Part shown: positions 1-64,000 of the stretch, piece after piece | How positions within the stretch are numbered: the first letter of the stretch is position 1 | Layout: each line of letters opens with the position of its first letter | The notes under the pieces: generated by a model | Databases searched by the model: none | What the model saw: the letters and a program-made list of their open reading frames with translations, nothing else | Told to the model about the DNA's origin: nothing | Source: an uncultured Clostridia bacterium | Lineage (GTDB): Bacteria; Bacillota; Clostridia; TANB77; CAG-508 | DNA length: 64,000 bases | NCBI GenBank assembly: GCA_947628735.1 | Contig: CANRAY010000002.1 | Coordinates: 35,482-99,481 of the forward strand | Direction: 5' to 3' | Translations under genes and position numbers: made by a program

Positions 1-196
1 TGTCTGCCATATTTACAAGTTCTATATTTTCTGCTCCTTGTGTAATATTAGCAGTCATGATGTATATTGGATAAAATGTTGTTACAATTTTATATTTTCC
101 ATCATCTTGGTCAGTATTTTTATTTAAATTTAATATGATAATTGCAATAATTATACATATTATAACTACTATACCAATTATGTACTTTTTCTTCAC
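1..196 (-). CDS. Partial N-terminus of a metal (Zn/Mn-type) ABC transporter substrate-binding protein; the gene continues beyond the window start
   Basis: Reverse translation from GTG at 196 gives MKKKYIIGIVVIICIIIAIIILNLNKNTDQDDGKYKIVTTFYPIYIMTANITQGAENIELVNMAD. AGGAGG lies 8 nt upstream. A signal anchor is followed by a K-[IV]-V-T-T-F-Y-P-I-Y motif typical of ZnuA/TroA-family binding proteins. Not in the ORF track because it runs off the window. Confidence 0.45.
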   Translation of the reverse strand, partial: MKKKYIIGIVVIICIIIAIIILNLNKNTDQDDGKYKIVTTFYPIYIMTANITQGAENIELVNMAD

Positions 197-274
197 GGTA
201 CAATCCTCCTTATTTTAGCATGTATATAATACCATTTTTTCCCTTATTTTTCAAGTTTTTATATTACTATTTAT

Positions 275-301
275 CAAAAAAGGCATACTTTATGTATGCC
301 T
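275..301 (-). terminator. Rho-independent terminator after the pilin-like gene
   Basis: Stem aggcatac (281-288) / gtatgcct (294-301) with a 5-nt loop. On the minus strand it is followed by a T-run (A-run 275-280 on plus). Confidence 0.6.
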
Positions 302-309
302 CTTTGTTT

Positions 310-1593
310 TTATTCATAATATGCAGTTTTATAACTTATACCTGTACTTGTTGTCCCCACTCCTGATTTAAGTGTAGCATCAGTTCTTTGGTTTGTTATA
401 CTATTTTCATCATATGCTGTTGTTATTCCTCTTAAAATTCCATTATAAAAGTTAAATGTGCCAGTTCTATTGCTTACTGCTATATTTCCATATATACTAG
501 GGCTTGAATCATTAATTGGTTTTGTATTATCTCCTATTGTTATTATTCCTGTACTTCCATTTTCTATTGCATATTTATTATTTGCTTCTGTTAAAACTTC
601 CCCATCATTTATTTTAATTTCTCCAGTTGAAGCATTATATACTGCTAAGTTAGTTAATGCGTCTATTTTTCCCCCATTTATTGTAATATTTCCGGTTGAT
701 TGATTCCATAATGCATAATTACTATTTGCAGTTATTTCTCCATTATTTATGTCTATTCTTCCATTTGAGCAATTTGTTACTAAAGCATATGTAGAGCCAT
801 TTTCTACACTATAGTTGCCTCCTGTTATAGTTCCACCATTAATTTCTATTGTTCCACTTGTTAAATTTAAAAGTACATTTCTTGGTGAATTAATATTTCC
901 TTCTTCTAATATAATTTTTCCAGCATTTTGATTATTTATTGCTACATTATTTGTAGCTGTAATTTTTCCATTTTTTATTCTTACTGTTCCATTATTTACA
1001 ATATTAATTGTATTGTTTTGTGCTTCTAGTCTTCCTTCTTCTATTACAACTTCTCCATTTCCTTTATGCTCAATTATTCCATTTGTATTATTTAAAATTT
1101 TTCCGTTTCCTTTTATAGTTAGTGTACCATAACTATTTTCTAATATATTAATTGGATTGGTAATTGTTATTGTTCTTCCATTTGTATCTAATATTATATC
1201 TTTATTTATTTCTAATGTTGAGTCATCTGTTACATCTTTTAATGCAGTAATAATTGTTCCTGAATCAGCTAATTTATATGCTTCTTCTAATGTGTTTGCA
1301 TATGCTAATTCTAGAATATTATATCTTTCAATTTGATAGTTAGCATCTGGTGTATTTTTTCCAGTATACTCATCATAATCATTTTTTTCATCTTCAAATT
1401 GATCTGTTACTACATCTAAATCATTTTTTTGTTCAGTTTCTTGTGTTGTTCCATTTTCTTTTAATTCTCGAGATTTGTATAAAAATCCATTTTCGTCTAA
1501 TACAGCATCCATTGTAATTGTTCCTAATATCATAATTATTATTACACTGATTATTAATGCAATTAATGTAATACCTTTCGTATTTCCTTTCAT
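310..1593 (-). CDS. Prepilin-like N-terminal segment fused to a parallel beta-helix-type repeat domain (putative surface or pilus-associated protein)
   Basis: The N-terminus MKGNTKGITLIALIISVIIIMILG resembles a class III (type IV pilin) signal K-G-[FI]-T-L-I-E, but with Ala at +5. The rest holds many about 20-25 aa Asn/Gly-rich repeats (NGGTITGGNYS, INNGEITANSNYALWNQSTGNITINGGKI, and others). Confidence 0.5.
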   Translation of the reverse strand: MKGNTKGITLIALIISVIIIMILGTITMDAVLDENGFLYKSRELKENGTTQETEQKNDLDVVTDQFEDEKNDYDEYTGKNTPDANYQIERYNILELAYANTLEEAYKLADSGTIITALKDVTDDSTLEINKDIILDTNGRTITITNPINILENSYGTLTIKGNGKILNNTNGIIEHKGNGEVVIEEGRLEAQNNTINIVNNGTVRIKNGKITATNNVAINNQNAGKIILEEGNINSPRNVLLNLTSGTIEINGGTITGGNYSVENGSTYALVTNCSNGRIDINNGEITANSNYALWNQSTGNITINGGKIDALTNLAVYNASTGEIKINDGEVLTEANNKYAIENGSTGIITIGDNTKPINDSSPSIYGNIAVSNRTGTFNFYNGILRGITTAYDENSITNQRTDATLKSGVGTTSTGISYKTAYYE

Positions 1594-1662
1594 AATAATT
1601 TCTCCTTTGTTTATTATTATCTTAATTTTATCATATAGTAATTTCTTGTATTTTTCAATATT

Positions 1663-2556
1663 TTATTGCATAATTTTTTCCTTTATTTTTTCTAAATTTT
1701 TAATAACCGCTTCATATCCATATTCAAAACATTTACCCATTTTTTCTATATCCATTAATCCTACTTTATCTGTATATACATTTAAAATAAAATCACTTTT
1801 ATATAAATTTTTTTCTGCTATTTTATTCCCCATAATATCAATTGTTTTCATTACAATATCCATCATATTACTTTTCTCATCTATCCTATCTGCATCAAAT
1901 TTGATTGCAATTACTTTGTCTGCACCTTGTTTTTTTACTTCATCTACTGGTATGTTATCAAGTACTCCTCCATCCATAAAAGCATGTTTTTGAATATTGC
2001 AAGGATTAAAAAATGCAGGGAAACTACTACTAGCTCTTACTGCTTTTCCTATACTAACATTTGTAATATATTGTGATTCATTTTCTAATTCTTCTGGTAA
2101 ATGATTTGTAAAAATATATTCTTTTGATTCTATAATATCTACTGTGGGTATTACTAATGGCATCTTTATTTGTTCAATCCTTTCAATACCTTTTTTTCTA
2201 GCTAATTCATTATATATTTTCTCAATTTTTTCTCCATATTTAAATCCATCTATACTTTTTTCTTCTTTTTTTATTAGACTTTTTATTCCTGAGATTAAAG
2301 GATATCCTTTATTTTTTACAATTCTTTTCGCATTTTTTTCAAATAATAAATATATCTCTTCAGGTGAATATCCCATTGCAAAAAGGCTAGCTACTAAACT
2401 TCCTGCACTTGTTCCACCTATAATATCAATTTTAATTCCATTTTCAATTAATCCGTGTAATGCTCCTGCATGAGCAATACCACGAATTCCTCCGCCTGAT
2501 AAAGCAACTCCTATTTTCACTTTTATCACTCCCATACTTTTTATTAGTATGGACAT
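1663..2556 (-). CDS. Patatin-like phospholipase
   Basis: Oxyanion motif GGGIRG, nucleophile elbow G-T-S-A-G-S, and a downstream D-G-G (FMDGGVLDNIP) catalytic Asp motif. Confidence 0.8.
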   Translation of the reverse strand: MSILIKSMGVIKVKIGVALSGGGIRGIAHAGALHGLIENGIKIDIIGGTSAGSLVASLFAMGYSPEEIYLLFEKNAKRIVKNKGYPLISGIKSLIKKEEKSIDGFKYGEKIEKIYNELARKKGIERIEQIKMPLVIPTVDIIESKEYIFTNHLPEELENESQYITNVSIGKAVRASSSFPAFFNPCNIQKHAFMDGGVLDNIPVDEVKKQGADKVIAIKFDADRIDEKSNMMDIVMKTIDIMGNKIAEKNLYKSDFILNVYTDKVGLMDIEKMGKCFEYGYEAVIKNLEKIKEKIMQ

Positions 2557-2598
2557 TTTTTTCTAGTTTTATCCAATTAGTTATACTTTATTTAATTG

Positions 2599-2643
2599 TA
2601 AAAAAATAGATCAAATATCAGATTTATCTAATATTTGATCTAT
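2599..2643 (-). terminator. Rho-independent terminator after rpsR
   Basis: Perfect 13-bp inverted repeat atagatcaaatat (2606-2618) / atatttgatctat (2631-2643), followed on the minus strand by a T-run. Confidence 0.7.
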
Positions 2644-2649
2644 TTTATT

Positions 2650-2940
2650 TTATTCAGCTGTGTATGGTAATATAGCAATTTGTCTTGCTCTTTTAACAGC
2701 TAATGTAATATCTCTTTGATGTTTTGCACATGCGCCTGTTGCTCTTCTTGGAAGTATTTTTCCTTTATCATTAACGAATTTCTTTAATTGTTCTGCATTT
2801 TTATAGTCTAATACTAAATTCTTATCAGCACATAAAGGGCATACTTTTTTTCTCATTTTTCTAAATTTTGGATTATAATTTTCATCTTGATTATTGTTGT
2901 TATTTCTGTTATTTCTTTTATTTTTCTTGTTGTCTGCCAT
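2650..2940 (-). CDS. rpsR: 30S ribosomal protein S18 with an Asn-rich N-terminal extension
   Basis: The core [60 protein letters not shown] is the canonical S18 signature. It sits in the conserved rpsF-ssb-rpsR order. Confidence 0.95.
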
Positions 2941-2985
2941 TCTTATTTACCCCCTAACTTAAAAATTTGCAAATATGTAATTTGC

Positions 2986-3411
2986 TTAAAATGGTAGGTC
3001 GTCTCCTGAAGATACTTCAAAGTCTGAACCTGAATTTGCTGATGGCATTGCTCCAAATGTTGCATCAAAGTTGCCATCTCCTGATGCATCTTTTCTGCCT
3101 TCTGCAAAATATGCTTCTTCAGCAACTACTTCTGTAACATAACGTTTTTGTCCTTGTTCATCATCCCAAGTTCTTGTTTGAATTCTTCCTGTAATAGCAA
3201 CTTGTTGACCTTTTTTATAATATTTACTACAAAACTCACCTAATTTTCCCCATGCAACTACATTAATAAAATCAGCTTGTCTTTCTTCACCTTGTCTTAC
3301 AAATCTTCTATTAACTGCTAAAGAAAAAGAAGCTACTAATGTGTTGCTGGTTTGTGTGTATCTTACTTCTGGGTCTCTTGTTAATCTACCCATTAGAATT
3401 ACTTTATTCAT
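2986..3411 (-). CDS. ssb: Single-stranded DNA-binding protein
   Basis: OB-fold N-terminus MNKVILMGRLTRDPEVRYT, Gly/Ser-rich tail, and the C-terminal acidic tip DDLPF. Located between rpsF and rpsR. Confidence 0.95.
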   Translation of the reverse strand: MNKVILMGRLTRDPEVRYTQTSNTLVASFSLAVNRRFVRQGEERQADFINVVAWGKLGEFCSKYYKKGQQVAITGRIQTRTWDDEQGQKRYVTEVVAEEAYFAEGRKDASGDGNFDATFGAMPSANSGSDFEVSSGDDLPF

Positions 3412-3427
3412 ATTTTACACCTCATAA

Positions 3428-3706
3428 CTATTTTTTGATAACTATAAATTTTATGATTTCGTCTGTAATTCTGTAATTTCTTTCAAGTTCTGCTATTAAA
3501 CTTGGATTAGCTTCAAAATCATATACTACGTAGTATCCTTCTTTGTTTTTACCGATTTCATAAGCTAGTTTTTTCTTGCCAAGTTCTTCGATTTTTTCTA
3601 CTTTTCCATCATTATTAATTAATGTTTCAAATCTTGCTATTAAAGATTTTGATGCTTCTTCGTCTATTGCTGGATTAATAATGATAACACTTTCGTATTT
3701 GTTCAT
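3428..3706 (-). CDS. rpsF: 30S ribosomal protein S6
   Basis: MNKYESVIIINP...YEIGKNKEGYYVVYDFEA pattern, size 92 aa, and operon position upstream of ssb. Confidence 0.9.
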   Translation of the reverse strand: MNKYESVIIINPAIDEEASKSLIARFETLINNDGKVEKIEELGKKKLAYEIGKNKEGYYVVYDFEANPSLIAELERNYRITDEIIKFIVIKK

Positions 3707-3816
3707 TATTCTTCACCTCCCTATGGATATATAACCTACAATTATTATTGTAAGTAAGGATTTTGTCAAAAAATAGTTTTGATTTATTTTTTAACGTTAG
3801 TTATTTTATCACAATT

Positions 3817-4515
3817 TTATTTGAATTGCAAGCTTTTTCCGCATACTCCTTCTATATTTTCACTGATTTCTTCAATTTTTTCTTTTGTATGATAAATATT
3901 ACTTTCTTTTATTGCTAATATCCATAGATAAATTATAATAATTAGAATTGCTATATTTTGTAGATATAAAATAGCTATACTTGCTGTCATTGTTAGCATT
4001 ATAATTGTTATTTTAGATATTATATGTGTGTAATAATAAGATTTTTTTAATCCAAATATTAAATGAAGTATTTCATTTAATATTCTGCCTCCATCTAATG
4101 GATAAATTGGTATTAAATTGAATAATCCTATTAAAATATTTGCATAAATACAGTTTTGATATAAATTTGGATTTATAGTTATAATTCCTTTTGATTTTAG
4201 CATGATCAGTATTAATGCTATGACAAAATTGGTTATTGGTCCCATTAATGCAATGATCATTTTTTTAATGCCCAAATAATTTCCTTTTCCAATTTTTTGA
4301 TTATAATCATTACATTTTATATAAAAGCGAATTTGTAAGCCTATTGGCGTTATTTTTAACTCTTTGGGTTTAAATTTTAATAATATTCCGGTTATTAAAT
4401 GCGCTATTTCATGTATACAAGCAAATATCATTAATAATATGTATATCTCAATTTGAGATGTTAGAAAGAATAAAAATAAAAATAGAAATATTTTTAAATC
4501 TATTTTAATACTCAT
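3817..4515 (-). CDS. spoIVFB: M50 site-2 protease, SpoIVFB-like intramembrane metalloprotease
   Basis: Polytopic membrane protein with HExxH (HEIAHLI) and the NxxPxxxLDG motif (NLIPIYPLDGGRIL). It lies directly downstream of an M23/LytM-type gene, as in spoIVFA-spoIVFB. Confidence 0.7.
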   Translation of the reverse strand: MSIKIDLKIFLFLFLFFLTSQIEIYILLMIFACIHEIAHLITGILLKFKPKELKITPIGLQIRFYIKCNDYNQKIGKGNYLGIKKMIIALMGPITNFVIALILIMLKSKGIITINPNLYQNCIYANILIGLFNLIPIYPLDGGRILNEILHLIFGLKKSYYYTHIISKITIIMLTMTASIAILYLQNIAILIIIIYLWILAIKESNIYHTKEKIEEISENIEGVCGKSLQFK

Positions 4516-4567
4516 TTATAATTTAAAAGTGTTATTAGCACTTTATTCTCCTTTCCTAATATGTATT

Positions 4568-5550
4568 TTAAAACTTTAAAATGTATTCAGGATCAATTGC
4601 TCTATCATCTCTACGAATTTCAAAATGTAAATGTGGACCAGTTGCATTGCCGGGTTTCTCCAACTTCTGCAATTTTATCTCCTTGTTTTATTTTATCTCC
4701 TTCTTTTACTAAAATTTTGCTACAATGTGCGTATCTTGTCATAACATCTCCATTACTGATCTCTACATGCTTTCCGATAATCAGTTTCATCAAATGCTAC
4801 TAAAGTTACTTCTCCATCTATTGCAGCATATATTGCTGTTCCAGTATCAGCTCCTATGTCTATTCCTTGATGATTTTCAGAAATAATTTCTGTTGCTTCT
4901 CTTTTTCCATATCGAGAAGTAACTGTTCCTTTTATTGGTAATTCAAATTTATAATTTTCTTTTATATATTCTGCATCTATTTCCATTTGTGTCTTTTTAC
5001 TTGATGTTTTGTTATTGCTTTCTGTTGCTTCTTTTGTTTCCTCTTTTTTGCTTCCTCCAATTCCTCCTATTTTTGTATTTTCTTCATCTTCTTTTTTAGT
5101 TTCTTTTGATACTGTTTGATTTTCTGATTTTTCTGTCGTATCATTTTCTATCTTTTCATTGTTTTTTTCTAATTTATTTTCTTGTATCGTATTAGTTTCT
5201 ATCTGATTTTCTAATTGATTTTCTATTTGATCTCTATTTTCCTGTATTAATGTATCTATACTAGTCCATATGTTTTGAAAATTAATATCATAAGATAATA
5301 ATTCTCTTGTCTTTTGAATAACATCCTCCGAAAATATGTAATTTGTATTTTTTATTAAATAAAAAATTATATAAATAACAGCACATAGTGCTAATTGCAT
5401 CATCATTTTTTTTAATAATGGGACTCTTATTTTTTGATTATTTACGCTAGCTGATGATACTCGTACCCCTCTATTATTTGAAAGTTTTCTTCTTTGATAA
5501 ATTTCTTCTGCTCTTCTTATTCTTTCTTCTTGGCTTATCGTTCTTTCCAT
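4568..5550 (-). pseudogene. M23 (LytM-type) metallopeptidase in the SpoIVFA position, interrupted by two +1 frameshifts as assembled
   Basis: The track ORF 4753..5550 ends at ...HQGIDIGADTGTAIYAAIDGEVTLVAFDETDY. Removing one base near 4774-4776 continues as GKHVEISNGDVMTRYAHCSKILVKEGDKIKQGDKIAEVGET. Removing one base from the run at 4650-4654 continues as GNATGPHLHFEIRRDDRAIDPEYILKF, with the stop at 4568-4570. The HxxxD and HLHFE catalytic motifs are retained. Confidence 0.75.
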
Positions 5551-5619
5551 AATAAAAACACCTCTTCCTTTGTTGTTTTTTTAATGTATATGTCTTTAAA
5601 AGGTGTTTTATTCTTTATT

Positions 5620-6000
5620 TTATAAAAATGTCATCCATAAACTGATGACTGCTGTAAATGCCAGAAAGAAATTAAGTTTAATTGACTTTTTATATTTTTG
5701 TTCTAAGGTTTTCATATCTTGTTTCATTTTAGGTGATTTTTTCTCTAGTTCTGTAATGTAATTTGCAACAATCATTTCTGCCTCTTTTATAATATAATCT
5801 TGTTTTTGATTTTTATTTCCATTTTTCTTTATTTTTTGAGATGTGTTTTCCACATTTTGCACATCTTTTAATTTTGATTTCTCAATATATTGATATTTTT
5901 TTATTTTATTATTTGGTTTTAAAATAACAATAGCTTCTTCTATTATATTAGAAGGCAAATTGTTTAATACAATCATATTTTTCATATCGCTAGAATTCAT
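5620..6000 (-). CDS. Hypothetical Lys-rich protein with a C-terminal transmembrane anchor
   Basis: ORF with a hydrophobic C-terminus LNFFLAFTAVISLWMTFL. No recognisable catalytic motif. Confidence 0.4.
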   Translation of the reverse strand: MNSSDMKNMIVLNNLPSNIIEEAIVILKPNNKIKKYQYIEKSKLKDVQNVENTSQKIKKNGNKNQKQDYIIKEAEMIVANYITELEKKSPKMKQDMKTLEQKYKKSIKLNFFLAFTAVISLWMTFL

Positions 6001-6061
6001 TTGGCACCTCCACTAAAATTATCTTTATATAAAGTTTTGCCAAACATTTTCTAGATTATAC

Positions 6062-6625
6062 TTATTCTGTTAATTTTTTTACAGTATCTTTAATCCCATT
6101 GCATATCATTTCAGACATTTCTTCAATTGTTTTTATATTTATATTTTTTAATGTGTTTATATTTTTTTGTATTTGACAATGATATTTTCCTACTACTCCT
6201 TTTATGTTTATATGTGATTGATATTTTATTCCATTATTTAATGCTTTACCAATTTCAATTTCTCCATTACTAATAAATACTTGTTTTATATTTTCTTCTT
6301 TTCCTAATGCTGTATCTATTGTAATTAAAAATGGATCTTGATATTGATATGATAAAAAAGAAAGAACTTGCTCAACATTTTTTAAATTTATTGTATTATT
6401 CATATTACCATAAACTATCATTTTCTTTGGTAAATATTTTTGAAGATTTTTTGTTTCTTTTTCTAGTCTTTCCCCTACCATTGGTCCTATCATATCTCCT
6501 ATTACTTTATTTGTTCCAATACATAAGAAAATGATTTCTGAAAACTTATTTTGAATATCAAATTGTTTTAATTGTAACTTTAAATTATTAGTAAAATTTA
6601 TATATTCTTCATTTTGTCTTATCAT
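6062..6625 (-). CDS. yyaC: Sporulation protein YyaC (DUF1256, GPR-like protease fold)
   Basis: CIGTNKVIGDMIGPMVGERL matches the CIGTDR.tGD.LGP.VG hallmark of YyaC. I prefer the start at the ATG at 6625 (MIRQNEEY), which has AGAGGTG 5 nt upstream, over the track start at 6667. Confidence 0.7.
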   Translation of the reverse strand: MIRQNEEYINFTNNLKLQLKQFDIQNKFSEIIFLCIGTNKVIGDMIGPMVGERLEKETKNLQKYLPKKMIVYGNMNNTINLKNVEQVLSFLSYQYQDPFLITIDTALGKEENIKQVFISNGEIEIGKALNNGIKYQSHINIKGVVGKYHCQIQKNINTLKNINIKTIEEMSEMICNGIKDTVKKLTE

Positions 6626-6635
6626 ATTTACACCT

Positions 6636-6902
6636 CTATTTTGCATTGTATTCTTTGCTTGGTGCAATTATGATGTTGACGTTCTTATAATTTTGGTATT
6701 TTTTTATAATATCTTGTGAAAAACTAGCTATTTCATTTGATAATACAAATGTATCATATTGTTTTTGAATTAAATTTTTTATAGTATTATCTGTTTCTTC
6801 TGGATCTTTTAATTTTAAAACATAAAATCCTAGTTTCTCTGGTATTTTAAAATTCTTTTCATCTTTTTCATATTTAATCCAAGATATTTTTATTATAATC
6901 AC
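6636..6902 (-). CDS. Small hypothetical protein with weak resemblance to V-ATPase subunit F-type (ATP-synt_F) domains
   Basis: Track ORF 6636..6980. Its first about 26 codons overlap a strongly structured non-coding-looking leader and have no SD. The GTG at 6902 is an alternative start with only a weak SD. The sequence ...DPEETDNTIKNLIQKQYDTFVLSNEIASFSQDII...NIIIAPSKE loosely follows the subunit-F pattern. Confidence 0.3.
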   Translation of the reverse strand: MIIIKISWIKYEKDEKNFKIPEKLGFYVLKLKDPEETDNTIKNLIQKQYDTFVLSNEIASFSQDIIKKYQNYKNVNIIIAPSKEYNAK

Positions 6903-7065
6903 TTCATTTCTTTTATTATTAGTATTGTATAGGAAAAACCGCAGATTTCTTCCTATACAATAGGTTAAAATACCTTGCACTGTGAATGCAAAGCATTTTC
7001 ACAGATAGCAAAGTCACCTATATTATTTTTATTCTTTTTTTATTTTTTATACTATTTTTAATTAT

Positions 7066-7108
7066 AAAAAATAAAAGAAAGTAAACATTTTATTTTGTTT
7101 ACTTTCTT
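7066..7108 (-). terminator. Rho-independent terminator after the DUF4116 gene
   Basis: Stem aaagaaagtaaac (7074-7086) / gtttactttctt (7097-7108), with a T-run on the minus strand. Confidence 0.65.
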
Positions 7109-7113
7109 CTTAT

Positions 7114-7626
7114 TTACTCTAATGCTTTCTTTATTTCTTCATCTTCTTTTAAATTTTCATCTGATATAAATGAAATGGCTCTTTTATCGTTCTGTATTGC
7201 TGTTAATACAATTTTTTTATCAGCTCTTAACCTTTTACTAGCATATTTTAAAATCAGTCCCTTATTTTTCACTGCTTCTAGTACTATTTCATCATCATCT
7301 CTTAGTTCTGGAGAAGCATAGTATAATTCTTGTCCGTCTATTTTTACTCCTTCCATAACAACTTCTTTATCTTTTCGTAGTTGTTCATCAGCATAACAAA
7401 CTGTCCATCCAACCTTTTTTACAGATGCTAATACTACTTCTTTATCTGCTTTTAATCTATTACTAGCAAACTCTAACACATTTCCATCTTGTTCTATTGC
7501 TGACATAACAATTTCTTTATCATCTTTATATTCTTCTGGTAATTCTTCTAAAGTTTTTCCATTTTGTTTTACCTTTTCTAAAGCCGTTTCCCTATCTATT
7601 TCAGCCATGTTTTTCCCTCTTTTCAT
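7114..7626 (-). CDS. DUF4116 repeat protein
   Basis: Tandem about 30-aa repeats of the form V..A[IV]..[DN]G..L.[FY]AS..L+.D+E[IV]VL.AV, seen four or more times. Confidence 0.6.
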   Translation of the reverse strand: MKRGKNMAEIDRETALEKVKQNGKTLEELPEEYKDDKEIVMSAIEQDGNVLEFASNRLKADKEVVLASVKKVGWTVCYADEQLRKDKEVVMEGVKIDGQELYYASPELRDDDEIVLEAVKNKGLILKYASKRLRADKKIVLTAIQNDKRAISFISDENLKEDEEIKKALE

Positions 7627-10004
7627 TATGCTATTTTTTTCTTACGACGCTTATTTTTTCTAATTTTGTATAATACTTTTCTTGAAATAATATTTGATGT
7701 AACAAATATTATCACTGTTATTAATGACAATATTAATATTAGTATTGAGTAATTAATTGGTATTTCTACATTAAACCAGTCTTTTAAAATTAGGCAACAT
7801 GCTGTAAAGATTCCAACTAATGTTACTAATAATGTTCCTCTTAATAAATTAAATGGTCTTGAAATTTTAATTAATAATAGGAAGCCTGTTAATACAGTTA
7901 ATATTACACTAATACTTGCATATATTTCAGCTGGAAATTGATAATATATATTTAGTACTAACACTATAATAATATTTGTTATAACAGTTATTGATGCCGG
8001 TAGAGATTTACTAATTACATTTCCTATAAAATTGCCTTTCACTCTACTTTTATTTGGCTCTAATGCTAAAATAAAAGATGGTATTCCAATACATACTAAT
8101 GATATTAAACTTAATTGAATTGGCATAAATGGATATGCTATATCTATAAATACAAATAACATTGCTAGTATAAATGAATATACTGTTTTTGATAAGAATA
8201 GAGTTGCAGAACGTTCTAAGTTATTTATGGTTCTTCTACCTTCTGCTACAATCTTTGGCATAGCTTCAAAATTTGAATTTAATAATACTAATTGAGATAC
8301 ATTACGTGCTGCATCACTTCCACTTGCCATTGCAATACTACAATCCGCTTCTTTTAGTGCTATAACGTCATTTACTCCGTCTCCTGTCATTGCAACTGTA
8401 TGTCCTTCATCTTTTAAAGCTGTTACTAGTTGTTTTTTCTGAATAGGAGATACTCTTCCGAATATTTTATATTTTTTACTAGCTTGTCTTATGGCTTCTT
8501 CATCTTCTAATTTTGTACAATCTATATATTTATCATATCCATCTACTCCTGCTCTTTTTGCAATTTTTGAAACAGTTACTGGGTTATCTCCAGATATGAT
8601 GCGAATATCTACACCTTGTTCTTTAAAATATTTTAATGTTTCTTTTGCATTTTCTCTTATCTTATCAGTAATACAAATTAATCCTAATATTTGTATATTA
8701 TCTGGTAATTCATTTTTTTCTTTAAATTTTTGATCACTATGTGTTAATAGAATTATTCTGTAGTCTTCTGCTTGTTTTTTTATTATATCTTCTATTTCTG
8801 ATATTCTATCTTTTAAAATAAATTCTGGTGCTCCTATTATATAGCTTCCTTTTCCTTCAAATTCAATTCCCGACCATTTTTTAGCTGAAGAAAAAGCTAC
8901 TTTGTGAATTGCTTTCCACTTTTTTAATTGTTTTCCTATTCTAAATTCATCTCTAATTGCTTCTATAGTTGAATTTGTATCTTCAGATGCTGATCCTATT
9001 TGCCATAGAATAGCTTTCATTTCCTTTTCACTTGTATTTATTGGAATTATTTTATTTACTTCCATTTTTCCTTCTGTGATTGTTCCTGTTTTGTCTAGAC
9101 ACAATGTATCTACTCTTGCTAAAGTTTCTATACAAAATAATTCTTGTACTAATACTCTACTTTTTGATAGTCTAATTACACTAACTGCTAAAACTGTACT
9201 TGTTAATAATACAAGTCCTTCTGGTATCATTCCTATAATAGCTGCTACTGTGTGAACTACTGCACCTGTTAAGTTTCCTCCATCTAATGTAAATTGATTC
9301 CAGAATAATAATCCTCCTACTGGAATAATAGCAATAGAAACAATTCCAATAATTTTGTTTAGTGATTTCATAATTTCTGATTTAATTTCTTTTATATATC
9401 TAGTTTCTTTTGAAATTTTTGATGTTAAATTTTCTTCTCCTATATGTTCTACTTTTGCAATACACTTTCCGCTAATTACATAGCTCCCTGAAAGAATCAT
9501 ATCTCCCTTTTTCTTAATAATAGGGTCTGCTTCTCCTGTAATAAAAGACTCGTTTACTTCTAATTCTCCTTCTTGTATAACACAATCAGTAATAATTTGG
9601 TTTCCTGTTTTAAATTCTAAAATATCATCTAATACAATATCATTTATACTAATTTCTTCTTTTTTACCATTTCTTATGCTTTGTACCTTTGTACTTGAAA
9701 TAAGAGATAATTTATCAATTATGCGTTTTGAGTGTATTTCTTGAAATGTGCTAATTGCTGTATTAATAACTACTAAAACAATAAATAGCATATTTTTATA
9801 TTCACCCACTGCAAATACTGCTAAGGCTAAACATAAGTTAATAAAATTAAACAATGTAAAAAAATTAGTTGCTATAATTGCTTTAATACTTTTGGTTGGT
9901 ACTGTGGTGTCTTTGTTTACTAGATTTTCCTTTTTTCTTTGTTCAATTTGATCTTCTGTTAATCCTTCTTCTATTTTTGGATGATATCTTGTTACTTTTT
10001 CCAT
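7626..10004 (-). CDS. Cation-transporting P-type ATPase (P2/P3-like E1-E2 ATPase)
   Basis: DKTGTITEG phosphorylation motif, TGES-like actuator motif (ITGEADP), MTGDGVNDVIALKEAD hinge, and about 10 TM segments. Confidence 0.85.
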   Translation of the reverse strand: MEKVTRYHPKIEEGLTEDQIEQRKKENLVNKDTTVPTKSIKAIIATNFFTLFNFINLCLALAVFAVGEYKNMLFIVLVVINTAISTFQEIHSKRIIDKLSLISSTKVQSIRNGKKEEISINDIVLDDILEFKTGNQIITDCVIQEGELEVNESFITGEADPIIKKKGDMILSGSYVISGKCIAKVEHIGEENLTSKISKETRYIKEIKSEIMKSLNKIIGIVSIAIIPVGGLLFWNQFTLDGGNLTGAVVHTVAAIIGMIPEGLVLLTSTVLAVSVIRLSKSRVLVQELFCIETLARVDTLCLDKTGTITEGKMEVNKIIPINTSEKEMKAILWQIGSASEDTNSTIEAIRDEFRIGKQLKKWKAIHKVAFSSAKKWSGIEFEGKGSYIIGAPEFILKDRISEIEDIIKKQAEDYRIILLTHSDQKFKEKNELPDNIQILGLICITDKIRENAKETLKYFKEQGVDIRIISGDNPVTVSKIAKRAGVDGYDKYIDCTKLEDEEAIRQASKKYKIFGRVSPIQKKQLVTALKDEGHTVAMTGDGVNDVIALKEADCSIAMASGSDAARNVSQLVLLNSNFEAMPKIVAEGRRTINNLERSATLFLSKTVYSFILAMLFVFIDIAYPFMPIQLSLISLVCIGIPSFILALEPNKSRVKGNFIGNVISKSLPASITVITNIIIVLVLNIYYQFPAEIYASISVILTVLTGFLLLIKISRPFNLLRGTLLVTLVGIFTACCLILKDWFNVEIPINYSILILILSLITVIIFVTSNIISRKVLYKIRKNKRRKKKIA

Positions 10005-10018
10005 ATTGGCTCCTATTT

Positions 10019-10699
10019 TTATTTTCTTTTCATTTCCTTCATTTTTTCTTTTTTCTCTTTTGATACTCTATTAGATTCTATAATTTTTTGTATTGCTTTA
10101 TTGTATGTAAAATCATCTAATTGATTATTCTGTAGGAATTCTATAGTTTTTTCTTCATATTTTATAAATATCATAGAAATTGCCCAGGCTACTCCCATTT
10201 TTACGTAATATCCTTCATGATGAATATTATTTAATATTTCTAATACTTTGTCTACATATTCATCTGTTAAGTAATAATCCATTAGCATAATAACTGCAAA
10301 ACGAATTTCAAATTCTTTTTCTGATTTTATATATTTTTTAAGATACTTAAACATCTCTTTTAAATTTTTATTTGTAAATTTATATGTAGAAGTACAGCAA
10401 TCACATATTGCCCAATTATTGATTTCAGGCACGAATATATCTAAATATTTTTGTCTCGTTTCTAAATTTGACTTCATGTATCCAATTACCATTCCATATA
10501 ACATAATAGTTTCATAATATTTAGTATTAATTGTTATTAAAAATTTCTCTGGGTTTTCTTTTGCTATTCTTTTTGCCATTTCTCGTAATACTGGTATTCT
10601 AACACCGATAATGTTATCTGTGTTAGGGCATAAACTACTATGAAATTGCTGATATTTCATATCTGATTTTTGAAATAGTTCTTTTATTATTTCATTCAT
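10019..10699 (-). CDS. DNA alkylation repair protein (AlkD/AlkC-like HEAT-repeat fold)
   Basis: About 225 aa, all-helical. The N-terminus (ADMKYQQFHSSLCPNTDNIIGVRIPVLREMAKRI) and the WAICD...MLMDYY pattern resemble the PF08713 family. Recognised from memory only. Confidence 0.55.
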   Translation of the reverse strand: MNEIIKELFQKSDMKYQQFHSSLCPNTDNIIGVRIPVLREMAKRIAKENPEKFLITINTKYYETIMLYGMVIGYMKSNLETRQKYLDIFVPEINNWAICDCCTSTYKFTNKNLKEMFKYLKKYIKSEKEFEIRFAVIMLMDYYLTDEYVDKVLEILNNIHHEGYYVKMGVAWAISMIFIKYEEKTIEFLQNNQLDDFTYNKAIQKIIESNRVSKEKKEKMKEMKRK

Positions 10700-10711
10700 T
10701 TTTTATTTTCC

Positions 10712-11740
10712 TTATATTTCTGTTAAATATTGATTTAATACTTCATCAAAATCTTTTTTTGTATAATTTCTAAAATTTTCTTTAAATCTTTTGTATTCGC
10801 TTTTCCATGATTCATCATTTTTATCTACATTTTCTAAATTGTAATGTTCTTTTAGATACCTACCAAAATATATAGTATGCTTAGTAGCTCCATACACATT
10901 TAAATGTACAAGATCCATATATTCCGATTTTACATCTGATGAAAAATCATTTAATGTATTAAAATTAATTACATCATATCCATATTGTTTTATCATTTCT
11001 ACTTCTGTATTAAGTCTTCTATTAAGTCCAGGCTTATACGGCCTTTGTGGAATAACAAATAATACATTCAATTTATTTTCTTTACAATAATCCAATAATT
11101 CCACAAAATATTTTTTAGTTTCTTCTGGTAATTCTTCTAGTTCATCTATCCATTTATATTCTCTTTGCGGATTTACTCCTATATTAACTTCATTTAATGG
11201 GTAACCTTTATACCACTTTGTTTCATTAAAATTTGTTTCTTCTAACTCTTTCCATCTGTTATGATATAGATTAAAGCTAAAGTAATAATTAATTGCTTCC
11301 TCTTTGCTTACTTGTTTTATCTCTAATAATCTTTTAAGTAAATTTATACGATTTTGATTAAATGGAATAACATCTGTTATTCTTCTAATATCTTCTTCTA
11401 CAAACTCTCCAGTATCATCTGCCATTTTTTCTAAATCTATTATATATAATTTTGGTTCTTGGTATTTTCTTATTTCTTCTAAGATATATGTTGTAGCTGG
11501 AAGCATTTGATCACCTGTGCTTGCTAAACCAGTTTTGTAACCATATAATTCATATGCTAGACTAGTATTAAATGATTGGTATACATTACTTGCTCCTATA
11601 TAAACAACATCTAATGTATTTTTGGGTTCTTCATAAAAATAACTGAATGGATTTTTATCTATCCATAGTATACTTCTTATATATAAGAACAAAATTCCAA
11701 ATATTATTAAAAATACTATTGTTTTTATGAAATTTTTCAT
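10712..11740 (-). CDS. Extracytoplasmic DltD-like/SGNH-like partner of the MBOAT acyltransferase
   Basis: Start preferred at the ATG at 11740 (MKNFIKTIVFLIIF), with AGGAGG 6 nt upstream. Single N-terminal TM, and a C-terminal D..H motif (YMDLVHLNVYGA). It lies immediately downstream of the MBOAT gene, as dltD follows dltB. Confidence 0.45.
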   Translation of the reverse strand: MKNFIKTIVFLIIFGILFLYIRSILWIDKNPFSYFYEEPKNTLDVVYIGASNVYQSFNTSLAYELYGYKTGLASTGDQMLPATTYILEEIRKYQEPKLYIIDLEKMADDTGEFVEEDIRRITDVIPFNQNRINLLKRLLEIKQVSKEEAINYYFSFNLYHNRWKELEETNFNETKWYKGYPLNEVNIGVNPQREYKWIDELEELPEETKKYFVELLDYCKENKLNVLFVIPQRPYKPGLNRRLNTEVEMIKQYGYDVINFNTLNDFSSDVKSEYMDLVHLNVYGATKHTIYFGRYLKEHYNLENVDKNDESWKSEYKRFKENFRNYTKKDFDEVLNQYLTEI

Positions 11741-11753
11741 ATTATGCCTCCTT

Positions 11754-13287
11754 TTAAAATTGTCCATATATAAAAGCTGCTGGATTATATTCTGCTCCAT
11801 AGCATCCAAATATAATCACTGTAAATATTAGGGCATATAGTATTATCCATCTAAACACTATATTTTGTTTTGCTAATTTTTCTCTAACATCTCCTTTTCG
11901 AGATATTAGTTCTACTCCAAATAATATAATTAGTGAAATAATTAAAACATTAAAATCTGCCATTTCTAGATTAGCAGAGTATAGTGAAGTTCCATCAAAT
12001 AGAACCCATGGATTCCATACAAAAATATTTTGTATAATTTGTATTGCATGTATCATATCATCTGCTCTGAAGAAGATCATTGCAAATGAAAATAGTAAAA
12101 ATGTTCTTATTACTTGATATAGCTTATAGCCAAATGTTGTTGTATCTATTTTTAATTTATGATTTACTTTTTCTGCTACTTTTCCTAGTAAGTCTTCTAA
12201 TACAATATAAATAAATTGTAGTATTCCTGAACCTATAATAAATGTATAAGAGCCTCCATGCCATATACCTATAAATAGCCACATTACGAACATTGAAACA
12301 TATAGTGCGATCTTTTTAGCAGCTTTCTTTCCTATTTTTTCTTTGCAATCTTGATATAGTTTTTGTATACTATTTGATTTTTGGAGTGGATAAAATACAT
12401 AATCTCTTAGCCAAGCTCCTAAAGTAATATGCCAACGTCTCCAAAATTCTGTAATAGTTTTTGAGAAAAATGGTAAGTTAAAGTTTTCTGGTAATTTAAT
12501 TCCTAATATTTCTGAAATACCCATAATTATATCAATTGATCCTGAAAAATTTGTATATAATTGCAATGTAAAGAATATCATTGCAACTATTGTAAAGAAT
12601 CCTTGATACCAATTTAAATGACCATATACTGTATCAACAAATATTTCTAATCTTTGTGATATTACTAATATTTTGAATAATCCCCAAAGTATTCTAATTA
12701 AACCATTGCATAATGCTTTATGGTTAAATTTATGTTTTCCATATAAATCATCTTTTATATTTTCATATCTAATAAATGGACCTGATGTTAGAATTGGGAA
12801 ATATGACATAAACAATGCAAATTTAAAAATATTTTTTTGTGGTTTGCATATTCCTCTATAAATATCTACTAGATAGCTGATTATAATTAATGAGTAATAA
12901 CTAATTCCAATTAATGAATTCGGAGGTGGAGTCATTTGAAATTCATATGGGCTATCTGTTATAAATAAAATACCATTAACCGTTTCATTAAATAAATTTA
13001 TATATTTTAAAAAGACTAGTTGTAATATAATAATTCCTATTCCGAATAATTAAAAATATCTTTGCCTTTTTTGTATCTTTATATTTTTCTATTAACCTAC
13101 CAAATATGTAACTTGGAATTAATATGACTAATGCTTGTACAACAGTTTCTATACTAAAATTATCATAAAATAAAAATATAATACTTGATAATAGTAGAAC
13201 ACACCATTGAAACTTTTTTGGAACAATAAAATATATTAATAACGTAATTAGACAAAATATTATAAAAGTATATGATGTTAAAAGCAT
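11754..13287 (-). pseudogene. MBOAT family O-acyltransferase (DltB/AlgI-like), split by one frameshift as assembled
   Basis: The track gives two ORFs, 12988..13287 (N-terminal TM helices) and 11754..12935. The latter carries FWRRWHITLGAWLRDYVFYPL and the conserved His in IGIWHGG. Removing one base near 13042-13044 joins ...KAKIFLII to GIGIIILQLVFLKYINLFNETVNGILFITDSPYEFQMTPPPNSLIGISYY in one frame. Confidence 0.75.
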
Positions 13288-13318
13288 AATAATTGTTTCT
13301 CCTTTACTAATTTCATGT

Positions 13319-14062
13319 TTATATTATATTTCCATTTGTGATTGCTATATTTTGTCCAGTAATACTATTTGCTTTTTCTGATAATAAAAATTGAATAGTA
13401 GGAACAACATCTTCTACTTGTAAATTTGCTCCTGTTGGACTATTGTTGGCATTTTGTTGAATAATTAATTCTGGTATGTCTTTTATAAATTTCGTTTCTA
13501 TTAATGATGGTGAAATACCATTAATTCTAATTCCTTTGTCTGCATACTCGTGTGCTAATGATTTTACAAGCCCTAGTAATGCATATTTTGAAGTAGTATA
13601 ACTAGTAGCATATTTGGGTGGTATATTAGTAGTATATGATGTTAGCATTACTACTATTTTTCCATATTTATTTTTTGACATAATTGGTAGAAATTCATTT
13701 AGAATTAAAACTAATGAACGAAATGCAATGTTATAATCACTTTCAAATTTTTCCCAACTTATTTTAGGAAATTTTATATTTTCATATTTTCCTGCTGGTA
13801 AATGTACAATATGTGTTGGAATTTTACCTATTTTTTTGATGTTTTCTATCATTTTTTCTGTTTCATTTTTATCTTGAAAATTTCCTTCTACTAAAATTAA
13901 TTTATCTGATAATTTTTGTTTTATTTCATTTAATTCTTCAACATCTTTATTATAATGTGCAATTATAAAGTCATATTCTTGGTGAATTTGCATTATTAGT
14001 TTTTTTCCTATATCTGAGGAAGCTCCTGTTACTAATAATATTTTTTCATTCATCTGTGACAC
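13319..14062 (-). CDS. Short-chain dehydrogenase/reductase (3-oxoacyl-ACP reductase-like)
   Basis: TGASSDIGKKL cofactor motif and the catalytic YxxxK (YTTSKYAL). Confidence 0.8.
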   Translation of the reverse strand: MSQMNEKILLVTGASSDIGKKLIMQIHQEYDFIIAHYNKDVEELNEIKQKLSDKLILVEGNFQDKNETEKMIENIKKIGKIPTHIVHLPAGKYENIKFPKISWEKFESDYNIAFRSLVLILNEFLPIMSKNKYGKIVVMLTSYTTNIPPKYATSYTTSKYALLGLVKSLAHEYADKGIRINGISPSLIETKFIKDIPELIIQQNANNSPTGANLQVEDVVPTIQFLLSEKANSITGQNIAITNGNII

Positions 14063-14453
14063 CTACTTTCATTATTCCTCTTGATACTTTTTCATTTTTA
14101 CAATTTCTTATATCAAATTGAATAGTAATTTGTTTAAATTGATCATTTATATCTATTACTTTTCCTGTAATTGTTAATGGGTTATCTTTTATATAAACCG
14201 GTTTCTTAAATAAAATTTCTACACTATGAATAAGTGAATATTTTCCTGGAAGATATACCCCTGCTAAAGTTGATAAAAAAGATGTTGTAAGCATTCCAAA
14301 AACAACATTTTCTTTCTCGTTGTTTTCTCTGTTGTGTCTTGGATTTATGTCTCCTGTTATTTCTCTAAATGCTTTCATTTTTTCTTCCGTAATACAGGCT
14401 TCAAAACTTTCTTCCATACCTATTTTTATATCTTTAAACTTGTATTCGTTCAT
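14046..14453 (-). CDS. MaoC-like (R)-hydratase/dehydratase, hotdog fold
   Basis: 135 aa with the ITGDINPRH hydratase motif. Confidence 0.7.
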   Translation of the reverse strand: MNEYKFKDIKIGMEESFEACITEEKMKAFREITGDINPRHNRENNEKENVVFGMLTTSFLSTLAGVYLPGKYSLIHSVEILFKKPVYIKDNPLTITGKVIDINDQFKQITIQFDIRNCKNEKVSRGIMKVGVTDE

Positions 14454-14456
14454 TTT

Positions 14457-14696
14457 CTATCCTATCCTTGAAATAATAATATCTACCATTTCTCCTACAT
14501 TTTTCATTGTTGTTACTTCTTTCATGTTAAATTTCATGCCAAATTCTTGCTCTACTGCTACTACTAAATTAATATGTTCTAAACTATCCCAATCTTCAAT
14601 ATCTGCAGATGTGGTTTCTGGTTTTACAACTATGCTTTCATCATCAAATACATCTCTAAATACCTTATTTAATCTTTCATATATTTCTTTTTCCAT
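14457..14696 (-). CDS. Acyl carrier protein
   Basis: 79 aa, acidic, with the phosphopantetheine attachment motif DWDSLEHINLV. Confidence 0.8.
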   Translation of the reverse strand: MEKEIYERLNKVFRDVFDDESIVVKPETTSADIEDWDSLEHINLVVAVEQEFGMKFNMKEVTTMKNVGEMVDIIISRIG

Positions 14697-14698
14697 TT

Positions 14699-16480
14699 CT
14701 ATTCCTCCACTTTAATTACATTATTTTTATTTATATATTCATTTGATATATCTAATTTATAAACTTTGTTTCCTTGCTCATCACAAGAAATTTCTTCAAA
14801 TCCTTGTAGATCGTAAAAATTACTTACCATTTTATTTTTTAATGTTGGATAATAATATCCATATATTGTTTTGATATTTTTTTCTTTTGCTTTTTTTACT
14901 AATTCATCCATCATTGCAAATTCCATATCTCTTTTTAAAACTCTACAACTCATTATCCATAAGTCTATATGTAATTCATCTTGATTTTTTATATTACCTA
15001 TTACTACTGATATAACTCCATTATCTCCAAATATGTCTTCTAATTTTCCATATATTTTTATGTAATTATCATCATTATTAACTGCCTCTATATCTGCTAA
15101 AGAATATCTTTTAGTTGTTAAATTAAATTGATTACTTTTATTACTTAATTGTGCTATTCTTTCTAAATATATTGGTTGAAATGATTTTATTTCTGCTTTC
15201 ATTTTTAGAGAAATAAGGTAATCATTATAATTTTCAAAAGTTGCCATCATTTGACTTCTTTTAGCATTGTCTTTGTAAAGTTCATTTTTCTTTAGATCTT
15301 CTTTTGAAAAATTAGTTACTTCAAAGTATGCGTTATGATCAATAATTCTTATATAGTTTTCTGGCACATCTATTTCTGGTACAGCCATTCCTTCTACATA
15401 CGTTTTACATATTTGTCTTTCAGCTGGGTTATCATCTACAAATACAAAGCTGTCTGCTCCTAAATTTAGTTCTTCTGATATATCTTTAATATTAACGTTT
15501 TTAGGATTCCAATTTGCTTTAATAATGATAAAATCGTCTGGCCTTAAAGTACTTGCCGGATGATTTAATCCTGCAATTGCATTTTCATATTCATTTTTAG
15601 AGTTGATATTGAGTATAATACCTAAATTTTTATTTTCTTTTAAATATTTTTGAAACTCACTATATACTTGTCCACTTGGTACTTCTGGTCCGATTTCTAA
15701 ATTTTCTACTCCATCATCTCCTACAATTCCTCCCCATAACGTATTATCCATATCTAAAACAAACGCTTTTTTATTTTTTCCATAAATTGATTTGATTATA
15801 TTTGCTAAGTTAAATGCTAAATATGGTATTGCTGGTACTTCCATAGCATATTTATACATATGCCAATAAAACTGATTGGCCCATTTGTCTAGCCCATAGC
15901 TTGAAGATACATAGTTTATATCATTAATAAAAAAGTTTGGTGTTTCATTCGCATAATCATAGAATTTTTGATTTAATTTTGTAATAAAATTAGTTTTTCC
16001 ATGTGGATCTACTGCATCTTTGTTACCTAATAATCGATAATATGGATATTCGAAATTATTTTGTATAATAGTAGCATTATATTTTGAAAATAATTTTTCC
16101 CATATGTTATGAAATCTTTCATATTCACTATTTAATTTTTCATTAATTTGCTTTGTATCATCATAAATATCAGGATATTGTATTATATTTCTATTAGTTG
16201 TATGTATATATATAATGTCTGGACTAAAATTATTTAATTCTTCATTTCCAAACATAGCATCTTCATAAAATTGATTATATTCAGATTCATAGAAAGTTGG
16301 CTTTATTCCATAGTTTAGTAAAAATATTTCTAACATATTTTTAATTTCACTTGTGGTTGATCCACCTAATATAGCAATATTTTTTTCTAATAAGTTTTGT
16401 TGTAATAATAGCTCTTTTTTTATTTTTTTCTTGTTTTTTATTAAATATTCTACATCAAATGGATATTCTAATTCTTTCAT
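14699..16480 (-). CDS. FkbH-like HAD-IIIC phosphatase/ACP-loading enzyme with a C-terminal GNAT-like domain
   Basis: HAD motif I in FVLDMDNTLWGGIVGDDGVENLEIG, which is the FkbH/TIGR01686-type signature. The 593-aa length is typical of the family. Confidence 0.7.
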   Translation of the reverse strand: MKELEYPFDVEYLIKNKKKIKKELLLQQNLLEKNIAILGGSTTSEIKNMLEIFLLNYGIKPTFYESEYNQFYEDAMFGNEELNNFSPDIIYIHTTNRNIIQYPDIYDDTKQINEKLNSEYERFHNIWEKLFSKYNATIIQNNFEYPYYRLLGNKDAVDPHGKTNFITKLNQKFYDYANETPNFFINDINYVSSSYGLDKWANQFYWHMYKYAMEVPAIPYLAFNLANIIKSIYGKNKKAFVLDMDNTLWGGIVGDDGVENLEIGPEVPSGQVYSEFQKYLKENKNLGIILNINSKNEYENAIAGLNHPASTLRPDDFIIIKANWNPKNVNIKDISEELNLGADSFVFVDDNPAERQICKTYVEGMAVPEIDVPENYIRIIDHNAYFEVTNFSKEDLKKNELYKDNAKRSQMMATFENYNDYLISLKMKAEIKSFQPIYLERIAQLSNKSNQFNLTTKRYSLADIEAVNNDDNYIKIYGKLEDIFGDNGVISVVIGNIKNQDELHIDLWIMSCRVLKRDMEFAMMDELVKKAKEKNIKTIYGYYYPTLKNKMVSNFYDLQGFEEISCDEQGNKVYKLDISNEYINKNNVIKVEE

Positions 16481-16573
16481 AGTTTATCTCCTATATTTTT
16501 GTTGTTTATCTGTCTTATATAATATATACTAATTTCTTTAAAACTACAATATTTTTACTTCAATTGGTCAAAG

Positions 16574-16616
16574 TAAAAACTCAGTACATTTTTTATCTCT
16601 AATAAATGTACTGAGT
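16574..16616 (-). terminator. Rho-independent terminator after spo0A
   Basis: Stem actcagtacat (16579-16589) / atgtactgagt (16606-16616), flanked by A/T runs on both sides. Confidence 0.7.
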
Positions 16617-16641
16617 TTTTATAGATTTTTTCAGTTTTAAT

Positions 16642-17460
16642 TTAAGCTGTTTTTAGTTCAAGTCTTAATTTATCTGCAATCATTGCAATAAATTCACTGT
16701 TTGTAGGTTTGCCTTTACTTGCTGATACAGTATAACCAAAGATACTTTCTACCGTTTCTGTCTGTCCTCTTCCCCAAGCTACTTCAATAGCATGGCGAAT
16801 TGCTCTTTCTACTCTTGATGGTGTTGTTCCATATTTTTGTGCAATATCTGGATATAATTGTTTTGTTATTTGATTAATTACTTCTATATTATTTACTACC
16901 ATTATAATTGCTTCTCTTAAATATTGGTATCCTTTAATGTGTGCTGGTACTCCGACTTCATGGATGATATTTGTTACAAGTGCTTCTATGTTTTCTTCAT
17001 TTTTTTTACTTTCTGGGGATATATCTATGTATTGTGCTTTGATTTCTCTATTTATAAAACTGGTTTTGTATTGTGATGGTTGGAAATATCTTATTTCTTT
17101 CATTCTTCTAATTAATACACTAATATCAAATGGTTTTACAATGTAGTATTGAGCTCCTAGTGAAATGGCTTTTTGTGTAATTTTGTCTTGTCCTACTGCT
17201 GATATTATTATACACATTGGTTTCTTTTCTAGGTCTGATTCATTTAGTTTTTCTAGAACTCCTAATCCGTCTAAATGTGGCATAATAATGTCTAATAAAA
17301 CAACGTCTGGTTTTGTAGCAATAATTTGATCATAAGCTTCATTTCCATCTTTCGCAACAGAAACTACCTCCATTTCATCTTCTTTTTCTAAGTAATTCAT
17401 TAATGTTCCTGCAAATTCTGGATTATCGTCTGCTACTAAAACACGTATTTTCTCATTCAC
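16642..17460 (-). CDS. spo0A: Sporulation master regulator Spo0A
   Basis: CheY-like receiver ([10 protein letters not shown]...[14 protein letters not shown]) plus the Spo0A-specific C-terminal domain ([12 protein letters not shown]...[15 protein letters not shown]...[10 protein letters not shown]). GTG start with a GGGGGA SD. Confidence 0.95.
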
Positions 17461-17508
17461 TTTTTCTTTCCCCCTAACTCATATTTTTGTAAAAATTTTA
17501 CAGTTACG

Positions 17509-17537
17509 ATTATACATTTATTTCCATTTTTTTGCAA
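17509..17537 (-). promoter_or_regulatory. Candidate sigma-A promoter for spo0A (TTGCAA-17-TGnTATAAT)
   Basis: On the minus strand, TTGCAA (17532-17537), a 17-nt spacer, then TATAAT (17509-17514) preceded by TG. It lies about 45 nt upstream of the GTG start. Confidence 0.4.
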
Positions 17538-17570
17538 TAGTTTTCTTTATTTTTTTCAAATTTTTTCCAG

Positions 17571-18206
17571 TTATTTATTTTCTGCATTCTTTATAATATA
17601 GCATTTTCCTAGTATTTTATAATCTACATTTTTTGTTTTTTCTTGTATATTTATTATTTTTTGTTTTTCTTTTTCTCCCATTTTCAAAACACATTTTATA
17701 TTTTTTTCATATATAATATTTTTTATTTCTATATCATTTTTTTCACAATCGTATTTTAGTTTTTCTAAATCTTTATAATCAATTGTAATTTCTATTTCTT
17801 CTCCTTGCTCTTTCATAACTATTTGTGTATTTTCTAATGCTTTTAATGTTGCATCTGAGTATGCTCTAACTAATCCTCCTGTTCCTAATAAAGTTCCCCC
17901 AAAATATCGCGTAACAATTACAAGAACATTTAATAATTCATTTTTTTTCAAAATATTCATAATAGGAGCTCCAGCTGTTCCACTTGGTTCTCCATCATCA
18001 CTAGATTTTTCTTTTATGCCATCATCTTCTTTTAATCTATAAGCATAACAGTGATGTTTTGCATCAAAATATTTTTTTCTAGTTTCTTTTATGAAATTTT
18101 CTACTTCATCTATATTTTCTATGTAAAATATATTTGCTATAAATTTTGATTTTTTTTCTTCAATTTGACCATTTGCATTTTGTGATATAGTTTTAAATTT
18201 CTCCAT
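17571..18206 (-). CDS. yigZ: YigZ/IMPACT family protein
   Basis: SKFIANIF...KHHCYAYRL...DDGEPSGTAGAPIMNIL matches the UPF0029/IMPACT N-terminal signature. Confidence 0.8.
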   Translation of the reverse strand: MEKFKTISQNANGQIEEKKSKFIANIFYIENIDEVENFIKETRKKYFDAKHHCYAYRLKEDDGIKEKSSDDGEPSGTAGAPIMNILKKNELLNVLVIVTRYFGGTLLGTGGLVRAYSDATLKALENTQIVMKEQGEEIEITIDYKDLEKLKYDCEKNDIEIKNIIYEKNIKCVLKMGEKEKQKIINIQEKTKNVDYKILGKCYIIKNAENK

Positions 18207-18254
18207 TTAGGTATTTGTTAATTTTATATAAAACTAACTATCTCCTTTCTATTA

Positions 18255-19520
18255 TTAATTTTCTAGTCCTGCTGTATATCCTGTTGAATATGCTATTTGC
18301 AAATTAAAGCCTCCTGTATATGCATCTACATCTATCACTTCACCTGCAAAAAATAGTCCTTTTACTATTTTAGATTCCATAGTTTTTGGATTGATTTCTT
18401 TAATTTCTACTCCTCCTGCTGTAATAATTGCTTCTTCTATTTTTCCAAAGTCTTGTAGTTCTATTTTGAAGTTCTTTAATAATTTTATTAATCTTTCTCT
18501 TTCTTTTTTAGTAATTTCATTTACTTTTTTATTTGGATTAATTTCTGATAGTTCAATAATAACATCTATCATTTTCTTTGGTAATAGTTGATCTAAACTA
18601 TTTTTAAATGCCTTATTTTTTTCTGTACTAAAATCTCTTAAAATTCTATCATCTAATTTTTCTTCTGATAATGCTGGTTTTAAATCAATGTTTAATATTA
18701 TTTGATGTTCTGCTAACTTTTTTTCTATATCTTTATATCTTAATAGATGCGCAGATCCACTTAAAATTGTTGGTCCAGATACTCCAAAATGTGTAAATAA
18801 CATCTCACCAAAATCTTTGTAAATTTCTTTATTAAGTTGAATATCTTTTATTGTAATTGCAACATTTTTTAAACTTAGTCCCTGCATTTTTTTGCATATT
18901 ATTTTGTCTTTTGAACTTGCAACAAGTGGTACTAATGATGGCTTAATTTGAGTTATAGTATGTCCTACCTCTTTTGCTAGTTTATATCCATCTCCTGTTG
19001 AACCAGTTCCTGGATAACTTTTTCCTCCTGTAGCAATAATAATTTTATCTGCTTTTATTTCTTTTTCTTCTCCATTTTCGTTGCAAATAATCCCTGTTAC
19101 TTTTCCTTCTTTTATCAATATTTTTTCTGCTTTTGTATTTGTTTTTATCTTTACATTTAATTTTTTTAGTTTTCGTAATAGAGCTTCTTGTACATCTTTT
19201 GCTTTATCAGATACAGGAAAAATTCTATTTCCTCTTTCTACTTTTGTTTCAATTCCTTCTTCTTTTAATATTTCTAATATTTGCTCATTATTAAAATTAT
19301 GGAAAGCACTATATAAAAACATGCCATTTCCTGGTATGTTTTTTATAAAATCTTCTATTGGTAAACTACTAGTGATATTACATCTACCTTTTCCAGTAAT
19401 TAATAATTTTTGAGCTGGTTTTTCCATTTTTTCTAAGATTGTAATATCATTATTATACTGTGCAGATGCTATCGCTGCTAACATTCCTGCTGGTCCACAA
19501 CCTATAATAATAACTTTCAT
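18255..19520 (-). CDS. FAD-dependent oxidoreductase, HI0933/YhiN/BaiN family
   Basis: GCGPAGMLAA dinucleotide fold, TGKGRCNITS motif, and the C-terminal ITAGGVEIKEINPKTMESK...FAGEVIDVDAYTGGFNLQ. Confidence 0.8.
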   Translation of the reverse strand: MKVIIIGCGPAGMLAAIASAQYNNDITILEKMEKPAQKLLITGKGRCNITSSLPIEDFIKNIPGNGMFLYSAFHNFNNEQILEILKEEGIETKVERGNRIFPVSDKAKDVQEALLRKLKKLNVKIKTNTKAEKILIKEGKVTGIICNENGEEKEIKADKIIIATGGKSYPGTGSTGDGYKLAKEVGHTITQIKPSLVPLVASSKDKIICKKMQGLSLKNVAITIKDIQLNKEIYKDFGEMLFTHFGVSGPTILSGSAHLLRYKDIEKKLAEHQIILNIDLKPALSEEKLDDRILRDFSTEKNKAFKNSLDQLLPKKMIDVIIELSEINPNKKVNEITKKERERLIKLLKNFKIELQDFGKIEEAIITAGGVEIKEINPKTMESKIVKGLFFAGEVIDVDAYTGGFNLQIAYSTGYTAGLEN

Positions 19521-19542
19521 TGTTTTTCCTCATTTAATTTTA

Positions 19543-20820
19543 TTATTTCTTTTCAATAATATTTTCTATTGCTTTCATTACTCCCAATTTTCCATATTCA
19601 TATGTTAAGCCTCCTTGCATAAATGCTGTATATGGTGGTCTTATTGGGCCATCACATGAAAGTTCAATTGATGATCCTTGTGTAAATGCACCTGCTGCCA
19701 TAATAACTTGATCTGTGTATCCTGGCATATCCCATGGTTCTGGTATTGAATTTGAGTCAACTGGTGAACCCATTTGTATTCCTTGACAATATTGAATCAA
19801 TTTTTCCTTATTATTAAAATTAATTGTTTGAACAATATCTGCTCTTTTTTCGTTATATTTTGGTTCAACATCAAATCCTAGTTTTTCAAGACATCTACTT
19901 GCAAAAACTGCTGTTTTCAAACTACTTGATACTACGTTTGGTGCCATAAATAGTCCTTGTAAAAATGATTTTGTAATTCCTAAACTTGGACCTACTTCTT
20001 TTCCTTCTCCTGGTGCTGTTAGTCTTTCTGCTACTAGATTAATTAATTTACTTTTTCCAGCTACATAGGCTCCATTAGGTGCAATGCCTCCACCTAAATT
20101 TTTAATTAATGATCCTACTATAATATCTGCTCCTACTTCTAAAGGTTCCTTAGTTCCTACAAATTCACAATAACAGTTGTCTATCATTATAATAACATCT
20201 TTATCAATTTGTCTTATTTTTTCTATTACTTGTTCTATTTGTTCTATTCCAATACTTTTTCTTGTGCTATATCCTTTTGAACGTTGTATTTCAATTACTT
20301 TGATTTTTTTATTTTTTAATGTTTCTTGAATAGTTTCATAATCAAAATCATTATCTTTCAAATCAATTTGCTCAAATTCTATTCCAAATGACTTTAATGA
20401 GCTTGGATTGTTTACAATTCCAATAACTTCATCTAATGTATCATATGGCTTTCCTGTAATACTTAATAAAATGTCTCCTGGTCTTAATAAACCAAATAGT
20501 GTAACAGTAAGTGCATGTGTCCCTGATATAAATTGTCCTCTTACTAAACAATCTTCTGCTTTTAAAACTTGTGCGAATACTTTTTCTGTTGTATCCCTTC
20601 CAATATCTCCATATCCATATCCTGTAGTACTATTAAAATGCATATCTGATATGTTATTTTCTTGAAAAGCTTTTAATACTTTTATAGAGTTATATTGTGC
20701 TATTTGATTTATTTCTTCTATTATTGGCTCTATTTCTTTTTCTACTTCTTTCGTTAGTTCTATTGTTTTTTCTGAAAATCCATATTCCTTATATCCTGTT
20801 TGTAATATTTCGTCTTTCAT
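19543..20820 (-). CDS. YnbB-like PLP-dependent protein (the so-called aluminium-resistance / Cys-Met-metabolism lyase family)
   Basis: Preferred start is MKDEILQTGYKEYGF at 20820, with AAAGGAG upstream. The family-typical N-terminus and length were recognised from memory. Confidence 0.55.
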   Translation of the reverse strand: MKDEILQTGYKEYGFSEKTIELTKEVEKEIEPIIEEINQIAQYNSIKVLKAFQENNISDMHFNSTTGYGYGDIGRDTTEKVFAQVLKAEDCLVRGQFISGTHALTVTLFGLLRPGDILLSITGKPYDTLDEVIGIVNNPSSLKSFGIEFEQIDLKDNDFDYETIQETLKNKKIKVIEIQRSKGYSTRKSIGIEQIEQVIEKIRQIDKDVIIMIDNCYCEFVGTKEPLEVGADIIVGSLIKNLGGGIAPNGAYVAGKSKLINLVAERLTAPGEGKEVGPSLGITKSFLQGLFMAPNVVSSSLKTAVFASRCLEKLGFDVEPKYNEKRADIVQTINFNNKEKLIQYCQGIQMGSPVDSNSIPEPWDMPGYTDQVIMAAGAFTQGSSIELSCDGPIRPPYTAFMQGGLTYEYGKLGVMKAIENIIEKK

Positions 20821-20839
20821 TTTTATGACTCCTTTTGTA

Positions 20840-22606
20840 TTATTCTTTATCTTTTTCATTTTGCTCTTCTATTTTGTCAGTATAATATAGTTCTCCATAC
20901 CATTCTACTTCTTTATAATATTTCCCAATAAAAGTTGGGTTTGGCCAAGTGATTTCATAAATTGGTTCTTGTATTACTGTTCCATTTGTATCTATGCTTC
21001 CCCACTTTTCATCCACTTTAATACCTGCATATCCATATTCATTAAATTCTGTTACCATATCATATTGATTTTGTATTTTTAAATTTCCATTTTCATCAAC
21101 AAATCCCCACTTTCCATTTATCTGTTTAGCATATAATTTGTTATTTGGGTATATTGTTTTATAACTAATCTCTTTTCCATTAAAATCGAAGTATTTATTT
21201 TCTTCTTGATTATACAAATGTACGTAATTATCTTCTATTTGTATTCCTGCATTCTCCATGCTTGCAATTATTTTCATATCTGAATTAATTAAAGTAATTA
21301 TTCCTTTATCTGAAATGTTTGCTTGTATTATATTTGTTCCTTCTATTTTAAAAATACTTGTATATTGTAATTCTATCTTTGATTTTCCCGTTAAATCTAT
21401 AATTCCGTTTTTATTGTTAGTACCTACGATATAGTAGTTATTGTATAATTCTTCAATATATGAATAATTTTTATCAATAATTGAATTGCCTTGTGCATCT
21501 ACTATTTTATAAAATTCATTTTTGTCTGCTATAATGTAATGTTGTTTGTCTTCTGTTGGAATTTTAGCTAATACGTCTTCTTCTACTACTGGATTGCCAT
21601 TAATATCTAATACATCATATTCCTCGCCTTTTTGAGCATTTACATAAATTCCTCCAAAAAGAATATTATCATATTCTGGATTTATTTTGATATTTCCATT
21701 TCTATCTGCTATTCCTTGTTTTTTATTTCTTTGTATAACAAATACATCATTATATGAATTATAAATAATATCTTCATATTCATAATTTAATATAATATCT
21801 TTATTTTTTAATAAACCTGCTTGTCCATTTTTTAATGCAACTATATATACATTTTTATCATTTTGTATATCTGTTACTCTTTCTATTTCTGTATACTCTG
21901 TATCTAATATTACATGTCCTTTGTAATTAATATATCCATATCTATAGCCATCTTCTTTTTTCTGACTTACAATAAATCCTGTTGTTTCATATTTTGTCTG
22001 ATCACCATAATAGTTATCTGGTAAAATGCTATTATATTCTATATCTATTACAAATACTCCATTTAAGTTTATGACTCCTAATTTTCCATCTTTCTTTACT
22101 ATCATCATTCCTTCTTTATATGCCATTGAGTCTATTTGATCATATTCTGGTTCTGTAATTTTTGTTCCATTTATATTAAGAAGTCCATATTTTCCATCTT
22201 TTTTATACTGTAATACTGTTTTTTCAAATGGTATCCCATCCTCTGTTGATTCATTTGGAATTGCTTGTATATGTGAATATTCTGTATAAAGTTCTTCTCC
22301 TTTGTCATTTAATACTTTGGTTTCATATTCTTTATTTTCTACATTATAGTTAGACATACAAATAAAAATAGGTTTTGATGGATTTGGAATTTGAATAATA
22401 TCATAAATAGGGTCTACTAATACATTTCCTTGTCTGTCAATTACACCATATCTATCATTTTTATTAATAATATTATAGTTAATTTCTGTTACTTTCTCTA
22501 TGTCATATACGTATTTTGCTCTATCAATAAAATATAGAGTTAATAGTGTTCCTATTACTCCTAATATTACTGCTATTACTACAATTATTAATACTTTCTT
22601 TTTCAT
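20840..22606 (-). CDS. WG/KWG-repeat protein with an N-terminal membrane anchor
   Basis: Many repeats of the type GKYGLLNINGTKITEPEYD, KWGFVDENGNLKIQNQYD, GKLGVINLNG. Confidence 0.75.
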   Translation of the reverse strand: MKKKVLIIVVIAVILGVIGTLLTLYFIDRAKYVYDIEKVTEINYNIINKNDRYGVIDRQGNVLVDPIYDIIQIPNPSKPIFICMSNYNVENKEYETKVLNDKGEELYTEYSHIQAIPNESTEDGIPFEKTVLQYKKDGKYGLLNINGTKITEPEYDQIDSMAYKEGMMIVKKDGKLGVINLNGVFVIDIEYNSILPDNYYGDQTKYETTGFIVSQKKEDGYRYGYINYKGHVILDTEYTEIERVTDIQNDKNVYIVALKNGQAGLLKNKDIILNYEYEDIIYNSYNDVFVIQRNKKQGIADRNGNIKINPEYDNILFGGIYVNAQKGEEYDVLDINGNPVVEEDVLAKIPTEDKQHYIIADKNEFYKIVDAQGNSIIDKNYSYIEELYNNYYIVGTNNKNGIIDLTGKSKIELQYTSIFKIEGTNIIQANISDKGIITLINSDMKIIASMENAGIQIEDNYVHLYNQEENKYFDFNGKEISYKTIYPNNKLYAKQINGKWGFVDENGNLKIQNQYDMVTEFNEYGYAGIKVDEKWGSIDTNGTVIQEPIYEITWPNPTFIGKYYKEVEWYGELYYTDKIEEQNEKDKE

Positions 22607-22623
22607 ATTTATATGTCCTCTTT

Positions 22624-22660
22624 CAAAAAAAATATTATAAGATTTTCATCTTATAATATT
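22624..22660 (-). terminator. Rho-independent terminator after the CNNM/hemolysin-family gene
   Basis: Stem aatattataagat (22631-22643) / atcttataatatt (22648-22660), with a T-run on the minus strand. Confidence 0.6.
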
Positions 22661-22692
22661 TTATCTTTATTTATGCAAATTATCAAGCATAT

Positions 22693-23982
22693 CTACATAT
22701 TTTTGCAAACTTTCACATATTTTATTCTTTTATCTTCATATTCCTCTATTTTATAAGTTAATTTTTCATCTTCTATAATAGGATGTTCATCTTCATCTGG
22801 AATTCTTCCTAATTTTTCTAGTAAATATCCAGATAATGTTTCATAATCTCCTTCTGGAAGTTCTACATCAAATAATTTTTTTACATCATAAATTGTTGCA
22901 CTTCCATTAATAATATATGTGTTATCATCTATCATTTGATATTCTACTTCTTCTTCATCATATTCATCAAAAATATTTCCTACAAGTTCTTCTAAAATGT
23001 CTTCCATTGTTATTAATCCTGCTGTTCCACCATGTTCATCAACTACAATTGCCATTAATTGCTTATTTTTTTGCATTTCTCTAAATAATTCATCTATTTC
23101 TTTTGATTCAGGTACAAAGTACGCATCTCTCATAATGTTTTTTATTTTAATTTTTTTATTGCTTTTTAGTGCTTTAAAAATATCCTTTAGATAAATAATT
23201 CCTTTTATATTATCAATTGTTTCATCATATACAGGTATTCTGCTATATTTATATTCATCTATTTTATCCAATGCTTCATCTATTTCTTCGTTCATTTCAA
23301 TAGCATATATTTCTGTTCTTGGTGTCATAACTTCAGATACTACAATATCATTAAATTCAAATACATTGTTTAATAGTCTTTTTTCTTCTTGCTCTATAGC
23401 TCCTTTTTCTTCTCCTTCATCTATCATCATTTTAATTTCTTCTTCTGTGATAGATTCTTCATCTCCTTCTGATACTCCAAATATTTTTGAGATCATATTT
23501 GTTGTAGCTGTCAATAATTTTACAAAAGGTGATGTTATAATTGAAATTCCTTGAATAACTCCTATTGTTCCATAAGCAATTTTTTCATAGTATTTCATTG
23601 CCAATCTTTTTGGAACAAGCTCTCCTAATACTAATGTAAAGAATGATAAGATGATTGTGATAATAACAATTGCAATTCCTCTCCATATATCTTGGCTAAT
23701 AATAGGAAACCAGCTATTTAATATTGGTGCTAAATCATCTGCAAAAGCATCTGATGCAAAAGCACTTGATAGAAAACCTGCTAATGTAATTCCAATTTGG
23801 ATCGTTGCCAAAAATTTACTTGGATTTTTTAACATTTTCTCAATTCTCTTTGCTTTTTTGTTTCCTTCTTTTGCTTGTTTACTTACTTTTGTATCATTTA
23901 ATGAGATGAATGCAATCTCTGATGCTGCAAAATATGCATTTATTAAAATTAAAATTGCTAATATAAGTATTTGATAAATCAT
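22693..23982 (-). CDS. CNNM/TlyC-family transporter-like protein (DUF21 + CBS pair + CorC_HlyC)
   Basis: N-terminal 4-TM DUF21 region (ASEIAFISL), a CBS-pair region (VMTPRTEIYAI...YSRIPVY), and a C-terminal CorC/HlyC-type domain. Confidence 0.8.
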   Translation of the reverse strand: MIYQILILAILILINAYFAASEIAFISLNDTKVSKQAKEGNKKAKRIEKMLKNPSKFLATIQIGITLAGFLSSAFASDAFADDLAPILNSWFPIISQDIWRGIAIVIITIILSFFTLVLGELVPKRLAMKYYEKIAYGTIGVIQGISIITSPFVKLLTATTNMISKIFGVSEGDEESITEEEIKMMIDEGEEKGAIEQEEKRLLNNVFEFNDIVVSEVMTPRTEIYAIEMNEEIDEALDKIDEYKYSRIPVYDETIDNIKGIIYLKDIFKALKSNKKIKIKNIMRDAYFVPESKEIDELFREMQKNKQLMAIVVDEHGGTAGLITMEDILEELVGNIFDEYDEEEVEYQMIDDNTYIINGSATIYDVKKLFDVELPEGDYETLSGYLLEKLGRIPDEDEHPIIEDEKLTYKIEEYEDKRIKYVKVCKNM

Positions 23983-24118
23983 TTCACTTTCCCTTCAATA
24001 ATAATTTCTTATATAAGAATATATTATCGTTTATTTAATTGTCAAGTATTATCGTTTGATATTTTCTCCCCTTTTTTCGCAATTATTATATATATTTTTT
24101 ATTATTGAAGGTTATGAT

Positions 24119-25390
24119 TTAGTATCCTGTTCTTGGTAATGTTTTTCCTGTTACTGTAATTTCCTTTTCACCTTTTTCTGGTGGTACATCTTTTTCTTCT
24201 TCTTTTTGATTTTCTACATTTACTGTATAAGTTTCATTTAATCCTACCTCTATTTCTATTAGTCCATCATATTCTGTATAATCTTCTGGTGCTTGTACTT
24301 CTTCTATATAATATCTTCCTGGAATAATATTTTCTAATATAGCTGTTCCAGTTTCATCTGTAGTAACATTAGCATATACTACTTCCTTTTTTTCGTTTAA
24401 TACATTAAACTTTGCTCCTTGTTTTGTTTCTCCTGTTTGTGCATCTTTTTTTACAATTTTAATTTTTGTATCATTTTTATAAAATTTTTCTGTTTTACTT
24501 GTTGGTATATATATTATACTTTTTCCTGTTAATGCATAATCTTGCCACTCTTCTGAAGGCGATTCTCCATATAAAATTGGATATGATTCTAAATCAGCAG
24601 TCATTTTTATTTTAAAGCTTCCATCTTTATCTAATTTTGATATTGGAATTGCTATTTTAAAATTTTCTATTTTTATAAATGAATCTCTCTTTTGTCCTGA
24701 ATCATCTAGTATTAATACATCCTTTGCATCTTCACCACTAACTTCTATTTTATATTTTTGACATACGTTAGTTGTTTGAAGTGCATATGTTTTACTTACA
24801 TAATTTGGGTTATTTATATCAACTTCCCAATCGTCTGATATTGTTTTTATATCTACTCTAAAAGTTTGTTGTACTTGCTTACTACTACGAGCTTTTTCTG
24901 ATATTTTCTTTGCCGCTTGTATAATTCTTTCACCAGAATCCGTTATTTTTTCAAAATCATCCCAATCATATGTATATAATGCATCATATACTGCCATTTT
25001 TGTTGCTGCATATGCTTCTGCTGCTGTTTCACATTTTAATTGACTAACGCTTTGATAAGGATAGCCGTTCATAATTGCTCTCCATACTGCTACGTTTTCT
25101 AATTCTTTTGTAACTTGAACTGTATATTCTCTTTCACTTGTTATTCCTGGTAAATTTCTATTTAAACAATATGCTGGATATTCTCTTCCATCTTTATTAT
25201 ATACAGTATATTCTACAAATACTGGCACTCCTTGATAACTAAATTGATTTTCTATTTCACCTTTTAAATATAATTCTGCCTTGTCAATATCAAAACTAGC
25301 TTTTGTATAATTTGGATATATTCCAATGAATGTTATTAATACAACAAGTATTGTTATTATATTTATTATCTTTTTTGTATTTATTTTCAT
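24119..25390 (-). CDS. Sortase-substrate surface protein with a thioester (TQXA/TED)-like N-domain and a SpaA/CnaB-type domain, ending at LPRTGY
   Basis: Signal peptide. YPAYCLNRNLPG (Cys motif), ...MNGYPYQS..., ATKMAVY at the TQxA[IV]W position, a CnaB-like KIVKKDAQTGE...GRYYIEEVQAPEDY, and a C-terminal KTLPRTGY followed by the stop. Confidence 0.6.
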   Translation of the reverse strand: MKINTKKIINIITILVVLITFIGIYPNYTKASFDIDKAELYLKGEIENQFSYQGVPVFVEYTVYNKDGREYPAYCLNRNLPGITSEREYTVQVTKELENVAVWRAIMNGYPYQSVSQLKCETAAEAYAATKMAVYDALYTYDWDDFEKITDSGERIIQAAKKISEKARSSKQVQQTFRVDIKTISDDWEVDINNPNYVSKTYALQTTNVCQKYKIEVSGEDAKDVLILDDSGQKRDSFIKIENFKIAIPISKLDKDGSFKIKMTADLESYPILYGESPSEEWQDYALTGKSIIYIPTSKTEKFYKNDTKIKIVKKDAQTGETKQGAKFNVLNEKKEVVYANVTTDETGTAILENIIPGRYYIEEVQAPEDYTEYDGLIEIEVGLNETYTVNVENQKEEEKDVPPEKGEKEITVTGKTLPRTGY

Positions 25391-26091
25391 TTTTCTTCTC
25401 CTTCTTTCATTTCAATTCCTTGAATACATCTTCTATATTCTCTTTTATTTTCCTCACAAGTAATTAGTGTAATTCTGTTATCTTCAGTGTTTTCTATATA
25501 GCTCCAATTGGTTTCTTTAATTACTTTATTTAATATAACCTTATATTTTCTTTCCCCTTTTGCTGTTTGATAAATAATGATATCTCCTTCTTTTAATTTT
25601 TTTATATTTTGAAAAAAATTACATTGATATCCTCTATTATGTCCAGCTAAGGCTACATTTCCATTCCATATATTACTTTCTTCAAAATGTCCTACTGATT
25701 CTGCCAATATATCTTGTGTTGTTCCTTCAGTAATTGGAGCATCTACGTCTATAATTGGTATTTTTATTCTCCATTCGTTTTTTTCTTCTTTTATTTTTTC
25801 TATTGATATCTCTTCTACTTCGTTATTTTCTTTTGTTTCATTTTTTTCAGATTCTTTTGTTACTACTTTTTCTTTTATATTAGCAACTTCTATTACTTGA
25901 CCTGATATTTTCTTTGATAAATTCTGCTCTTCTACAGAAGTAGTATTATTGATTTCACACCAATTATATTCTTTTTCTCTTTGAAAAAATAAAGTTGGAA
26001 AACAGAAAGATAATATCATGATACTAATTAATGTGAAAAAAGTTGCTAAAAGTAAAATGTCTTTTTTTGTATAGCCTAGCACATAAATCAC
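25387..26091 (-). CDS. Sortase family transpeptidase
   Basis: N-terminal TM, the LAGHN motif, the catalytic TLxTC motif (RITLITCEE), and a conserved Arg near the C-terminus. Its stop overlaps the start of the LPRTG protein gene by 4 nt. Confidence 0.8.
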   Translation of the reverse strand: MIYVLGYTKKDILLLATFFTLISIMILSFCFPTLFFQREKEYNWCEINNTTSVEEQNLSKKISGQVIEVANIKEKVVTKESEKNETKENNEVEEISIEKIKEEKNEWRIKIPIIDVDAPITEGTTQDILAESVGHFEESNIWNGNVALAGHNRGYQCNFFQNIKKLKEGDIIIYQTAKGERKYKVILNKVIKETNWSYIENTEDNRITLITCEENKREYRRCIQGIEMKEGEEK

Positions 26092-26196
26092 ACACCTGCC
26101 TTATTAAATTTTAACTGTTTTGGGATTTTATTAGATTAAAATTTTTGAAAATAAAATAATTTTGAAACTAAAAATTGCAATTTTTTAGATGTTTTT

Positions 26197-26225
26197 ATAT
26201 TACTACCATTTTAGTAGATTGTAAA
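26197..26225 (-). promoter_or_regulatory. Candidate sigma-A-type promoter of the sortase/adhesin operon (TTTACA-17-TAATAT)
   Basis: On the minus strand, -35 TTTACA (26220-26225), a 17-nt spacer, and -10 TAATAT (26197-26202). It lies immediately downstream of the tandem 0A boxes. Confidence 0.35.
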
Positions 26226-26234
26226 GAAAAATCG

Positions 26235-26251
26235 TTCGTCAAAATTCGACA
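26235..26251 (-). promoter_or_regulatory. Tandem Spo0A-box pair (TGTCGAA-ttt-TGACGAA)
   Basis: The minus strand reads TGTCGAATTTTGACGAA, giving two matches to the 0A-box consensus TGNCGAA spaced 10 bp centre to centre. The pair lies about 10 bp upstream of the candidate -35. Confidence 0.5.
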
Positions 26252-26285
26252 AAAAAATATGTAGGCTTATAACCTACATATTTTT
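26251..26285 (-). terminator. Rho-independent terminator after the histidine kinase gene
   Basis: Stem atatgtagg (26257-26265) / cctacatat (26273-26281), with an A-run/T-run on each side. Confidence 0.6.
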
Positions 26286-26286
26286 G

Positions 26287-27783
26287 TTATCCTTTTGGTA
26301 ATTCTATATAGAATTCTACACCATTTTTCTTATTTGTTACGCCATATTGATTGTCATAATTACTCATAATTGCTTTTACTAAAGCAAGTCCAATTCCGCT
26401 TCCACCATCTTCTCTATTTCTTGAGCTATCGATTTTATAAAATCTTACCCAAATTCTTTCTAACTGTTCTTCATCAATATTTTTTCCTGTATTAAATACT
26501 GCTATTTTTACTTTGTTATCATCAATCTCTTTTATTTTTATCTCTATTGTCTTTTCTTTATCTACTTCCTCGCAATGTTTTATAGCATTAGTAAAATAGT
26601 TTGTAATAACTTGATCAATATAGAAATCATCTGCATTTACATAAATTGGTTTAGTGTCATCAAATTTTATTTTTATATTATGCTCTTCTATCATAACATG
26701 ACATTTTCGTATAACTTCTTTAATTAGTTCTATAATATCAAATTTTTGATTATTAAATTCACGTTTTTCATACTCTAATTTCATTAATTCTAATAGTTGC
26801 TTTACTAATTTGTCCATTTTATTTGATTCATCTAGAATTACTTCTGCATAAAATTTTCTTGATTCTTCATCTGTATTTACATTTTCTATTAGTCCTTCTG
26901 CATATCCTTGTATTAGAGCAATTGGTGTTTTTAATTCGTGAGATACATCTGATATAAATTGTTTTCTCATCTCATCTATTTTGGATTTTTCTTCAATATC
27001 TTTTTCAAGTTGTATGTTATTTTTTCTTAATTGTTTAATTGTTTTTTCCAGTCTATCTGACATTTTATTAACATTTGATCCTAGTTCATTGATCTCATCT
27101 TCTGTGTCTGTAATACGATATTTCTTACTAAAATCTAATTTTGCCATATTTTTTGTAATATCATTTAATTGTAAAATTGGAGCTGTAAATTTTCTTGATA
27201 CAAAAGATGCAATAAATGCTGAAATTAAAATAGTAATTCCACCAATAAATATTAAAACATTATTTGATATTTTAACACTTTCTTCTATTGGCATTACTGG
27301 AATTCTAATATATAAACTGTATCCGTTTGATAGTACTCCACTTAATAATAAATAATTAAGATTATTATCTGTGTCATTTACTTTTCTAATTACTATGTCA
27401 TTGTCCTTATATATTATTTTGTTATTTTGATTTTCTACTTCTAGCATTTCATTAATTCTTCCTAATGTCTCGTAAAAGTCTTTATCTGTGCTAAAAATAA
27501 ATACATCATTTTCTGCTTTGATAAAAATATCAAAATTATTATTAAAAGCGATTCTTCGTAATTCTCTTTCTACTTTCGAAGCTTCAATTGCATCACTTTG
27601 ATAATATTTTTCTACTTGCTGATATACTTTTCTAACTGTTTCTGTTTTAGCATATAAGTAAAATGTTTCTAATACAACGCTATTTGCTACAATTAAGCAC
27701 AATACGATAATTGTAATAACAATACACATTGTTATGAATAATTTAAATCGTACTGATTTTAATTTTTCTTTTATTTTTGCCAT
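26287..27783 (-). CDS. Sensor histidine kinase (two TM segments, HAMP, HisKA, HATPase_c)
   Basis: H-box SHELKTPIALIQGYAEGL, N-box (ITNYFTNAIKH), and G-box (GGSGIGLALVKAI). Confidence 0.9.
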   Translation of the reverse strand: MAKIKEKLKSVRFKLFITMCIVITIIVLCLIVANSVVLETFYLYAKTETVRKVYQQVEKYYQSDAIEASKVERELRRIAFNNNFDIFIKAENDVFIFSTDKDFYETLGRINEMLEVENQNNKIIYKDNDIVIRKVNDTDNNLNYLLLSGVLSNGYSLYIRIPVMPIEESVKISNNVLIFIGGITILISAFIASFVSRKFTAPILQLNDITKNMAKLDFSKKYRITDTEDEINELGSNVNKMSDRLEKTIKQLRKNNIQLEKDIEEKSKIDEMRKQFISDVSHELKTPIALIQGYAEGLIENVNTDEESRKFYAEVILDESNKMDKLVKQLLELMKLEYEKREFNNQKFDIIELIKEVIRKCHVMIEEHNIKIKFDDTKPIYVNADDFYIDQVITNYFTNAIKHCEEVDKEKTIEIKIKEIDDNKVKIAVFNTGKNIDEEQLERIWVRFYKIDSSRNREDGGSGIGLALVKAIMSNYDNQYGVTNKKNGVEFYIELPKG

Positions 27784-27798
27784 TTTTACTCCTTTTTA

Positions 27799-28476
27799 TT
27801 ATTTCACTTCGAATTTATAGCCTACTCCTCTCATAGTTTGAATGTATTTTCCCTTTTTTCCTAATTTATGTCTAATCTTTTTTATGTGACTATCTATTGT
27901 TCTTGAATCTCCATAATAATCATAATTCCATACATTATTTAAAATCTTATCTCTTGATAATGCTATATTTTCATTATCTACTAAATACTTCAATAATTCA
28001 TATTCTCGTAAACTCATTTCTACGTTTTTTCCATCTACTGTTACAGTTCTTCCTTCTACGTCTATTACTATTCCACCGTAATCTTTAAGTTCTTTTTCGT
28101 CTCCTTTTGTTCTTTTTAATATTGCCTCTACTCTTGCTACAAGGATCTTTGGGCTGAATGGTTTCGAAATATATTCATCTACTCCTAATTCAAATCCAAA
28201 TAATTCATCTTGTTCCTCTCCTCTTGCTGTTAACATGATAATTGGAACTTTTGATGTTTGCCTAATTTGTCTTAATACAGACCATCCATCTAATTTTGGC
28301 ATCATAACATCTAATAAAATAATACTAATTTTATTTTGATGTTCTTCAAACATTTTTAGTGCTTCTTCACCATCTGCTGCTTCTAATATACTATATCCTT
28401 TTTGCATTAAAAAATCTCTAATTAACTTTCTCATTCGGGATTCATCGTCTACTATTAATACTGTTACATCATTCAT
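27799..28476 (-). CDS. OmpR-family response regulator
   Basis: Receiver (VLIVDDESRMRKL...ILLDVMMPKLDG) plus a winged-helix trans_reg_C domain (REYELLKYL...TIDSHIKKIRHKL...IQTMRGVGYKF). Confidence 0.9.
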   Translation of the reverse strand: MNDVTVLIVDDESRMRKLIRDFLMQKGYSILEAADGEEALKMFEEHQNKISIILLDVMMPKLDGWSVLRQIRQTSKVPIIMLTARGEEQDELFGFELGVDEYISKPFSPKILVARVEAILKRTKGDEKELKDYGGIVIDVEGRTVTVDGKNVEMSLREYELLKYLVDNENIALSRDKILNNVWNYDYYGDSRTIDSHIKKIRHKLGKKGKYIQTMRGVGYKFEVK

Positions 28477-28549
28477 TTTTTAACCTCCCATATTTCTTAG
28501 CTTTATTTATTATACTGTCTGATTATGACCAAAATATGAACAAAAAGTG

Positions 28550-29650
28550 TTACTTTGATTGAATAATATGTACATTTTGTCCTGGATAAGCTAGTTTTAT
28601 GTTTTCTGATTCTAAAACTTTTAAAATTTCTGTGTTTACTACTTGTCTGAATTCTAAATATTCTGCATAATCTACAATAGAAGTATATAAATATCCATTT
28701 ATATTAATTCCATCTGACACAATAGTATTGAAGTATACATTGATTGAATCTGTTTCTACTGTATCAATACTTTGTAGTACAAATCGAATTCTACTAATTA
28801 TATTTTCTACTGTATCTGAATTTGTTTCTAGTGGTAACTTTAAATTAAATTCATATCTTCTTTTTTCTATTCTGCCCCAGTTTACAATAGAGCTACTTGT
28901 AATAACTGAATTTTCTATAGATACTATTGTATTTTCATTAGTCTTTATTTTGGTTGTTCTAATAGAAATATCTACAACTGTTCCAGCTATTGTTCCTACT
29001 TCAATCCAGTCTCCTACTAAAAAAGGTTTTTCTGTAATAATAGACATTCCTGATAACAAACTTTTTACAATATCTTGTGCAGCTAACGCTACAATGGCAC
29101 TGGCAATTCCTAAACCTGCCATTAAGCCTGATATGTCATAGTCAAATTCGTTTAAAATAATTACTATTGCTATAATGTAAATAACGTATTTTGCAATTCT
29201 TCCACCAAATCGTTGCATTGTTTTTTCTTGATTTGTCATATCTTTTTTTGCTAGTCTTTTTGCTACCTCTGATTTAGGATCAACTAAATTAGCAAGTCCT
29301 TTTGCTATTAAGCAAATAATTGTAATTTTTAGAATTTTCTCCCAAATCTTCATAATGTCTGCTGGTAAATTTAAAATATATACTCCTACATGTAATCCTG
29401 CAATAATTAATAAAATTTTAATCGGTATATAAAATGCATTTGATTTAATTACTTCTTTATTCTTTTCTTTTCGCATAAATAATTTTATGATAAAATACGA
29501 AATTGTTGAACTAAAAACAGTAAAAATAATTATAATTATTAGAGCAATACAAATGTCAACTATTTTTTCATCTGTCATATTTTGAAAATATTGTATCATT
29601 TCATTAATTTGTTGCATTTTTTCCTCCTTATTCTTTTGTGTTCTTTGCAA
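28550..29650 (-). CDS. Mechanosensitive ion channel (MscS family)
   Basis: Multiple N-terminal TMs, then the MscS core IVKSLLSGMSIITEKPFLVGDWIEVGTIAGTVVDISIRTTKIKT. Confidence 0.8.
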   Translation of the reverse strand: MQRTQKNKEEKMQQINEMIQYFQNMTDEKIVDICIALIIIIIFTVFSSTISYFIIKLFMRKEKNKEVIKSNAFYIPIKILLIIAGLHVGVYILNLPADIMKIWEKILKITIICLIAKGLANLVDPKSEVAKRLAKKDMTNQEKTMQRFGGRIAKYVIYIIAIVIILNEFDYDISGLMAGLGIASAIVALAAQDIVKSLLSGMSIITEKPFLVGDWIEVGTIAGTVVDISIRTTKIKTNENTIVSIENSVITSSSIVNWGRIEKRRYEFNLKLPLETNSDTVENIISRIRFVLQSIDTVETDSINVYFNTIVSDGININGYLYTSIVDYAEYLEFRQVVNTEILKVLESENIKLAYPGQNVHIIQSK

Positions 29651-30296
29651 TTAGTGCTTTTATTTTAATTCCTTGTTCTTTAAACATTCTTTCATGTTCT
29701 GTTTCAATGTTTTCCCAGAAATTTTCTTCATTTTCTAAATCATAAGTTATTTTTTGTATTGTAAATCCTGTCTGTTTAAAATAATTTATGCTTTCTTCAA
29801 ATAAATTATCATCATCTGTCTTAAAATAAATTTCTGAATCTTCTGTTAAAAATTCTTTATATTTTTCTAATTGTCTAGTATGTGTTAAACGTTTCTTTTT
29901 ATGTTTTCCTTTTGGCCATGGGTTACAAAAATTTATATAAATTCTTTTTATTTCATCTGATTTATCAAAAATATTTGTAATTCTTTCTATATCATATCTA
30001 GTTAAATATACATTTGTAATTTCTTTGTTTTCATTTTTATAAATTTCTTCTATTTTTCTTTTTGCTACTCCTAACATTGCATCTACTAAATCAATTGCGA
30101 CAAAATTGATTTCTGGATGTTTTATTGCCATCTGTGAAATAAATCCACCTTTACCGCATCCTAATTCAATATATAATGGTTGTTTCTCATTTTTAAATTG
30201 TTGTTTCCATTTTCCTTTATATTCTTCTGGTGTGTCAATATAAAATTTGCTTGCTTCTAATTCTGGTCTAGCCCATGGTTTATATCTTATTCTCAT
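29628..30296 (-). CDS. trmB: tRNA (guanine46-N7)-methyltransferase
   Basis: Preferred start is MRIRYKPWARPEL at 30296. SAM motif IELGCGKGGF, and NFCNPWPKGKHKKKRL matching FPDPWPKKRHHKRR. Confidence 0.85.
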   Translation of the reverse strand: MRIRYKPWARPELEASKFYIDTPEEYKGKWKQQFKNEKQPLYIELGCGKGGFISQMAIKHPEINFVAIDLVDAMLGVAKRKIEEIYKNENKEITNVYLTRYDIERITNIFDKSDEIKRIYINFCNPWPKGKHKKKRLTHTRQLEKYKEFLTEDSEIYFKTDDDNLFEESINYFKQTGFTIQKITYDLENEENFWENIETEHERMFKEQGIKIKALIAKNTKE

Positions 30297-30488
30297 TTTT
30301 TTGCCTCTCTTTATTCTTAATGTCCTACAAATTATACTATTAAATAAACTAATATGCAACTATTCTATTAGATCAATCTTTGCTTTCTTTCTCGTGAATT
30401 AATAAATTCTTAATTTTTTAAATCTTTTATCTTAATAATTTTCATGGTAGAATTTTAATTGTCAACAAATAGAAGGGAGATTTTACTT

Positions 30489-31403
30489 ATGCCAAAAGAA
30501 ATTTTAGTATGTAAAAATTTGCATAAACAAATTGGTAAAAAAGAAATTTTGAAAGATGTTTCTTTAACCGTTTGTGAAGGAGATATACTTGGTTTTATTG
30601 GTCCTAATGGTGCCGGTAAAACGACAACTATAAAACTCATTTTAGGATTACAGCATATTTCTAGTGGAAATGTTTTTATTAATGGTTATGATATTCAAAA
30701 GAATTTTGAAAAAGCAATTCGAAATGTTGGTGCTATTGTAGAAAATCCAGATTTATATATGTATCTATCTGGATATGATAATTTAAAATTAATTGCTAAT
30801 TTATATAAAAATGTGACTAAATCTCGAATTGATGAAGTAGTAAAATTAGTAGGGCTAGAAAATCGTATTCATGATAAAGTATCTAAATATTCTTTAGGTA
30901 TGCGTCAAAGACTTGGAGTTGCTCAAGCAATTCTTCATAAACCTAACTTATTAATTTTAGATGAACCTACAAATGGTTTAGATCCAGAAGGTATAAAATC
31001 TATGAGAGAGCTTCTTTCTAAACTTGCTCGTGAAGAAAATATGGCTATTTTAATTTCTAGTCATAATCTATCAGAATTAGAAAGTTTTTGTAATAAAGTT
31101 TCTATTATTAAAAATGGAATTATCGTTGAAACTAGTGATCTTGAAAAGGTAAAGAAAGAATTTTCAAATCATTGTTATATTTTTGAAGTGAACAACTTGA
31201 AAGAAGCCATCTCATATATTGGTGATGATATTGCTATTCCTTTAACTGATAGCAAAATCAAAGTTTCTGTAGATAAAGAGCATGTTCCTGACTTAATAAA
31301 AAAATTGATATTAAGAGATATTAAGCTTTATTCTGTAGTTGAAGATGTTTCTACTTTGGAAGATGCTTTCTTAAGGAAGACAGGAGGTAATATCATTGAT
31401 TAA
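30489..31403 (+). CDS. ABC transporter ATP-binding protein
   Basis: Preferred start is the ATG at 30489 (MPKEILVCKNL), downstream of an AGAAGGGAG SD. Walker A GPNGAGKTT, signature YSLGMRQRL, Walker B LLILDEP. Confidence 0.9.
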   Translation: MPKEILVCKNLHKQIGKKEILKDVSLTVCEGDILGFIGPNGAGKTTTIKLILGLQHISSGNVFINGYDIQKNFEKAIRNVGAIVENPDLYMYLSGYDNLKLIANLYKNVTKSRIDEVVKLVGLENRIHDKVSKYSLGMRQRLGVAQAILHKPNLLILDEPTNGLDPEGIKSMRELLSKLAREENMAILISSHNLSELESFCNKVSIIKNGIIVETSDLEKVKKEFSNHCYIFEVNNLKEAISYIGDDIAIPLTDSKIKVSVDKEHVPDLIKKLILRDIKLYSVVEDVSTLEDAFLRKTGGNIID

Positions 31404-32826
31404 TTTAATGCGAAATGAACTAATTAAAATTTTGAAAAAGAAAAGTACATATATTATTTTATTTATCACAATTGGAATCATTATTCTTTTTAATTTTATG
31501 TTTTGTTATTCAAGTCAGTCTTCAAGCTTTGGATATACTGATGAGGATGTTGCTGAATATGAAGAATTATTAAATGATTATGATGTAAATAATCCAGAAG
31601 AAAATTCTATTTATATTGATATTAAATCAAAAGCAGATATGATGAAATTAATTGTACATTATGGTGTTAATTCATGGCAGGCTTATGTTATTTCAGACAT
31701 TTCTCAATTTTTAGAGGTTATGAATGAATATGAATATTCAATTGATCAAACTGTTTCTGAAAAAGAATATCAAGAGGCTAAACAAAACTATTCAGATTTC
31801 ATTCAAAAATTAGATTCTGATGATTGGCAATATTTTGTTACTTCTGAGTTAGAAGAAGTTAATAATCAAATTGCTTTACAAGAAAATTCAAATACTACAG
31901 ATGATTCTTATTTAAATTCTTTAAATGTAGAAAAGCAAATTTTGGAATGGAGATTAGATAAAAATATCAGTTATGCTAGTAGTTTTTTAAATGATTGTTT
32001 ACATAGATATGAAAGTAATGCCGAAGTTATTTTTAATTATGAGCATTCTGATGAACATGATTATTCAGATACTCTAAATTATTATAATTGTATAGAGGCT
32101 TTGAATACTTGTAAATATTATATTGAAAATGAAATTAATTTTATTCGTTCTAATGATAATAGATCTATTTTATTAGAATTATTAGATAATTATGAACTTT
32201 TCATTTTGATTTTCTTTGTAATGATTGCTGGATCTATTGTTAGTGATGAATTTAATAAAGGAACCATAAAATTACTTTTAGTACGTCCTTATCGTAGATC
32301 AAAAATTCTATTATCGAAATTTTTGGTATGTATAATTTCTATGCTACTATTTATTGCTATTGTTGGAGTTGCACAATTTATTATTGGTGGATTTATTCAA
32401 GGATTTGAAAGTACTACTGTTCCTGCTGTTGTATATAATTTCAATACTCAGCAAATAGAAACAATGCCTATTATATTATACATTTTAATAACACTTTTAG
32501 CTAAACTTCCTATGTATATTTTGTTAATGACTCTTGCCTTTGCTTGTAGTACAGTTTTAAATCATACTGCTGTTTCTATTGTTATTCCGCTTCTTGGTTA
32601 TATGGGAACAAGTATTATTAATGAATTAGCATTAGCTTTTGATATTAAAGCTATTTTATACTTTGTAACACCTAATTGGGATTTTACTCAATATTTGTTT
32701 GGTCATATTCCAAATTTTGAAGGTTTACAACCAATATTCTCTATTGGTATTTGTTTAATATATTTTGCAATTATGCTTGTTACAATGTTTACAGTATTTC
32801 AGAAAAGAAATATTAAAAACATTTAA
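31396..32826 (+). CDS. ABC-2-type permease with a large extracytoplasmic loop
   Basis: Overlaps the ATPase gene by 8 nt. One N-terminal TM, an about 230-aa hydrophilic insert, then five or more TMs including DEFNKGTIKLLLVRPY. Confidence 0.65.
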   Translation: MINLMRNELIKILKKKSTYIILFITIGIIILFNFMFCYSSQSSSFGYTDEDVAEYEELLNDYDVNNPEENSIYIDIKSKADMMKLIVHYGVNSWQAYVISDISQFLEVMNEYEYSIDQTVSEKEYQEAKQNYSDFIQKLDSDDWQYFVTSELEEVNNQIALQENSNTTDDSYLNSLNVEKQILEWRLDKNISYASSFLNDCLHRYESNAEVIFNYEHSDEHDYSDTLNYYNCIEALNTCKYYIENEINFIRSNDNRSILLELLDNYELFILIFFVMIAGSIVSDEFNKGTIKLLLVRPYRRSKILLSKFLVCIISMLLFIAIVGVAQFIIGGFIQGFESTTVPAVVYNFNTQQIETMPIILYILITLLAKLPMYILLMTLAFACSTVLNHTAVSIVIPLLGYMGTSIINELALAFDIKAILYFVTPNWDFTQYLFGHIPNFEGLQPIFSIGICLIYFAIMLVTMFTVFQKRNIKNI

Positions 32827-32845
32827 CTTTTATTATTTAACTATA

Positions 32846-32880
32846 AAAGAATTAGGTATTATCCTAATTCTTTTATTTTT
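32846..32880. terminator. Bidirectional Rho-independent terminator between convergent genes
   Basis: Stem aaagaattagg (32846-32856) / cctaattcttt (32863-32873), followed by tattttttt. Confidence 0.65.
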
Positions 32881-32889
32881 TTGTTTATT

Positions 32890-33975
32890 CTATTCTTTAT
32901 CTTTTATATATTCGTTCATCGGTTTAATTAGATACTTTAGCTCACCTAGTTTATCTGTTGAGACATAACCTGGCTCTCCGTTTATAACGTCTGGAATACG
33001 ATTTACAATTGTTGCACATGTTAATTCTACTGTTGCTGGTCTTGCTACTACTATTGTTGTTGTTGGCTCTCCTTCTATTGTCCATTCGTTTTTATCATAG
33101 TCCTCTTTTGAATACACTTTTCCAATACATTCTGATTCAATTGTAATTCCTTCTTTTGTTTGAGTTGTTACTACTGCACTCATCCCAGTTGCATCTCCAG
33201 CTTTTATTGTCATACCTAATGTTGATGAATTTATATCTGTTTGATTTGTTTGTGGTACGCATTTTTGTGTTTGATTAATTGGTGTTAATCCTAATTTTGA
33301 GCATAGCCATCCGTTTACGTTCCACATATATGAAGGTAAATACTCTCCATTATTTATAATATGTTGTCTTTCTGCATCTGTAATTCTATCTACTGATGCG
33401 ATTTCATGATCAAATTCTTCCATAGTTAATCCTGCTCCATGAGCTTTTGCTAAAGCAATTCCATAATCTTCTACATTATATGAAGAACTTCCTTTAATTT
33501 TTGTTATCTTTTGAGTAGAACCCGCTATTGCAGTAATTAATTCTCCCCAGTAGATATCTTGATATCCGCTTCCTGTAATTGTACATCCATTTTTCTTAGC
33601 CAAGTCATCTATTTTATCTGCTAATACTGGGTTTGAATTAAATGGATAAAATGCTTCTTCACAAGTTGAAATAGCATTAATTCCTAATCTAGCACATAAC
33701 ATAAATGCATCTTCTATATCCTTTAGTAAACTCATAGTTGTTATAATTACAATATCAGGTTTTACTTCTTTTAATAATTCTTCTGCTTTTTTTGCATCTG
33801 TTATTTTTACTCCTTTTTCTTCACATTGCATAATTTCTCCAATATCTTTTCCAATAATATTTGGATTTATATCTACTGCTCCTACAATTTCTCCACCTTT
33901 TTCATATACATATCTCATTGTATATACTGCCATTTTTCCTGTACCATATTGTACAACTCTCACTTTTCTATTCAT
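32890..33975 (-). CDS. NAD(P)-binding Rossmann-fold dehydrogenase, DapB-N-like (amine/2,4-diaminopentanoate dehydrogenase-like family)
   Basis: N-terminal VRVVQYGTGKMAVYTMRY dinucleotide-binding pattern. The length and overall pattern were recalled from that family. Substrate unknown. Confidence 0.4.
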   Translation of the reverse strand: MNRKVRVVQYGTGKMAVYTMRYVYEKGGEIVGAVDINPNIIGKDIGEIMQCEEKGVKITDAKKAEELLKEVKPDIVIITTMSLLKDIEDAFMLCARLGINAISTCEEAFYPFNSNPVLADKIDDLAKKNGCTITGSGYQDIYWGELITAIAGSTQKITKIKGSSSYNVEDYGIALAKAHGAGLTMEEFDHEIASVDRITDAERQHIINNGEYLPSYMWNVNGWLCSKLGLTPINQTQKCVPQTNQTDINSSTLGMTIKAGDATGMSAVVTTQTKEGITIESECIGKVYSKEDYDKNEWTIEGEPTTTIVVARPATVELTCATIVNRIPDVINGEPGYVSTDKLGELKYLIKPMNEYIKDKE

Positions 33976-34053
33976 TTTCTACACACTCCTTTTATTAAAA
34001 TTATGTACAAAGTAAAATAACTTTATACAGTTTAGCATAAAGTTATTTTATTT

Positions 34054-34752
34054 TTATGATTTATTTCCTTGAAAAATCCAGTTAAATAATGAATTAAATA
34101 TCCTTCCTATAATGTCTACTATTGTTTTAATTATAGGATTACTTTCATAAAAATCCATTATCATATTATGAGTCGGTGGCAAAAACCACAAAATAATTCC
34201 TACAATAATTAAAACTATTATAGTAATTATTAAAGTTTTGGTTTTTTTCCATGTCCATCTTTCTTTTATCTTATATCCTAAACTTCTTAAATAATTATAA
34301 TATGCATTTTCATATTCTCTCTGAAGATTTTGTTGCATTTGTTTTCTCATTTTTTCTTCTTCTCTTCGTAATTGTTCTTCATATCTTCTTCTCTGCATAT
34401 CCTGTGCTTTGTTATACTCAGTTTTTGAATATGTTTGCCTTTGCATATTTGGTTCTTGATATTGTTTATATTGAGGTTGATACTGCTGTTGCTGATATTG
34501 CTGTTGCATTGTCTTTGCTTTTTCTGTTTCTCTTTTTTGTTTTAATTCATCATCATATTGTTTACGTTTTTGCTCATTACTTAAAATATCATATGCTTCG
34601 TTGATTTCTTTCATCATACTTTCTGCTTTTATTTTATTAGCCTGTGTTTGTAAATCTGGATGATATTTTTTTACCAATACCCTATATGCTTTTTCAATTA
34701 TTTCACTAGAAGCTGTTTCACTTACTTCTAAAATTTCATATAAAGTTTTCAT
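34054..34752 (-). CDS. J-domain (DnaJ-like) protein with a Gln-rich middle and a C-terminal TM segment
   Basis: [30 protein letters not shown] with the HPD tripeptide, and a TM at [18 protein letters not shown]. Confidence 0.8.
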
Positions 34753-34804
34753 TCTTGTCCCCTTTAGTTTTCTTTGGTTATATTATACTATGAAATTTTC
34801 TTTT

Positions 34805-35068
34805 TTAAAACGATCTTAATAATAAAATCATTGATATACTCATATAAATTAATACAAATAATGATAATCCAACAATTCCAGTGGATAAACCTGCTTTTCC
34901 TAAATTGCTACCATCTTTTTTGATTGATTTTACTCCAAATATGATTGCTAAAAATCCAGCTGGTAATACCATATACCAAAAAAGGCTTGTCATTATTGAA
35001 ATAACTCCTAATACCAAAGAAGCGATTCCCATTGCTGATTTACTTTCCTTATCTTTTTTATTTTCCAT
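34805..35068 (-). CDS. Small membrane protein (DUF4190-like)
   Basis: 87 aa with three hydrophobic helices and a MGIASLVLGVISI start pattern. Confidence 0.45.
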   Translation of the reverse strand: MENKKDKESKSAMGIASLVLGVISIMTSLFWYMVLPAGFLAIIFGVKSIKKDGSNLGKAGLSTGIVGLSLFVLIYMSISMILLLRSF

Positions 35069-35080
35069 ACTTCTTCTCCT

Positions 35081-37120
35081 TTATTCTTTTATATCTATTT
35101 CATCTAATAGTTTTAAAGTTTCTAAATCATTTACTTTTATTTGATTTTCTGAAACAGTATATAAGTTTTGATCAATATATAATCCTCTTAATAAATTTGT
35201 TGTATTTCTGTAATATGATGAATATGAATAATTTTCTTCTTTTTCATGTTCTATCATTCCTTTTAGTTTTATTCCATCTTCTAGATTTATTTTATATACT
35301 GCATATCCTTCTGAAATATATGGTTTGTTATAGTTTATATAAGAGTCTATTATAGAATCATAGTTATTTGAATTATTGCTAATTTCAAAATCTGTTTGAT
35401 AATTGTTTACTGGTATTGCAATTAATTCTTTAGCTTTTGAGAACAATAATGCTTTTGGGTTTGTTAAAATTGCTGAACTTGTTCTACTATCTCCAATTAC
35501 TACACTTGAAATTTGTATAGGATTATTAACATCTGAAACATCAAATAATGCCATCTTCATTCCTACAATTTTTGCTGTTGTTGAAATTACCTTTCCACTA
35601 TAATCTCTATTAACTGTTTCTTCTGTTTCCATTCCAATTCCAATTAAATGATTTTCATCATAAGGATGAAGATATGTACTATATCCTGGTATTTTTAATT
35701 CTCCTAGTACTTTTGGCTTTGTTGCATTACTTAAATCTATTACATATAATGGGTCCATTGTCTTGTATGTTACTAAATAAGCTTTATCTCCCATAAATCT
35801 TGATGAATACATATTTTCACGTTTAGCTAAATTAGGAGTTCTACCTATTTCATTTAAATTTTGATCAAAGATGATAATTTTTGATCCATCATTATCATAT
35901 AGTGCTACTCTTAAATTTCCTTCATATTCATCTATTGAATATTGATTAATTGTTTTTCCTTTTACTTTTGTTCTATTTGCATACTGAACTGCTCCATTTT
36001 CTAAAATATTAAATTTAAATATTTTAGTATATGTTCCATATTCTCCAAAATTTTCTTCCATATATTTATTTGGTCCTAATGCTCCCCACCATCCAAATAG
36101 TGATGAGATTGGTGCAACAATATTATTTTCAAATTCTTGATCTAATAAATAAATATTATTTTCTGAGATGTATGCATTAGAAATATCCATCAAATAAGAA
36201 TTGATATGTACATCTTCCTCTGGTTTATTTAAATCAACCATTGAGATTAATGTTTGTTGATTTGTTTTTAGATCTTTTAAATATTGTATATGGTCAAATC
36301 CTATTTCTTTTTGCTCATAATCTTCTGTATAATAAGTTATCATTTTGTTATCTTCTTTTCTTAAATGTCCAGAAGCGATAACATATAATTTATTATCAAT
36401 ACATCTTGATGTATAATATGGTTCATATAATTCATAGTATTTTATTATTCTAGGTGTTTCTTTATTTGTAATATCATATATACTTACAATTGTATTGTTA
36501 TTATTATATCCTGAATTGTTATTGTCGGTTGATATAACAACTAATTTATTTTGATAAAGCATTAAATCTTCTGGTATACTACCATTTTTTAATTGAAGTT
36601 TTGCAACTATTTGTATTTCTTCTGGATTTTTCACATCAGTAATTATTACATTATCTTCTGATATTGAATATATATAATCTCCATCTGTTTTTATAATATC
36701 TGCTTCATCTACATTTTCTACTTGAATATTGGTTGTAGAATAGTCTTTTGATGATGTTTCTGTATCTTTTATGCCTTGTTCCATTGATCCTGATATATTT
36801 GGACTTATACTATCCATTGATGTATTAGTTTCTTCTACTATATTCACTGTTGATGTAGCATTTGTAGCCATTAATAAACTAAATGGCATTCCTATTATGC
36901 CAAGTAATACGTTTTTTCTTCTCTCATCTTTTCCTTCGTAAATATCTTCTAATTCTTGTGCTGATTTTATATTTTGTAATTCTAATTCATTTGTGTTTCC
37001 CCAAAAAAAGAATGAGATACAGATAATTAAAATAATTAGTATTATTGATATTAGTATTTTCCAATTTCGTACTTTTTTATTTTTCACTGTATATTCCCCC
37101 TCTATTTTTTCTAATTCCAT
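35081..37120 (-). CDS. Secreted or anchored beta-propeller domain protein (Beta_propel family)
   Basis: N-terminal TM. The C-terminal region YSSRFMGDKAYLVTYKTMDPLYVIDLSNATKPKVLGELKIPGYSTYLHPYDENHLIGIG matches the DPLfviDLSdP..P...GeLkipGfS.YLHP hallmark. Confidence 0.7.
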   Translation of the reverse strand: MELEKIEGEYTVKNKKVRNWKILISIILIILIICISFFFWGNTNELELQNIKSAQELEDIYEGKDERRKNVLLGIIGMPFSLLMATNATSTVNIVEETNTSMDSISPNISGSMEQGIKDTETSSKDYSTTNIQVENVDEADIIKTDGDYIYSISEDNVIITDVKNPEEIQIVAKLQLKNGSIPEDLMLYQNKLVVISTDNNNSGYNNNNTIVSIYDITNKETPRIIKYYELYEPYYTSRCIDNKLYVIASGHLRKEDNKMITYYTEDYEQKEIGFDHIQYLKDLKTNQQTLISMVDLNKPEEDVHINSYLMDISNAYISENNIYLLDQEFENNIVAPISSLFGWWGALGPNKYMEENFGEYGTYTKIFKFNILENGAVQYANRTKVKGKTINQYSIDEYEGNLRVALYDNDGSKIIIFDQNLNEIGRTPNLAKRENMYSSRFMGDKAYLVTYKTMDPLYVIDLSNATKPKVLGELKIPGYSTYLHPYDENHLIGIGMETEETVNRDYSGKVISTTAKIVGMKMALFDVSDVNNPIQISSVVIGDSRTSSAILTNPKALLFSKAKELIAIPVNNYQTDFEISNNSNNYDSIIDSYINYNKPYISEGYAVYKINLEDGIKLKGMIEHEKEENYSYSSYYRNTTNLLRGLYIDQNLYTVSENQIKVNDLETLKLLDEIDIKE

Positions 37121-37218
37121 TTATATCATACTTATATATTAAATACAATATATTTACTTACACTTATTTTCGTGATATAATTTGCTTAGTTTTAATAAGA
37201 GTTAGGAGTTGAAAAAAG

Positions 37219-37818
37219 TTGAAATTAACCTCTGATAATGAAACCTTAGCGGAAAATAAAGTTCTTATTCTATATATTTTAAATCATGTTAAAGAAGCTC
37301 TCACGAATAATTCTCTTTATAAAATTGTATTAGCTGTTGTTGATATGAATTATTTCTATTTTCAGCAGTTTTTACTAGATCTAGTAGATCATGATTATGT
37401 TATACATTATCAAAGAGAAGATCTTACTGTTTATCAAATTACTGATAAAGGTCGTGAAACTTTATCTCTTACGGAAGATATACTTCCAGGAATTATTAAA
37501 TTACAAGTTGATACTAATTTAAAGAGTGCTATGGAAGATGTTGCTGAAGAAAATTCTATTGTTGCAGAATATACACCTAAAAGTGAAAATGATTACAATG
37601 TTACTTGTAAAATTATTGAGAATAATGAATGTCTTTTTGAAATTAAAACTTTTGCTGGTTCTCGTACTCAAGCAAAAGAAATTGTTGATAATTGGAAATC
37701 TTATGCTGTTCAAATTTATCCAAAATTATTAGAAACATTAACAGCTAATTATTCAGAAGATGAACCTTTAGAAGGTAATATTAATTTATTTGATGAAACT
37801 CAAAAAAAGAAAACTTAG
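37219..37818 (+). CDS. DUF4364-like putative winged-helix protein
   Basis: TTG start. The N-terminal ENKVLILYILNHVKEALTNNSLYKIVL pattern resembles DUF4364/PadR-like proteins of clostridia. Recognised from memory only. Confidence 0.35.
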   Translation: MKLTSDNETLAENKVLILYILNHVKEALTNNSLYKIVLAVVDMNYFYFQQFLLDLVDHDYVIHYQREDLTVYQITDKGRETLSLTEDILPGIIKLQVDTNLKSAMEDVAEENSIVAEYTPKSENDYNVTCKIIENNECLFEIKTFAGSRTQAKEIVDNWKSYAVQIYPKLLETLTANYSEDEPLEGNINLFDETQKKKT

Positions 37819-37840
37819 TATTTTATTACTAAGTTTTCTT
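37810..37840. terminator. Bidirectional terminator between the DUF4364-like gene and proS
   Basis: Stem aaaacttagta / tactaagtttt with a 5-nt loop, flanked by A/T runs. Confidence 0.55.
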
Positions 37841-37849
37841 TTAGTTTTA

Positions 37850-39301
37850 TTAATATTGTCTTCCCCACATTACCATTTTTTTAGCTGGTTTTCTACAGTA
37901 TACACAAGTATCAGAAACCTGTTCTTGTTCAAATGGAATACATCTTGATTTTGCTCCTGTCATTTCATGTATTTTTTCTTCACAATCTGCATCTCCACAC
38001 CACATAGCTTTTATATATCCTTGATTTGTTTCTAGGTTTTGGCTAAATTCTTCCATATTTTTAGCTATTGTTGTTTTTTCTTCTACTCTTTTTTTGCAAA
38101 TATCATACATATTTTGTTGAATTGAATCTAGTATTTCATTTAATTTTTCGTCTAATTCATTTAAATTAATTTCTATTTTTTCTGCTGTATCACGCCTTAC
38201 AACAATACACTTTCCAGCTTCTATATCACGTGGTCCTATCTCAATTCTTGCAGGAACCCCTCTCATTTCCCAATCATTAAATTTATATCCTGGTGAGTAT
38301 TGCTCTCTTGTATCTAATTCTACTCTATATTTTTCTGATAATTTTTTATATAATTCTTCTGCCTTTTCTTTTACTCCTTCTTTGTGCATTGCTACTGGTA
38401 CAATTACTACTTGGATTGGTGCTATACGTGGTGGTAATTTTAATCCTCTGTTATCACCATGTGCCATAATGACAGCACCAATTAATCTTGTAGTACTTCC
38501 CCATGAAGTTTGATATGCATATTCTTCTTTTCCTTCTCTATTTTGAAATTTTATATTGAATGGTTTTGAGAAATTTTGTCCAAAATAGTGTGATGTAGCA
38601 GTTTGTAATGCTCTTCCATCATGCATTAATGTTTCTACAGTATATGTTGCCTCTGCTCCTGCAAATTGTTCTGTTTCTGTTTTTCTTCCTTTTAATACTG
38701 GAATTGCAAGTAGATTTTCAATTACATCTGCATATACATCTAACATTTCTAATGTATATTTTTCTGCTTCTTCTGCTGTTTCATGAATTGTATGTCCTTC
38801 TTGCCATAAAAATTCTCTTGAGCGTAGGAATGGTCTTGTTTCCTTTTCCCATCTTAGCACACTACACCATTGATTATATAAATAAGGTAAATCTCTCCAT
38901 GAACTCAACCATTTTGCATACATTGTTGAAAAAATAGTTTCTGATGTTGGTCTAACGCATAATTTTTCTTCTAGTTCTTCTCCTCCGCCTATTGTTACCC
39001 AAGCTACCTCTGGAGCAAATCCTTCTACATGCTCTTTTTCTTTATTTAATAAGCTCTCTGGAATTAAAACTGGCATAGATAAATTTTTTACCCCATGCTC
39101 TTTAAATTTTTTATCCATATAGTTTTGAATATTTTCCCATATAGCATATCCATATGGTCTAATTGATATAAATCCTTTTACTGCTGTATAATCTGCAAGT
39201 TCTGCTTTGATAACAATATCTGTATACCATCTTGCAAAATCTTCTTCTATATTTGTTATTTCTTTTACAAAATCTTTTTCGTTTCCCATAATTATCTCCA
39301 A
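37850..39301 (-). CDS. proS: Prolyl-tRNA synthetase (archaeal/eukaryote-like type, about 480 aa)
   Basis: [18 protein letters not shown]-terminus, class II motifs ([13 protein letters not shown]; [31 protein letters not shown]), and a C-terminal Zn-binding region ending WGRQY. Confidence 0.9.
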
Positions 39302-39313
39302 TCCTTTTTTATT

Positions 39314-39967
39314 TTATTGTTCGCTTTCTACAATTTTATTTGTGTTTACTTCATCTTCCCTTTCGGGCATTGGAGCCTCTTTGTTTTCTATTATTTCTTG
39401 ATTATTATTTGCATCCATTAGATCATCAATTACAATTTGTTGATTTTCATCTAACTTATATTTTGGAAGTTCTGGTAAATCTTCTAAACTTTCTAATCCA
39501 AACATTCTTAAAAATTCTTTTGTTGTTCTATAAGTTGTTGGTTTTCCTGGTGCATCAGCTTTTCCTGCATCTTCAATTAATTCATAATCCAATAATTTAT
39601 ATATAGTTCCATCTGAATTAACCCCACGAATTGATTCAATCTCTGCTCTTGTAATTCTTGGATTATATGCAATAATAGCTAATGTTTCCATTGCAGCTTG
39701 TGATAAATTTGGTTTATTTCTTTTATCAAATATAGGATATAAATATTCATAGTTTTCTTTTTTTGTGCATAGTTGATAAGAGCCTTCAACATTAATAATT
39801 TGAATGCCTCTTTCTTCTTTTTCATATTCTAATTTCATACTATCTACTAACCCTATTATTTCTTCTGAACTCATTTCTAGAGCAGACATTAACTCATTTA
39901 CTTTAACATCTCTACCTGCTGAAAATAGGATTGATTCTATAATACTTTTTGCTTTTTTATTTTCCAT
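39314..39967 (-). CDS. scpB: Segregation and condensation protein B
   Basis: IIESILFSAG...V..L, IAYNPRITRAEIESIRGVNSDGTIYKLLDYELIE and PGKPTTYRTTKEFLRMFGL are the ScpB signatures. Confidence 0.9.
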   Translation of the reverse strand: MENKKAKSIIESILFSAGRDVKVNELMSALEMSSEEIIGLVDSMKLEYEKEERGIQIINVEGSYQLCTKKENYEYLYPIFDKRNKPNLSQAAMETLAIIAYNPRITRAEIESIRGVNSDGTIYKLLDYELIEDAGKADAPGKPTTYRTTKEFLRMFGLESLEDLPELPKYKLDENQQIVIDDLMDANNNQEIIENKEAPMPEREDEVNTNKIVESEQ

Positions 39968-40090
39968 ATTTTTCTTCCATCCATTAATAATGCATCTATT
40001 TTATCATATTTAAAAAAGATTGTCCATGGAAATATTTTGACTTGTATTCTTTTTTTTATTGTGTTATTATAAGTTTAGTTTAGTATTAGG

Positions 40091-40363
40091 ATGGTGATCA
40101 TGATGGATGAATTTGTTAATAAAGATGAAAAAACTTATATAGTAGAAGCTGATATGATAGAAGATAAAGATGAAAATGATTTAGATATTTCTAATGTCTC
40201 TGATGAAGAAGATAATTCTCCTGAAACACCTAAGCCAATTGAAGTTGTTAATGGCAATGGAAATGATTTAGATATTTCTGATGTTTCTGAATATTTAGAG
40301 GTTCAGAAACCAAAGGATGAAAATATAAAGGGCAATATTATTATTCCTGAAGAGAAAAAATAA
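40091..40363 (+). CDS. Small highly acidic protein with an internal repeat
   Basis: 90 aa, with NDLDISNVSDEE and NDLDISDVSEY repeated about 40 aa apart, and a terminator directly downstream. Confidence 0.4.
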   Translation: MVIMMDEFVNKDEKTYIVEADMIEDKDENDLDISNVSDEEDNSPETPKPIEVVNGNGNDLDISDVSEYLEVQKPKDENIKGNIIIPEEKK

Positions 40364-40367
40364 TTTT

Positions 40368-40414
40368 AAAGTCACTATTAAGAATAATGAGCTTTCTTAT
40401 AGTGACTTTTTATT
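40368..40414. terminator. Bidirectional Rho-independent terminator
   Basis: Stem aaagtcactat (40368-40378) / atagtgacttt (40399-40409), then ttatt. Confidence 0.55.
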
Positions 40415-40433
40415 AGTTTCATAATTTACCTTT

Positions 40434-41495
40434 TTAGCTATGTCCATAGACTAATTCATTCATTAGATTATGAACAGAAACAATTTCTTTTATTTTATCT
40501 ACATTACTTCCACAAAATATGAGTGCTTCTTTCGTATTTCCTTTTACTGCGTTTATTAATGCTTTTGTTATACAATATGGCGTATTTTGAATATCACAAG
40601 TTTTAATACAATTATAGCATTTTGTAATTTTGCTTTTTTCACTTTCTATTTTTTGAATAAATTCATTATTTATTGCTCTTCCAGGCATTCCGACAGGACT
40701 TTTTATAATCTTTATATCTTCTGATTTAGCATTTATATATGCTTTTTTAAATTCATCTGAAGCATCGCATTCATAAGTTGCAACAAAACGAGTTGCCATT
40801 TGGACTCCAGAAGCACCTAAATCTAAAAATTTCTTAATATCCTTATTATCCCAAATTCCACCTGCTGAAATCACAGGTATTTGCTTTCCAGTTTCTTTTT
40901 CAACCTCTTTTATATAATTTACTACATCTACTGTTATATCTTCCAGTTTAGGTTTATTTTCTTCTTTCAATTCTTCAAATTTAAAGCCTAGATGTCCTCC
41001 TGCTTCTGTGCCCTCAATTACAATCATATCTGGTGTATAATCATATTTTGCTTTCCAATGCTTTACAATTAATTGACAACATCTTAAAGAAGATATAATT
41101 GGTGCAATTTTTGTTTTTGTTCCTTTTACATACTCTGGCAAATCTTTTGGTATTCCTGCTCCAGATATAATCAAATCTATTTTTTGTCTTACACATTCTT
41201 TTACTATATCACTATAATTTTTCAAAGCAACCATAATATTAACTCCAAGAATTTTATCATTTCCTGCAATTTTTCTTGCTTTTTTTATTTCTTTTCCTAT
41301 TGCTCGTAAATTTGCTTCTTGAGGATTTTCATTAAAATCTTTTTCTTGATAGCCAATATCTGCTGTTGAAATTATACCAATTCCACCTTCTTTACTTACA
41401 GTTCCAGCTAGTTTATGTAATGACACACCAACTCCCATACCACCTTGAATAATTGGATATTTTGATTCTTTGTTTCCTAATTTTATACCTTTCAT
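40434..41495 (-). CDS. Nitronate monooxygenase / FabK-like FMN-dependent TIM-barrel oxidoreductase
   Basis: YPIIQGGMGVGVS, EGTEAGGHLG and SAGGIWD motifs typical of the NMO/enoyl-ACP reductase II family. Confidence 0.7.
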   Translation of the reverse strand: MKGIKLGNKESKYPIIQGGMGVGVSLHKLAGTVSKEGGIGIISTADIGYQEKDFNENPQEANLRAIGKEIKKARKIAGNDKILGVNIMVALKNYSDIVKECVRQKIDLIISGAGIPKDLPEYVKGTKTKIAPIISSLRCCQLIVKHWKAKYDYTPDMIVIEGTEAGGHLGFKFEELKEENKPKLEDITVDVVNYIKEVEKETGKQIPVISAGGIWDNKDIKKFLDLGASGVQMATRFVATYECDASDEFKKAYINAKSEDIKIIKSPVGMPGRAINNEFIQKIESEKSKITKCYNCIKTCDIQNTPYCITKALINAVKGNTKEALIFCGSNVDKIKEIVSVHNLMNELVYGHS

Positions 41496-41607
41496 AGTCT
41501 TCCTCCTTATCTAGTTTGTTATACTAGATTATAGTATATGCTATACTTTGTCAATAAGTTGACTAGTTAGTATAAAACTGCTATCATATTATTGGAGGAA
41601 TTATATT

Positions 41608-42132
41608 ATGATTAAAAAGGAAATATTATGTATAGAAAATTTTCATATTCCTAGATGGATTGAATTACCTAGTATAGAGCAATATTTGGATCAAGTTGTA
41701 AAGTTAATTAATTCTTGTTTAACCCCATATATTTTTTTTAATAATAATTATTCAAAAGAAGAAAACACTCTTCTTTCTAAAACAATGATAAATAATTATG
41801 TAAAAAATAATTTAATTGAAGCTCCTATAAAAAAGCAATATTCTAAAACACAAATAGCTAAACTATTCGTTATTTGTGTCTTAAAACAAGTATATAGTAT
41901 GCAAGATATAAAAAATTTAATTGAAATTGCTCTTAAAAATTCTACCATTGAAAACGCTTATGATAAATTTTGCAATTTATTTGAACAAGCTCTTCGTTGC
42001 ACTTACAATAAAAAAGACTTTATTGATAATAATTCAAGTAGCGATAATTTATATTTATTAAAATCAGTCTTACTATCTTGTAGTTATAAAATATACACTC
42101 AAAATACTATCTCAATACAAAATAGTAAATAA
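41608..42132 (+). CDS. DUF1836 domain protein
   Basis: LSKTMINNYVKNNLIEAPIKKQYSKTQIAKLFVICVLKQVYSMQDIKNLI matches the lT..MINNYvK..l...P.kKkY hallmark. Confidence 0.65.
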   Translation: MIKKEILCIENFHIPRWIELPSIEQYLDQVVKLINSCLTPYIFFNNNYSKEENTLLSKTMINNYVKNNLIEAPIKKQYSKTQIAKLFVICVLKQVYSMQDIKNLIEIALKNSTIENAYDKFCNLFEQALRCTYNKKDFIDNNSSSDNLYLLKSVLLSCSYKIYTQNTISIQNSK

Positions 42133-42172
42133 AAATATTATCTTATTTATTACGCCTTCTTCACTTATGTAC

Positions 42173-42201
42173 TTGAATCTACATAAAAATTGTACTATAA
42201 T
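42173..42201 (+). promoter_or_regulatory. Candidate sigma-A promoter of the two-gene cassette (TTGAAT-17-TATAAT)
   Basis: -35 TTGAAT at 42173-42178, a 17-nt spacer, and -10 TATAAT at 42196-42201. This predicts a 5' leader of about 125 nt. Confidence 0.45.
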
Positions 42202-42331
42202 ACCAATATCTTTTTGTTTTATTTTCATATAAATTTATATAGAAAGTAAGCAAAATGTAAACACATTTTATAAGGAGGTTGAGAAATATCAGGTATCTTT
42301 CGCAAGAAATAACATAGAAGGAGGTTTTCAA

Positions 42332-43495
42332 TTGTTACGACTACTTGCAGCAGATGTAGATATTTGTCGAATAAGTAAAGTGTTGGGAAGGCAACGGATA
42401 AAGTCATCCATCACAAACTCGACAATTATCATCGAGGCCGATGAGATTTCTGATGATGTAGTTGATATGCTTTTTGCAAATGCAACAATTATCAGTGCTC
42501 AAAACTATTGCTTGAATGAAGCAGAAACAGTTATTGACACAAAAATAGAATCTGAACAAGACCATGAACCCAGTATTGACTCATCTGTTAAACAATTCGA
42601 ATCTATCAAAACAAGTGAAATAGATACAAATGACAATACTTCCAGTGATGAAACAATAGATTCCGAATACTATGTGCAAGAACAGAAGGATATGTCTTTA
42701 GAATTGGGTATTGAAACTGAATCGGAAGATAAACCAACTCAAGCAAAAATTTCTGAATTAGAAATGGTTTACAGAGGTGAGGTTTACAAATGGAATAATG
42801 AGAGATATGCTGATGATAAAGAGGGACAGATCAAAGAATGTGTAATAATCATTCAAAATGATTACCAAAACTCTGCATCAGATGATACCATTGCTCTGTT
42901 TTGTACAACTCATTATGAGGAACGTGCTCCCATTCACTTTTTATTTCAATTCACCGAAAGAACTATGATTGACCACAGTGCTAAAAGGTTAGAACTGTTT
43001 GATCATTGCACTTTTTTTGTTGGTCATATTAAGGGCATTAGTCGAAAGCAGTTAGGCACGTATTTAGGAACTATGACTAATGAGTTCATGAATACATTGC
43101 AACCTACGATTGACTTTTGTCTTGGATTAAAAAGGTCTAGGACAGTTAATTGGATTCAATTACAGATTCTTTCAACAATAAATATGGAGGATTTGTTCAA
43201 AATTTCTGAGTCCAAAGTAAGTGACAATCAAAAGGTCGATGAATTTTTAGAACTTTTTGGCTTTGATATGTCAATCAATGGCATGCAATATGTCAAAGAT
43301 TCTATCTTGGTTGCTAAAAAATTGAGCGATTATAGATTGGAGTTTCTGGCAGAAATTGTTGCTGAAAAAAGGCAAGTCGATGCTAACGAAGTTTTAAGAT
43401 TAATAGTAGCGAGAATTAAAGAAAATTTTCATTTCAATAAGTCTCCTGCTATTTCGTTCATTAGGCTAATCGACAGGTTATTGAAGAAGAGGTGA
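42332..43495 (+). CDS. Uncharacterised multidomain protein A: small N-domain, acidic linker, MazF/PemK-like barrel, Spo0A_C-like helical DNA-binding domain
   Basis: TTG start with AAGGAGG 7 nt upstream.
- aa 61-140 are D/E/S/T-rich.
- aa 147-266 read YRGEVYKW...ECVIIIQNDYQNSASDDTIALFCTTH..., following the MazF hallmark RGD[IV]Y...RP.[LV][IV][IV].ND...T.I..P.T.
- aa 300-387 read FGFDMSINGMQYVKDSILV...VLRLIVARIKENF...SPAISFIRLIDRLL. This parallels the Spo0A C-domain present in this same window ([17 protein letters not shown]...[13 protein letters not shown]...[12 protein letters not shown]). Confidence 0.6.
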   Translation: MLRLLAADVDICRISKVLGRQRIKSSITNSTIIIEADEISDDVVDMLFANATIISAQNYCLNEAETVIDTKIESEQDHEPSIDSSVKQFESIKTSEIDTNDNTSSDETIDSEYYVQEQKDMSLELGIETESEDKPTQAKISELEMVYRGEVYKWNNERYADDKEGQIKECVIIIQNDYQNSASDDTIALFCTTHYEERAPIHFLFQFTERTMIDHSAKRLELFDHCTFFVGHIKGISRKQLGTYLGTMTNEFMNTLQPTIDFCLGLKRSRTVNWIQLQILSTINMEDLFKISESKVSDNQKVDEFLELFGFDMSINGMQYVKDSILVAKKLSDYRLEFLAEIVAEKRQVDANEVLRLIVARIKENFHFNKSPAISFIRLIDRLLKKR

Positions 43496-44775
43496 ATCGT
43501 GTGAATTTATCATTAACAGTAACCAAGAAGGCAAATACGAATATGTCTAGCTTGTTAAAGCAAATGTGTTCGTTAAAGTGTCGGATCAGTGTAGATTTGA
43601 TAAATGGTAGCATTTCCATTACCGATATGGATGACAATGATGTTGATAGCATTATTGATGCTGTCAACGAGGCTTTCGAGATTTCAAGTATTGACATTGT
43701 TCCGAGCGTTGTAGTCCCTGAACCTGAGAAGCCTGTTATTACGGAAGATTCCATTGAATTCGAGAAGGTGGAATTTAACGATACAGAAGTACAAGAACAG
43801 GTAAATAAACTTCTTAGAATTATCTACTGGGCTATGTATTCCAATAAGGCAAAATCTCGTGATATTTGTCAGTATTTAATGTCAACAGGTACGGAAATTG
43901 CGATGAAGTACAATCCAAAAGTTCCCACAAAATTCGCCATTGGAGATATTGTTGACTGCAACTATGGTTCTCATTTGAAAAATGAGATTTCTGGTGGCCA
44001 TGTTCACTCTATCATTTGCGATATTGATGAGAACGAAATGGTATACGCTGTTCCTATTACTAAGACACAAATCGAAAACGATGAAACAAGGTATTTGCAG
44101 TTTGCTGCAAATATTGATGTAGAGTACAATGATGCAAGATTTGCTGGTGGTACAGTTCTTCTCAATATGGGAAGATACATCCATCAACTGAGAGTCATCA
44201 AAGTTGTCGGTCATGCTTTACCTGAGTTCTTTCACAAGATCTTAATTGCATTACCAGCTACAGTTAGTTTTTCTTCTAAATATGACAACTACGAAGATCA
44301 ATTTGCTGAAAAGTTTGGTGATGTTAGTAATGATGACAGTATGTTGTCATTTGAGAGCTCTGAAGAACCTGAGGTTAAAAAAATTGAGGACGACTCTGTT
44401 GAAGAAATTTCTGGTAAGGTAATTTCTTCCGAAGATTATGTTGCTGACATTATTGCAGATGCTTTGAATTCTTTGGATAAGTCTAAGCCTGTAGAAGACC
44501 AAATTGATAATTTTCTTGATGCAATTGGTTTGTCTAAAAATGTACTTATTGTGAGAAATGCTTTCATTGCTGCTTGCTCTGTGGATAAAGTCACTTACAA
44601 TAATCTCGTCATCGAGTTGCAAAAAGAGATGCCTAAAGTTCGTGGTGAAATCATTAAGCTAACTTTAAAAAACGAATTTAAGAAATGGCTAAGTAATCAT
44701 CCTGATGTGATAGCGAATTATTCTAAAATCTCTATTATTGTTTTGCTCAAGCTCTTTGCGAAGAAGATGTCATAA
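43492..44775 (+). CDS. Uncharacterised multidomain protein B (paralogue of A): small N-domain, helical segment, MazF/PemK-like barrel, acidic linker, helical C-domain
   Basis: The GTG at 43492 overlaps the stop of A. An alternative GTG at 43501 has GAGG 8 nt upstream.
- aa 148-255 read AIGDIVDCNYGSHLKNEISGGHVHSIICDIDENEMVYAVPITKTQ...GRYIHQLRVIKVVGHAL, which is MazF/PemK-like.
- aa 262-318 are acidic.
- The C-terminal IDNFLDAIGLSKNVLIVRNAFIAA... parallels VDEFLELFGFDMS... of A.
- The N-domain ISVDLINGSISITDMDDNDVDSIIDAV parallels ITNSTIIIEADEISDDVVDMLFA of A. Confidence 0.6.
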   Translation: MNRVNLSLTVTKKANTNMSSLLKQMCSLKCRISVDLINGSISITDMDDNDVDSIIDAVNEAFEISSIDIVPSVVVPEPEKPVITEDSIEFEKVEFNDTEVQEQVNKLLRIIYWAMYSNKAKSRDICQYLMSTGTEIAMKYNPKVPTKFAIGDIVDCNYGSHLKNEISGGHVHSIICDIDENEMVYAVPITKTQIENDETRYLQFAANIDVEYNDARFAGGTVLLNMGRYIHQLRVIKVVGHALPEFFHKILIALPATVSFSSKYDNYEDQFAEKFGDVSNDDSMLSFESSEEPEVKKIEDDSVEEISGKVISSEDYVADIIADALNSLDKSKPVEDQIDNFLDAIGLSKNVLIVRNAFIAACSVDKVTYNNLVIELQKEMPKVRGEIIKLTLKNEFKKWLSNHPDVIANYSKISIIVLLKLFAKKMS

Positions 44776-44804
44776 TTCAATTTTCAAAAAATGTTTACAT
44801 TTTC

Positions 44805-44838
44805 CTGTGTGATAGGGTTCTATCACACAGTTTTTTTA
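44805..44838 (+). terminator. Rho-independent terminator of the two-gene cassette
   Basis: Perfect 11-bp stem ctgtgtgatag (44805-44815) / ctatcacacag (44820-44830), a 4-nt loop, then TTTTTTT. Confidence 0.8.
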
Positions 44839-44895
44839 TTATAGTAAAAAAGTAGGTTTCAAAAAACCTCCCTTTGAAGAGTTTTATTATATTTC

Positions 44896-44925
44896 TTGAC
44901 TTTTTCATAAAAAATATATTATAAT
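44896..44925 (+). promoter_or_regulatory. Near-consensus sigma-A promoter (TTGACT-18-TATAAT) driving a short convergent transcript
   Basis: -35 TTGACT at 44896-44901 and -10 TATAAT at 44920-44925, with no long ORF downstream. Confidence 0.5.
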
Positions 44926-44931
44926 AAATAT

Positions 44932-45016
44932 AGGAAATGGAGAAACCACAAACGTGGTTTGCCGATAAAGATATGAAAAACACACCTGAACCGGTCAAGT
45001 AACAGATGTGTTTTTT
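44932..45016 (+). ncRNA. Candidate about 85-nt small RNA, which could alternatively encode a 21-aa ORF at 44937-45002
   Basis: Bounded by the promoter at 44896-44925 and the terminator at 44979-45016. It contains the hairpin AAACCAC-aaac-GTGGTTT. The possible ORF is MEKPQTWFADKDMKNTPEPVK, with AGGA only 1 nt from its ATG (poor SD spacing). It converges on the 36-aa peptide gene. Confidence 0.4.
44974..45016. terminator. Bidirectional terminator shared by the convergent small transcripts
   Basis: Stem aacacacctg (44979-44988) / cagatgtgtt (45003-45012). One C-A mismatch on the plus transcript becomes a G-U pair on the minus transcript. T-runs follow on both strands. Confidence 0.6.
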
Positions 45017-45022
45017 ATTTGT

Positions 45023-45133
45023 CTATTTGCTTAAAAATATTGTAAATATAATTAAGGCAAATACTATAATAGTTTCGACAAGTAAAGCAAATAAAAGTAA
45101 GTATATTATTTCTAATAAAACTGCTTCTATCAT
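45023..45133 (-). CDS. 36-aa hydrophobic peptide (candidate type I toxin-like or small membrane protein)
   Basis: MIEAVLLEIIYLLLFALLVETIIVFALIIFTIFLSK, with GGAGG (45141-45145) 7 nt upstream of the ATG at 45133 and the terminator 10 nt after the stop. Below the length cut-off of the ORF track. Confidence 0.5.
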   Translation of the reverse strand: MIEAVLLEIIYLLLFALLVETIIVFALIIFTIFLSK

Positions 45134-45216
45134 AGCACCACCTCCATTCTAAAGGACAAGCCTTTATATGTAAAGTGGCAAACCACATCTGCTTATTCTC
45201 ATTTCCTATGTTAATA

Positions 45217-45245
45217 ATTTTACGATATTATTTTAATTATGTCTA
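45217..45245 (-). promoter_or_regulatory. Candidate sigma-A promoter for the 36-aa peptide transcript (TAGACA-17-TAAAAT)
   Basis: On the minus strand, -35 TAGACA (45240-45245), a 17-nt spacer, and -10 TAAAAT (45217-45222). The predicted start coincides with the right copy of the inverted repeat. Confidence 0.4.
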
Positions 45246-45516
45246 TGCAATTTATAAATTTATTATTTTTTCCTAAATTTCCTCATAGTAGAATTTCATC
45301 TGTAAATCCTTGTATATAAAGATAATTACTTTATAAATTATTTAATAAATGTATAGAATTTGCAAAGTTTTTCACAGGTTATATAATATAAATTTCCTGT
45401 GCAAATTCCGAGCAGAAACAAAAAAATAATGAAAAATGACAAATAATTTTGAAAATAGGTTAAATAATGAAAAAAAATAAAATGTAGTCATATCAATACT
45501 TGCAAGTAATGGTATA

Positions 45517-45559
45517 CAAAAATAAAACAGTCTGAAATTGGTTAAATTTCAGACTGTTT
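45517..45559 (-). terminator. Rho-independent terminator immediately after tRNA-Leu
   Basis: Perfect 14-bp stem aaacagtctgaaat (45525-45538) / atttcagactgttt (45546-45559), with a T-rich run on the minus strand. Confidence 0.75.
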
Positions 45560-45648
45560 GGTGCAGATGGCCGGAATCGAACCGGCACGGGAGGATAAGT
45601 CCCGCAGGATTTTAAGTCCTGTGCGTCTGCCAGTTCCGCCACATCTGC
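45559..45648 (-). tRNA. tRNA-Leu (anticodon UAA), class II with a long variable arm and an encoded CCA
   Basis: The reverse complement GCAGATGTGGCGGAACTGGCAGACGCACAGGACTTAAAATCCTGCGGGACTTATCCTCCCGTGCCGGTTCGATTCCGGCCATCTGCACCA folds as a cloverleaf: 7-bp acceptor GCAGATG/CATCTGC, anticodon stem CAGGA/TCCTG with loop CTTAAAA, variable-arm stem GGGA/TCCC, and T-arm GCCGG-TTCGATT-CCGGC. Confidence 0.95.
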
Positions 45649-45724
45649 GTTTATTGAACTGACAAGATTTATTTTACTACCTTTAATAGTATTTTGTCAA
45701 GACTTATTCCAATATTTCTTTATT

Positions 45725-45862
45725 TTATTCTTCTATTTTTTCAAAAGAAGTTTTTGGAACACCACATAATGGGCATACCCAATCTTCTGGTAGATCTTCA
45801 AATTTTACTTCTTCTACCTCATCATCATATACATATCCACATGTTAAACATCTATATTTCAT
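45725..45862 (-). CDS. Rubredoxin (45 aa)
   Basis: [45 protein letters not shown] has two CxxCG knuckles and the DW.CP.CG pattern. AAGGAGAG SD lies 6 nt upstream. Too short for the ORF track. Confidence 0.85.
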
Positions 45863-45920
45863 TTTCATCTCTCCTTTCTTTAATGAATTATATTATATTA
45901 TTTTTTATTTAACAAGTATA

Positions 45921-45954
45921 TTAAAAAAAGATATAGGTTTTTTCCTATATCTTT
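45921..45954 (-). terminator. Rho-independent terminator after hup
   Basis: Stem aaagatatagg (45927-45937) / cctatatcttt (45944-45954), with a T-run on the minus strand. Confidence 0.7.
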
Positions 45955-45989
45955 ATATGAATTCATATATTTATATAAATTTCGAACTC

Positions 45990-46268
45990 TTATTTTTTAT
46001 TTACTAATTCTTTTAATGCTTTTCCTGCTTTGAATACAGGTGCTTTTGAAGCTGGTATTTTGATTTCTTCTTTAGTTTGTGGGTTTCTTCCCTTTCTAGC
46101 AGCTCTTTTTCTTACTTCAAAAGATCCAAATCCAACTAATTGAACTTTATCTCCTTTTACTAATGATCCTGTTACAACATCGATAAATGCGTTTAAAGAA
46201 GCTTCTGCATTTTTCTTTGTTTCTCCTGTTTTAGCTGCAATAGCTGCGATTAATTCTGATTTGTTCAT
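45990..46268 (-). CDS. hup: DNA-binding protein HU
   Basis: MNKSELIAAIA...VQLVGFGSFEVRKRAARKGRNPQTKEEIKIPASKAPVFKAGKALK is the canonical HU/IHF signature. Confidence 0.95.
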   Translation of the reverse strand: MNKSELIAAIAAKTGETKKNAEASLNAFIDVVTGSLVKGDKVQLVGFGSFEVRKRAARKGRNPQTKEEIKIPASKAPVFKAGKALKELVNKK

Positions 46269-46422
46269 TTTTTATTACCTCCTAATAAGTTTTGAAATAT
46301 GTAGATTTTCAAAATCTCATCTACTAATATCATTATTCGCCAAAGTTGTACAAAATCCTTCTTTTTTTGCTTTATTTTTTCCACTTTTTCTTTATTTTTA
46401 CTTTTTTATTAATTTTTTTGCT

Positions 46423-47994
46423 TCATTTTTTTGAAAAAATTTTAAGTATTATAATGGCTAAAACATATATGATAAAAGATAGTAAAATCGATGCTATTAA
46501 TGCTATTGTATTAGAAAAAATTGGTAACATATATTGATAAGAAAAAATTGCTGTTATTGACATTATTCCAGTTGCTAATATTGGTTTTATTATATATTGA
46601 TTTATTTTAATATCTAATTTTATATATTTTTTTAGCATTATAAAATCAATAGAACAAGCTATTAAGTGGCATATTGTTGTTGAAAATGCTGCTCCCGCAG
46701 TGCCTCCTAATATAAAAAAATCTGGATTTATTTGCACTAATACTAAATTCAATATCAATTTTGCTATTACTCCAACGCTCAACGAAATTGCTGGTATTAT
46801 AGTTTTTCCTATTCCTTGTAAAATGCCACTTATTGTTTGCTCTAATACAATAAATATTATAGATGTTGCGCTAACTTGCAATATAAAATCACCTGATAAT
46901 TGATTTGGAAATAATAATTTTAAAATAGGAGTTGCAAATAATATCATTCCTGCCATACACGGTAATCCTATTAATATTGTTATTAAAATAGAATATTCTA
47001 TTCTTTTTTTTGCTTCATAATTTTTTCCTTTTGCTATTGTTCCTGATAGTGACGGTACTAATGCTGTTACAAATGCTGTATTGAATGACATTGGTAAAGT
47101 TACTAAGGTATCTACCTTTCCACTTAATATTCCATATTGTGCTTTTGCTGTACTTTCTGTCAAAAAATTTTTTAGACCTCTCACAATTGTTATGGAGTCT
47201 ATATTTTTATTAATAGTCCCTAGTAATGGTGTTAATGACATTGGAATAGATACTTTAAAAATTCTTTTTATTGTTTCTCCTATAGTATTATATTTAAAAT
47301 TGCAAGTATTCTTTACTTCTTTTGCTACCTCTTTTCTTACTCCTATATAATATATGTATAAGTAAGAAAAACATAGAATAGCAGATAATGTAGTAGCTAG
47401 ATTTGCTCCTGCTGCCATAATACTTGTATCCATTCCAGTTACTACTGCTACAATTTCTATAATAATAATTGTTAATACAGTCTTAAATGTTTGTTCTATA
47501 GATTGTGCATGTGCTGTTACTTTTATACATTCTCTACCATTAAAGTATCCTTTTATAACTGATATTAATGATACAAAGAATATGGATGGAGCAAGTGCCT
47601 TAAGACTCATTTCTGCTTCTGGTATTTGTAACCAGTTATTTGCAATTACTTTTGATCCCATAAATAATAAAATTGAACATAAAAATCCAATTGTTCCAAA
47701 TGTTGCTATTGCAATTCTAAAAATTCTATGTGCTCCTTTGCTGTCCCCTAATGCTATCCTTTCAGATACCATTTTTGAAAGTGCATTTGGTACACCTATA
47801 GATGATACTGTTAAAAGCAATGCATATATTTGAAATCCACTAGAGTATATAGCATTTCCCTTGTCACCAAATCCCTCTCTATTTGTTATGTACATTCTAT
47901 ATATTAATCCTAATATTTTAACAAATATTTGAGATAATAGTAGGATTGCAACACTTTTTATAAATCCTTGCTTTTTTAATTTTCTTTCTTTCAT
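46423..47994 (-). CDS. spoVB: MOP-superfamily flippase, stage V sporulation protein B-like
   Basis: About 14 TMs. The N-terminal GFIKSVAILLLSQIFVKILGLIYRMYI...GNAIYSSGFQIYALLLTVSSIGVPNALSKMVSE matches the SpoVB/polysaccharide-biosynthesis pattern. Confidence 0.65.
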   Translation of the reverse strand: MKERKLKKQGFIKSVAILLLSQIFVKILGLIYRMYITNREGFGDKGNAIYSSGFQIYALLLTVSSIGVPNALSKMVSERIALGDSKGAHRIFRIAIATFGTIGFLCSILLFMGSKVIANNWLQIPEAEMSLKALAPSIFFVSLISVIKGYFNGRECIKVTAHAQSIEQTFKTVLTIIIIEIVAVVTGMDTSIMAAGANLATTLSAILCFSYLYIYYIGVRKEVAKEVKNTCNFKYNTIGETIKRIFKVSIPMSLTPLLGTINKNIDSITIVRGLKNFLTESTAKAQYGILSGKVDTLVTLPMSFNTAFVTALVPSLSGTIAKGKNYEAKKRIEYSILITILIGLPCMAGMILFATPILKLLFPNQLSGDFILQVSATSIIFIVLEQTISGILQGIGKTIIPAISLSVGVIAKLILNLVLVQINPDFFILGGTAGAAFSTTICHLIACSIDFIMLKKYIKLDIKINQYIIKPILATGIMSITAIFSYQYMLPIFSNTIALIASILLSFIIYVLAIIILKIFSKK

Positions 47995-48174
47995 ATTTTC
48001 CTTTTCACTTTCATTTTATAATTCATATTATTTTTTATCCTCCTTTTTATTCCTAATAAAATTTATTTTATATTTTATTAGCAATATTTATTTTTCATTT
48101 TTCCTACTTTTTTTGCTAAAACTATTGTTTTTTTGCCGATTTTATAGGATAATATATATGTATAATTTTATTTT

Positions 48175-50535
48175 TTGAAAGTGGTGAAAACTTTGAAATA
48201 TATTGACAAATTTTTAAAATTTTTAAATACAGATAGAAATACTTTTGTTACATATGTATTAACCCTTGTTTCTATTTATGTTGTTATTGATAGAGTTATT
48301 GAATTAATGTTTATGATATTTACGGGTGTTTCATATTCTTATTGGGGACCAATTGAATATACTCTTGCTTTTGCAGCAATTATTTTGGCTTTTTTCTGTT
48401 CTTTTGGTTCAAAATTTGCTAAGGCGGATGTTGATAAACTAAGATTTTTTAATACTTATACCATAGCGTTATATATTGTATTTATTTCATTCTTAGTGCA
48501 AGGATTAAATTCAATGGCTTGGTTAGGTATTTTATCACTTCCAAATTACCCAGAACTCGCTACAGAATTTTCGTATTTATTTAGACCAGCTTTTACAGCA
48601 GTATCACTTTACTTACCACTTGTAACATTCTACAAACTATTTAAATGGCTAACATTTACTATCAACGATACTAAAGATATTAAAGATTCTATCTTTGATT
48701 ATGGTGGTATTAGTTTAGCTCCTACTGATAAAGATGCAGGAAAATATAGTGCAGAAGTTATGCTTTGTGTTGATTCAGAAAGTGGTGAAGATGTATATAT
48801 TCCAGAATCTAAGAGATTAGAATCTTTACTAGCTGTTGGAGTTTCTGGTTCTGGTAAAACTACTATGATTTATGAACCTATGATTGCTAGGGATTTAGAT
48901 AGAAAATACTTTTTCCGTGAGATTTCAAAAGAAATGGGATTTACTGCATTAAGAACAGGAATTGCGTATTTAAATTGTCCTTATGATAATGCTTATTTAA
49001 ATGAAAACTTTTCACTTAATTTATTATCACCAAACTCTGAAAAAGTAGATTTATATAATAAATATATGAAGAAAATGATTATTGGAAATTTGAATGGTCA
49101 ATATGTTTATAGAAATTTTGGTCTTACATATGTTTCAGCAGAATATGAATCTATTGAAAAAATGGTTAAAGTAGCTAATAACTTTAAGATTAAAGTAAAC
49201 TTGATTGATCCTAATAATTCAAATTCACCTGGTTTAAATCCATTTTCATATTCAGATCCATTAAAAACTGCTTCAGCTATATCAGAAGTTGTAAAAGGAT
49301 TATATGAAAGTACTCGTCCAGATTTACAGGTAGCATTAAGAGAAAATCTAGCTATGCAGGCTATTGATAATTTATCAATTTTGTTAAAAGAGATATATCC
49401 TTTACAAAATAATGGTGATTTACCTAACCTAGAAGATTTGCTTAATATGTTAAATGATTTTTCTTTAGTAGAGAAAATGACAGAAGATATGAAACAAATT
49501 CCAGAACTTGCAGAAAAATATAGAATTTTAATTAAGTACTTTGAAAATAATTTTTATTCAACAGGAAAAGATATCAGTATGATGCAAAGTTCATTATATA
49601 GTACTTCTGCTGAATTAGATAATTTATTAAGATATCCAGGATTAAAAAATATATTGTGTAACCGTACTAATAATTTAAATTTCGATACATCTTTGGCTAA
49701 TGGAGAAGTTACATTTGTATGTACAAGAAGAGGAGACTTTGGTGCTACTGCTCATAAAGCTTTCGGTAAGTTTTTCTTATTGTTAATGCAACAATCTGTT
49801 CTTGCAAGACCTGGTAATGATTCAAATAGAATTTCTCATTTCTTATATATAGATGATTTTCCAGACTTCTTATGTAAGGCAATAGAACCTATCTTCACAA
49901 TTTATAGAAAATATAAAGTAGGTTGTATTTTATCTGCACAAACATTATCACAATTAGGTGCTGATAAGAGTAACTTTAGAAGTGAGATTCTTGCTAACTG
50001 TGTTAATAAAGCAATTTTTGGTAATGCTTTACCAGAAGATGTACAATGGTGGCAAACTGAATTACAAGATAAGAGAGAGTGGAGATGGACCAAAAATTAT
50101 GAAACTGATGCTGAGAAAGGCTTAGGTTATGATTCTAAATTAGGTAACATCGGTTATTTATGGGTTCCTAACTACGCTGCTGGTAAAATTATGTCATTAA
50201 AATCAAAGCAAATTATTTTTAAAGTAAAAGATAGTAAAGGAAAAAGTTATGTTGCAAAAGGTAAATTAGATTTTCTTGAATCTAAATATAAAGAGCCTAA
50301 AAAGATTAAAGAATATAACTTTGAAAAATTTACTAATGGAATAGCAGATGCTGATAAAGTTAAAGAAACTTCTAAGAAATTCAGAGGAAACTTTGCAGCT
50401 GCTGCCTCATCTAATGATCCAACAGATTTTTCATCTGAAAGTGATCCAATTAAGATGGATAATAGTGATTCAAAATTCTTACTTGATAACGAAGATGCTA
50501 TTATATTTGATTTTAAAAGAGATAAAAATAATTAA
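48175..50535 (+). CDS. VirD4/TraG/TraD-like type IV coupling protein-type ATPase with an N-terminal multi-TM domain
   Basis: 4-5 N-terminal TMs, Walker A LLAVGVSGSGKTT, Walker B-like HFLYIDDFPDF, and the TraG-D_C-like segment CILSAQTLSQLGADKSNFRSEILANCVNKAIFGN. The start codon is uncertain among TTG 48175, GTG, and the downstream TTG. Confidence 0.55.
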   Translation: MKVVKTLKYIDKFLKFLNTDRNTFVTYVLTLVSIYVVIDRVIELMFMIFTGVSYSYWGPIEYTLAFAAIILAFFCSFGSKFAKADVDKLRFFNTYTIALYIVFISFLVQGLNSMAWLGILSLPNYPELATEFSYLFRPAFTAVSLYLPLVTFYKLFKWLTFTINDTKDIKDSIFDYGGISLAPTDKDAGKYSAEVMLCVDSESGEDVYIPESKRLESLLAVGVSGSGKTTMIYEPMIARDLDRKYFFREISKEMGFTALRTGIAYLNCPYDNAYLNENFSLNLLSPNSEKVDLYNKYMKKMIIGNLNGQYVYRNFGLTYVSAEYESIEKMVKVANNFKIKVNLIDPNNSNSPGLNPFSYSDPLKTASAISEVVKGLYESTRPDLQVALRENLAMQAIDNLSILLKEIYPLQNNGDLPNLEDLLNMLNDFSLVEKMTEDMKQIPELAEKYRILIKYFENNFYSTGKDISMMQSSLYSTSAELDNLLRYPGLKNILCNRTNNLNFDTSLANGEVTFVCTRRGDFGATAHKAFGKFFLLLMQQSVLARPGNDSNRISHFLYIDDFPDFLCKAIEPIFTIYRKYKVGCILSAQTLSQLGADKSNFRSEILANCVNKAIFGNALPEDVQWWQTELQDKREWRWTKNYETDAEKGLGYDSKLGNIGYLWVPNYAAGKIMSLKSKQIIFKVKDSKGKSYVAKGKLDFLESKYKEPKKIKEYNFEKFTNGIADADKVKETSKKFRGNFAAAASSNDPTDFSSESDPIKMDNSDSKFLLDNEDAIIFDFKRDKNN

Positions 50536-50536
50536 T

Positions 50537-50574
50537 AAAAATCCATTCAGAATCAATTCTGAATGGATTTTTTT
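50537..50574. terminator. Bidirectional terminator between the convergent coupling-protein and replication-relaxation genes
   Basis: Stem atccattcagaat (50541-50553) / attctgaatggat (50556-50568), flanked by an A-run and a T-run. Confidence 0.75.
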
Positions 50575-50590
50575 ATTTGTTTAATAATAT

Positions 50591-51532
50591 TTAAATTCCT
50601 AGTAATTTTACTTCTACGTTTTCCATTTTATATTTTTGAGTTTTTTCATCTAATTTATATTCTACAAGTGTTTTTTCAAGTGTTTCTTCATTTTGTCTTA
50701 AATCTGTTGAAAAGTACATCTTTATTCTTTTTAGTTCTACTTGATTTATAACAATTGTTTTAAATGTTTCTGCCATATGTTTTTCATCTTCACAAATAAT
50801 AATTAATTGAGGCATTGATTGGAAACCTGAATCCATAATTTGATAATTATCATAGAAGTCATTGTATAATCTCATTTTATCTACTAATTTCTTTTCCCAA
50901 TCTTGTTCTCTTCTAATTACTTCAAATAAAAATTCTATTGATCTTCCATTTTTTGTTAGTTTTACACTTCCACCAGTTGCTTTAAATGTTTTTCCTGTTT
51001 GTTTTGCTGTAATAGTAGGTTTTACATTATATGATTCAAATGCTTTTACTTTTCTCAAATAAGCAATTAGAGTTTGATTTCCAGCTAGTCTTTTTTTAAT
51101 CATTGGAACTGGTTTTGTATTATCTGTTGGTTGCCATTTACATTCAGTTCCTCTTGAATTTAATAGATATTTTCCCATTTTTTCTAGGCAATAAATTCTA
51201 TAAATTCCCTTTCCATCTTCCCCATTAAAATAATATCTAGTTAAGATTTTTGATTTTATTAATTGTTCTAACTTATTATTTAGTTTATCTTGTGAAGCTA
51301 TTTCAGCACCTTTCCATTGTAACATTTGAAATAGCTGTCTTGATGTAATAAATTCAAATTCATTAACTAATTCTATAATTTGAAAATGTAATTCATTAAT
51401 ATGTCCAATGTTAATTTTATGAATAATTTGATTCATTGAAACATATCCATCTTTTCCATCAAATGTTTTAATTTCTCCTTCTCTTACTGCAAATGGTGAA
51501 ACAACTGCTTTAATTTCGTTATCTTCTACCAT
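50591..51532 (-). CDS. Replication-relaxation family protein (winged-helix N-domain)
   Basis: FQIIELVNEFEFITSRQLFQMLQWKG...LNNKLEQLIKSKILTRYYF...IYRIYCLEKMGKYLL follows the PF13814 pattern (il..l..frfltt.ql..l......rrL..L...gl..r....y.Lt..G). The C-terminal ...EFLFEVIRREQDWEKKLVDKMRLYNDFY...PQLIIICEDE also fits. Recognised from memory only. Confidence 0.5.
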   Translation of the reverse strand: MVEDNEIKAVVSPFAVREGEIKTFDGKDGYVSMNQIIHKINIGHINELHFQIIELVNEFEFITSRQLFQMLQWKGAEIASQDKLNNKLEQLIKSKILTRYYFNGEDGKGIYRIYCLEKMGKYLLNSRGTECKWQPTDNTKPVPMIKKRLAGNQTLIAYLRKVKAFESYNVKPTITAKQTGKTFKATGGSVKLTKNGRSIEFLFEVIRREQDWEKKLVDKMRLYNDFYDNYQIMDSGFQSMPQLIIICEDEKHMAETFKTIVINQVELKRIKMYFSTDLRQNEETLEKTLVEYKLDEKTQKYKMENVEVKLLGI

Positions 51533-51553
51533 ATTCTTTCCTCCTTTAATTAA

Positions 51554-52360
51554 TTATACTATAACTAATTTAATCTTCTTCTTTTCTGGAATAATTCTTT
51601 TTATGCTAACAATTACATTTTGTCCATATTCAATGTCTGGTCTATATTCTGCCATTCCTACTAAATTTGGTCTTAATTCTATGAATATACCATTTTTATT
51701 TTTGTCTGTTTCTCTTGCAATTCCTGTAACAATATCTCCTTCTTGAAACAATTTTGCATTATCTTGCCAACTTCCTAATAGTTCTTTATATGTTAAAATT
51801 ACTCTTTCCAAGTTTCTGTCTATGTATTTTACCATAACTTTGATTCTTTGTCCAATTTCAAATCTTTCTGATGGATTTTTTATTCTAGCAACCGAAATAT
51901 CTTCAATTCTTAATAGTCCAACTACTCCTCCTCCAATTTCAACAAATACTCCATATGGCTGTATACTTTTTACAATTCCATCTACTATTTTACCTTCACT
52001 TAAGTCATTCATAATCCATCTTAAAGCTTCTTCACATACTTCTTTTCTTGATAAAATAAAGTGATTTTGATTATCTACACTTTTTACTTTGAATTGTACA
52101 AATTTATTAATTTTGCTCATACAAATATTAGGTCTTGGTACTCCATTTTTATTATTATTAATTGCTTCTACTTCATTTCTTGGAATGACGCCTACTACAT
52201 CATCATCACTTTGAATATATAAATTATAATTAGAATCACATTTAGTTACATATCCACTTAATATGCTATCATTTTGAAAGGCAATATTCAAATCCTTTTT
52301 TGATAATTGATGAATATTATGATTCCAACCTTCTGGTATAAATTTTTGCACCTCTTCCAT
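51554..52360 (-). CDS. S1 RNA-binding domain protein (three S1-like repeats)
   Basis: GKIVDGIVKSIQPYGVFVEIGGGVVGLLRIEDIS and GDIVTGIARETDKNKNGIFIELRPNLVGMAE are S1 OB-fold signatures. Confidence 0.8.
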   Translation of the reverse strand: MEEVQKFIPEGWNHNIHQLSKKDLNIAFQNDSILSGYVTKCDSNYNLYIQSDDDVVGVIPRNEVEAINNNKNGVPRPNICMSKINKFVQFKVKSVDNQNHFILSRKEVCEEALRWIMNDLSEGKIVDGIVKSIQPYGVFVEIGGGVVGLLRIEDISVARIKNPSERFEIGQRIKVMVKYIDRNLERVILTYKELLGSWQDNAKLFQEGDIVTGIARETDKNKNGIFIELRPNLVGMAEYRPDIEYGQNVIVSIKRIIPEKKKIKLVIV

Positions 52361-52371
52361 TTCTTTCTCCT

Positions 52372-53100
52372 TTATCTTCTGTTATTTAATAACTGTTTTA
52401 CTTCCTTTTCGCTTAAATATCTCCATGTTCCTAATCTTAAGTCTTTAACATCAATATTTCCAATTTTACTTCTATGAAGCGCTAGTACTTTTTTCCCTAT
52501 GGTTGCTAACATTTTTCTTACTTCACGGTTCTTTCCTTCATGAATTATAATTTCAATTCTAGAAATATTTTTTTCTTTATCTACTTTTAAAATTCTTACT
52601 TTTGCTTCTCCAGTTGTATAATTTTCTATTTGTACTCCATTTCTTAATGTTTCTATTTCATCTTCAGTAATATTTCCTTTTATTGTTGCATTATATGTTT
52701 TTTCTATTTCATATTTAGGATGTGTTACTTTATATATAAAGTCTCCATCATTTGTTAAAATAATAGCTCCTGAAGTATACATATCTAATCTTCCTACTGG
52801 TAATACTTTTTCTTTTGTTTCAACTAAATCAACAACTGTATCTCTTTGAAATTGATCTTTAGTTGTTGTTACATATCCAATTGGTTTATTTAGTAAAATA
52901 TATACTTTATTTTCAGTTTGTTGTTTTATTTGTTGATTTTTAAATATTATTTCATCAAAATCCGGATCTACCTTTGTTCCTAATTCTGTTACCACTTTTC
53001 CATTTACTTTCACATCTCCGTTTAAAATGTGTTCTTCTGCTTTTCTTCTCGAGCAAATTCCATTGTTTGCTAAGAATTTTTGTAGTCTAAGTTCGCTCAA
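52372..53100 (-). CDS. rluB: Pseudouridine synthase, RsuA/RluB family, with an S4 domain
   Basis: S4 domain LRLQKFLANNGICSRRKAEEHILNGDVKVNG, and the catalytic motif GRLDMYTSGAIILTNDG. Confidence 0.85.
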   Translation of the reverse strand: MSELRLQKFLANNGICSRRKAEEHILNGDVKVNGKVVTELGTKVDPDFDEIIFKNQQIKQQTENKVYILLNKPIGYVTTTKDQFQRDTVVDLVETKEKVLPVGRLDMYTSGAIILTNDGDFIYKVTHPKYEIEKTYNATIKGNITEDEIETLRNGVQIENYTTGEAKVRILKVDKEKNISRIEIIIHEGKNREVRKMLATIGKKVLALHRSKIGNIDVKDLRLGTWRYLSEKEVKQLLNNRR

Positions 53101-53995
53101 TTAATTCACCTTCTATAATTTCTTTAAAATATTGTGGTAGTTCTGCTTCCAAATGCATTTTTTCTCCAGTTATCGGATGTACAAATTCCAAAACTTTAGC
53201 ATGTAGCATTTGTCCTTCTACACCAAATTCATTTTTTCCATTAGAGTATACCATATCTCCTACTACTGGATGTCCAATTTCTGCCATATGTACTCTTATT
53301 TGATGTGTTCTTCCTGTATCAATTTTTACTTCTAACAGTGTATATTTTGGATATCTTTTTAATACTTTAAAATGTGTTACTGCTTCTTTTCCTTTTTTTG
53401 TTACTGCCATTTTCTTTCTGTCTTTTGTACTTCTTCCTATTGGCATATTTATAGTAGCTTCTTCCTCTTTTACTACGCCTCGTACTAATGCTATATAAAT
53501 TTTCTTTACTTCTCGATTTTTAATAGCCTCGCTCATTTTGATATGTGCTTTATCATTTTTTGCAACAATTAGTAATCCTGATGTATCTTTATCTAATCTG
53601 TGTACAATTCCTGGTCTTAGTTCTCCCCCAATTCCAGATAAACTATCTTTGCATATTGCCATAATTGCATTCACTAATGTTCCATCCGGATTTCCGTTAG
53701 CTGGATGCACTACTAGGCCTTTTGGTTTATTTACTACAATAATGTCATTATCTTCATATACTATTTCTATTGGTATTTCTTGTGGTTTTAAGTCTATTTC
53801 TTTTATTTCTGGAATTTTAATTGTAATTTTATCTCCTAATTGTACTTTATATGATGCTTTTTTAGTCTGTCCATTTACTTGTATGCTACCATCTTCAATT
53901 AATTTTTGTATCATTGTTCTTGATAATTCTTCTTTTTCTTTGGCTATCAAAGCGTCTAAACGTACATTTTCTGTTTGTACAATGATTTCTTCCAT
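53087..53995 (-). CDS. rluD: RluA-family pseudouridine synthase (RluD-like)
   Basis: S4-like N-terminus, the catalytic HRLDKDTSGLLIVAKN, and the TGRTHQIRVHM motif. Confidence 0.9.
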   Translation of the reverse strand: MEEIIVQTENVRLDALIAKEKEELSRTMIQKLIEDGSIQVNGQTKKASYKVQLGDKITIKIPEIKEIDLKPQEIPIEIVYEDNDIIVVNKPKGLVVHPANGNPDGTLVNAIMAICKDSLSGIGGELRPGIVHRLDKDTSGLLIVAKNDKAHIKMSEAIKNREVKKIYIALVRGVVKEEEATINMPIGRSTKDRKKMAVTKKGKEAVTHFKVLKRYPKYTLLEVKIDTGRTHQIRVHMAEIGHPVVGDMVYSNGKNEFGVEGQMLHAKVLEFVHPITGEKMHLEAELPQYFKEIIEGELIERT

Positions 53996-53996
53996 T

Positions 53997-55703
53997 TTAA
54001 TTTTCTTCCAATCTTGAATATATTATAAAATTCTTATCTTCATATAACTGTTCATATCTATCGTCTCTTGAAATCAACATATTTAGTTTTGTATTTTTCT
54101 TCATTAATACATGTGTTATGTCATATTCTTCAAATTTATCATTGTAGTATGTTGCTATTGTAGATATATTAATATAATCTGAAAAAATATCTCTTCCTTT
54201 ATATTCTCCTTTTTCATCTTTTTCTCCATTAAATTGAGGAGTATATAAATCTGCTCTTGAATCAATAAATACTGGGATTCCTCTGTATAATAAATAACTT
54301 CCGTAATTATATTCATTATATAATTTTATATTTTCTACATCTAAATTTTCTAAAATAAAGTCTGCTGCCTCTACTGGATATGATGCTGAACTTACTATTG
54401 GACTATTGATTTTTCCTTTATATAATATAAAGCTTACTAATATAACTAATAATATGGTTAATGTTTTGCCTAAAAAACTAGTCATTGATTTTACCATTTT
54501 AGTGCATCCTTCAGGATCATATTTATTTACTATTGCTGTTAATAATTTTTCAAAAATAAGAGCACAGATTATAATAAACATTGATTCCTGTCTTCTAGAC
54601 ATAAACACTAATAATACCAAACCTCCTAGCATAAAGAAATCTCTTAATCTGATTTTGGTATCTGTCAAAATTAAAATTCCTAAAAACATTACAAATACAG
54701 TTAACAATTCTTTATCATCAATTAAAGTTAAAGGTAAATGTTCACTGATATTTTTCATCGTATTGCCTTGCATTGTTTTTACTAAATATGTGTATGGTAC
54801 ATCTCCTAATGGTGTTAATAGTCCTGTAAATGCACATATAACCATAATTAAAATTAACCACTTAGTCGCACTTTCTTTTACTATTTTTAATCGATATGGA
54901 TTGGCTCTTCTCTCATTTCTTTTAGCTATTGTTTTTTCTAATTTAGTTTGTAGTTGTTCTATTTCGCTCGTTAAATTTTCTATTTGCTTTGCTTTTTTAT
55001 CTTCCGCTTCAGGTTTTACTTTCTTAGCGCTTAGCTTTCTTAATTTGTATTTTTTCCACCAACTTTGAACATTATAAACAATATTTAGGTCAATGACTAC
55101 TGCAATTAAATATTCTGCTATATATGGTATAAATAGTACAAAGTAGAATGGCCATACTGCTGCATGTACATTTGCTATGATAATTGGTAATATTATCAAG
55201 CCAATAGCATATCTTTTTTTCTTTGTTTTCAAAAATTGTTCAATAAATAAAATCTCTAAAATAAATATAAAATATGTTACTAATTGAGCTCTTGCTGCAA
55301 TAAAGCTTTCCAACATATATAATACACCCAGTGTAATAAAAAACGAAATCAATTGATTTTTACATATTTTCATAGATACAACATAGAATAATATACCTAG
55401 TAACATACATAATACTATTGTTGAAATATATATTGCTGTAAATCCACCAATACCTGTTATTTCTCCAATGTTAAAAATTTCATAAATCGCTACATCATAT
55501 GCCCAATGAGGATACGTATATGGTAAATCTTCATGCCATGAGAATGGATCTTTCATGTCTATACCATTTTGTACAATATGTTCTCCTATTTTTACTGTAT
55601 AGTATGTATCATTTTGTAATGTTTTTGGAGTAATTGCAAAGCAAAATATAATAATTGCAAATATTGCTAATACGTTAAATTTTATTTTTGTCTTACTTTC
55701 CAT
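53997..55703 (-). CDS. Large polytopic membrane protein with a central coiled-coil insert; possibly a GT-C-type glycosyltransferase-like fold
   Basis: Ten or more hydrophobic helices, a charged coiled segment KKVKPEAEDKKAKQIENLTSEIEQLQTKLEKTIAKRNERR, and a soluble C-terminal domain. No diagnostic motif recognised. Confidence 0.3.
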   Translation of the reverse strand: MESKTKIKFNVLAIFAIIIFCFAITPKTLQNDTYYTVKIGEHIVQNGIDMKDPFSWHEDLPYTYPHWAYDVAIYEIFNIGEITGIGGFTAIYISTIVLCMLLGILFYVVSMKICKNQLISFFITLGVLYMLESFIAARAQLVTYFIFILEILFIEQFLKTKKKRYAIGLIILPIIIANVHAAVWPFYFVLFIPYIAEYLIAVVIDLNIVYNVQSWWKKYKLRKLSAKKVKPEAEDKKAKQIENLTSEIEQLQTKLEKTIAKRNERRANPYRLKIVKESATKWLILIMVICAFTGLLTPLGDVPYTYLVKTMQGNTMKNISEHLPLTLIDDKELLTVFVMFLGILILTDTKIRLRDFFMLGGLVLLVFMSRRQESMFIIICALIFEKLLTAIVNKYDPEGCTKMVKSMTSFLGKTLTILLVILVSFILYKGKINSPIVSSASYPVEAADFILENLDVENIKLYNEYNYGSYLLYRGIPVFIDSRADLYTPQFNGEKDEKGEYKGRDIFSDYINISTIATYYNDKFEEYDITHVLMKKNTKLNMLISRDDRYEQLYEDKNFIIYSRLEEN

Positions 55704-55724
55704 TTATGTATTTCTTCCTTTCCC

Positions 55725-56462
55725 TTATATATCAAACTCTGCATATATTGCATTATGATCTGATGTATCATTTACATCTATTGTTTTAAAAGTTCTTATT
55801 TTTATATTATTTGAATAAAATATAGTATCTATACATCCATTCCCTAATTTTGAAAACCATGTATCTTCTACATTATCTATTTTCTTTAGATATTTTTTTA
55901 AAATCTCATATTCTTCGTATTTTTCTTTTGCTTCAAAAGTATATTTGCCTTTTCCTAATCTAGTAACACCTACATTAAAGTCTCCACCAATAATTATTGT
56001 TTCGTCTTGTTCTATCTTTTTTATAATTCTAACTAATTCTTTTACCGCTAATATTCTTTCATCTTCATAAGTTGATAAATGAACTGTAAATAGGTTTATT
56101 TTTGCTGTTCCTAATGCAATTCTATTGCATAAAATTCCACGTTGTTCATGATTTAGATCTGTAAGTGGCATTAAATAATTGGTAGAAAATGATATTGGAA
56201 AACGGCTAATAATTCCATCTCCATAATACCCTTCTTCTAAAGTAATATTAGTTTCCATCGAGCAATATGGTAAATAGACTTTTCTACTAAATTCTCTAAT
56301 TTGATTTCTCTCTTCTGTTCTTTTGGTATACATATCAATTTCTTGTAAAAATATAATGTCTGGTTTATATACGTTCAATATATTAGCTTGTCTTTCTATA
56401 TCAACTTTTCCATCCATTCCTTTTCCATGAGCACAATTGAATGTAATTACTTTTAAGAGCAT
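55725..56462 (-). CDS. Endonuclease/exonuclease/phosphatase (EEP) family protein
   Basis: VITFNCAHG...DIIFLQEID N-terminal motifs and the C-terminal SDHNAIYAEF. Confidence 0.8.
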   Translation of the reverse strand: MLLKVITFNCAHGKGMDGKVDIERQANILNVYKPDIIFLQEIDMYTKRTEERNQIREFSRKVYLPYCSMETNITLEEGYYGDGIISRFPISFSTNYLMPLTDLNHEQRGILCNRIALGTAKINLFTVHLSTYEDERILAVKELVRIIKKIEQDETIIIGGDFNVGVTRLGKGKYTFEAKEKYEEYEILKKYLKKIDNVEDTWFSKLGNGCIDTIFYSNNIKIRTFKTIDVNDTSDHNAIYAEFDI

Positions 56463-56564
56463 CTATTTTCTCCTTTTTTATATAAAATTTCATGTTCTCA
56501 TTATATCAGAAAAGTGTTATCTGATACAAGTTTTTTAGTAAATTCAATGTAATTTCTTAATTAT

Positions 56565-56612
56565 TAAAAAAATGCTAATTCTCCACTTTAATAAGTGAAT
56601 AAATTAGCATTT
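56565..56612 (-). terminator. Rho-independent terminator after the P1B-ATPase gene
   Basis: Stem aaatgctaatt (56570-56580) / aattagcattt (56602-56612), with flanking A/T runs. Confidence 0.55.
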
Positions 56613-56615
56613 TTA

Positions 56616-58481
56616 TTATCTAATTCTCATTGCATTTAATACTGTTAAAAGTGTTACTCCTACATCAGCAAATACAGCAAGCCAAATAGGTGCATATCCT
56701 ATTATTCCTAGTATTAAAACTATTACTTTTGTTATTAATGAAAATGCAATGTTAATTTTCATAACTTTCATTGTTTTTTTACTTATTTTTATGCTATTTG
56801 CAATAGTATTTAGATTATTAGATATTAATATACTATCTGCTGTATCACTTGCTATTTCTGTACCTTCCCCCATTGATATACTAAAATCTGCAGTTGCCAA
56901 AACAGGACTATCATTGATTCCATCTCCTACAAATATTGTTTTTCCTTCTTTTTTTAGTTCTTCAATTTTCTCTAATTTATCTTTTGGAAGCAATCCTGCA
57001 TATATTTCTTGTATGTTTAATTCTTTTCCAATTTTCTTAGCATTTTTTTCATTATCACCAGTTAGCATTGCAATTCTTTTAATACCTAATTTTGATAGTT
57101 CATTTTCTAAGCTTTCTATGTTATTTCTTACTTCTTCTTTTAATGAAATATTGCCTATTATTTCATTATTTACAACAAGATAGTTTTTATTCTCTTGTAA
57201 TTTTTTATAAGGAATTTCATATTTTTCTAATAGCTTTTTATTTCCAAAAAGTACGAACTTTGACTCTACTTTTCCACATATTCCACATCCTGCAATTTCT
57301 TTGTAATCTTTTACTTCTTCTAATTTTATAGAATCATTTTTTTCTTTTATTTTTTCTATAATACTGTTTGCAATAGGATGTGATGAATTAACTTCTAATG
57401 CATATACATATTTCAAAATTTCTTCTTCTGTATGATTTTCACTAACTTCTATTTTATCTATTTTCATTTTTCCAGTTGTTAGTGTACCAGTTTTATCAAA
57501 GGCTATAATTTTTGACTTTGATAAATCTTCTATATGTTTTGTTCCTTTTATTAAAATGCCTTTTCTAGAAATTGATCCTAAGCAATTATACAATGCTAAT
57601 GGTATTGATATAACGATACTACATGGACATGCTGCTACTAAAAATACAAGTCCCCTTGTTATCCAAACTGACATATCAAATCCTATAATACTTGGAATTA
57701 CTGCAATTAGCACTGCTAATATTATAACAATTGGTGTATATATTTTTGAAAATTTAGTAATAAATTCTTCTGTTTTTCCTTTATTGTTTTGTGCTTCATA
57801 TACTAAATCTACAATTTGAGAAGCTGTTGAATCTTCAAATGTTTTTTCTACAGTTGCTATTAATTTTCCATCAAGATTAATTATTCCAGATTTTAATTCA
57901 GCTTTTGCTTCTACTGTAATTGGAATACTTTCTCCTGTGATATTGGAAGTATCTATGCTAGAATTACCTGAAATCACTTTACAATCTACAGGTACTATTT
58001 CTCCAGGTTTTATTAATATACTATCTCCTATTTTTAATTCTTTTACATCTACAACTTTTATTTCTTCTCCGTTTATTAGATTAGCATTGGTTGCTTTAAT
58101 ATCTACTATTTTTTGTATACTTTGATTTGATTTATTAACCGCTTTTTCTTCTATTATTTCTCCTAATTTATACAATAAAATTACTAGACAAGCTTCTGTA
58201 AATTCTCCTAAAATATATGCTGAAATTATTGCTATTGTCATTAATGTATCTTCTTCAAAATTGAGTTTAAAAATATTTTTTATCCCTTCAAATAGTATTT
58301 CATATCCTGCTAGTAAAATTGTATCAAGATATAGCAATGTCGTAACATAGCTTGGGAGATTTGGTATAAATGTAATCAAAAATGTTATTATTGCAATGAT
58401 ATATAATAAAGTTTCTATTGAGTGTTTTTTCTTTTCTTTATTTTGCTCCATTTGCTTCATCTCCTTCTTGTATATGCGCAA
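56616..58481 (-). CDS. Heavy-metal translocating P1B-type ATPase (Cd/Zn/Co-type, CadA-like) lacking an N-terminal HMA domain
   Basis: CPC motif (ACPCSIVIS), DKTGTLT, SSHPIA (HP motif) and VGDGINDSPVLA. There is no CxxC metal-binding domain at the N-terminus. The start is ambiguous (58481, 58460 or 58451) and overlaps the arsR-family gene. Confidence 0.85.
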   Translation of the reverse strand: MRIYKKEMKQMEQNKEKKKHSIETLLYIIAIITFLITFIPNLPSYVTTLLYLDTILLAGYEILFEGIKNIFKLNFEEDTLMTIAIISAYILGEFTEACLVILLYKLGEIIEEKAVNKSNQSIQKIVDIKATNANLINGEEIKVVDVKELKIGDSILIKPGEIVPVDCKVISGNSSIDTSNITGESIPITVEAKAELKSGIINLDGKLIATVEKTFEDSTASQIVDLVYEAQNNKGKTEEFITKFSKIYTPIVIILAVLIAVIPSIIGFDMSVWITRGLVFLVAACPCSIVISIPLALYNCLGSISRKGILIKGTKHIEDLSKSKIIAFDKTGTLTTGKMKIDKIEVSENHTEEEILKYVYALEVNSSHPIANSIIEKIKEKNDSIKLEEVKDYKEIAGCGICGKVESKFVLFGNKKLLEKYEIPYKKLQENKNYLVVNNEIIGNISLKEEVRNNIESLENELSKLGIKRIAMLTGDNEKNAKKIGKELNIQEIYAGLLPKDKLEKIEELKKEGKTIFVGDGINDSPVLATADFSISMGEGTEIASDTADSILISNNLNTIANSIKISKKTMKVMKINIAFSLITKVIVLILGIIGYAPIWLAVFADVGVTLLTVLNAMRIR

Positions 58482-58818
58482 GTGCCATTTTGATAATACT
58501 TTCTATATGTTCATCTTTTAAACTATAATATACTTGTTTTCCTTCTTTTCTATATTTTACAAGTTTACTGCTCCTTAATAATTGTAATTGATGTGAAACT
58601 GCTGACTGGTTTAGTTGTAATAATTCGCATAAGTCGCATACACATAATTCTGTATTTAATATTGCACAGATTATACGTAATCTAGTTTCATCTGCGAATA
58701 ATTTAAATATTTCTGATAAATTTTGCATATCTTCTCTATTAATACTTGATAATTTTACCTGATTAATTAATTGATAATGTGGGTAATTTTCTTGACATAT
58801 TAATTCTTCTTCTCTCAT
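58438..58818 (-). CDS. ArsR/SmtB-family metalloregulator (CadC/CzrA-like)
   Basis: Preferred start is MREEELICQ at 58818, with AAAGGA upstream. Signatures are LFADETRLRIICAILNTELCVCDLCELLQLNQSAVSHQLQLLR (ELCVCDL metal site plus HTH). Confidence 0.85.
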   Translation of the reverse strand: MREEELICQENYPHYQLINQVKLSSINREDMQNLSEIFKLFADETRLRIICAILNTELCVCDLCELLQLNQSAVSHQLQLLRSSKLVKYRKEGKQVYYSLKDEHIESIIKMALAHIQEGDEANGAK

Positions 58819-58837
58819 TATTTTATTCCTTTCTAAC

Positions 58838-58857
58838 ATATGAGCATATGTTCATAT
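58838..58857. promoter_or_regulatory. Candidate ArsR/SmtB-type operator (imperfect 10-0-10 palindrome with three CATATG units)
   Basis: ATATGAGCAT|ATGTTCATAT has one mismatch to perfect dyad symmetry. It lies 20-40 nt upstream of the preferred regulator start codon. Confidence 0.5.
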
Positions 58858-58906
58858 GTATATTATTATAATATTCCCTTTATATAAAAATGTCAATACA
58901 TTTTTG

Positions 58907-58948
58907 AAAAAAAGAAAGTCATGAACTTTTTGATCGTTCATGACTTTC
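58907..58948 (-). terminator. Rho-independent terminator after tsf
   Basis: Perfect 13-bp stem gaaagtcatgaac (58914-58926) / gttcatgactttc (58936-58948), with a T-run on the minus strand. Confidence 0.8.
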
Positions 58949-58961
58949 AAATTCTTATTTA

Positions 58962-59843
58962 TTATCCATTTATTTGTTTTGCAACTTCTTCAGCAAAGTT
59001 TTCTTGTCTTTTTTCTAATCCTTCACCTTTTTCAAATCTTGCAAATCTTACTATCTTGCTTCCTTTTGATTCTACTAGTTTTCCAACTTTAATATCTGGG
59101 TCTTTTACAAATTCTTGCTCTACTAAGCATATTTCTCCATAGAATTTTCCGATTCTTCCTAATACTATCTTTTCTGCTATTTCAGCTGGTTTTCCTTCAT
59201 TCATAGCTTGTGCTTTTAGGATTTCCATTTCTTTGTCTACTCTTTCTTGTGGAACTGCATCTCTATCTAAATATTCTGGTCTTGCTGCTGCAATTTGCAT
59301 ACATACATCTTTTGCAAGATCTTTTGTTCCATTTTCCATTTCCACTAAAACAGCGATTTTTCCTTCTCCATGGATATAGCTTTCAATTAAATTGTTTGAT
59401 TCAAATCTTTCAAATCTTCTAATTGACATATTTTCTCCAATTGTTGCAATTTTATTTGTTAATACTTCTTGTACAGTTTTATCTAGTTCTGCAATTGAAG
59501 GTTGTGCTAATAATTCTTCTACATTTGCTGGATTTTTTTCAGCTACTTGTTTTGCAACATCTGCAACAAATTTCTTGAATTCATCATTTTTTGCAACGAA
59601 ATCTGTTTCTGCATTTACTTCAACAACAGTTCCTACTTTTCCATCTTCAGAAATATATGTTGTTACTAAGCCTTCTGCTGCGATTCTATCTGATTTTTTA
59701 GCAGCTTTTGCAATTCCTCTTTCACGTAATAATTCAATTGCTTTTTCAAAATCTCCATCTGTTTCTGTTAAAACTTTTTTGCAGTCCATCATTCCTGCAC
59801 CTGTTTTTTCTCTTAACTCTTTTACTTGGTTTGCTGTAATCAT
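58962..59843 (-). CDS. tsf: Elongation factor Ts
   Basis: MITANQVKELREKTGAGMMDCKKVLTETDGDFEKAIELLRERG is the canonical EF-Ts UBA-like N-terminus. Located downstream of rpsB. Confidence 0.95.
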   Translation of the reverse strand: MITANQVKELREKTGAGMMDCKKVLTETDGDFEKAIELLRERGIAKAAKKSDRIAAEGLVTTYISEDGKVGTVVEVNAETDFVAKNDEFKKFVADVAKQVAEKNPANVEELLAQPSIAELDKTVQEVLTNKIATIGENMSIRRFERFESNNLIESYIHGEGKIAVLVEMENGTKDLAKDVCMQIAAARPEYLDRDAVPQERVDKEMEILKAQAMNEGKPAEIAEKIVLGRIGKFYGEICLVEQEFVKDPDIKVGKLVESKGSKIVRFARFEKGEGLEKRQENFAEEVAKQING

Positions 59844-59920
59844 AAAATTCCCTCCTATATAAAAATAAGGAGTAAGAGCAGATAATAAAAAAGCTCTCCT
59901 CCTTGTTATTTTTTTCTTTA

Positions 59921-60736
59921 TTATTCTTCTGTTGTAGTTTCTTCTGAAGCTTCTTCGCTTGCTTTTTCTTCTTCAGCTGCTACAACTTCTTCCATACTTT
60001 CAGGTTCTTTTTCTTCAGCTACTTCTTCTGCTGTTTCAACAGTTTCCATAGACTCACCTTGTTTTCCTTCAACAACTGCATTTGCCATACAATCTGCAAT
60101 TAATTTTACAGCACGAATTGCATCATCATTTCCTGGAATTGCGTAATCTACTTCTTCTGGATTACAGTTTGTATCAATTAATCCTATTACTGGAATTCCT
60201 AATTTTCTAGCTTCTAATATTCCTATTCTTTCTTTTTTAGGATCTACGATGAACATTACTCCTGGAAGTTCTGTCATCTCTTTAATTCCACCTAGGTTCT
60301 TTTCTAATTTTTCCATTTCTTTTTTAAGTAGAATAACTTCTTTTTTAGGTAATACATCAAAAGTTCCATCTTCTTGCATTGTTTCTAATTGTTTTAATCT
60401 TTCTACTCTTGTTCTAATTGTTTTGAAGTTTGTTAATGTACCACCTAACCATCTTTGATTAACATAGTACATACCGCATTTTTCAGCTGCTTCTTTTACA
60501 CATTCTTGTGCTTGTTTTTTTGTTCCTACAAATAGAACTGTTTTTCCTTCTTCTACTTGTTCTTTTAAGAAAGCATATGCTTCATCTAATTTTTTTGATG
60601 TCTTTTGTAAATCGATGATATGGATACCATTTCTAGCTTGGAATATGTATTCAGCCATTTTAGGATCCCATCTTCTTGTTTGATGTCCAAAGTGAACACC
60701 TGCTTCTAGTAATTGTTTCATTGCAACTACTGCCAT
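59921..60736 (-). CDS. rpsB: 30S ribosomal protein S2 with an acidic C-terminal extension
   Basis: [22 protein letters not shown] signature, and a C-terminal Glu-rich tail of about 40 aa. Confidence 0.95.
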
Positions 60737-60783
60737 TTTTATTTCCTCCTTTTTGTTTTACCTCCACAAAGCCTCTAACATTT

Positions 60784-60816
60784 AAAAAGACTTGCTTTAA
60801 AATATTTTAAAACAAG
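60784..60816 (-). terminator. Probable terminator after the fur-family gene
   Basis: Stem cttgcttt (60791-60798) / aaaacaag (60809-60816) with one mismatch, and a T-rich run on the minus strand. Confidence 0.4.
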
Positions 60817-60896
60817 CACTTCTTTTTAAACTAAGCTTGTGTGTGTATTTTTTAACGGTATTATTATATCAGATAACTCGCTAAATTGCAATACTT

Positions 60897-61307
60897 TTAC
60901 ACTACTTTTTTTACTATATTTTTACATCTTTTACATAATCCTGTTAGGTATATTTCTGAATTCTCATATTCAGCTTCTACCTCTCCAGATAATTTTTTCA
61001 TAATTGAATACATTTGTTTAATTTGTGTCTCAGTTAAATATATGTCTATAAAATCTCCGCATTTTTTACATTCAAAATGAATATGTGGTAATTCATTTCC
61101 ATCATATCTGTCTGGTCCTGTTCTTGATTTTACTTTTATAATAAGACCTTCTTCACATAATTCTGTTAAATTACGATACACTGTTGCGATACCTAATTCT
61201 GGCATTTGCTTTTTTAGATCCATAAATAGTTTTTCAGCAGTTGGATGATCTTTTCTTGATTTTAAAGATTCTAATATAATTTCTCTTTGTTTACTATATT
61301 TTTTCAT
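60897..61307 (-). CDS. fur: Fur-family transcriptional regulator
   Basis: Winged helix (ATVYRNLTELCEEGLI), HIHFECKKCG and the C-terminal CKRC zinc-site cysteines. A perfect Fur-type 7-1-7 box in its own promoter favours Fur over PerR or Zur. Confidence 0.75.
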   Translation of the reverse strand: MKKYSKQREIILESLKSRKDHPTAEKLFMDLKKQMPELGIATVYRNLTELCEEGLIIKVKSRTGPDRYDGNELPHIHFECKKCGDFIDIYLTETQIKQMYSIMKKLSGEVEAEYENSEIYLTGLCKRCKNIVKKVV

Positions 61308-61366
61308 GTTAACTTCTCCTTTTTAAGTTTTTTCATCATAACTTAAATAGATATGTTAGCCGTTTT

Positions 61367-61381
61367 TGATAATGATTATCA
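61367..61381. promoter_or_regulatory. Perfect Fur 7-1-7 box (TGATAAT-G-ATTATCA)
   Basis: Exact match to the Bacillus-type Fur 7-1-7 consensus TGATAATNATTATCA. It abuts a minus-strand TATAAT (61381-61386), about 60-75 nt upstream of the fur start. Confidence 0.75.
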
Positions 61382-61523
61382 TTATAATATATTATTTTTT
61401 TATTCTTTGCAAGTTTTTTTGCAAATGTCATAAAAATGTAATATTTTTTTTGTTTATTTTTGTCATAATTTGTGATAGAATGTTATGTGTGAATATAATG
61501 TACAAATGAAAGGATGATAAATC

Positions 61524-61766
61524 ATGCAGTTCAATAGATGTAGTCGTTGTGGATGTTTTTTTGTATCTGATGGTGATGTATGTCCAAAATGTCAACCAAA
61601 AGATAATTATGAAATGAATCAATTAAAAAGCTTTTTAGAAGAATCTCCTATGAATTCTTCTATTCAAGATATTTCTATAAATACAGGTATTACAGAGAAA
61701 AATTTACATAGATTTTTTAGTTATGATGATTTTATAGGAGATAATAATCATCCAACTACTTTATAA
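61524..61766 (+). CDS. Small zinc-ribbon protein (YvyF/TIGR03826-like)
   Basis: MQFNRCSRCGCFFVSDGDVCPKCQ is a four-Cys ribbon. It is followed by a helical segment ...ISINTGITEKNLHRFF, as in that family. Divergent from fur. Confidence 0.4.
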   Translation: MQFNRCSRCGCFFVSDGDVCPKCQPKDNYEMNQLKSFLEESPMNSSIQDISINTGITEKNLHRFFSYDDFIGDNNHPTTL

Positions 61767-61795
61767 AAATATAAAATATATTTAAATGGAAAATA

Positions 61796-61845
61796 GCTCT
61801 AGTTATTAATCAAATTCGTTTAATAACTAGAGCATTATTTTATTT
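61796..61845. terminator. Bidirectional terminator between the zinc-ribbon gene and pdp
   Basis: Perfect 13-bp stem gctctagttatta (61796-61808) / taataactagagc (61821-61833), followed by a T-rich run. Confidence 0.7.
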
Positions 61846-61870
61846 CAAACTTTTTTATTATTTACAAATC

Positions 61871-63127
61871 TTATTTTATTTCATATGTATCTTGCAATTT
61901 TCTTACTGCTTCTTTTCCCTTTTCTTCATCATTTGCATGAATATATGCTATAATTTCTCCTTCTGTTATACTATCTCCTATTTTTCTATTTAAAATAATT
62001 CCTACACTTGGATCTATTTTATCTTCTTTTTTTATTCTACCTGCTCCTAGTTCAACTGATATTTTTCCAACTTGTTCAGCTTTTAAACTTTTAACAATTC
62101 CTGTTTTATTTGATATAACTGGAAGAATATATTTAGCTGTTTCAAATTTTTCTAAGTTTTCTATATATGAAACGTCTCCACCTTGATGTTGAACTAGTTC
62201 TTTTAATTTTTGATATGCTTTTCCGTTTGAAATTGTCTCTTTTATTTTTTGTTTATTTTCTTCTAAATCTTCTCCTTTTCCTGCTAATTTCAGCATATTA
62301 CTTCCTAATTCTAATATTACTTCTTGTACATCTTTTTCCCCATTTCCTTTTAAGAATTCTACCGCTTCTTTTACTTCTAATATGTTTCCAATGTTCTTTC
62401 CTAATGGTTGTTCCATTGATGTTAAAATACATATTGTTTCTCTACCTGAAATTTCTCCTATTTTTTGCATTGTATCTGCTAACTTTTGTGCATCTGCCTT
62501 AGTTTTCATAAATGCTCCGCTTCCATAAGTAACATCTAATACAATTTTATTAGCTCCTGCTGCTATTTTTTTGCTCATAATGCTTGAAGCAATAAGTGGA
62601 ATGCTTTCTGTTGCTGAAATACTATCTCTTAAAGCATATATTTTTTTGTCTGCTGGTGCTAAATTCATTGTTTGCCCTATTAAACTAATTCCAATTTCTT
62701 TTACATTTTCTTTAAACTGCTCTATTGATAAATTGGTTTTATATCCAGGAATTGATTCTAATTTGTCTATTGTTCCACCTGTATATCCTAATCCTCTTCC
62801 TGACATTTTTGCTACAGGTATTCCAAGAGAACTAATAATAGGAGCTAAAATTAATGTTACTTTATCTCCTACTCCTCCTGTACTATGCTTATCTACCACT
62901 GTTCCTAATTCTGATAAATCTAAAATATCTCCTGAGTGCGCCATTGCCATTGTTAAATTTGTTATTTCTTCTTCATTCATTCCATTAATGTAAATTGCCA
63001 TAATTAGAGCTGCTGCTTGGTAATCTGTAATCTCTTCTTCAGTATATGATTTTATAAAATATTCTATTTCTTCCTTTTCTAATATTTGATTATCTCTTTT
63101 TTTTGCAATTATTTCTTGTATATTCAT
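61871..63127 (-). CDS. pdp: Pyrimidine-nucleoside (thymidine) phosphorylase
   Basis: II.KKRDNQ.L...EI..FI, VDKHSTGGVGDKVTL and AKMSGRGLGYTGGTIDKLESIPG motifs. Confidence 0.9.
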   Translation of the reverse strand: MNIQEIIAKKRDNQILEKEEIEYFIKSYTEEEITDYQAAALIMAIYINGMNEEEITNLTMAMAHSGDILDLSELGTVVDKHSTGGVGDKVTLILAPIISSLGIPVAKMSGRGLGYTGGTIDKLESIPGYKTNLSIEQFKENVKEIGISLIGQTMNLAPADKKIYALRDSISATESIPLIASSIMSKKIAAGANKIVLDVTYGSGAFMKTKADAQKLADTMQKIGEISGRETICILTSMEQPLGKNIGNILEVKEAVEFLKGNGEKDVQEVILELGSNMLKLAGKGEDLEENKQKIKETISNGKAYQKLKELVQHQGGDVSYIENLEKFETAKYILPVISNKTGIVKSLKAEQVGKISVELGAGRIKKEDKIDPSVGIILNRKIGDSITEGEIIAYIHANDEEKGKEAVRKLQDTYEIK

Positions 63128-63151
63128 AATATTTCACACTCCATATTTGCT

Positions 63152-63808
63152 TTAAATAAAATTCTTAATAAATGTTTTTCTATGTAATGGTGATGGTCCA
63201 TATTCTTTAATTGCTGCTATATGAAGAGCTGTACCATATCCTTTGTGCTTTTCAAATCCATATTGAGGATATACTTCGTCCCATTGTCTCATGATTCTAT
63301 CTCTGGTGACTTTTGCTATAATTGACGCTGCTGCTATTGAATAACTTTTTGCATCTCCTTTAATAATAGATCTATATGAAATTCCATCTGTATTAATTTT
63401 TGTAAGAGCATCTACTAAAATGATATCTGGTTTTTCAAATCCTCTTTTTTTCTCTTGTAAATCTTTTTCTAACTCCTTTATAGAGATTGTTAATCCTTCT
63501 TTTGTTGCATTTAATATATTTATTTCATCAATTCTCTTTTGATCAATAATTCCTACTCCATATGCAATTGCTTCTTCTTTAATTTGTTCATATAAAATTT
63601 CTCTTTTTTTCTCAGATACTTTTTTTGAATCATTGACTCCTTCTATCATTGAATTCTGTGGCATAATAACACTTGCTACTACTACGGGTCCTGCTAATGG
63701 TCCTCTTCCTGCTTCATCTATACCACATATACTTGTTATTCCTTGGCTATATAACTCTTTTTCTATTTTTTGTATTTCATTTAGTCTTTCTAGTTCTTTT
63801 TCTTTCAC
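63152..63808 (-). CDS. rnhB: Ribonuclease HII
   Basis: ICGIDEAGRGPLAGPVVVASV (DEAGRG motif), DSKK, and KGDAKSYSIAAASIIAKVTRD. GTG start. Confidence 0.9.
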   Translation of the reverse strand: MKEKELERLNEIQKIEKELYSQGITSICGIDEAGRGPLAGPVVVASVIMPQNSMIEGVNDSKKVSEKKREILYEQIKEEAIAYGVGIIDQKRIDEINILNATKEGLTISIKELEKDLQEKKRGFEKPDIILVDALTKINTDGISYRSIIKGDAKSYSIAAASIIAKVTRDRIMRQWDEVYPQYGFEKHKGYGTALHIAAIKEYGPSPLHRKTFIKNFI

Positions 63809-63811
63809 TTT

Positions 63812-64000
63812 TTATTCCTCTTCTTTTTCGTTTTTTACTTCTTCCTTTACGTCTTCTTTTTCTTCCTGATCTTCTTTTATTTCTGTTTTATCTAATACTA
63901 GTTCTTTTCCTATATTTTCAATATCTGATAATGTATACCATACATTTCCATTGTTGTCTGTAACTCCGTTTGTATAAATTACTTCTGCTGTTTCATAATC
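63812..64000 (-). CDS. C-terminal fragment of an unidentified protein; the gene starts beyond the window end
   Basis: The open minus-strand frame ends ...NGNVWYTLSDIENIGKELVLDKTEIKEDQEEKEDVKEEVKNEKEEE, with the stop at 63812-63814. No motif recognised. Confidence 0.3.
   Translation of the reverse strand, partial: DYETAEVIYTNGVTDNNGNVWYTLSDIENIGKELVLDKTEIKEDQEEKEDVKEEVKNEKEEE

Follow-up and report, generated by a model that had tools for sequence, protein, structure and literature searches.

The two open reading frames recorded in the preliminary description are both present in the window, meaning the whole 64,000-nt stretch of DNA that was analysed, and every peptide motif quoted there was found. 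The genes, here called A and B, and the features that surround them are as follows.

42173..42201, + strand: sigma-A-type promoter from a promoter scan, with TTGAAT at 42173-42178, a 17-nt spacer and TATAAT at 42196-42201
42178-42186, + strand: TCTACATAA in the promoter spacer, one mismatch from the family-wide motif TTTACATAA
42202..42331, + strand: conserved leader of ~130 nt, from alignment
42212-42255, + strand: 5' hairpin of the leader, from an inverted repeat and per-locus folds
42255-42261, + strand: invariant ATGTAAA of the leader, the reverse complement of TTTACAT
42272-42278, + strand: SD-like box AAGGAGG of the leader, without a start codon, STAB-SD-like
42318-42324, + strand: true Shine-Dalgarno sequence AAGGAGG of gene A
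42332..43495, + strand: gene A, 387 aa, start TTG 42332
43501..44775, + strand: gene B, 424 aa from GTG 43501, or 427 aa if the start is GTG 43492
44805..44840, + strand: intrinsic terminator, an 11-bp stem (5 GC pairs) and then a T run, which ends the two-gene unit

Gene A is preceded by a GGAGG Shine-Dalgarno sequence 7 nt 5' of TTG 42332 and stops at TGA 43493-43495. This stop had been described as overlapping or abutting the GTG start of gene B. A GTG that overlaps the TGA does exist at 43492, and the genes are tightly linked whichever start is used, with a 4-nt overlap from 43492 and a 5-nt gap from 43501. Given that gene B homologs begin MNLTL..., which corresponds to GTG 43501 and not GTG 43492, and that an AGAGGTG Shine-Dalgarno sequence overlapping the gene A stop precedes GTG 43501, the sequence indicates that gene B most likely starts 5 nt past the stop of gene A. 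As had also been reported, no small antitoxin ORF lies 5' of either gene, the 200 nt 5' of A being a conserved non-coding leader; no AbrB/RHH-type antitoxin gene was found among the ORFs adjoining the pair, nor any Pfam antitoxin domain within A or B.

The promoter aligns over 7 loci of the window's clade. The leader hairpin gives per-locus fold z-scores of -2 to -5, with upper stems that are clade-specific and compensated; taken by itself, the window clade yields a weak consensus RNA fold (-0.74 kcal/mol), and the hairpin becomes convincing only on comparison across clades. The leader matches no Rfam family. Translation of a leader peptide from the first SD-like box was considered and rejected, as there is no conserved start codon or frame across loci, and the box resembles the STAB-SD concept (PMC4113751).

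Domain architecture and paralogy of the two proteins

A and B share a common plan, in which a small N-domain of ferredoxin-like fold, a MazF-fold core and a helical C-domain are combined with an acidic, disordered linker; the domains of gene B are given below in the 427-aa numbering (start GTG 43492).

Gene A, aa 1-60: N-domain, b-a-b-b-a-b
Gene A, aa 61-140: acidic disordered linker
Gene A, aa ~141-268: MazF-fold core, with Glu169 at the Arg25 position (nt 42836-42838) and Thr192 at the Thr48 position
Gene A, aa ~269-387: Spo0A_C-type helical domain
Gene B, aa 3-71: N-domain
Gene B, aa 98-140: two-helix hairpin
Gene B, aa ~146-262: degenerate MazF-fold core, with His170 at the Arg25 position, Thr190 at the Thr48 position and QND replaced by CDI
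Gene B, aa ~263-310: acidic disordered linker
Gene B, aa ~311-427: helical C-domain, homologous to that of A

AlphaFold2 predicts the domains of both proteins with confidence and does not give their mutual placement (pTM 0.36-0.40). The N-domain has no significant match among PDB sequences. The long, acidic and probably disordered linkers of the preliminary description are real, with pLDDT below 50 at residues 61-138 of A and 275-308 of B, and with Asp and Glu making up 23 of 80 residues in A and 16 of 50 in B. The position assigned to them, joining MazF to the C-domain, does not apply to A, where the linker follows the N-domain and precedes the MazF core. A conserved acidic/aromatic motif occurs in each protein, DETIDSEYY in A and NDDSMLSF in B.

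The MazF-like segment is beyond chance in both proteins. Pfam PF02452, with a gathering score of 23.1 bits, gives near full-length matches to the window proteins just below this cut-off (22.0 bits for A, 18.1 bits for B), and it matches 31 of 32 members of the A family (best E 3e-26) and 18 of 29 members of the B family (best E 1.9e-6). Searched against PDB sequences, the A-family profile identifies the solved MazF proteins of S. aureus and B. subtilis at E 1e-14; the B-family profile has no MazF match there, and the MazF fold of B came by structure comparison. All top Foldseek matches of A in the PDB are MazF (TM 0.6-0.74), and B matches 1ne8 with E 1.4e-5, TM 0.76-0.80 and an rmsd of ~2.3 Å. 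PHROG 1936 matches A and B alike. Together, the profile matches and the predicted models show a MazF fold, a MazF/CcdB-type SH3-like barrel, in both proteins.

Spo0A_C is the output domain of the sporulation master switch, and a likeness to it had been proposed for both C-domains. For A this is upheld, in the very register that had been suggested: hhalign aligns its C-domain with Spo0A_C over 84 columns (97.7%, E 1.5e-12), and an exhaustive profile search reaches bona fide PF08769 proteins. The true Spo0A of the host is encoded in the window at 16642-17460, and reciprocal HMMs connect the two in both directions, from the local Spo0A_C to A at E 1.8e-7 and from the A C-domain to the window Spo0A at E 1.2e-5. 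Foldseek against BFVD matches the A C-domain to the phage 'Stage 0 sporulation protein A' A0A8S5TVN9 (TM 0.66, rmsd 2.5 Å, 100 columns) and to A0A8S5N4T4 (TM 0.48). Pfam PF08769 itself gives no score for A of the window and matches only 5 of 32 members of the A family, weakly, and the sole match of a C-domain profile among PDB sequences is centrin, by chance. On the strength of the alignments and the predicted fold, the C-domain of A and the Spo0A effector domain are truly homologous. For B the proposal is not supported directly: its C-domain aligns with Spo0A_C over 19 columns only and is absent from all Foldseek lists; by profile comparison it is tied to Spo0A_C only via A.

The C-domain is the best-conserved part, with a mean column identity of 63% vs 36% for the whole protein. 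In A the recognition helix reads NEVLRLIVARI and, in the alignment, most polar and basic positions of Spo0A's helix differ; given these differences, 0A-box specificity of A is unlikely. Pfam identifies no Response_reg domain in either protein.

BLASTP detects no similarity between A and B. Comparison of profiles by hhalign nevertheless bears out the description of the genes as paralogous, with 93.9% for the MazF cores and 90.1% for the C-domains against at most 1.1% for mismatched-domain controls, and A and B are distant paralogs whose relationship is visible at profile level only.

Catalytic positions, distribution and genomic context

The toxicity of B. subtilis MazF needs Arg25 and Thr48 (PMC8634880). 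In the window the Thr48 position is kept, as Thr192 in A and Thr190 in B, and the Arg25 position is occupied by Glu169 and His170 respectively. Of 177 A proteins, 101 have Arg here and 66 have Glu, the Arg occurring in clades other than that of the window; of 59 B proteins, 52 have His. The A protein of most lineages retains the full MazF signature (RGEVY, Arg25, QND, Thr48 and EQIRTVDK); the MazF core of B is degenerate across all lineages. Given that the catalytic Arg is missing in both proteins, the label of toxin-type endoribonuclease first given to this locus is doubtful for the window copy.

Relatives of A and B were found in uncultured gut Clostridia only. A genome scan with a single protein returned nothing, and an alignment-based scan returned relatives in MAGs only. 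The family carries no name: NCBIfam has no family for the pair, and no earlier description of the MazF-Spo0A_C fusion was found, in agreement with the novelty first claimed. It is conceivable that the locus is an artefact, either a mis-assembled or mis-called mazEF-like locus or a set of chance motifs in low-GC DNA, given that the Pfam scores in the window lie just below the gathering score and that BLASTP does not see the similarity of A to B. However, this is refuted by at least 154 A-family and at least 65 B-family clusters, full length and from independent assemblies, by the confident AlphaFold2 domains with their structure and profile matches, and by conservation of the cassette over 26 loci, which together leave an artefact virtually untenable.

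Wherever A is full length, gene B lies directly 3' of it, with L014 as the one exception, so that 25 of 26 loci retain the pair. This pairing spans three clades that are ~30% identical, the coding regions being a few nucleotides apart or overlapping. In L014, A is catalytically intact and B is cut down to its last ~30 residues. In-frame loss of the MazF core, with the N- and C-domains staying, is seen for B in L007 and L015 and for A in L019. Both the remnant B and the loss of the core from either partner speak against an essential antitoxin role of B.

The flanking genes change with each lineage while the leader stays conserved. Neighbours are mostly those of an ordinary chromosome (rpoB/rpoC, mur/ftsW, HU/spoVB, ABC transporters); toxin-antitoxin genes, an integrase or a recombinase are found nearby in L002, L046, L048 and L049, with recombinase genes immediately 5' of the cassette in the last two. 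The composition of the cassette is anomalous, with a GC3 of 0.300 for A and 0.333 for B vs 0.123 ± 0.022 for the window's other genes, which is 8-9 SD higher, and all 20 of the 20 other loci shift in the same direction. As a source of the raised GC3, avoidance of UACAU in the cassette mRNA was considered and rejected (z -0.8 to -1.6, not significant).

The evidence for mobility is incomplete: a search for att-like repeats and island borders found none, a tRNA-Leu island was considered and rejected for want of an att-like direct repeat, and no phage or plasmid counterpart of the full architecture was found, the match in a Faecalimonas phage being a plain 121-aa MazF followed by an unrelated downstream ORF.

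The presence of a two-gene unit of foreign composition at shifting chromosomal sites, with toxin-antitoxin, integrase or recombinase genes near some copies and with the MazF catalytic residues intact in most lineages, raises the possibility of a fused, CapRel-like toxin-antitoxin that acts in anti-phage defence or abortive infection, in which a phage cue detected by the N- or C-domain would lift the auto-inhibition that the acidic linker imposes on the MazF RNase. This is decidedly improbable for several reasons: PADLOC-DB 2.0 has no family at E ≤0.01 for A, B or the distant members P0105 and P0177, most neighbourhoods are not defence islands, A and B of the window both lack the catalytic Arg, and no candidate sensor was identified. 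The abortive-infection idea of the preliminary description is, with no PADLOC match and no defence-island context, unsupported.

Candidate operator and proposed role of the pair

An exact copy of the 9-mer TTTACATAA is located 5' of A in 20 of 26 loci, where it overlaps the core promoter at clade-specific positions; against an expectation of 0.007 per 200 nt this is ~650-fold over background, in counts that are not independent as the 26 loci are homologous. It is tentatively suggested that the pair is a self-contained mobile two-gene cassette that forms an autoregulated module, either toxin-antitoxin-like or regulatory. A and B are the products of an ancient duplication, each with three domains and an acidic linker. 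MazF is an obligate dimer, and the MazF-fold cores may pair, as A-B or as homodimers, and so bring two Spo0A_C-type domains together; in Spo0A, it is the phosphorylated receiver domain that brings the effector domains together. The complex would bind the candidate operator TTTACATAA over its own promoter and repress the operon, in the way that type II toxin-antitoxin modules repress theirs. Where A has the full MazF catalytic signature, as in most lineages, it is probably an RNase, which could be restrained by the paralog B, by the acidic linkers lying in the RNA groove, or by both. The copy in the window's clade is most likely a nucleic-acid-binding regulator or a detoxified module, and not an active toxin. 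The cassette offers parts that are open to experiment, namely the candidate operator, the leader hairpin and an E169R reversion.

The operator model is weaker in the window, where the promoter copy of TTTACATAA is mismatched and where a regulon of this motif was sought and rejected, with 4 matches vs 4.0 expected.

Alternatively, A and B may be purely a pair of transcription factors with no toxin activity in any lineage, the MazF fold having been exapted as a constitutive dimerisation module, or as a ligand- or RNA-sensing one, in place of the Spo0A receiver, and the N-domain being an ACT/HMA-type small-molecule sensor; the targets would be host genes, possibly those of sporulation or dormancy. 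Such a role would fit the loss of the catalytic Arg in the window clade, the degeneracy of B in all lineages, the in-frame deletion of the MazF core from either partner with the N- and C-domains kept, the C-domain being the best-conserved part, and the presence of Spo0A in the host. There is also precedent: gut phages and mobile elements carry Spo0A_C proteins without a receiver, for which an effect on sporulation has been proposed (bioRxiv 2023.01.19.524802; 10.1101/214213). However, this role is rather unlikely. The complete MazF signature in A of most lineages, with E down to 3e-26, would be difficult to account for if A neither bound nor cleaved RNA, and cassette-like mobility and foreign codon usage would be unusual in a host regulator. 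Furthermore, the rest of the window shows no excess of the candidate DNA motif, and most polar and basic positions of the Spo0A recognition helix are changed in A.

A bolder form of the cassette model is improbable: that the pair represents a new mobile class derived from MazF, in which an RNase-fold protein and a pseudo-enzyme paralog form a hetero-complex, the paralog replacing the antitoxin, and in which the receiver-less Spo0A-type domains both repress the element and read or override the Spo0A-governed sporulation or dormancy decision of the host. If true, it would be a selfish toxin module wired directly into the sporulation switch of gut Clostridia.

Comparison with known systems

A typical MazF toxin is a small protein of one domain that the MazE antitoxin controls in trans. 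A and B have the same fold as MazF/PemK (EndoA/YdcE) and a recognisable sequence signature, but are ~390-430 aa long with three domains, compared with ~110 aa and one domain for MazF, and in the window the Arg25 position is Glu or His. As in type II MazEF, the two genes are translationally coupled, share a single promoter and terminator and travel together, and the acidic disordered segment of each recalls the MazE tail. They differ from MazEF in that the partner is a degenerate MazF paralog, with no AbrB/RHH antitoxin gene, and in carrying the DNA-binding domain on the same chain as the toxin fold. Given the lack of a separate antitoxin, the pseudo-toxin paralog and the loss of Arg in some lineages, the pair could illustrate how toxin folds are domesticated into regulators.

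With Spo0A_C, A is homologous over almost the whole domain, helix-turn-helix included, and it shares its fold with the phage copies and the lack of a receiver domain with those of phages and mobile elements. However, the copy in A sits 3' of a MazF fold and is neither standalone nor placed after a receiver; neither A nor B has the phospho-receiver of Spo0A, and the recognition helix of A differs. Given that receiver-less Spo0A_C proteins are enriched on gut phages and mobile elements, mobile DNA may gain through the cassette a further means of influencing dormancy in gut spore-formers.

CapRel-type toxSAS and EzeT resemble A and B as single-chain toxins fused to a neutralising or regulatory module, but belong to other toxin classes. 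In Myxococcus, MazF-mx is under the control of the transcription factor MrpC instead of MazE (PMC2701414), which likewise combines a toxin fold and a transcription factor in one system, although MrpC and MazF-mx are encoded by separate, unlinked genes. None of these has a MazF-Spo0A_C fusion or a paralogous pseudo-toxin partner, and the pair described here would extend the few known fused or otherwise unconventional toxin-antitoxin designs by a MazF example.

Reading frames, fold and paralogy of the pair

The tandem genes A and B lie in a window of about 26% GC that also encodes a bona fide Spo0A:

42332-43495, + strand: A, 387 aa, TTG start
16642-17460, - strand: Spo0A, bona fide

A GGAGG lies 7 nt 5' of the TTG start of A. 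The preliminary description, all of whose quoted peptide strings were found in the window, had the stop of A overlapping or abutting the GTG start of B. An overlapping GTG does exist (43492, over the TGA stop) and is a possible start, but all B homologs have the N-terminus MNLTL..., matching the next GTG at 43501, and here a Shine-Dalgarno sequence, AGAGGTG, overlaps the stop codon of A. Given these two observations, B most likely extends from 43501 to 44775, beginning 5 nt past A. In the public annotation its product is 410 aa long and begins from an ATG further 3'.

In the AlphaFold2 model of A, built with a 32-sequence alignment, an N-domain of b-a-b-b-a-b order (residues 1-58, pLDDT ~88) is followed by a disordered segment (61-138), a core rich in beta structure (148-264) and a confident helical C-domain (274-384, pLDDT ~93). 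The model of B has the same domain order, with an additional two-helix hairpin (98-140) and an acidic disordered segment C-terminal to the core (275-308). The linkers of both proteins are acidic (pI ~4.05). The topology of the N-domain is ferredoxin-like, and sequence searches detected no relatives of it.

The MazF/PemK-like barrel proposed for both proteins is supported by Pfam, by structure comparison and, for A, by a PDB sequence profile. PF02452, the MazF/PemK toxin family, covers both window proteins nearly end to end at scores just under the gathering score, and matches 31/32 members of the A family (best E 3e-26) and 18/29 of the B family. The A-family profile against the solved S. aureus and B. 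subtilis MazF gives E 1e-14, and MazF structures rank top in Foldseek for the models of A (target TM-score 0.6-0.74) and B (TM-score 0.76-0.80, rmsd ~2.3 Å). Both proteins are also matched by PHROG 1936, 'MazF-like growth inhibitor'.

In an exhaustive search of 1.84 billion representative proteins, the A C-domain profile gave 106 hits, mostly the A family itself. Ten hits of the weak tail were checked, several of them multi-stretch: eight are bona fide PF08769, the Spo0A effector domain (Spo0A_C; Pfam E 1e-25 to 1e-121), and the remaining two are noise from ankyrin and LRR repeats. The A C-domain matches a local alignment of 23 Spo0A_C copies at 97.7% probability (E 1.5e-12, 84 columns). Among the 128 window ORFs, the A C-domain HMM finds Spo0A (E 1.2e-5) and the Spo0A_C HMM finds A (E 1.8e-7), a match both reciprocal and exclusive; the alignment holds in the register first proposed. 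Foldseek against viral structures matches A to phage Spo0A_C proteins (TM 0.66, rmsd 2.5 Å, 100 columns). The B C-domain matches Spo0A_C directly over the first helix only (19 columns).

The Spo0A effector domain also occurs in unusual architectures: P0261, P0263, P0269, P0270, P0273, P0276, P0280 and P0281 each have two to four tandem Spo0A_C domains (four in P0261 and P0280), and P0281 additionally carries an AbrB/MazE-type domain at its C-terminus and matches the receiver domain below threshold (25.9 bits against a cut-off of 30.2).

BLASTP detects no similarity between A and B. Nevertheless, deep profiles match their MazF cores (93.9% probability, E 1.6e-7) and C-domains (90.1%, E 1.6e-6, 88 columns), and weakly their N-domains (17%, E 1.5e-3), with all six mismatched-domain controls at or below 1.1%. 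Given the matches of cores and C-domains against these controls, A and B are, on profile evidence, ancient tandem duplicates, and the paralogy first suggested is thus upheld.

MazF catalytic positions

In B. subtilis MazF, Arg25 and Thr48 serve in substrate RNA binding and are required for toxicity (PMC8634880). RGEVY, QND and Thr48 are invariably kept in A, and the Arg25 position holds Arg in 101/177 and Glu in 66/177, including Glu169 of window A. B is without Arg5 and QND, the latter replaced by C[DN]I; its Arg25 position is His in 52/59 (His170 in the window) and its Thr48 position is Thr190 in the window. Due to Glu169 in A and His170 in B, the window pair is, as judged from its sequence, doubly non-canonical at the MazF catalytic positions, while the A of most other lineages looks like a competent MazF.

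An autonomous cassette and its leader

The family is rare and unnamed. At 90% identity it comprises at least 154 A and at least 65 B clusters, almost all of them metagenomic, and full-length relatives are confined to MAGs of uncultured gut Clostridia. NCBIfam has no model for it, plasmids yielded no relatives, and phages carry plain MazF genes only, with no counterpart of the full architecture. Three phage 'PemK-like' proteins of 220-235 aa (BFVD Q332J9, A0A8S5QRG6, A0A8S5SHR3) can be aligned with the A model across 195-245 columns, a longer stretch than a MazF domain alone, and by this model comparison may share an extension with A. It is improbable that the pair is a defence module, given that PADLOC gives no match.

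B lies immediately 3' of A at every locus with full-length A except L014, where B is cut down to its last ~30 residues. Natural in-frame variants are without the MazF core in B (L007, L015) or in A (L019), or without the C-domain in B (L017). That the architecture is an artefact is excluded. The flanking genes differ lineage by lineage (rpoB/rpoC; mur/ftsW; ABC transporters; LytTR and ParE/Phd; in the window HU/spoVB). Features of the cassette, comprising promoter, leader, A, B and terminator, and of its surroundings are:

Window 40091-40363, +: 90-aa ORF, very acidic
Window 41608-42132, +: DUF1836 protein (PF08876, E 1e-26), directly upstream of the cassette
Window 42173-42201: promoter, TTGAAT-17-TATAAT
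Window 42178-42186: TCTACATAA, window form of the 9-mer TTTACATAA
Window 42202-42331: leader, ~130 nt
Window 42255-42261: ATGTAAA, invariant
Window 44805-44830: strong terminator
Window 45559-45648, -: tRNA-Leu(taa), ~800 nt downstream of B
Window 45725-45868, -: adjoining 47-aa rubredoxin-type ORF (CxxC...CPxCG)
L048 7001-7679, -: fragmented tyrosine integrase, immediately 5' of the cassette
L049 6151-7803, +: large serine recombinase, immediately 5' of the cassette

The DUF1836 gene is absent beside the pair at every other locus, and no att-like repeat joining tRNA-Leu to the cassette was found. The acidic ORF has no Pfam family and contains a 34-nt direct repeat (40170-40203 and 40257-40290, 91% identical) encoding NDLDIS.VS.

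GC3 is 0.300 in A and 0.333 in B against 0.123 +/- 0.022 in the other 47 window genes, placing the pair 8-9.5 SD above them (48th and 49th of 49), and exceeds that of flanking genes at 20/20 other loci tested. Avoidance of the MazF site UACAU does not explain this; the simplest reading is continual horizontal movement.

Comparison of the ~200 nt upstream of A (L001-L025 and L044-L050) indicates that conservation of the genes extends to promoter and leader but not to the flanks, which are unrelated. One layout spans three clades whose proteins are only ~30% identical: core promoter, hairpin, orphan SD-like box, ~45 nt spacer and true SD. The hairpin base is conserved (ATTTTG 5', CAAAAT 3') and its upper stem is clade-specific in sequence and compensated (z -2 to -5). 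Rfam has no family for the leader. The AAGGAG(G) box, which has no start codon, resembles, by analogy only, the STAB-SD elements that stabilise mRNA in Gram-positive bacteria (PMC4113751).

In 20/26 loci the 200 nt preceding A contain the 9-mer TTTACATAA, where 0.007 occurrences would be expected per 200 nt; since the loci are homologous, these counts are not independent. The 9-mer invariably overlaps the core promoter at a clade-specific position, has a second, inverted copy in several loci, shows no enrichment elsewhere within the window, and is a candidate operator.

UACAU is the MazF cleavage motif of B. subtilis and S. aureus. In five leaders from lineages whose A keeps Arg at the Arg25 position (L001, L008, L010, L012, L021), it stands at the predicted mRNA 5' end (TATAAT-A-TTTACATAA) and a second time after the SD, ahead of the A start codon (CTACATAGTG). 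These two placements hint that the cassette's own mRNA may be cleaved where A keeps the catalytic Arg.

Proposed action and comparison with known systems

MazF-type dimerisation would bring two HTH domains side by side and could thereby stand in for the receiver-driven dimerisation of Spo0A. An A/B complex may then autorepress at TTTACATAA; A that keeps the Arg would be an RNase that B or the acidic linkers hold in check, and the Glu/His version in the window a regulator or a detoxified module. It is possible, albeit rather unlikely, that A and B are instead purely a pair of transcription factors.

Each domain family is already known, and Spo0A_C proteins that lack a receiver domain have been described from gut phages and mobile elements (bioRxiv 2023.01.19.524802; 10.1101/214213). 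Neither a MazF-Spo0A_C fusion nor a partner gene of pseudo-MazF type was found described in the literature. The architecture of a ferredoxin-like N-domain, a MazF fold and a Spo0A_C-type domain, present as a tandem duplicate on an autonomous cassette, is previously undescribed.

Follow-up and report, generated by a model that had tools for sequence, protein, structure and literature searches.

What kind of element is formed by a gene for a short hydrophobic peptide and a short RNA that run towards each other, and why do the two predicted transcripts begin with nearly the same sequence? These questions are raised by positions 44896-45245 of the window, by which we mean the whole stretch of 64,000 nucleotides that was analysed. 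The module is probably a type I toxin–antitoxin-like locus, belonging to a previously unannotated family found in gut Clostridia and occasionally in prophages. Its features are as follows.

44896..44925, plus strand: sRNA promoter, TTGACT-18-TATAAT, near-consensus
45217..45245, minus strand: toxin promoter, TAGACA-17-TAAAAT, the weaker of the pair
44930..45020, plus strand: candidate antitoxin, a predicted non-coding sRNA of about 90 nt (ends predicted)
44976..45016, both strands: shared bidirectional terminator, with arms at 44980-44988 and 45003-45011 and a 14-nt loop
44972..45019, both strands: perfect complementarity between the two predicted RNAs, 48 bp
45023..45133, minus strand: candidate toxin gene for a 36-aa hydrophobic peptide; its stop codon abuts the terminator
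45141..45145, minus strand: Shine–Dalgarno sequence (SD) GGAGG, 7 nt ahead of the ATG
45134..45210, minus strand: toxin 5′ untranslated region (5′UTR) with a three-helix translation lock (RNAalifold and pair counts)
44930..44963, plus strand: shared leader, sRNA copy (block 1 ATAGGAAATGGAGAA, sRNA-specific middle ACCACAAAC, block 2 GTGGTTTGCC)
45177..45209, minus strand: shared leader, toxin copy (block 1 ATAGGAAATGAGAA, toxin-specific middle TAAGCAGAT, block 2 GTGGTTTGCC)
45184..45192, minus strand: leader segment GCAGAUGUG, complementary to the terminator 5′ arm CACAUCUGU (45002-45010)
44882..45275, both strands: maximal reach of homology to other family members at the DNA level (blastn, about 120 family loci)

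The two promoters, the 36-aa ORF (MIEAVLLEIIYLLLFALLVETIIVFALIIFTIFLSK; 45133..45023, minus strand) with GGAGG (45145-45141) at a spacing of 7 nt, and the bidirectional hairpin with runs on both strands (A-run to the left, T-run to the right) are all present as the preliminary description had reported. The 3′-end overlap that it proposed for the two RNAs was also borne out. Because the terminator is common to both RNAs, their 3′ ends would be perfectly complementary over about 48 nt, given the predicted ends. In an RNAcofold check, the two predicted transcripts formed 48 intermolecular pairs at their 3′ ends (ddG −49.7 kcal/mol), and this duplex left the fold of the toxin 5′UTR unaltered. The overlap comprises the terminator alone and ends at the toxin stop codon. 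The hairpin contains a single mismatch, C·A in the plus-strand RNA and G·U in the minus-strand RNA, and was overlooked by a simple terminator scan because its loop exceeds 8 nt. The −10 box in the window lies 4 nt from the shared block on the sRNA side and 7 nt from it on the toxin side, so the exact 5′ end is probably not common to the two RNAs.

We collected the family by a peptide-level DNA pattern scan of gut metagenomes and viral contigs, which yielded 120+ loci, 105 of them with an MIE... ORF, and 63 distinct modules with identity down to 49%. One family locus is terminal on a prophage contig. The scans of viral contigs returned one true locus (L024); the other viral-contig matches were dismissed as chance by inspection and by a covariance model. 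The 36-aa ORF, GGAGG, the weak toxin promoter, the sRNA promoter, the bidirectional terminator and both leaders are conserved across the family. Among 45 non-redundant members, the sRNA promoter has a mean of 11.4/12 matches, with an invariant TATAAT that stands 4 nt (once 5 nt) ahead of the block, and the toxin promoter has a mean of 9.0/12 matches, with a spacer that is always 17 nt and a −10 box 6–7 nt ahead of the block. The terminator arm ACAGATGTGT (sRNA sense) is invariant; the opposite arm and the loop are variable. When the window was aligned to the roughly 120 family loci with blastn, homology mostly extended from 44882-44920 to 45209-45216, with a few alignments reaching 45275.

The family contains 98 intact 36-codon ORFs encoding 42 distinct peptides. 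M1, I2, E3, L6, I29, S35 and K36 are invariant, and the synonymous fraction is 0.43 versus 0.22 expected, with codons 19–27 being fixed by the pattern used to collect the family. The stretch GGAGGTGGTGCTATG at the Shine–Dalgarno sequence is nearly invariant. The peptide, which we propose to be a single-helix membrane peptide, is acidic (E3, E8 and E20). A Glu-Thr pair (E20-T21) is conserved in the middle of its membrane segment, Pro, Gly and Trp are all absent, and its C-terminus is LSK, not the charged tail of typical type I toxins. Searches of Pfam, NCBIfam, PHROGs and PADLOC with the peptide gave no match (in Pfam none even at E ≤ 10), and by exact look-up neither the peptide nor a 427-aa neighbour is on record. 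A HMMER search of 1.8 billion representatives returned 16 close relatives and no distant ones, and a literature search on the peptide motif found no match; the peptide has no name in any of these sources.

Two observations point, indirectly, to a toxic peptide. The toxin gene has been inactivated by at least six independent 5′ deletions or start-codon losses in loci that keep a full sRNA (98–113 bits), whereas the reverse case, loss of the sRNA with the toxin kept, was found at one locus. In addition, locus L133 carries a second, classical-looking toxin of 37 aa (MVKVILFFIISLMLSLTLNVALTAVLYKNWVDKQLHK) with a W/K-rich tail under the same scaffold of leader, sRNA and terminator. We infer from this repeated loss and from the sharing of the scaffold that the 36-aa peptide may be toxic.

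The sRNA consists of a 5′ single strand, hairpin 1 (AAACCAC-AAAC-GUGGUUU, 44943-44960), a spacer with AUAUG, and the terminator, and its predicted fold has an energy of −23.9 kcal/mol (z −3.55). Its middle, ACCACAAAC, folds back on block 2. A covariance model (R1) built from 35 family sRNAs matched 44930-45025 with 100.7 bits and nothing else above noise in the window. The 21-aa plus-strand ORF of the preliminary description is present (44937-45002). Its frame and length (1–30 aa) vary among members, and by this comparison the predicted sRNA is non-coding, its small ORF being unconserved. Hairpin 1 showed no compensatory changes in the family; a common variant, AAUCCAC, weakens the hairpin without compensation. 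With Rfam 15 at gathering thresholds, only tRNA-Leu passed in the window and no antitoxin or sRNA model matched; the best local matches were at chance level (ohsC, for example, scored 18.8 bits where 50 are required).

On the toxin side, covariation across the family (RNAalifold and pair counts) shows the leader to be a translation lock in which the start codon and the Shine–Dalgarno sequence are paired. Three helices make up this fold. CAUAG, the first bases of the mRNA, pairs with the start codon (H1, CAUAG:CUAUG, 45206-45210 with 45131-45135). UGCCACUU, at and immediately past the conserved GUGGUUUGCC block, pairs with the Shine–Dalgarno sequence (H2, UGCCACUU:AGGUGGUG, 45173-45180 with 45136-45143), and a variable hairpin (H3, 45151-45165) stacks between these two helices. 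We found that 97.8% of cells were paired, compared with 30–63% when the alignment was slid. Compensatory changes occur in 5/5 pairs of H3 and at one pair of H2 (C-G to U-A in L112), giving six pairs in the lock; H2 also has eight U·G to C-G changes. Consistent with its conservation, GCAGAUGUG can, in predicted folds, also pair with the terminator arm of the same mRNA: the long-range helix GCAGAUGUG:CACAUCUGU was chosen in consensus folds of both full-length and read-through toxin RNAs. Both partners of this predicted helix are nearly invariant.

The near-identity of the two leaders, claimed in the preliminary description, was confirmed by alignment (ATAGGAAATG(G)AGAA...CA.A.GTGGTTTGCC) and by shuffling. 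The arms of the inverted repeat align over about 98 nt, promoters included, with a score of 31 versus 14.8 ± 2.7 (maximum 25) in 1000 dinucleotide shuffles, and GTGGTTTGCC occurs exactly twice in the 64 kb, both times in the module. Chance is ruled out as the source of the match. The repeat had been described as 10+4+10 identical blocks; the blocks are there, and the repeat extends further, since with G·U pairs it amounts to a potential 30-bp RNA stem (14 + 16 bp).

We found that the two copies change together. Within-locus differences were smaller than permuted ones for the whole leader (13.7 versus 14.7, p<1e-4) and for block 2 (0.84 versus 1.39, p<1e-4), and block 1 also showed excess similarity within loci (p=0.01). 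By contrast, there was no such excess in the promoters (10.22 versus 10.21, p=0.5) or in the 30 nt after block 2. The length of the U-run is equal in both copies across its three states (UU, UUU and UUUU), and the 9-nt middle stays RNA-specific in 45/45 members while both flanks co-vary. The comparison of members shows concerted evolution of the two predicted leaders that is confined to the transcribed blocks, promoters excluded. Nucleotide-level conservation of the shared block is therefore stronger than had been claimed, since the copies co-vary.

In a toxin-sense read-through RNA, the two leaders would form a 30-bp stem. This stem is 96.4% paired, compared with 39–52% when slid, and has nine pairs with double (compensatory) changes versus 2.7 ± 1.0 in shuffles. 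In the toxin sense, G·U exceeds A·C by 146 to 15, or by 27 to 15 without three positions at which G·U is fixed family-wide; these therefore count as three events and not as about 120, and each has a separate reason within its own RNA. The stem requires passage through a terminator whose toxin-sense U-run averages 5.8, and no conserved second terminator for a long toxin transcript was found downstream (5/45 members versus 9/45 on the control strand). We rejected the idea that the read-through stem opens the Shine–Dalgarno sequence: predicted accessibility of SD and AUG was 0.18 with read-through versus 0.21, no gain.

Direct contact between the 5′ parts of the two RNAs gave weaker signals. Cofolding the sRNA 5′ domain with the toxin 5′UTR gained −1 to −9 kcal/mol only, with weak and inconsistent gains in duplexfold and cofold alike. 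A scan for inter-RNA covariation returned the trivial 3′ overlap and short invariant GUGG/CCAC matches, nothing more, and the conserved 5′ complementarity between the RNAs is about 8 nt long and lies in the leader, away from the start site. As to why the copies stay matched, we infer candidate reasons, of which the best supported would be pairing of the toxin leader with antisense sequence to the 5′ part of the sRNA; the next would be a par-like second contact of the sRNA arm AAACCAC with GUGGUUU in the toxin leader.

Together, the conserved ORF, Shine–Dalgarno sequence, promoters and terminator, the covariation in the lock, the unconserved sRNA ORF and the repeated loss of the toxin support the type I-like reading. 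The module has a small (<60 aa) hydrophobic ORF with its own ribosome-binding site and, as predicted transcripts, a complementary non-coding antisense RNA. We propose that a weak sigma-A-type promoter drives an mRNA of about 235 nt encoding the 36-aa peptide, and that a near-consensus convergent promoter drives the non-coding sRNA of about 90 nt. The 5′ leader of the toxin mRNA would hold translation off and, by analogy with other 3′-overlapping type I systems, the 3′ duplex may let abundant sRNA keep the toxin mRNA inactive or target it for degradation. The shared leader is the core of the lock, the sRNA bears a diverged inverted copy, and selection, or correction limited to the transcribed blocks, keeps the two matched. 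Under the stem reading, the sRNA would mimic the leader and compete for its partner. We advance only tentatively the idea that the antitoxin RNA is a same-sense mimic of a self-inhibitory leader, with the copies matched through antisense pairing or through competition for one locus-encoded partner. If this were so, control would work by leader mimicry and competition instead of plain masking of the start site, and leader, sRNA and terminator would form a portable scaffold for unrelated toxin peptides, two so far.

It is possible, although we have clear doubts, that the identity of the leaders serves no purpose in trans. In that case the sRNA gene would have arisen by inverted duplication of the promoter and leader of the toxin gene, template switching or short-tract gene conversion between the inverted repeats would occasionally homogenise the DNA of the two short, similar blocks, and the sRNA would act through the 48-nt overlap alone. 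The 98-nt alignment of the window arms, promoters included, agrees with such an origin; parallel changes, including indels in homopolymer runs, are expected from conversion; and hairpin 1 without compensatory change fits as well, as do the lack of a thermodynamic sign of SD opening and of a conserved downstream terminator. However, neither the promoters nor the 30 nt past block 2 show excess similarity within loci, a continuous conversion tract would need to skip the 9-nt middle every time in 45 members, blocks of 10–14 nt are very short for recombination, and a G·U excess over A·C (146:15, or 27:15 without the fixed positions) is unexpected of a strand-neutral DNA process. Broad gene conversion across the whole inverted duplication was rejected, as the promoters show no within-locus similarity. 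Alternatively, though we consider this unlikely, the peptide could be a small membrane protein that serves the physiology of the cell and whose synthesis is adjusted by mRNA structure and an antisense RNA. Its net acidity, conserved E20-T21 and LSK end in place of a basic tail would suit such a protein, as would its failure to match any toxin family and the location of many copies in core chromosomal intergenic regions beside spo0A, spoIIID, yabG, veg or tRNA genes. Against this stand the loss of the toxin with an intact sRNA in at least six events versus one reverse case, the pairing of a strong antisense promoter with a weak peptide promoter and a doubly buried translation start, the high variety of neighbours (195 gene clusters among 377 flanking ORFs), the presence of some copies beside serine recombinases or a prophage end, and the use of the same scaffold for the classical-looking toxin with a W/K-rich tail in L133.

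Two further explanations had been put forward in the preliminary description. One, that PemK/MazF-like or HTH proteins of the neighbouring upstream cassette bind the repeat as RNA or DNA, draws on adjacency in this window only, where the cassette ends at 44775 and its terminator lies at 44805-44830. Neither PemK-like protein had a homologue among roughly 120 loci of the family and 16 related chromosomal ones, and the module retains its repeats in all those unrelated contexts, which makes this explanation extremely improbable. The other, a MITE-like mobile repeat, we weighed together with an invertible (phase-variable) segment bounded by inverted repeats. Imperfect inverted repeats do flank the unit of about 330 bp, alignments to relatives in many cases stop at the outer edge of the toxin-side repeat, and the genomic contexts are numerous. 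Yet in every member the promoter hexamers, at fixed spacing (17 nt) and a fixed distance from the repeat, lie outside the repeats, which are therefore not the termini of an element. The block is also not dispersed: 164 of its 165 occurrences in 768 kb of family loci fall within modules, and the window has one copy of the unit. None of about 60 distinct modules was in the inverted orientation, with the strong promoter facing the toxin leader, and no recombinase was consistently linked to the module among the family loci. We regard a mobile or invertible element as very unlikely.

The surroundings of the window were also compared. The module was absent from 16 related Clostridia loci found through synteny of a SpoVB-like neighbour, the closest of which (81%) has unrelated DNA past tRNA-Leu. 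A blastn search with the 381-bp unit against GenBank phages and PLSDB plasmids gave chance AT-rich matches only. A look-up of the HU neighbour returned only a pair of short metagenome contigs, whose identity to the window is 99.96% and 96.5%; they probably come from the same or a closely related organism.

Among known systems, par of pAD1 (RNA I/RNA II; Fst/Ldr family of Enterococcus and other Firmicutes) is close in layout. It combines convergent promoters, a bidirectional terminator, repeats at the 5′ ends, a stem-loop hiding the Shine–Dalgarno sequence and a 5′-end helix (PMC7472228). The module likewise has convergent promoters, a shared bidirectional intrinsic terminator with complementary stem-loops and a short repeat close to both 5′ ends, and H2/H3 and H1 would correspond to the intramolecular stem-loop and to the helix on the extreme 5′ end of the toxin mRNA. 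The par repeats DRa and DRb, however, are direct DNA repeats transcribed in opposite directions, which makes the 5′ regions of the two RNAs complementary over the Shine–Dalgarno sequence and the start codon, so that the start site lies under the antitoxin. Those of the module are inverted, so both RNAs carry the same sequence. The sole 5′ complementarity in the module joins AAACCAC(A) of the sRNA hairpin arm to (U)GUGGUUU in the leader, away from the start site. The peptide also lacks the Fst signature (PXXXG(C), a conserved Trp and a charged C-terminal tail; Pfam Fst_toxin). We take the module to represent a new family, par-like in layout with same-sense repeats, whose peptide would be toxic and whose leader may act in trans.

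Like the module, the 3′-overlapping type I systems txpA/RatA, bsrG/SR4 and yonT/SR6 of B. subtilis and the CD2517.1/RCd8-type systems of C. difficile combine a gene for a small hydrophobic peptide with a convergent antisense RNA that overlaps it at the 3′ end, often in prophage-like or variable regions (PMC6563280, PMC5848175). The toxins and RNAs of these systems have no sequence relation to the module, which has no Rfam match and in which the overlap is limited to the terminator (about 48 nt), ending at the stop codon. They are not known to share a same-sense leader. In hok/sok of plasmid R1, long-range pairing between the 5′ end and a 3′ element keeps the toxin mRNA inert. A comparable pairing is predicted in the module for GCAGAUGUG with the terminator arm, and for both leader blocks with antisense sequence to the sRNA region, but the module has no overlapping mok-like frame and its antisense RNA sits at the 3′ end instead of the 5′ end. 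The partners of the first predicted 5′–3′ helix are invariant, and the second depends on read-through.

Type I toxin–antitoxin loci of Clostridia have so far come essentially only from C. difficile (PMC6563280). Such loci are difficult to detect by homology, and with the module comes a further family, unannotated until now and common among the Clostridia of the human gut. Its same-sense, co-evolving leaders depart from the par paradigm of complementary direct repeats and, if the matching is functional, would represent a different route for antisense RNA control of a toxin mRNA. The sRNA scaffold is conserved enough to serve as a handle for covariance-model searches towards further toxins, and the recurrent retention of the sRNA after loss of the toxin suggests that gut genomes contain orphan antitoxin RNAs.

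Each element of the convergent module anticipated by the preliminary description was found in the sequence: inward-facing promoters, a 36-aa ORF with GGAGG at 7-nt spacing, and a single hairpin with runs on both sides at which both RNAs are predicted to end. The features are as follows.

44896-44925, plus strand: sRNA (candidate antitoxin) promoter, TTGACT-18-TATAAT
45245-45217, minus strand: toxin promoter, TAGACA-17-TAAAAT
45133..45023, minus strand: ORF of the peptide (candidate toxin), product MIEAVLLEIIYLLLFALLVETIIVFALIIFTIFLSK
7 nt 5' of the peptide ATG, minus strand: Shine-Dalgarno (SD) sequence GGAGG
44980-44988 and 45003-45011: terminator arms around a 14-nt loop, with an A-run on one side and a T-run on the other

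Because of its long loop, the hairpin is missed by a simple terminator scan. The predicted 5' sequence is ATAGGAAATG(G)AGAA...GTGGTTTGCC in both RNAs, and the two occurrences of GTGGTTTGCC in the 64-kb window both lie inside the module. The near-identity of the leaders was above chance: the two-arm alignment scored 31, compared with 14.8 ± 2.7 for 1,000 dinucleotide shuffles, none of which reached 31.

We found a complete homologous module on one viral contig (L024). Nine peptide residues (VETIIVFAL) were then back-translated into a search pattern, which imposes no selection on leader or sRNA; applied to metagenome contigs, it yielded at least 120 loci. Among the matches listed, at least 105 loci carried the MIE... 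ORF and at least 63 modules were distinct, with identity down to 49%, and the full layout (toxin promoter, leader, SD, ORF, terminator, and sRNA with its promoter) recurred in essentially all. The two promoters are asymmetric. In 45 non-redundant members, that of the sRNA is near consensus (mean 11.4/12 matches), with an invariant TATAAT 4 nt upstream of the shared block, whereas that of the toxin is weaker (mean 9.0/12), with a spacer of always 17 nt and a -10 box 6-7 nt upstream of its copy of the block. One locus, L104, has a new TGTGATATAAT promoter in place of both the toxin promoter and the leader as far as GTTTGCCAC. DNA homology between window and family covers 44882-45275, with a usual end at 45209-45216, and the flanking ORFs are highly varied (195 clusters among 377). 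Neighbours include spo0A, spoIIID, yabG, veg, sortase, spore photoproduct lyase and serine recombinases; one module lies at a prophage end beside tail, amidase and integrase genes, and about 12 have a tRNA gene (Leu, Cys, Tyr/Met, Gln/His, Thr or Gly) no more than 250 nt away. This widespread, unannotated family is described here for the first time.

In the window, the module is surrounded by genes for SpoVB/MurJ-like, HU, rubredoxin and DUF1836 proteins and lies ~310 nt past the 3' end of a tRNA-Leu(UAA) gene (45559-45648, minus strand). These neighbours and 16 related loci assign the window to an uncultured lineage of gut Clostridia; the nearest representative genome, a MAG from rabbit gut, has a SpoVB-like protein of 81% identity. 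The module and the upstream PemK-like cassette were both absent from 16/16 of these loci, and in the closest one the tRNA gene is followed by unrelated, more GC-rich DNA, which marks a variable spot. The tRNA gene forms the border of the variable region in comparison with L003:10902-12200, a related chromosomal locus, and rubredoxin is absent after the tRNA in the closest relative. The cassette consists of two large, overlapping plus-strand ORFs (42332-43495 and 43492-44775; 387 and 427 aa) followed by a strong terminator (44805-44830). Each has a central PemK/MazF-like domain below the Pfam cut-off (E = 2e-4 and 3e-3), flanked by acidic low-complexity stretches. A 786-aa membrane protein (48175-50535, plus strand) with a weak TraG-D_C (TraD/TraG-type) match adjoins the SpoVB-like gene in related genomes as well (89% in L003, 74% in L004, 55% in L016); this retention suggests a core gene and not a component of a mobile element.

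Neither the 387- nor the 427-aa ORF occurred in the 16 related chromosomal loci or in any family locus. A link to the PemK-like cassette was therefore rejected, and with it the earlier suggestion that the repeat is a recognition element for the adjacent MazF-like/HTH proteins. The MITE alternative also failed: the promoters sit at fixed positions outside the repeats, the block lies inside modules in 164/165 occurrences, and the window holds one copy. An invertible switch was rejected because the inverted arrangement appeared in none of ~60 distinct modules. The toxin-antitoxin reading stood, since the ORF, the SD, both promoters, the terminator and the leader fold described below are kept family-wide; we regard the module as genuinely type I toxin-antitoxin-like, with a presumably toxic peptide and predicted transcript ends. 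Its layout resembles that of par of pAD1, but the peptide is new and the leaders are same-sense and co-evolving. The DNA of par has direct 5' repeats, which makes its two RNAs complementary at these sites (PMC7472228), whereas the module's repeats are inverted, so that both RNAs carry the same sequence.

Toxin and sRNA leaders differed less within a locus than between loci (13.7 compared with 14.7; 0/10,000 permutations, 45 loci). This held for block 2 (0.84 compared with 1.39, p<1e-4) and for block 1 (p=0.01). Promoters had no within-locus excess similarity (10.22 compared with 10.21, p=0.5), the signal was absent from the 30 nt past block 2, and the 9-nt leader middle was RNA-specific in every member. 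U-run length (UU, UUU or UUUU) was equal in both copies, and parallel changes included GCC to GCU (L127), AUGAAAAGGA (L052), ACA (L050), GAAG (L024) and AUAAG (L026 and L071). Across the compared loci, then, the leaders evolve in concert, and this matching is confined to them.

A consensus fold of 39 distinct toxin 5'UTRs contained three helices. In H1, the 5'-terminal CAUAG pairs with CUAUG, which includes the start codon; H2 joins UGCCACUU to AGGUGGUG in the ribosome-binding region; H3 is an intervening hairpin of clade-dependent sequence. In these helices, 97.8% of cells were paired, compared with 30-63% when partners were slid. Compensatory changes occurred in 5/5 H3 pairs, and H2 had one (C-G to U-A, L112) plus eight U·G to C-G improvements. 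Fold and pairing support together establish the shared leader, at the level of predicted structure, as a translation lock in the toxin mRNA. In full-length consensus folds, the leader segment GCAGAUGUG pairs with the 5' terminator arm CACAUCUGU of the same mRNA. Both show almost no variation, unlike the other terminator arm and the loop; the near-invariance of CACAUCUGU is consistent with a second role for that arm.

Why the leaders should match has several candidate explanations. A toxin-sense transcript that ran past the terminator would contain both the leader and the antisense of the sRNA 5' region, and these would pair as a 30-bp stem. In this stem 96.4% of cells were paired (39-52% when slid), nine pairs had double changes (2.7 ± 1.0 in shuffles), and transition-type mismatches in the toxin sense comprised 146 G·U and 15 A·C (27 and 15 after removal of three fixed positions), a strand asymmetry that points to selection on a toxin-sense RNA. 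However, there was no conserved second terminator (5/45, compared with 9/45 on the control strand), the terminator U-runs are 4-8 in the toxin sense, and the predicted accessibility of SD and AUG did not gain (0.18 compared with 0.21). In the window, a small hairpin (44853-44868, minus strand; AGGTTT-TTTG-AAACCT, then ACTTTTTT) 60 nt beyond the sRNA start could end such a read-through transcript; it is unconserved in the family (5/45).

A par-like second contact might instead join the sRNA arm AAACCAC(A) to (U)GUGGUUU of the toxin leader, to which it is complementary, as it is to the sRNA's own 3' arm; the sRNA hairpin had no compensatory change, however, and predicted energy gains were small. 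Short-tract DNA correction between the inverted blocks could also match them without any trans function, although the untouched middle and promoters are awkward for it. The antisense contact would lie at the 3' ends of the RNAs: given the predicted ends, a 48-nt stretch of each (44972-45019) is perfectly complementary to the other, and cofolding gave a ddG of -49.7 kcal/mol with the lock and sRNA hairpin 1 unchanged. If it acts as in other 3'-overlapping type I systems, this duplex would lead to inactivation or decay of the toxin mRNA.

The peptide ORF is coding and the sRNA non-coding. In 98 intact 36-codon ORFs (42 distinct peptides), 43% of single-base codon differences were synonymous (22% expected), and, leaving aside the nine codons imposed by the search pattern, M1, I2, E3, L6, I29, S35 and K36 never varied; the small sRNA ORF is inconstant in frame and length (1-30 aa). 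The peptide had no match in Pfam, NCBIfam, PHROGs or PADLOC, its motif none in the literature searched, and the module none among known RNA families. A HMMER scan of 1.8 billion representatives returned 16 close relatives, none named, and no distant ones. In some clades (for example, L028:3867-4146), an AUG within the leader (AGGAAAUGAGAAUAAGC...) shares the reading frame of the toxin ORF, giving the gene callers' 58-78-aa products (MRISRCGLP...MIEA...; proteins P0001 and P0004); because this frame is inconstant across clades, these are probably an annotation artefact.

The two genes decay asymmetrically, the toxin being lost and the sRNA kept. A full-length sRNA gene survived a deletion or start-codon loss in at least six different cases (L040/L073, the L049 group, L055, L082, L103 and L114; duplicates L065, L073, L074, L089, L099 and L109). 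In these, either the start codon was lost or a deletion removed the first 8-18 codons along with the SD, leader and toxin promoter; breakpoints differed between loci, and the family covariance model scored the orphan sRNAs at 98-113 bits. Such repeated loss, together with the varied neighbourhoods and the second module at L133, is an indirect sign that the peptide may be toxic. The reverse case occurred only in L128, where unrelated DNA replaces terminator and sRNA from after the stop codon of an intact ORF, an arrangement that could be an assembly chimera. At L133:13128-13455, a second module directly adjoins the family module, with the same leader (CATAGGAAATGAGAATAAGCAGATGTGGTTTTGCCACC), SD-hiding fold and terminator arm; its sRNA scores 76.9 bits, and L043 (9047-9140) and L121 (629-724) contain degenerate copies of this sRNA. 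The product of the second module is an unrelated 37-aa peptide, MVKVILFFIISLMLSLTLNVALTAVLYKNWVDKQLHK, whose hydrophobic helix and Trp/Lys-rich tail look like those of a classical type I toxin.
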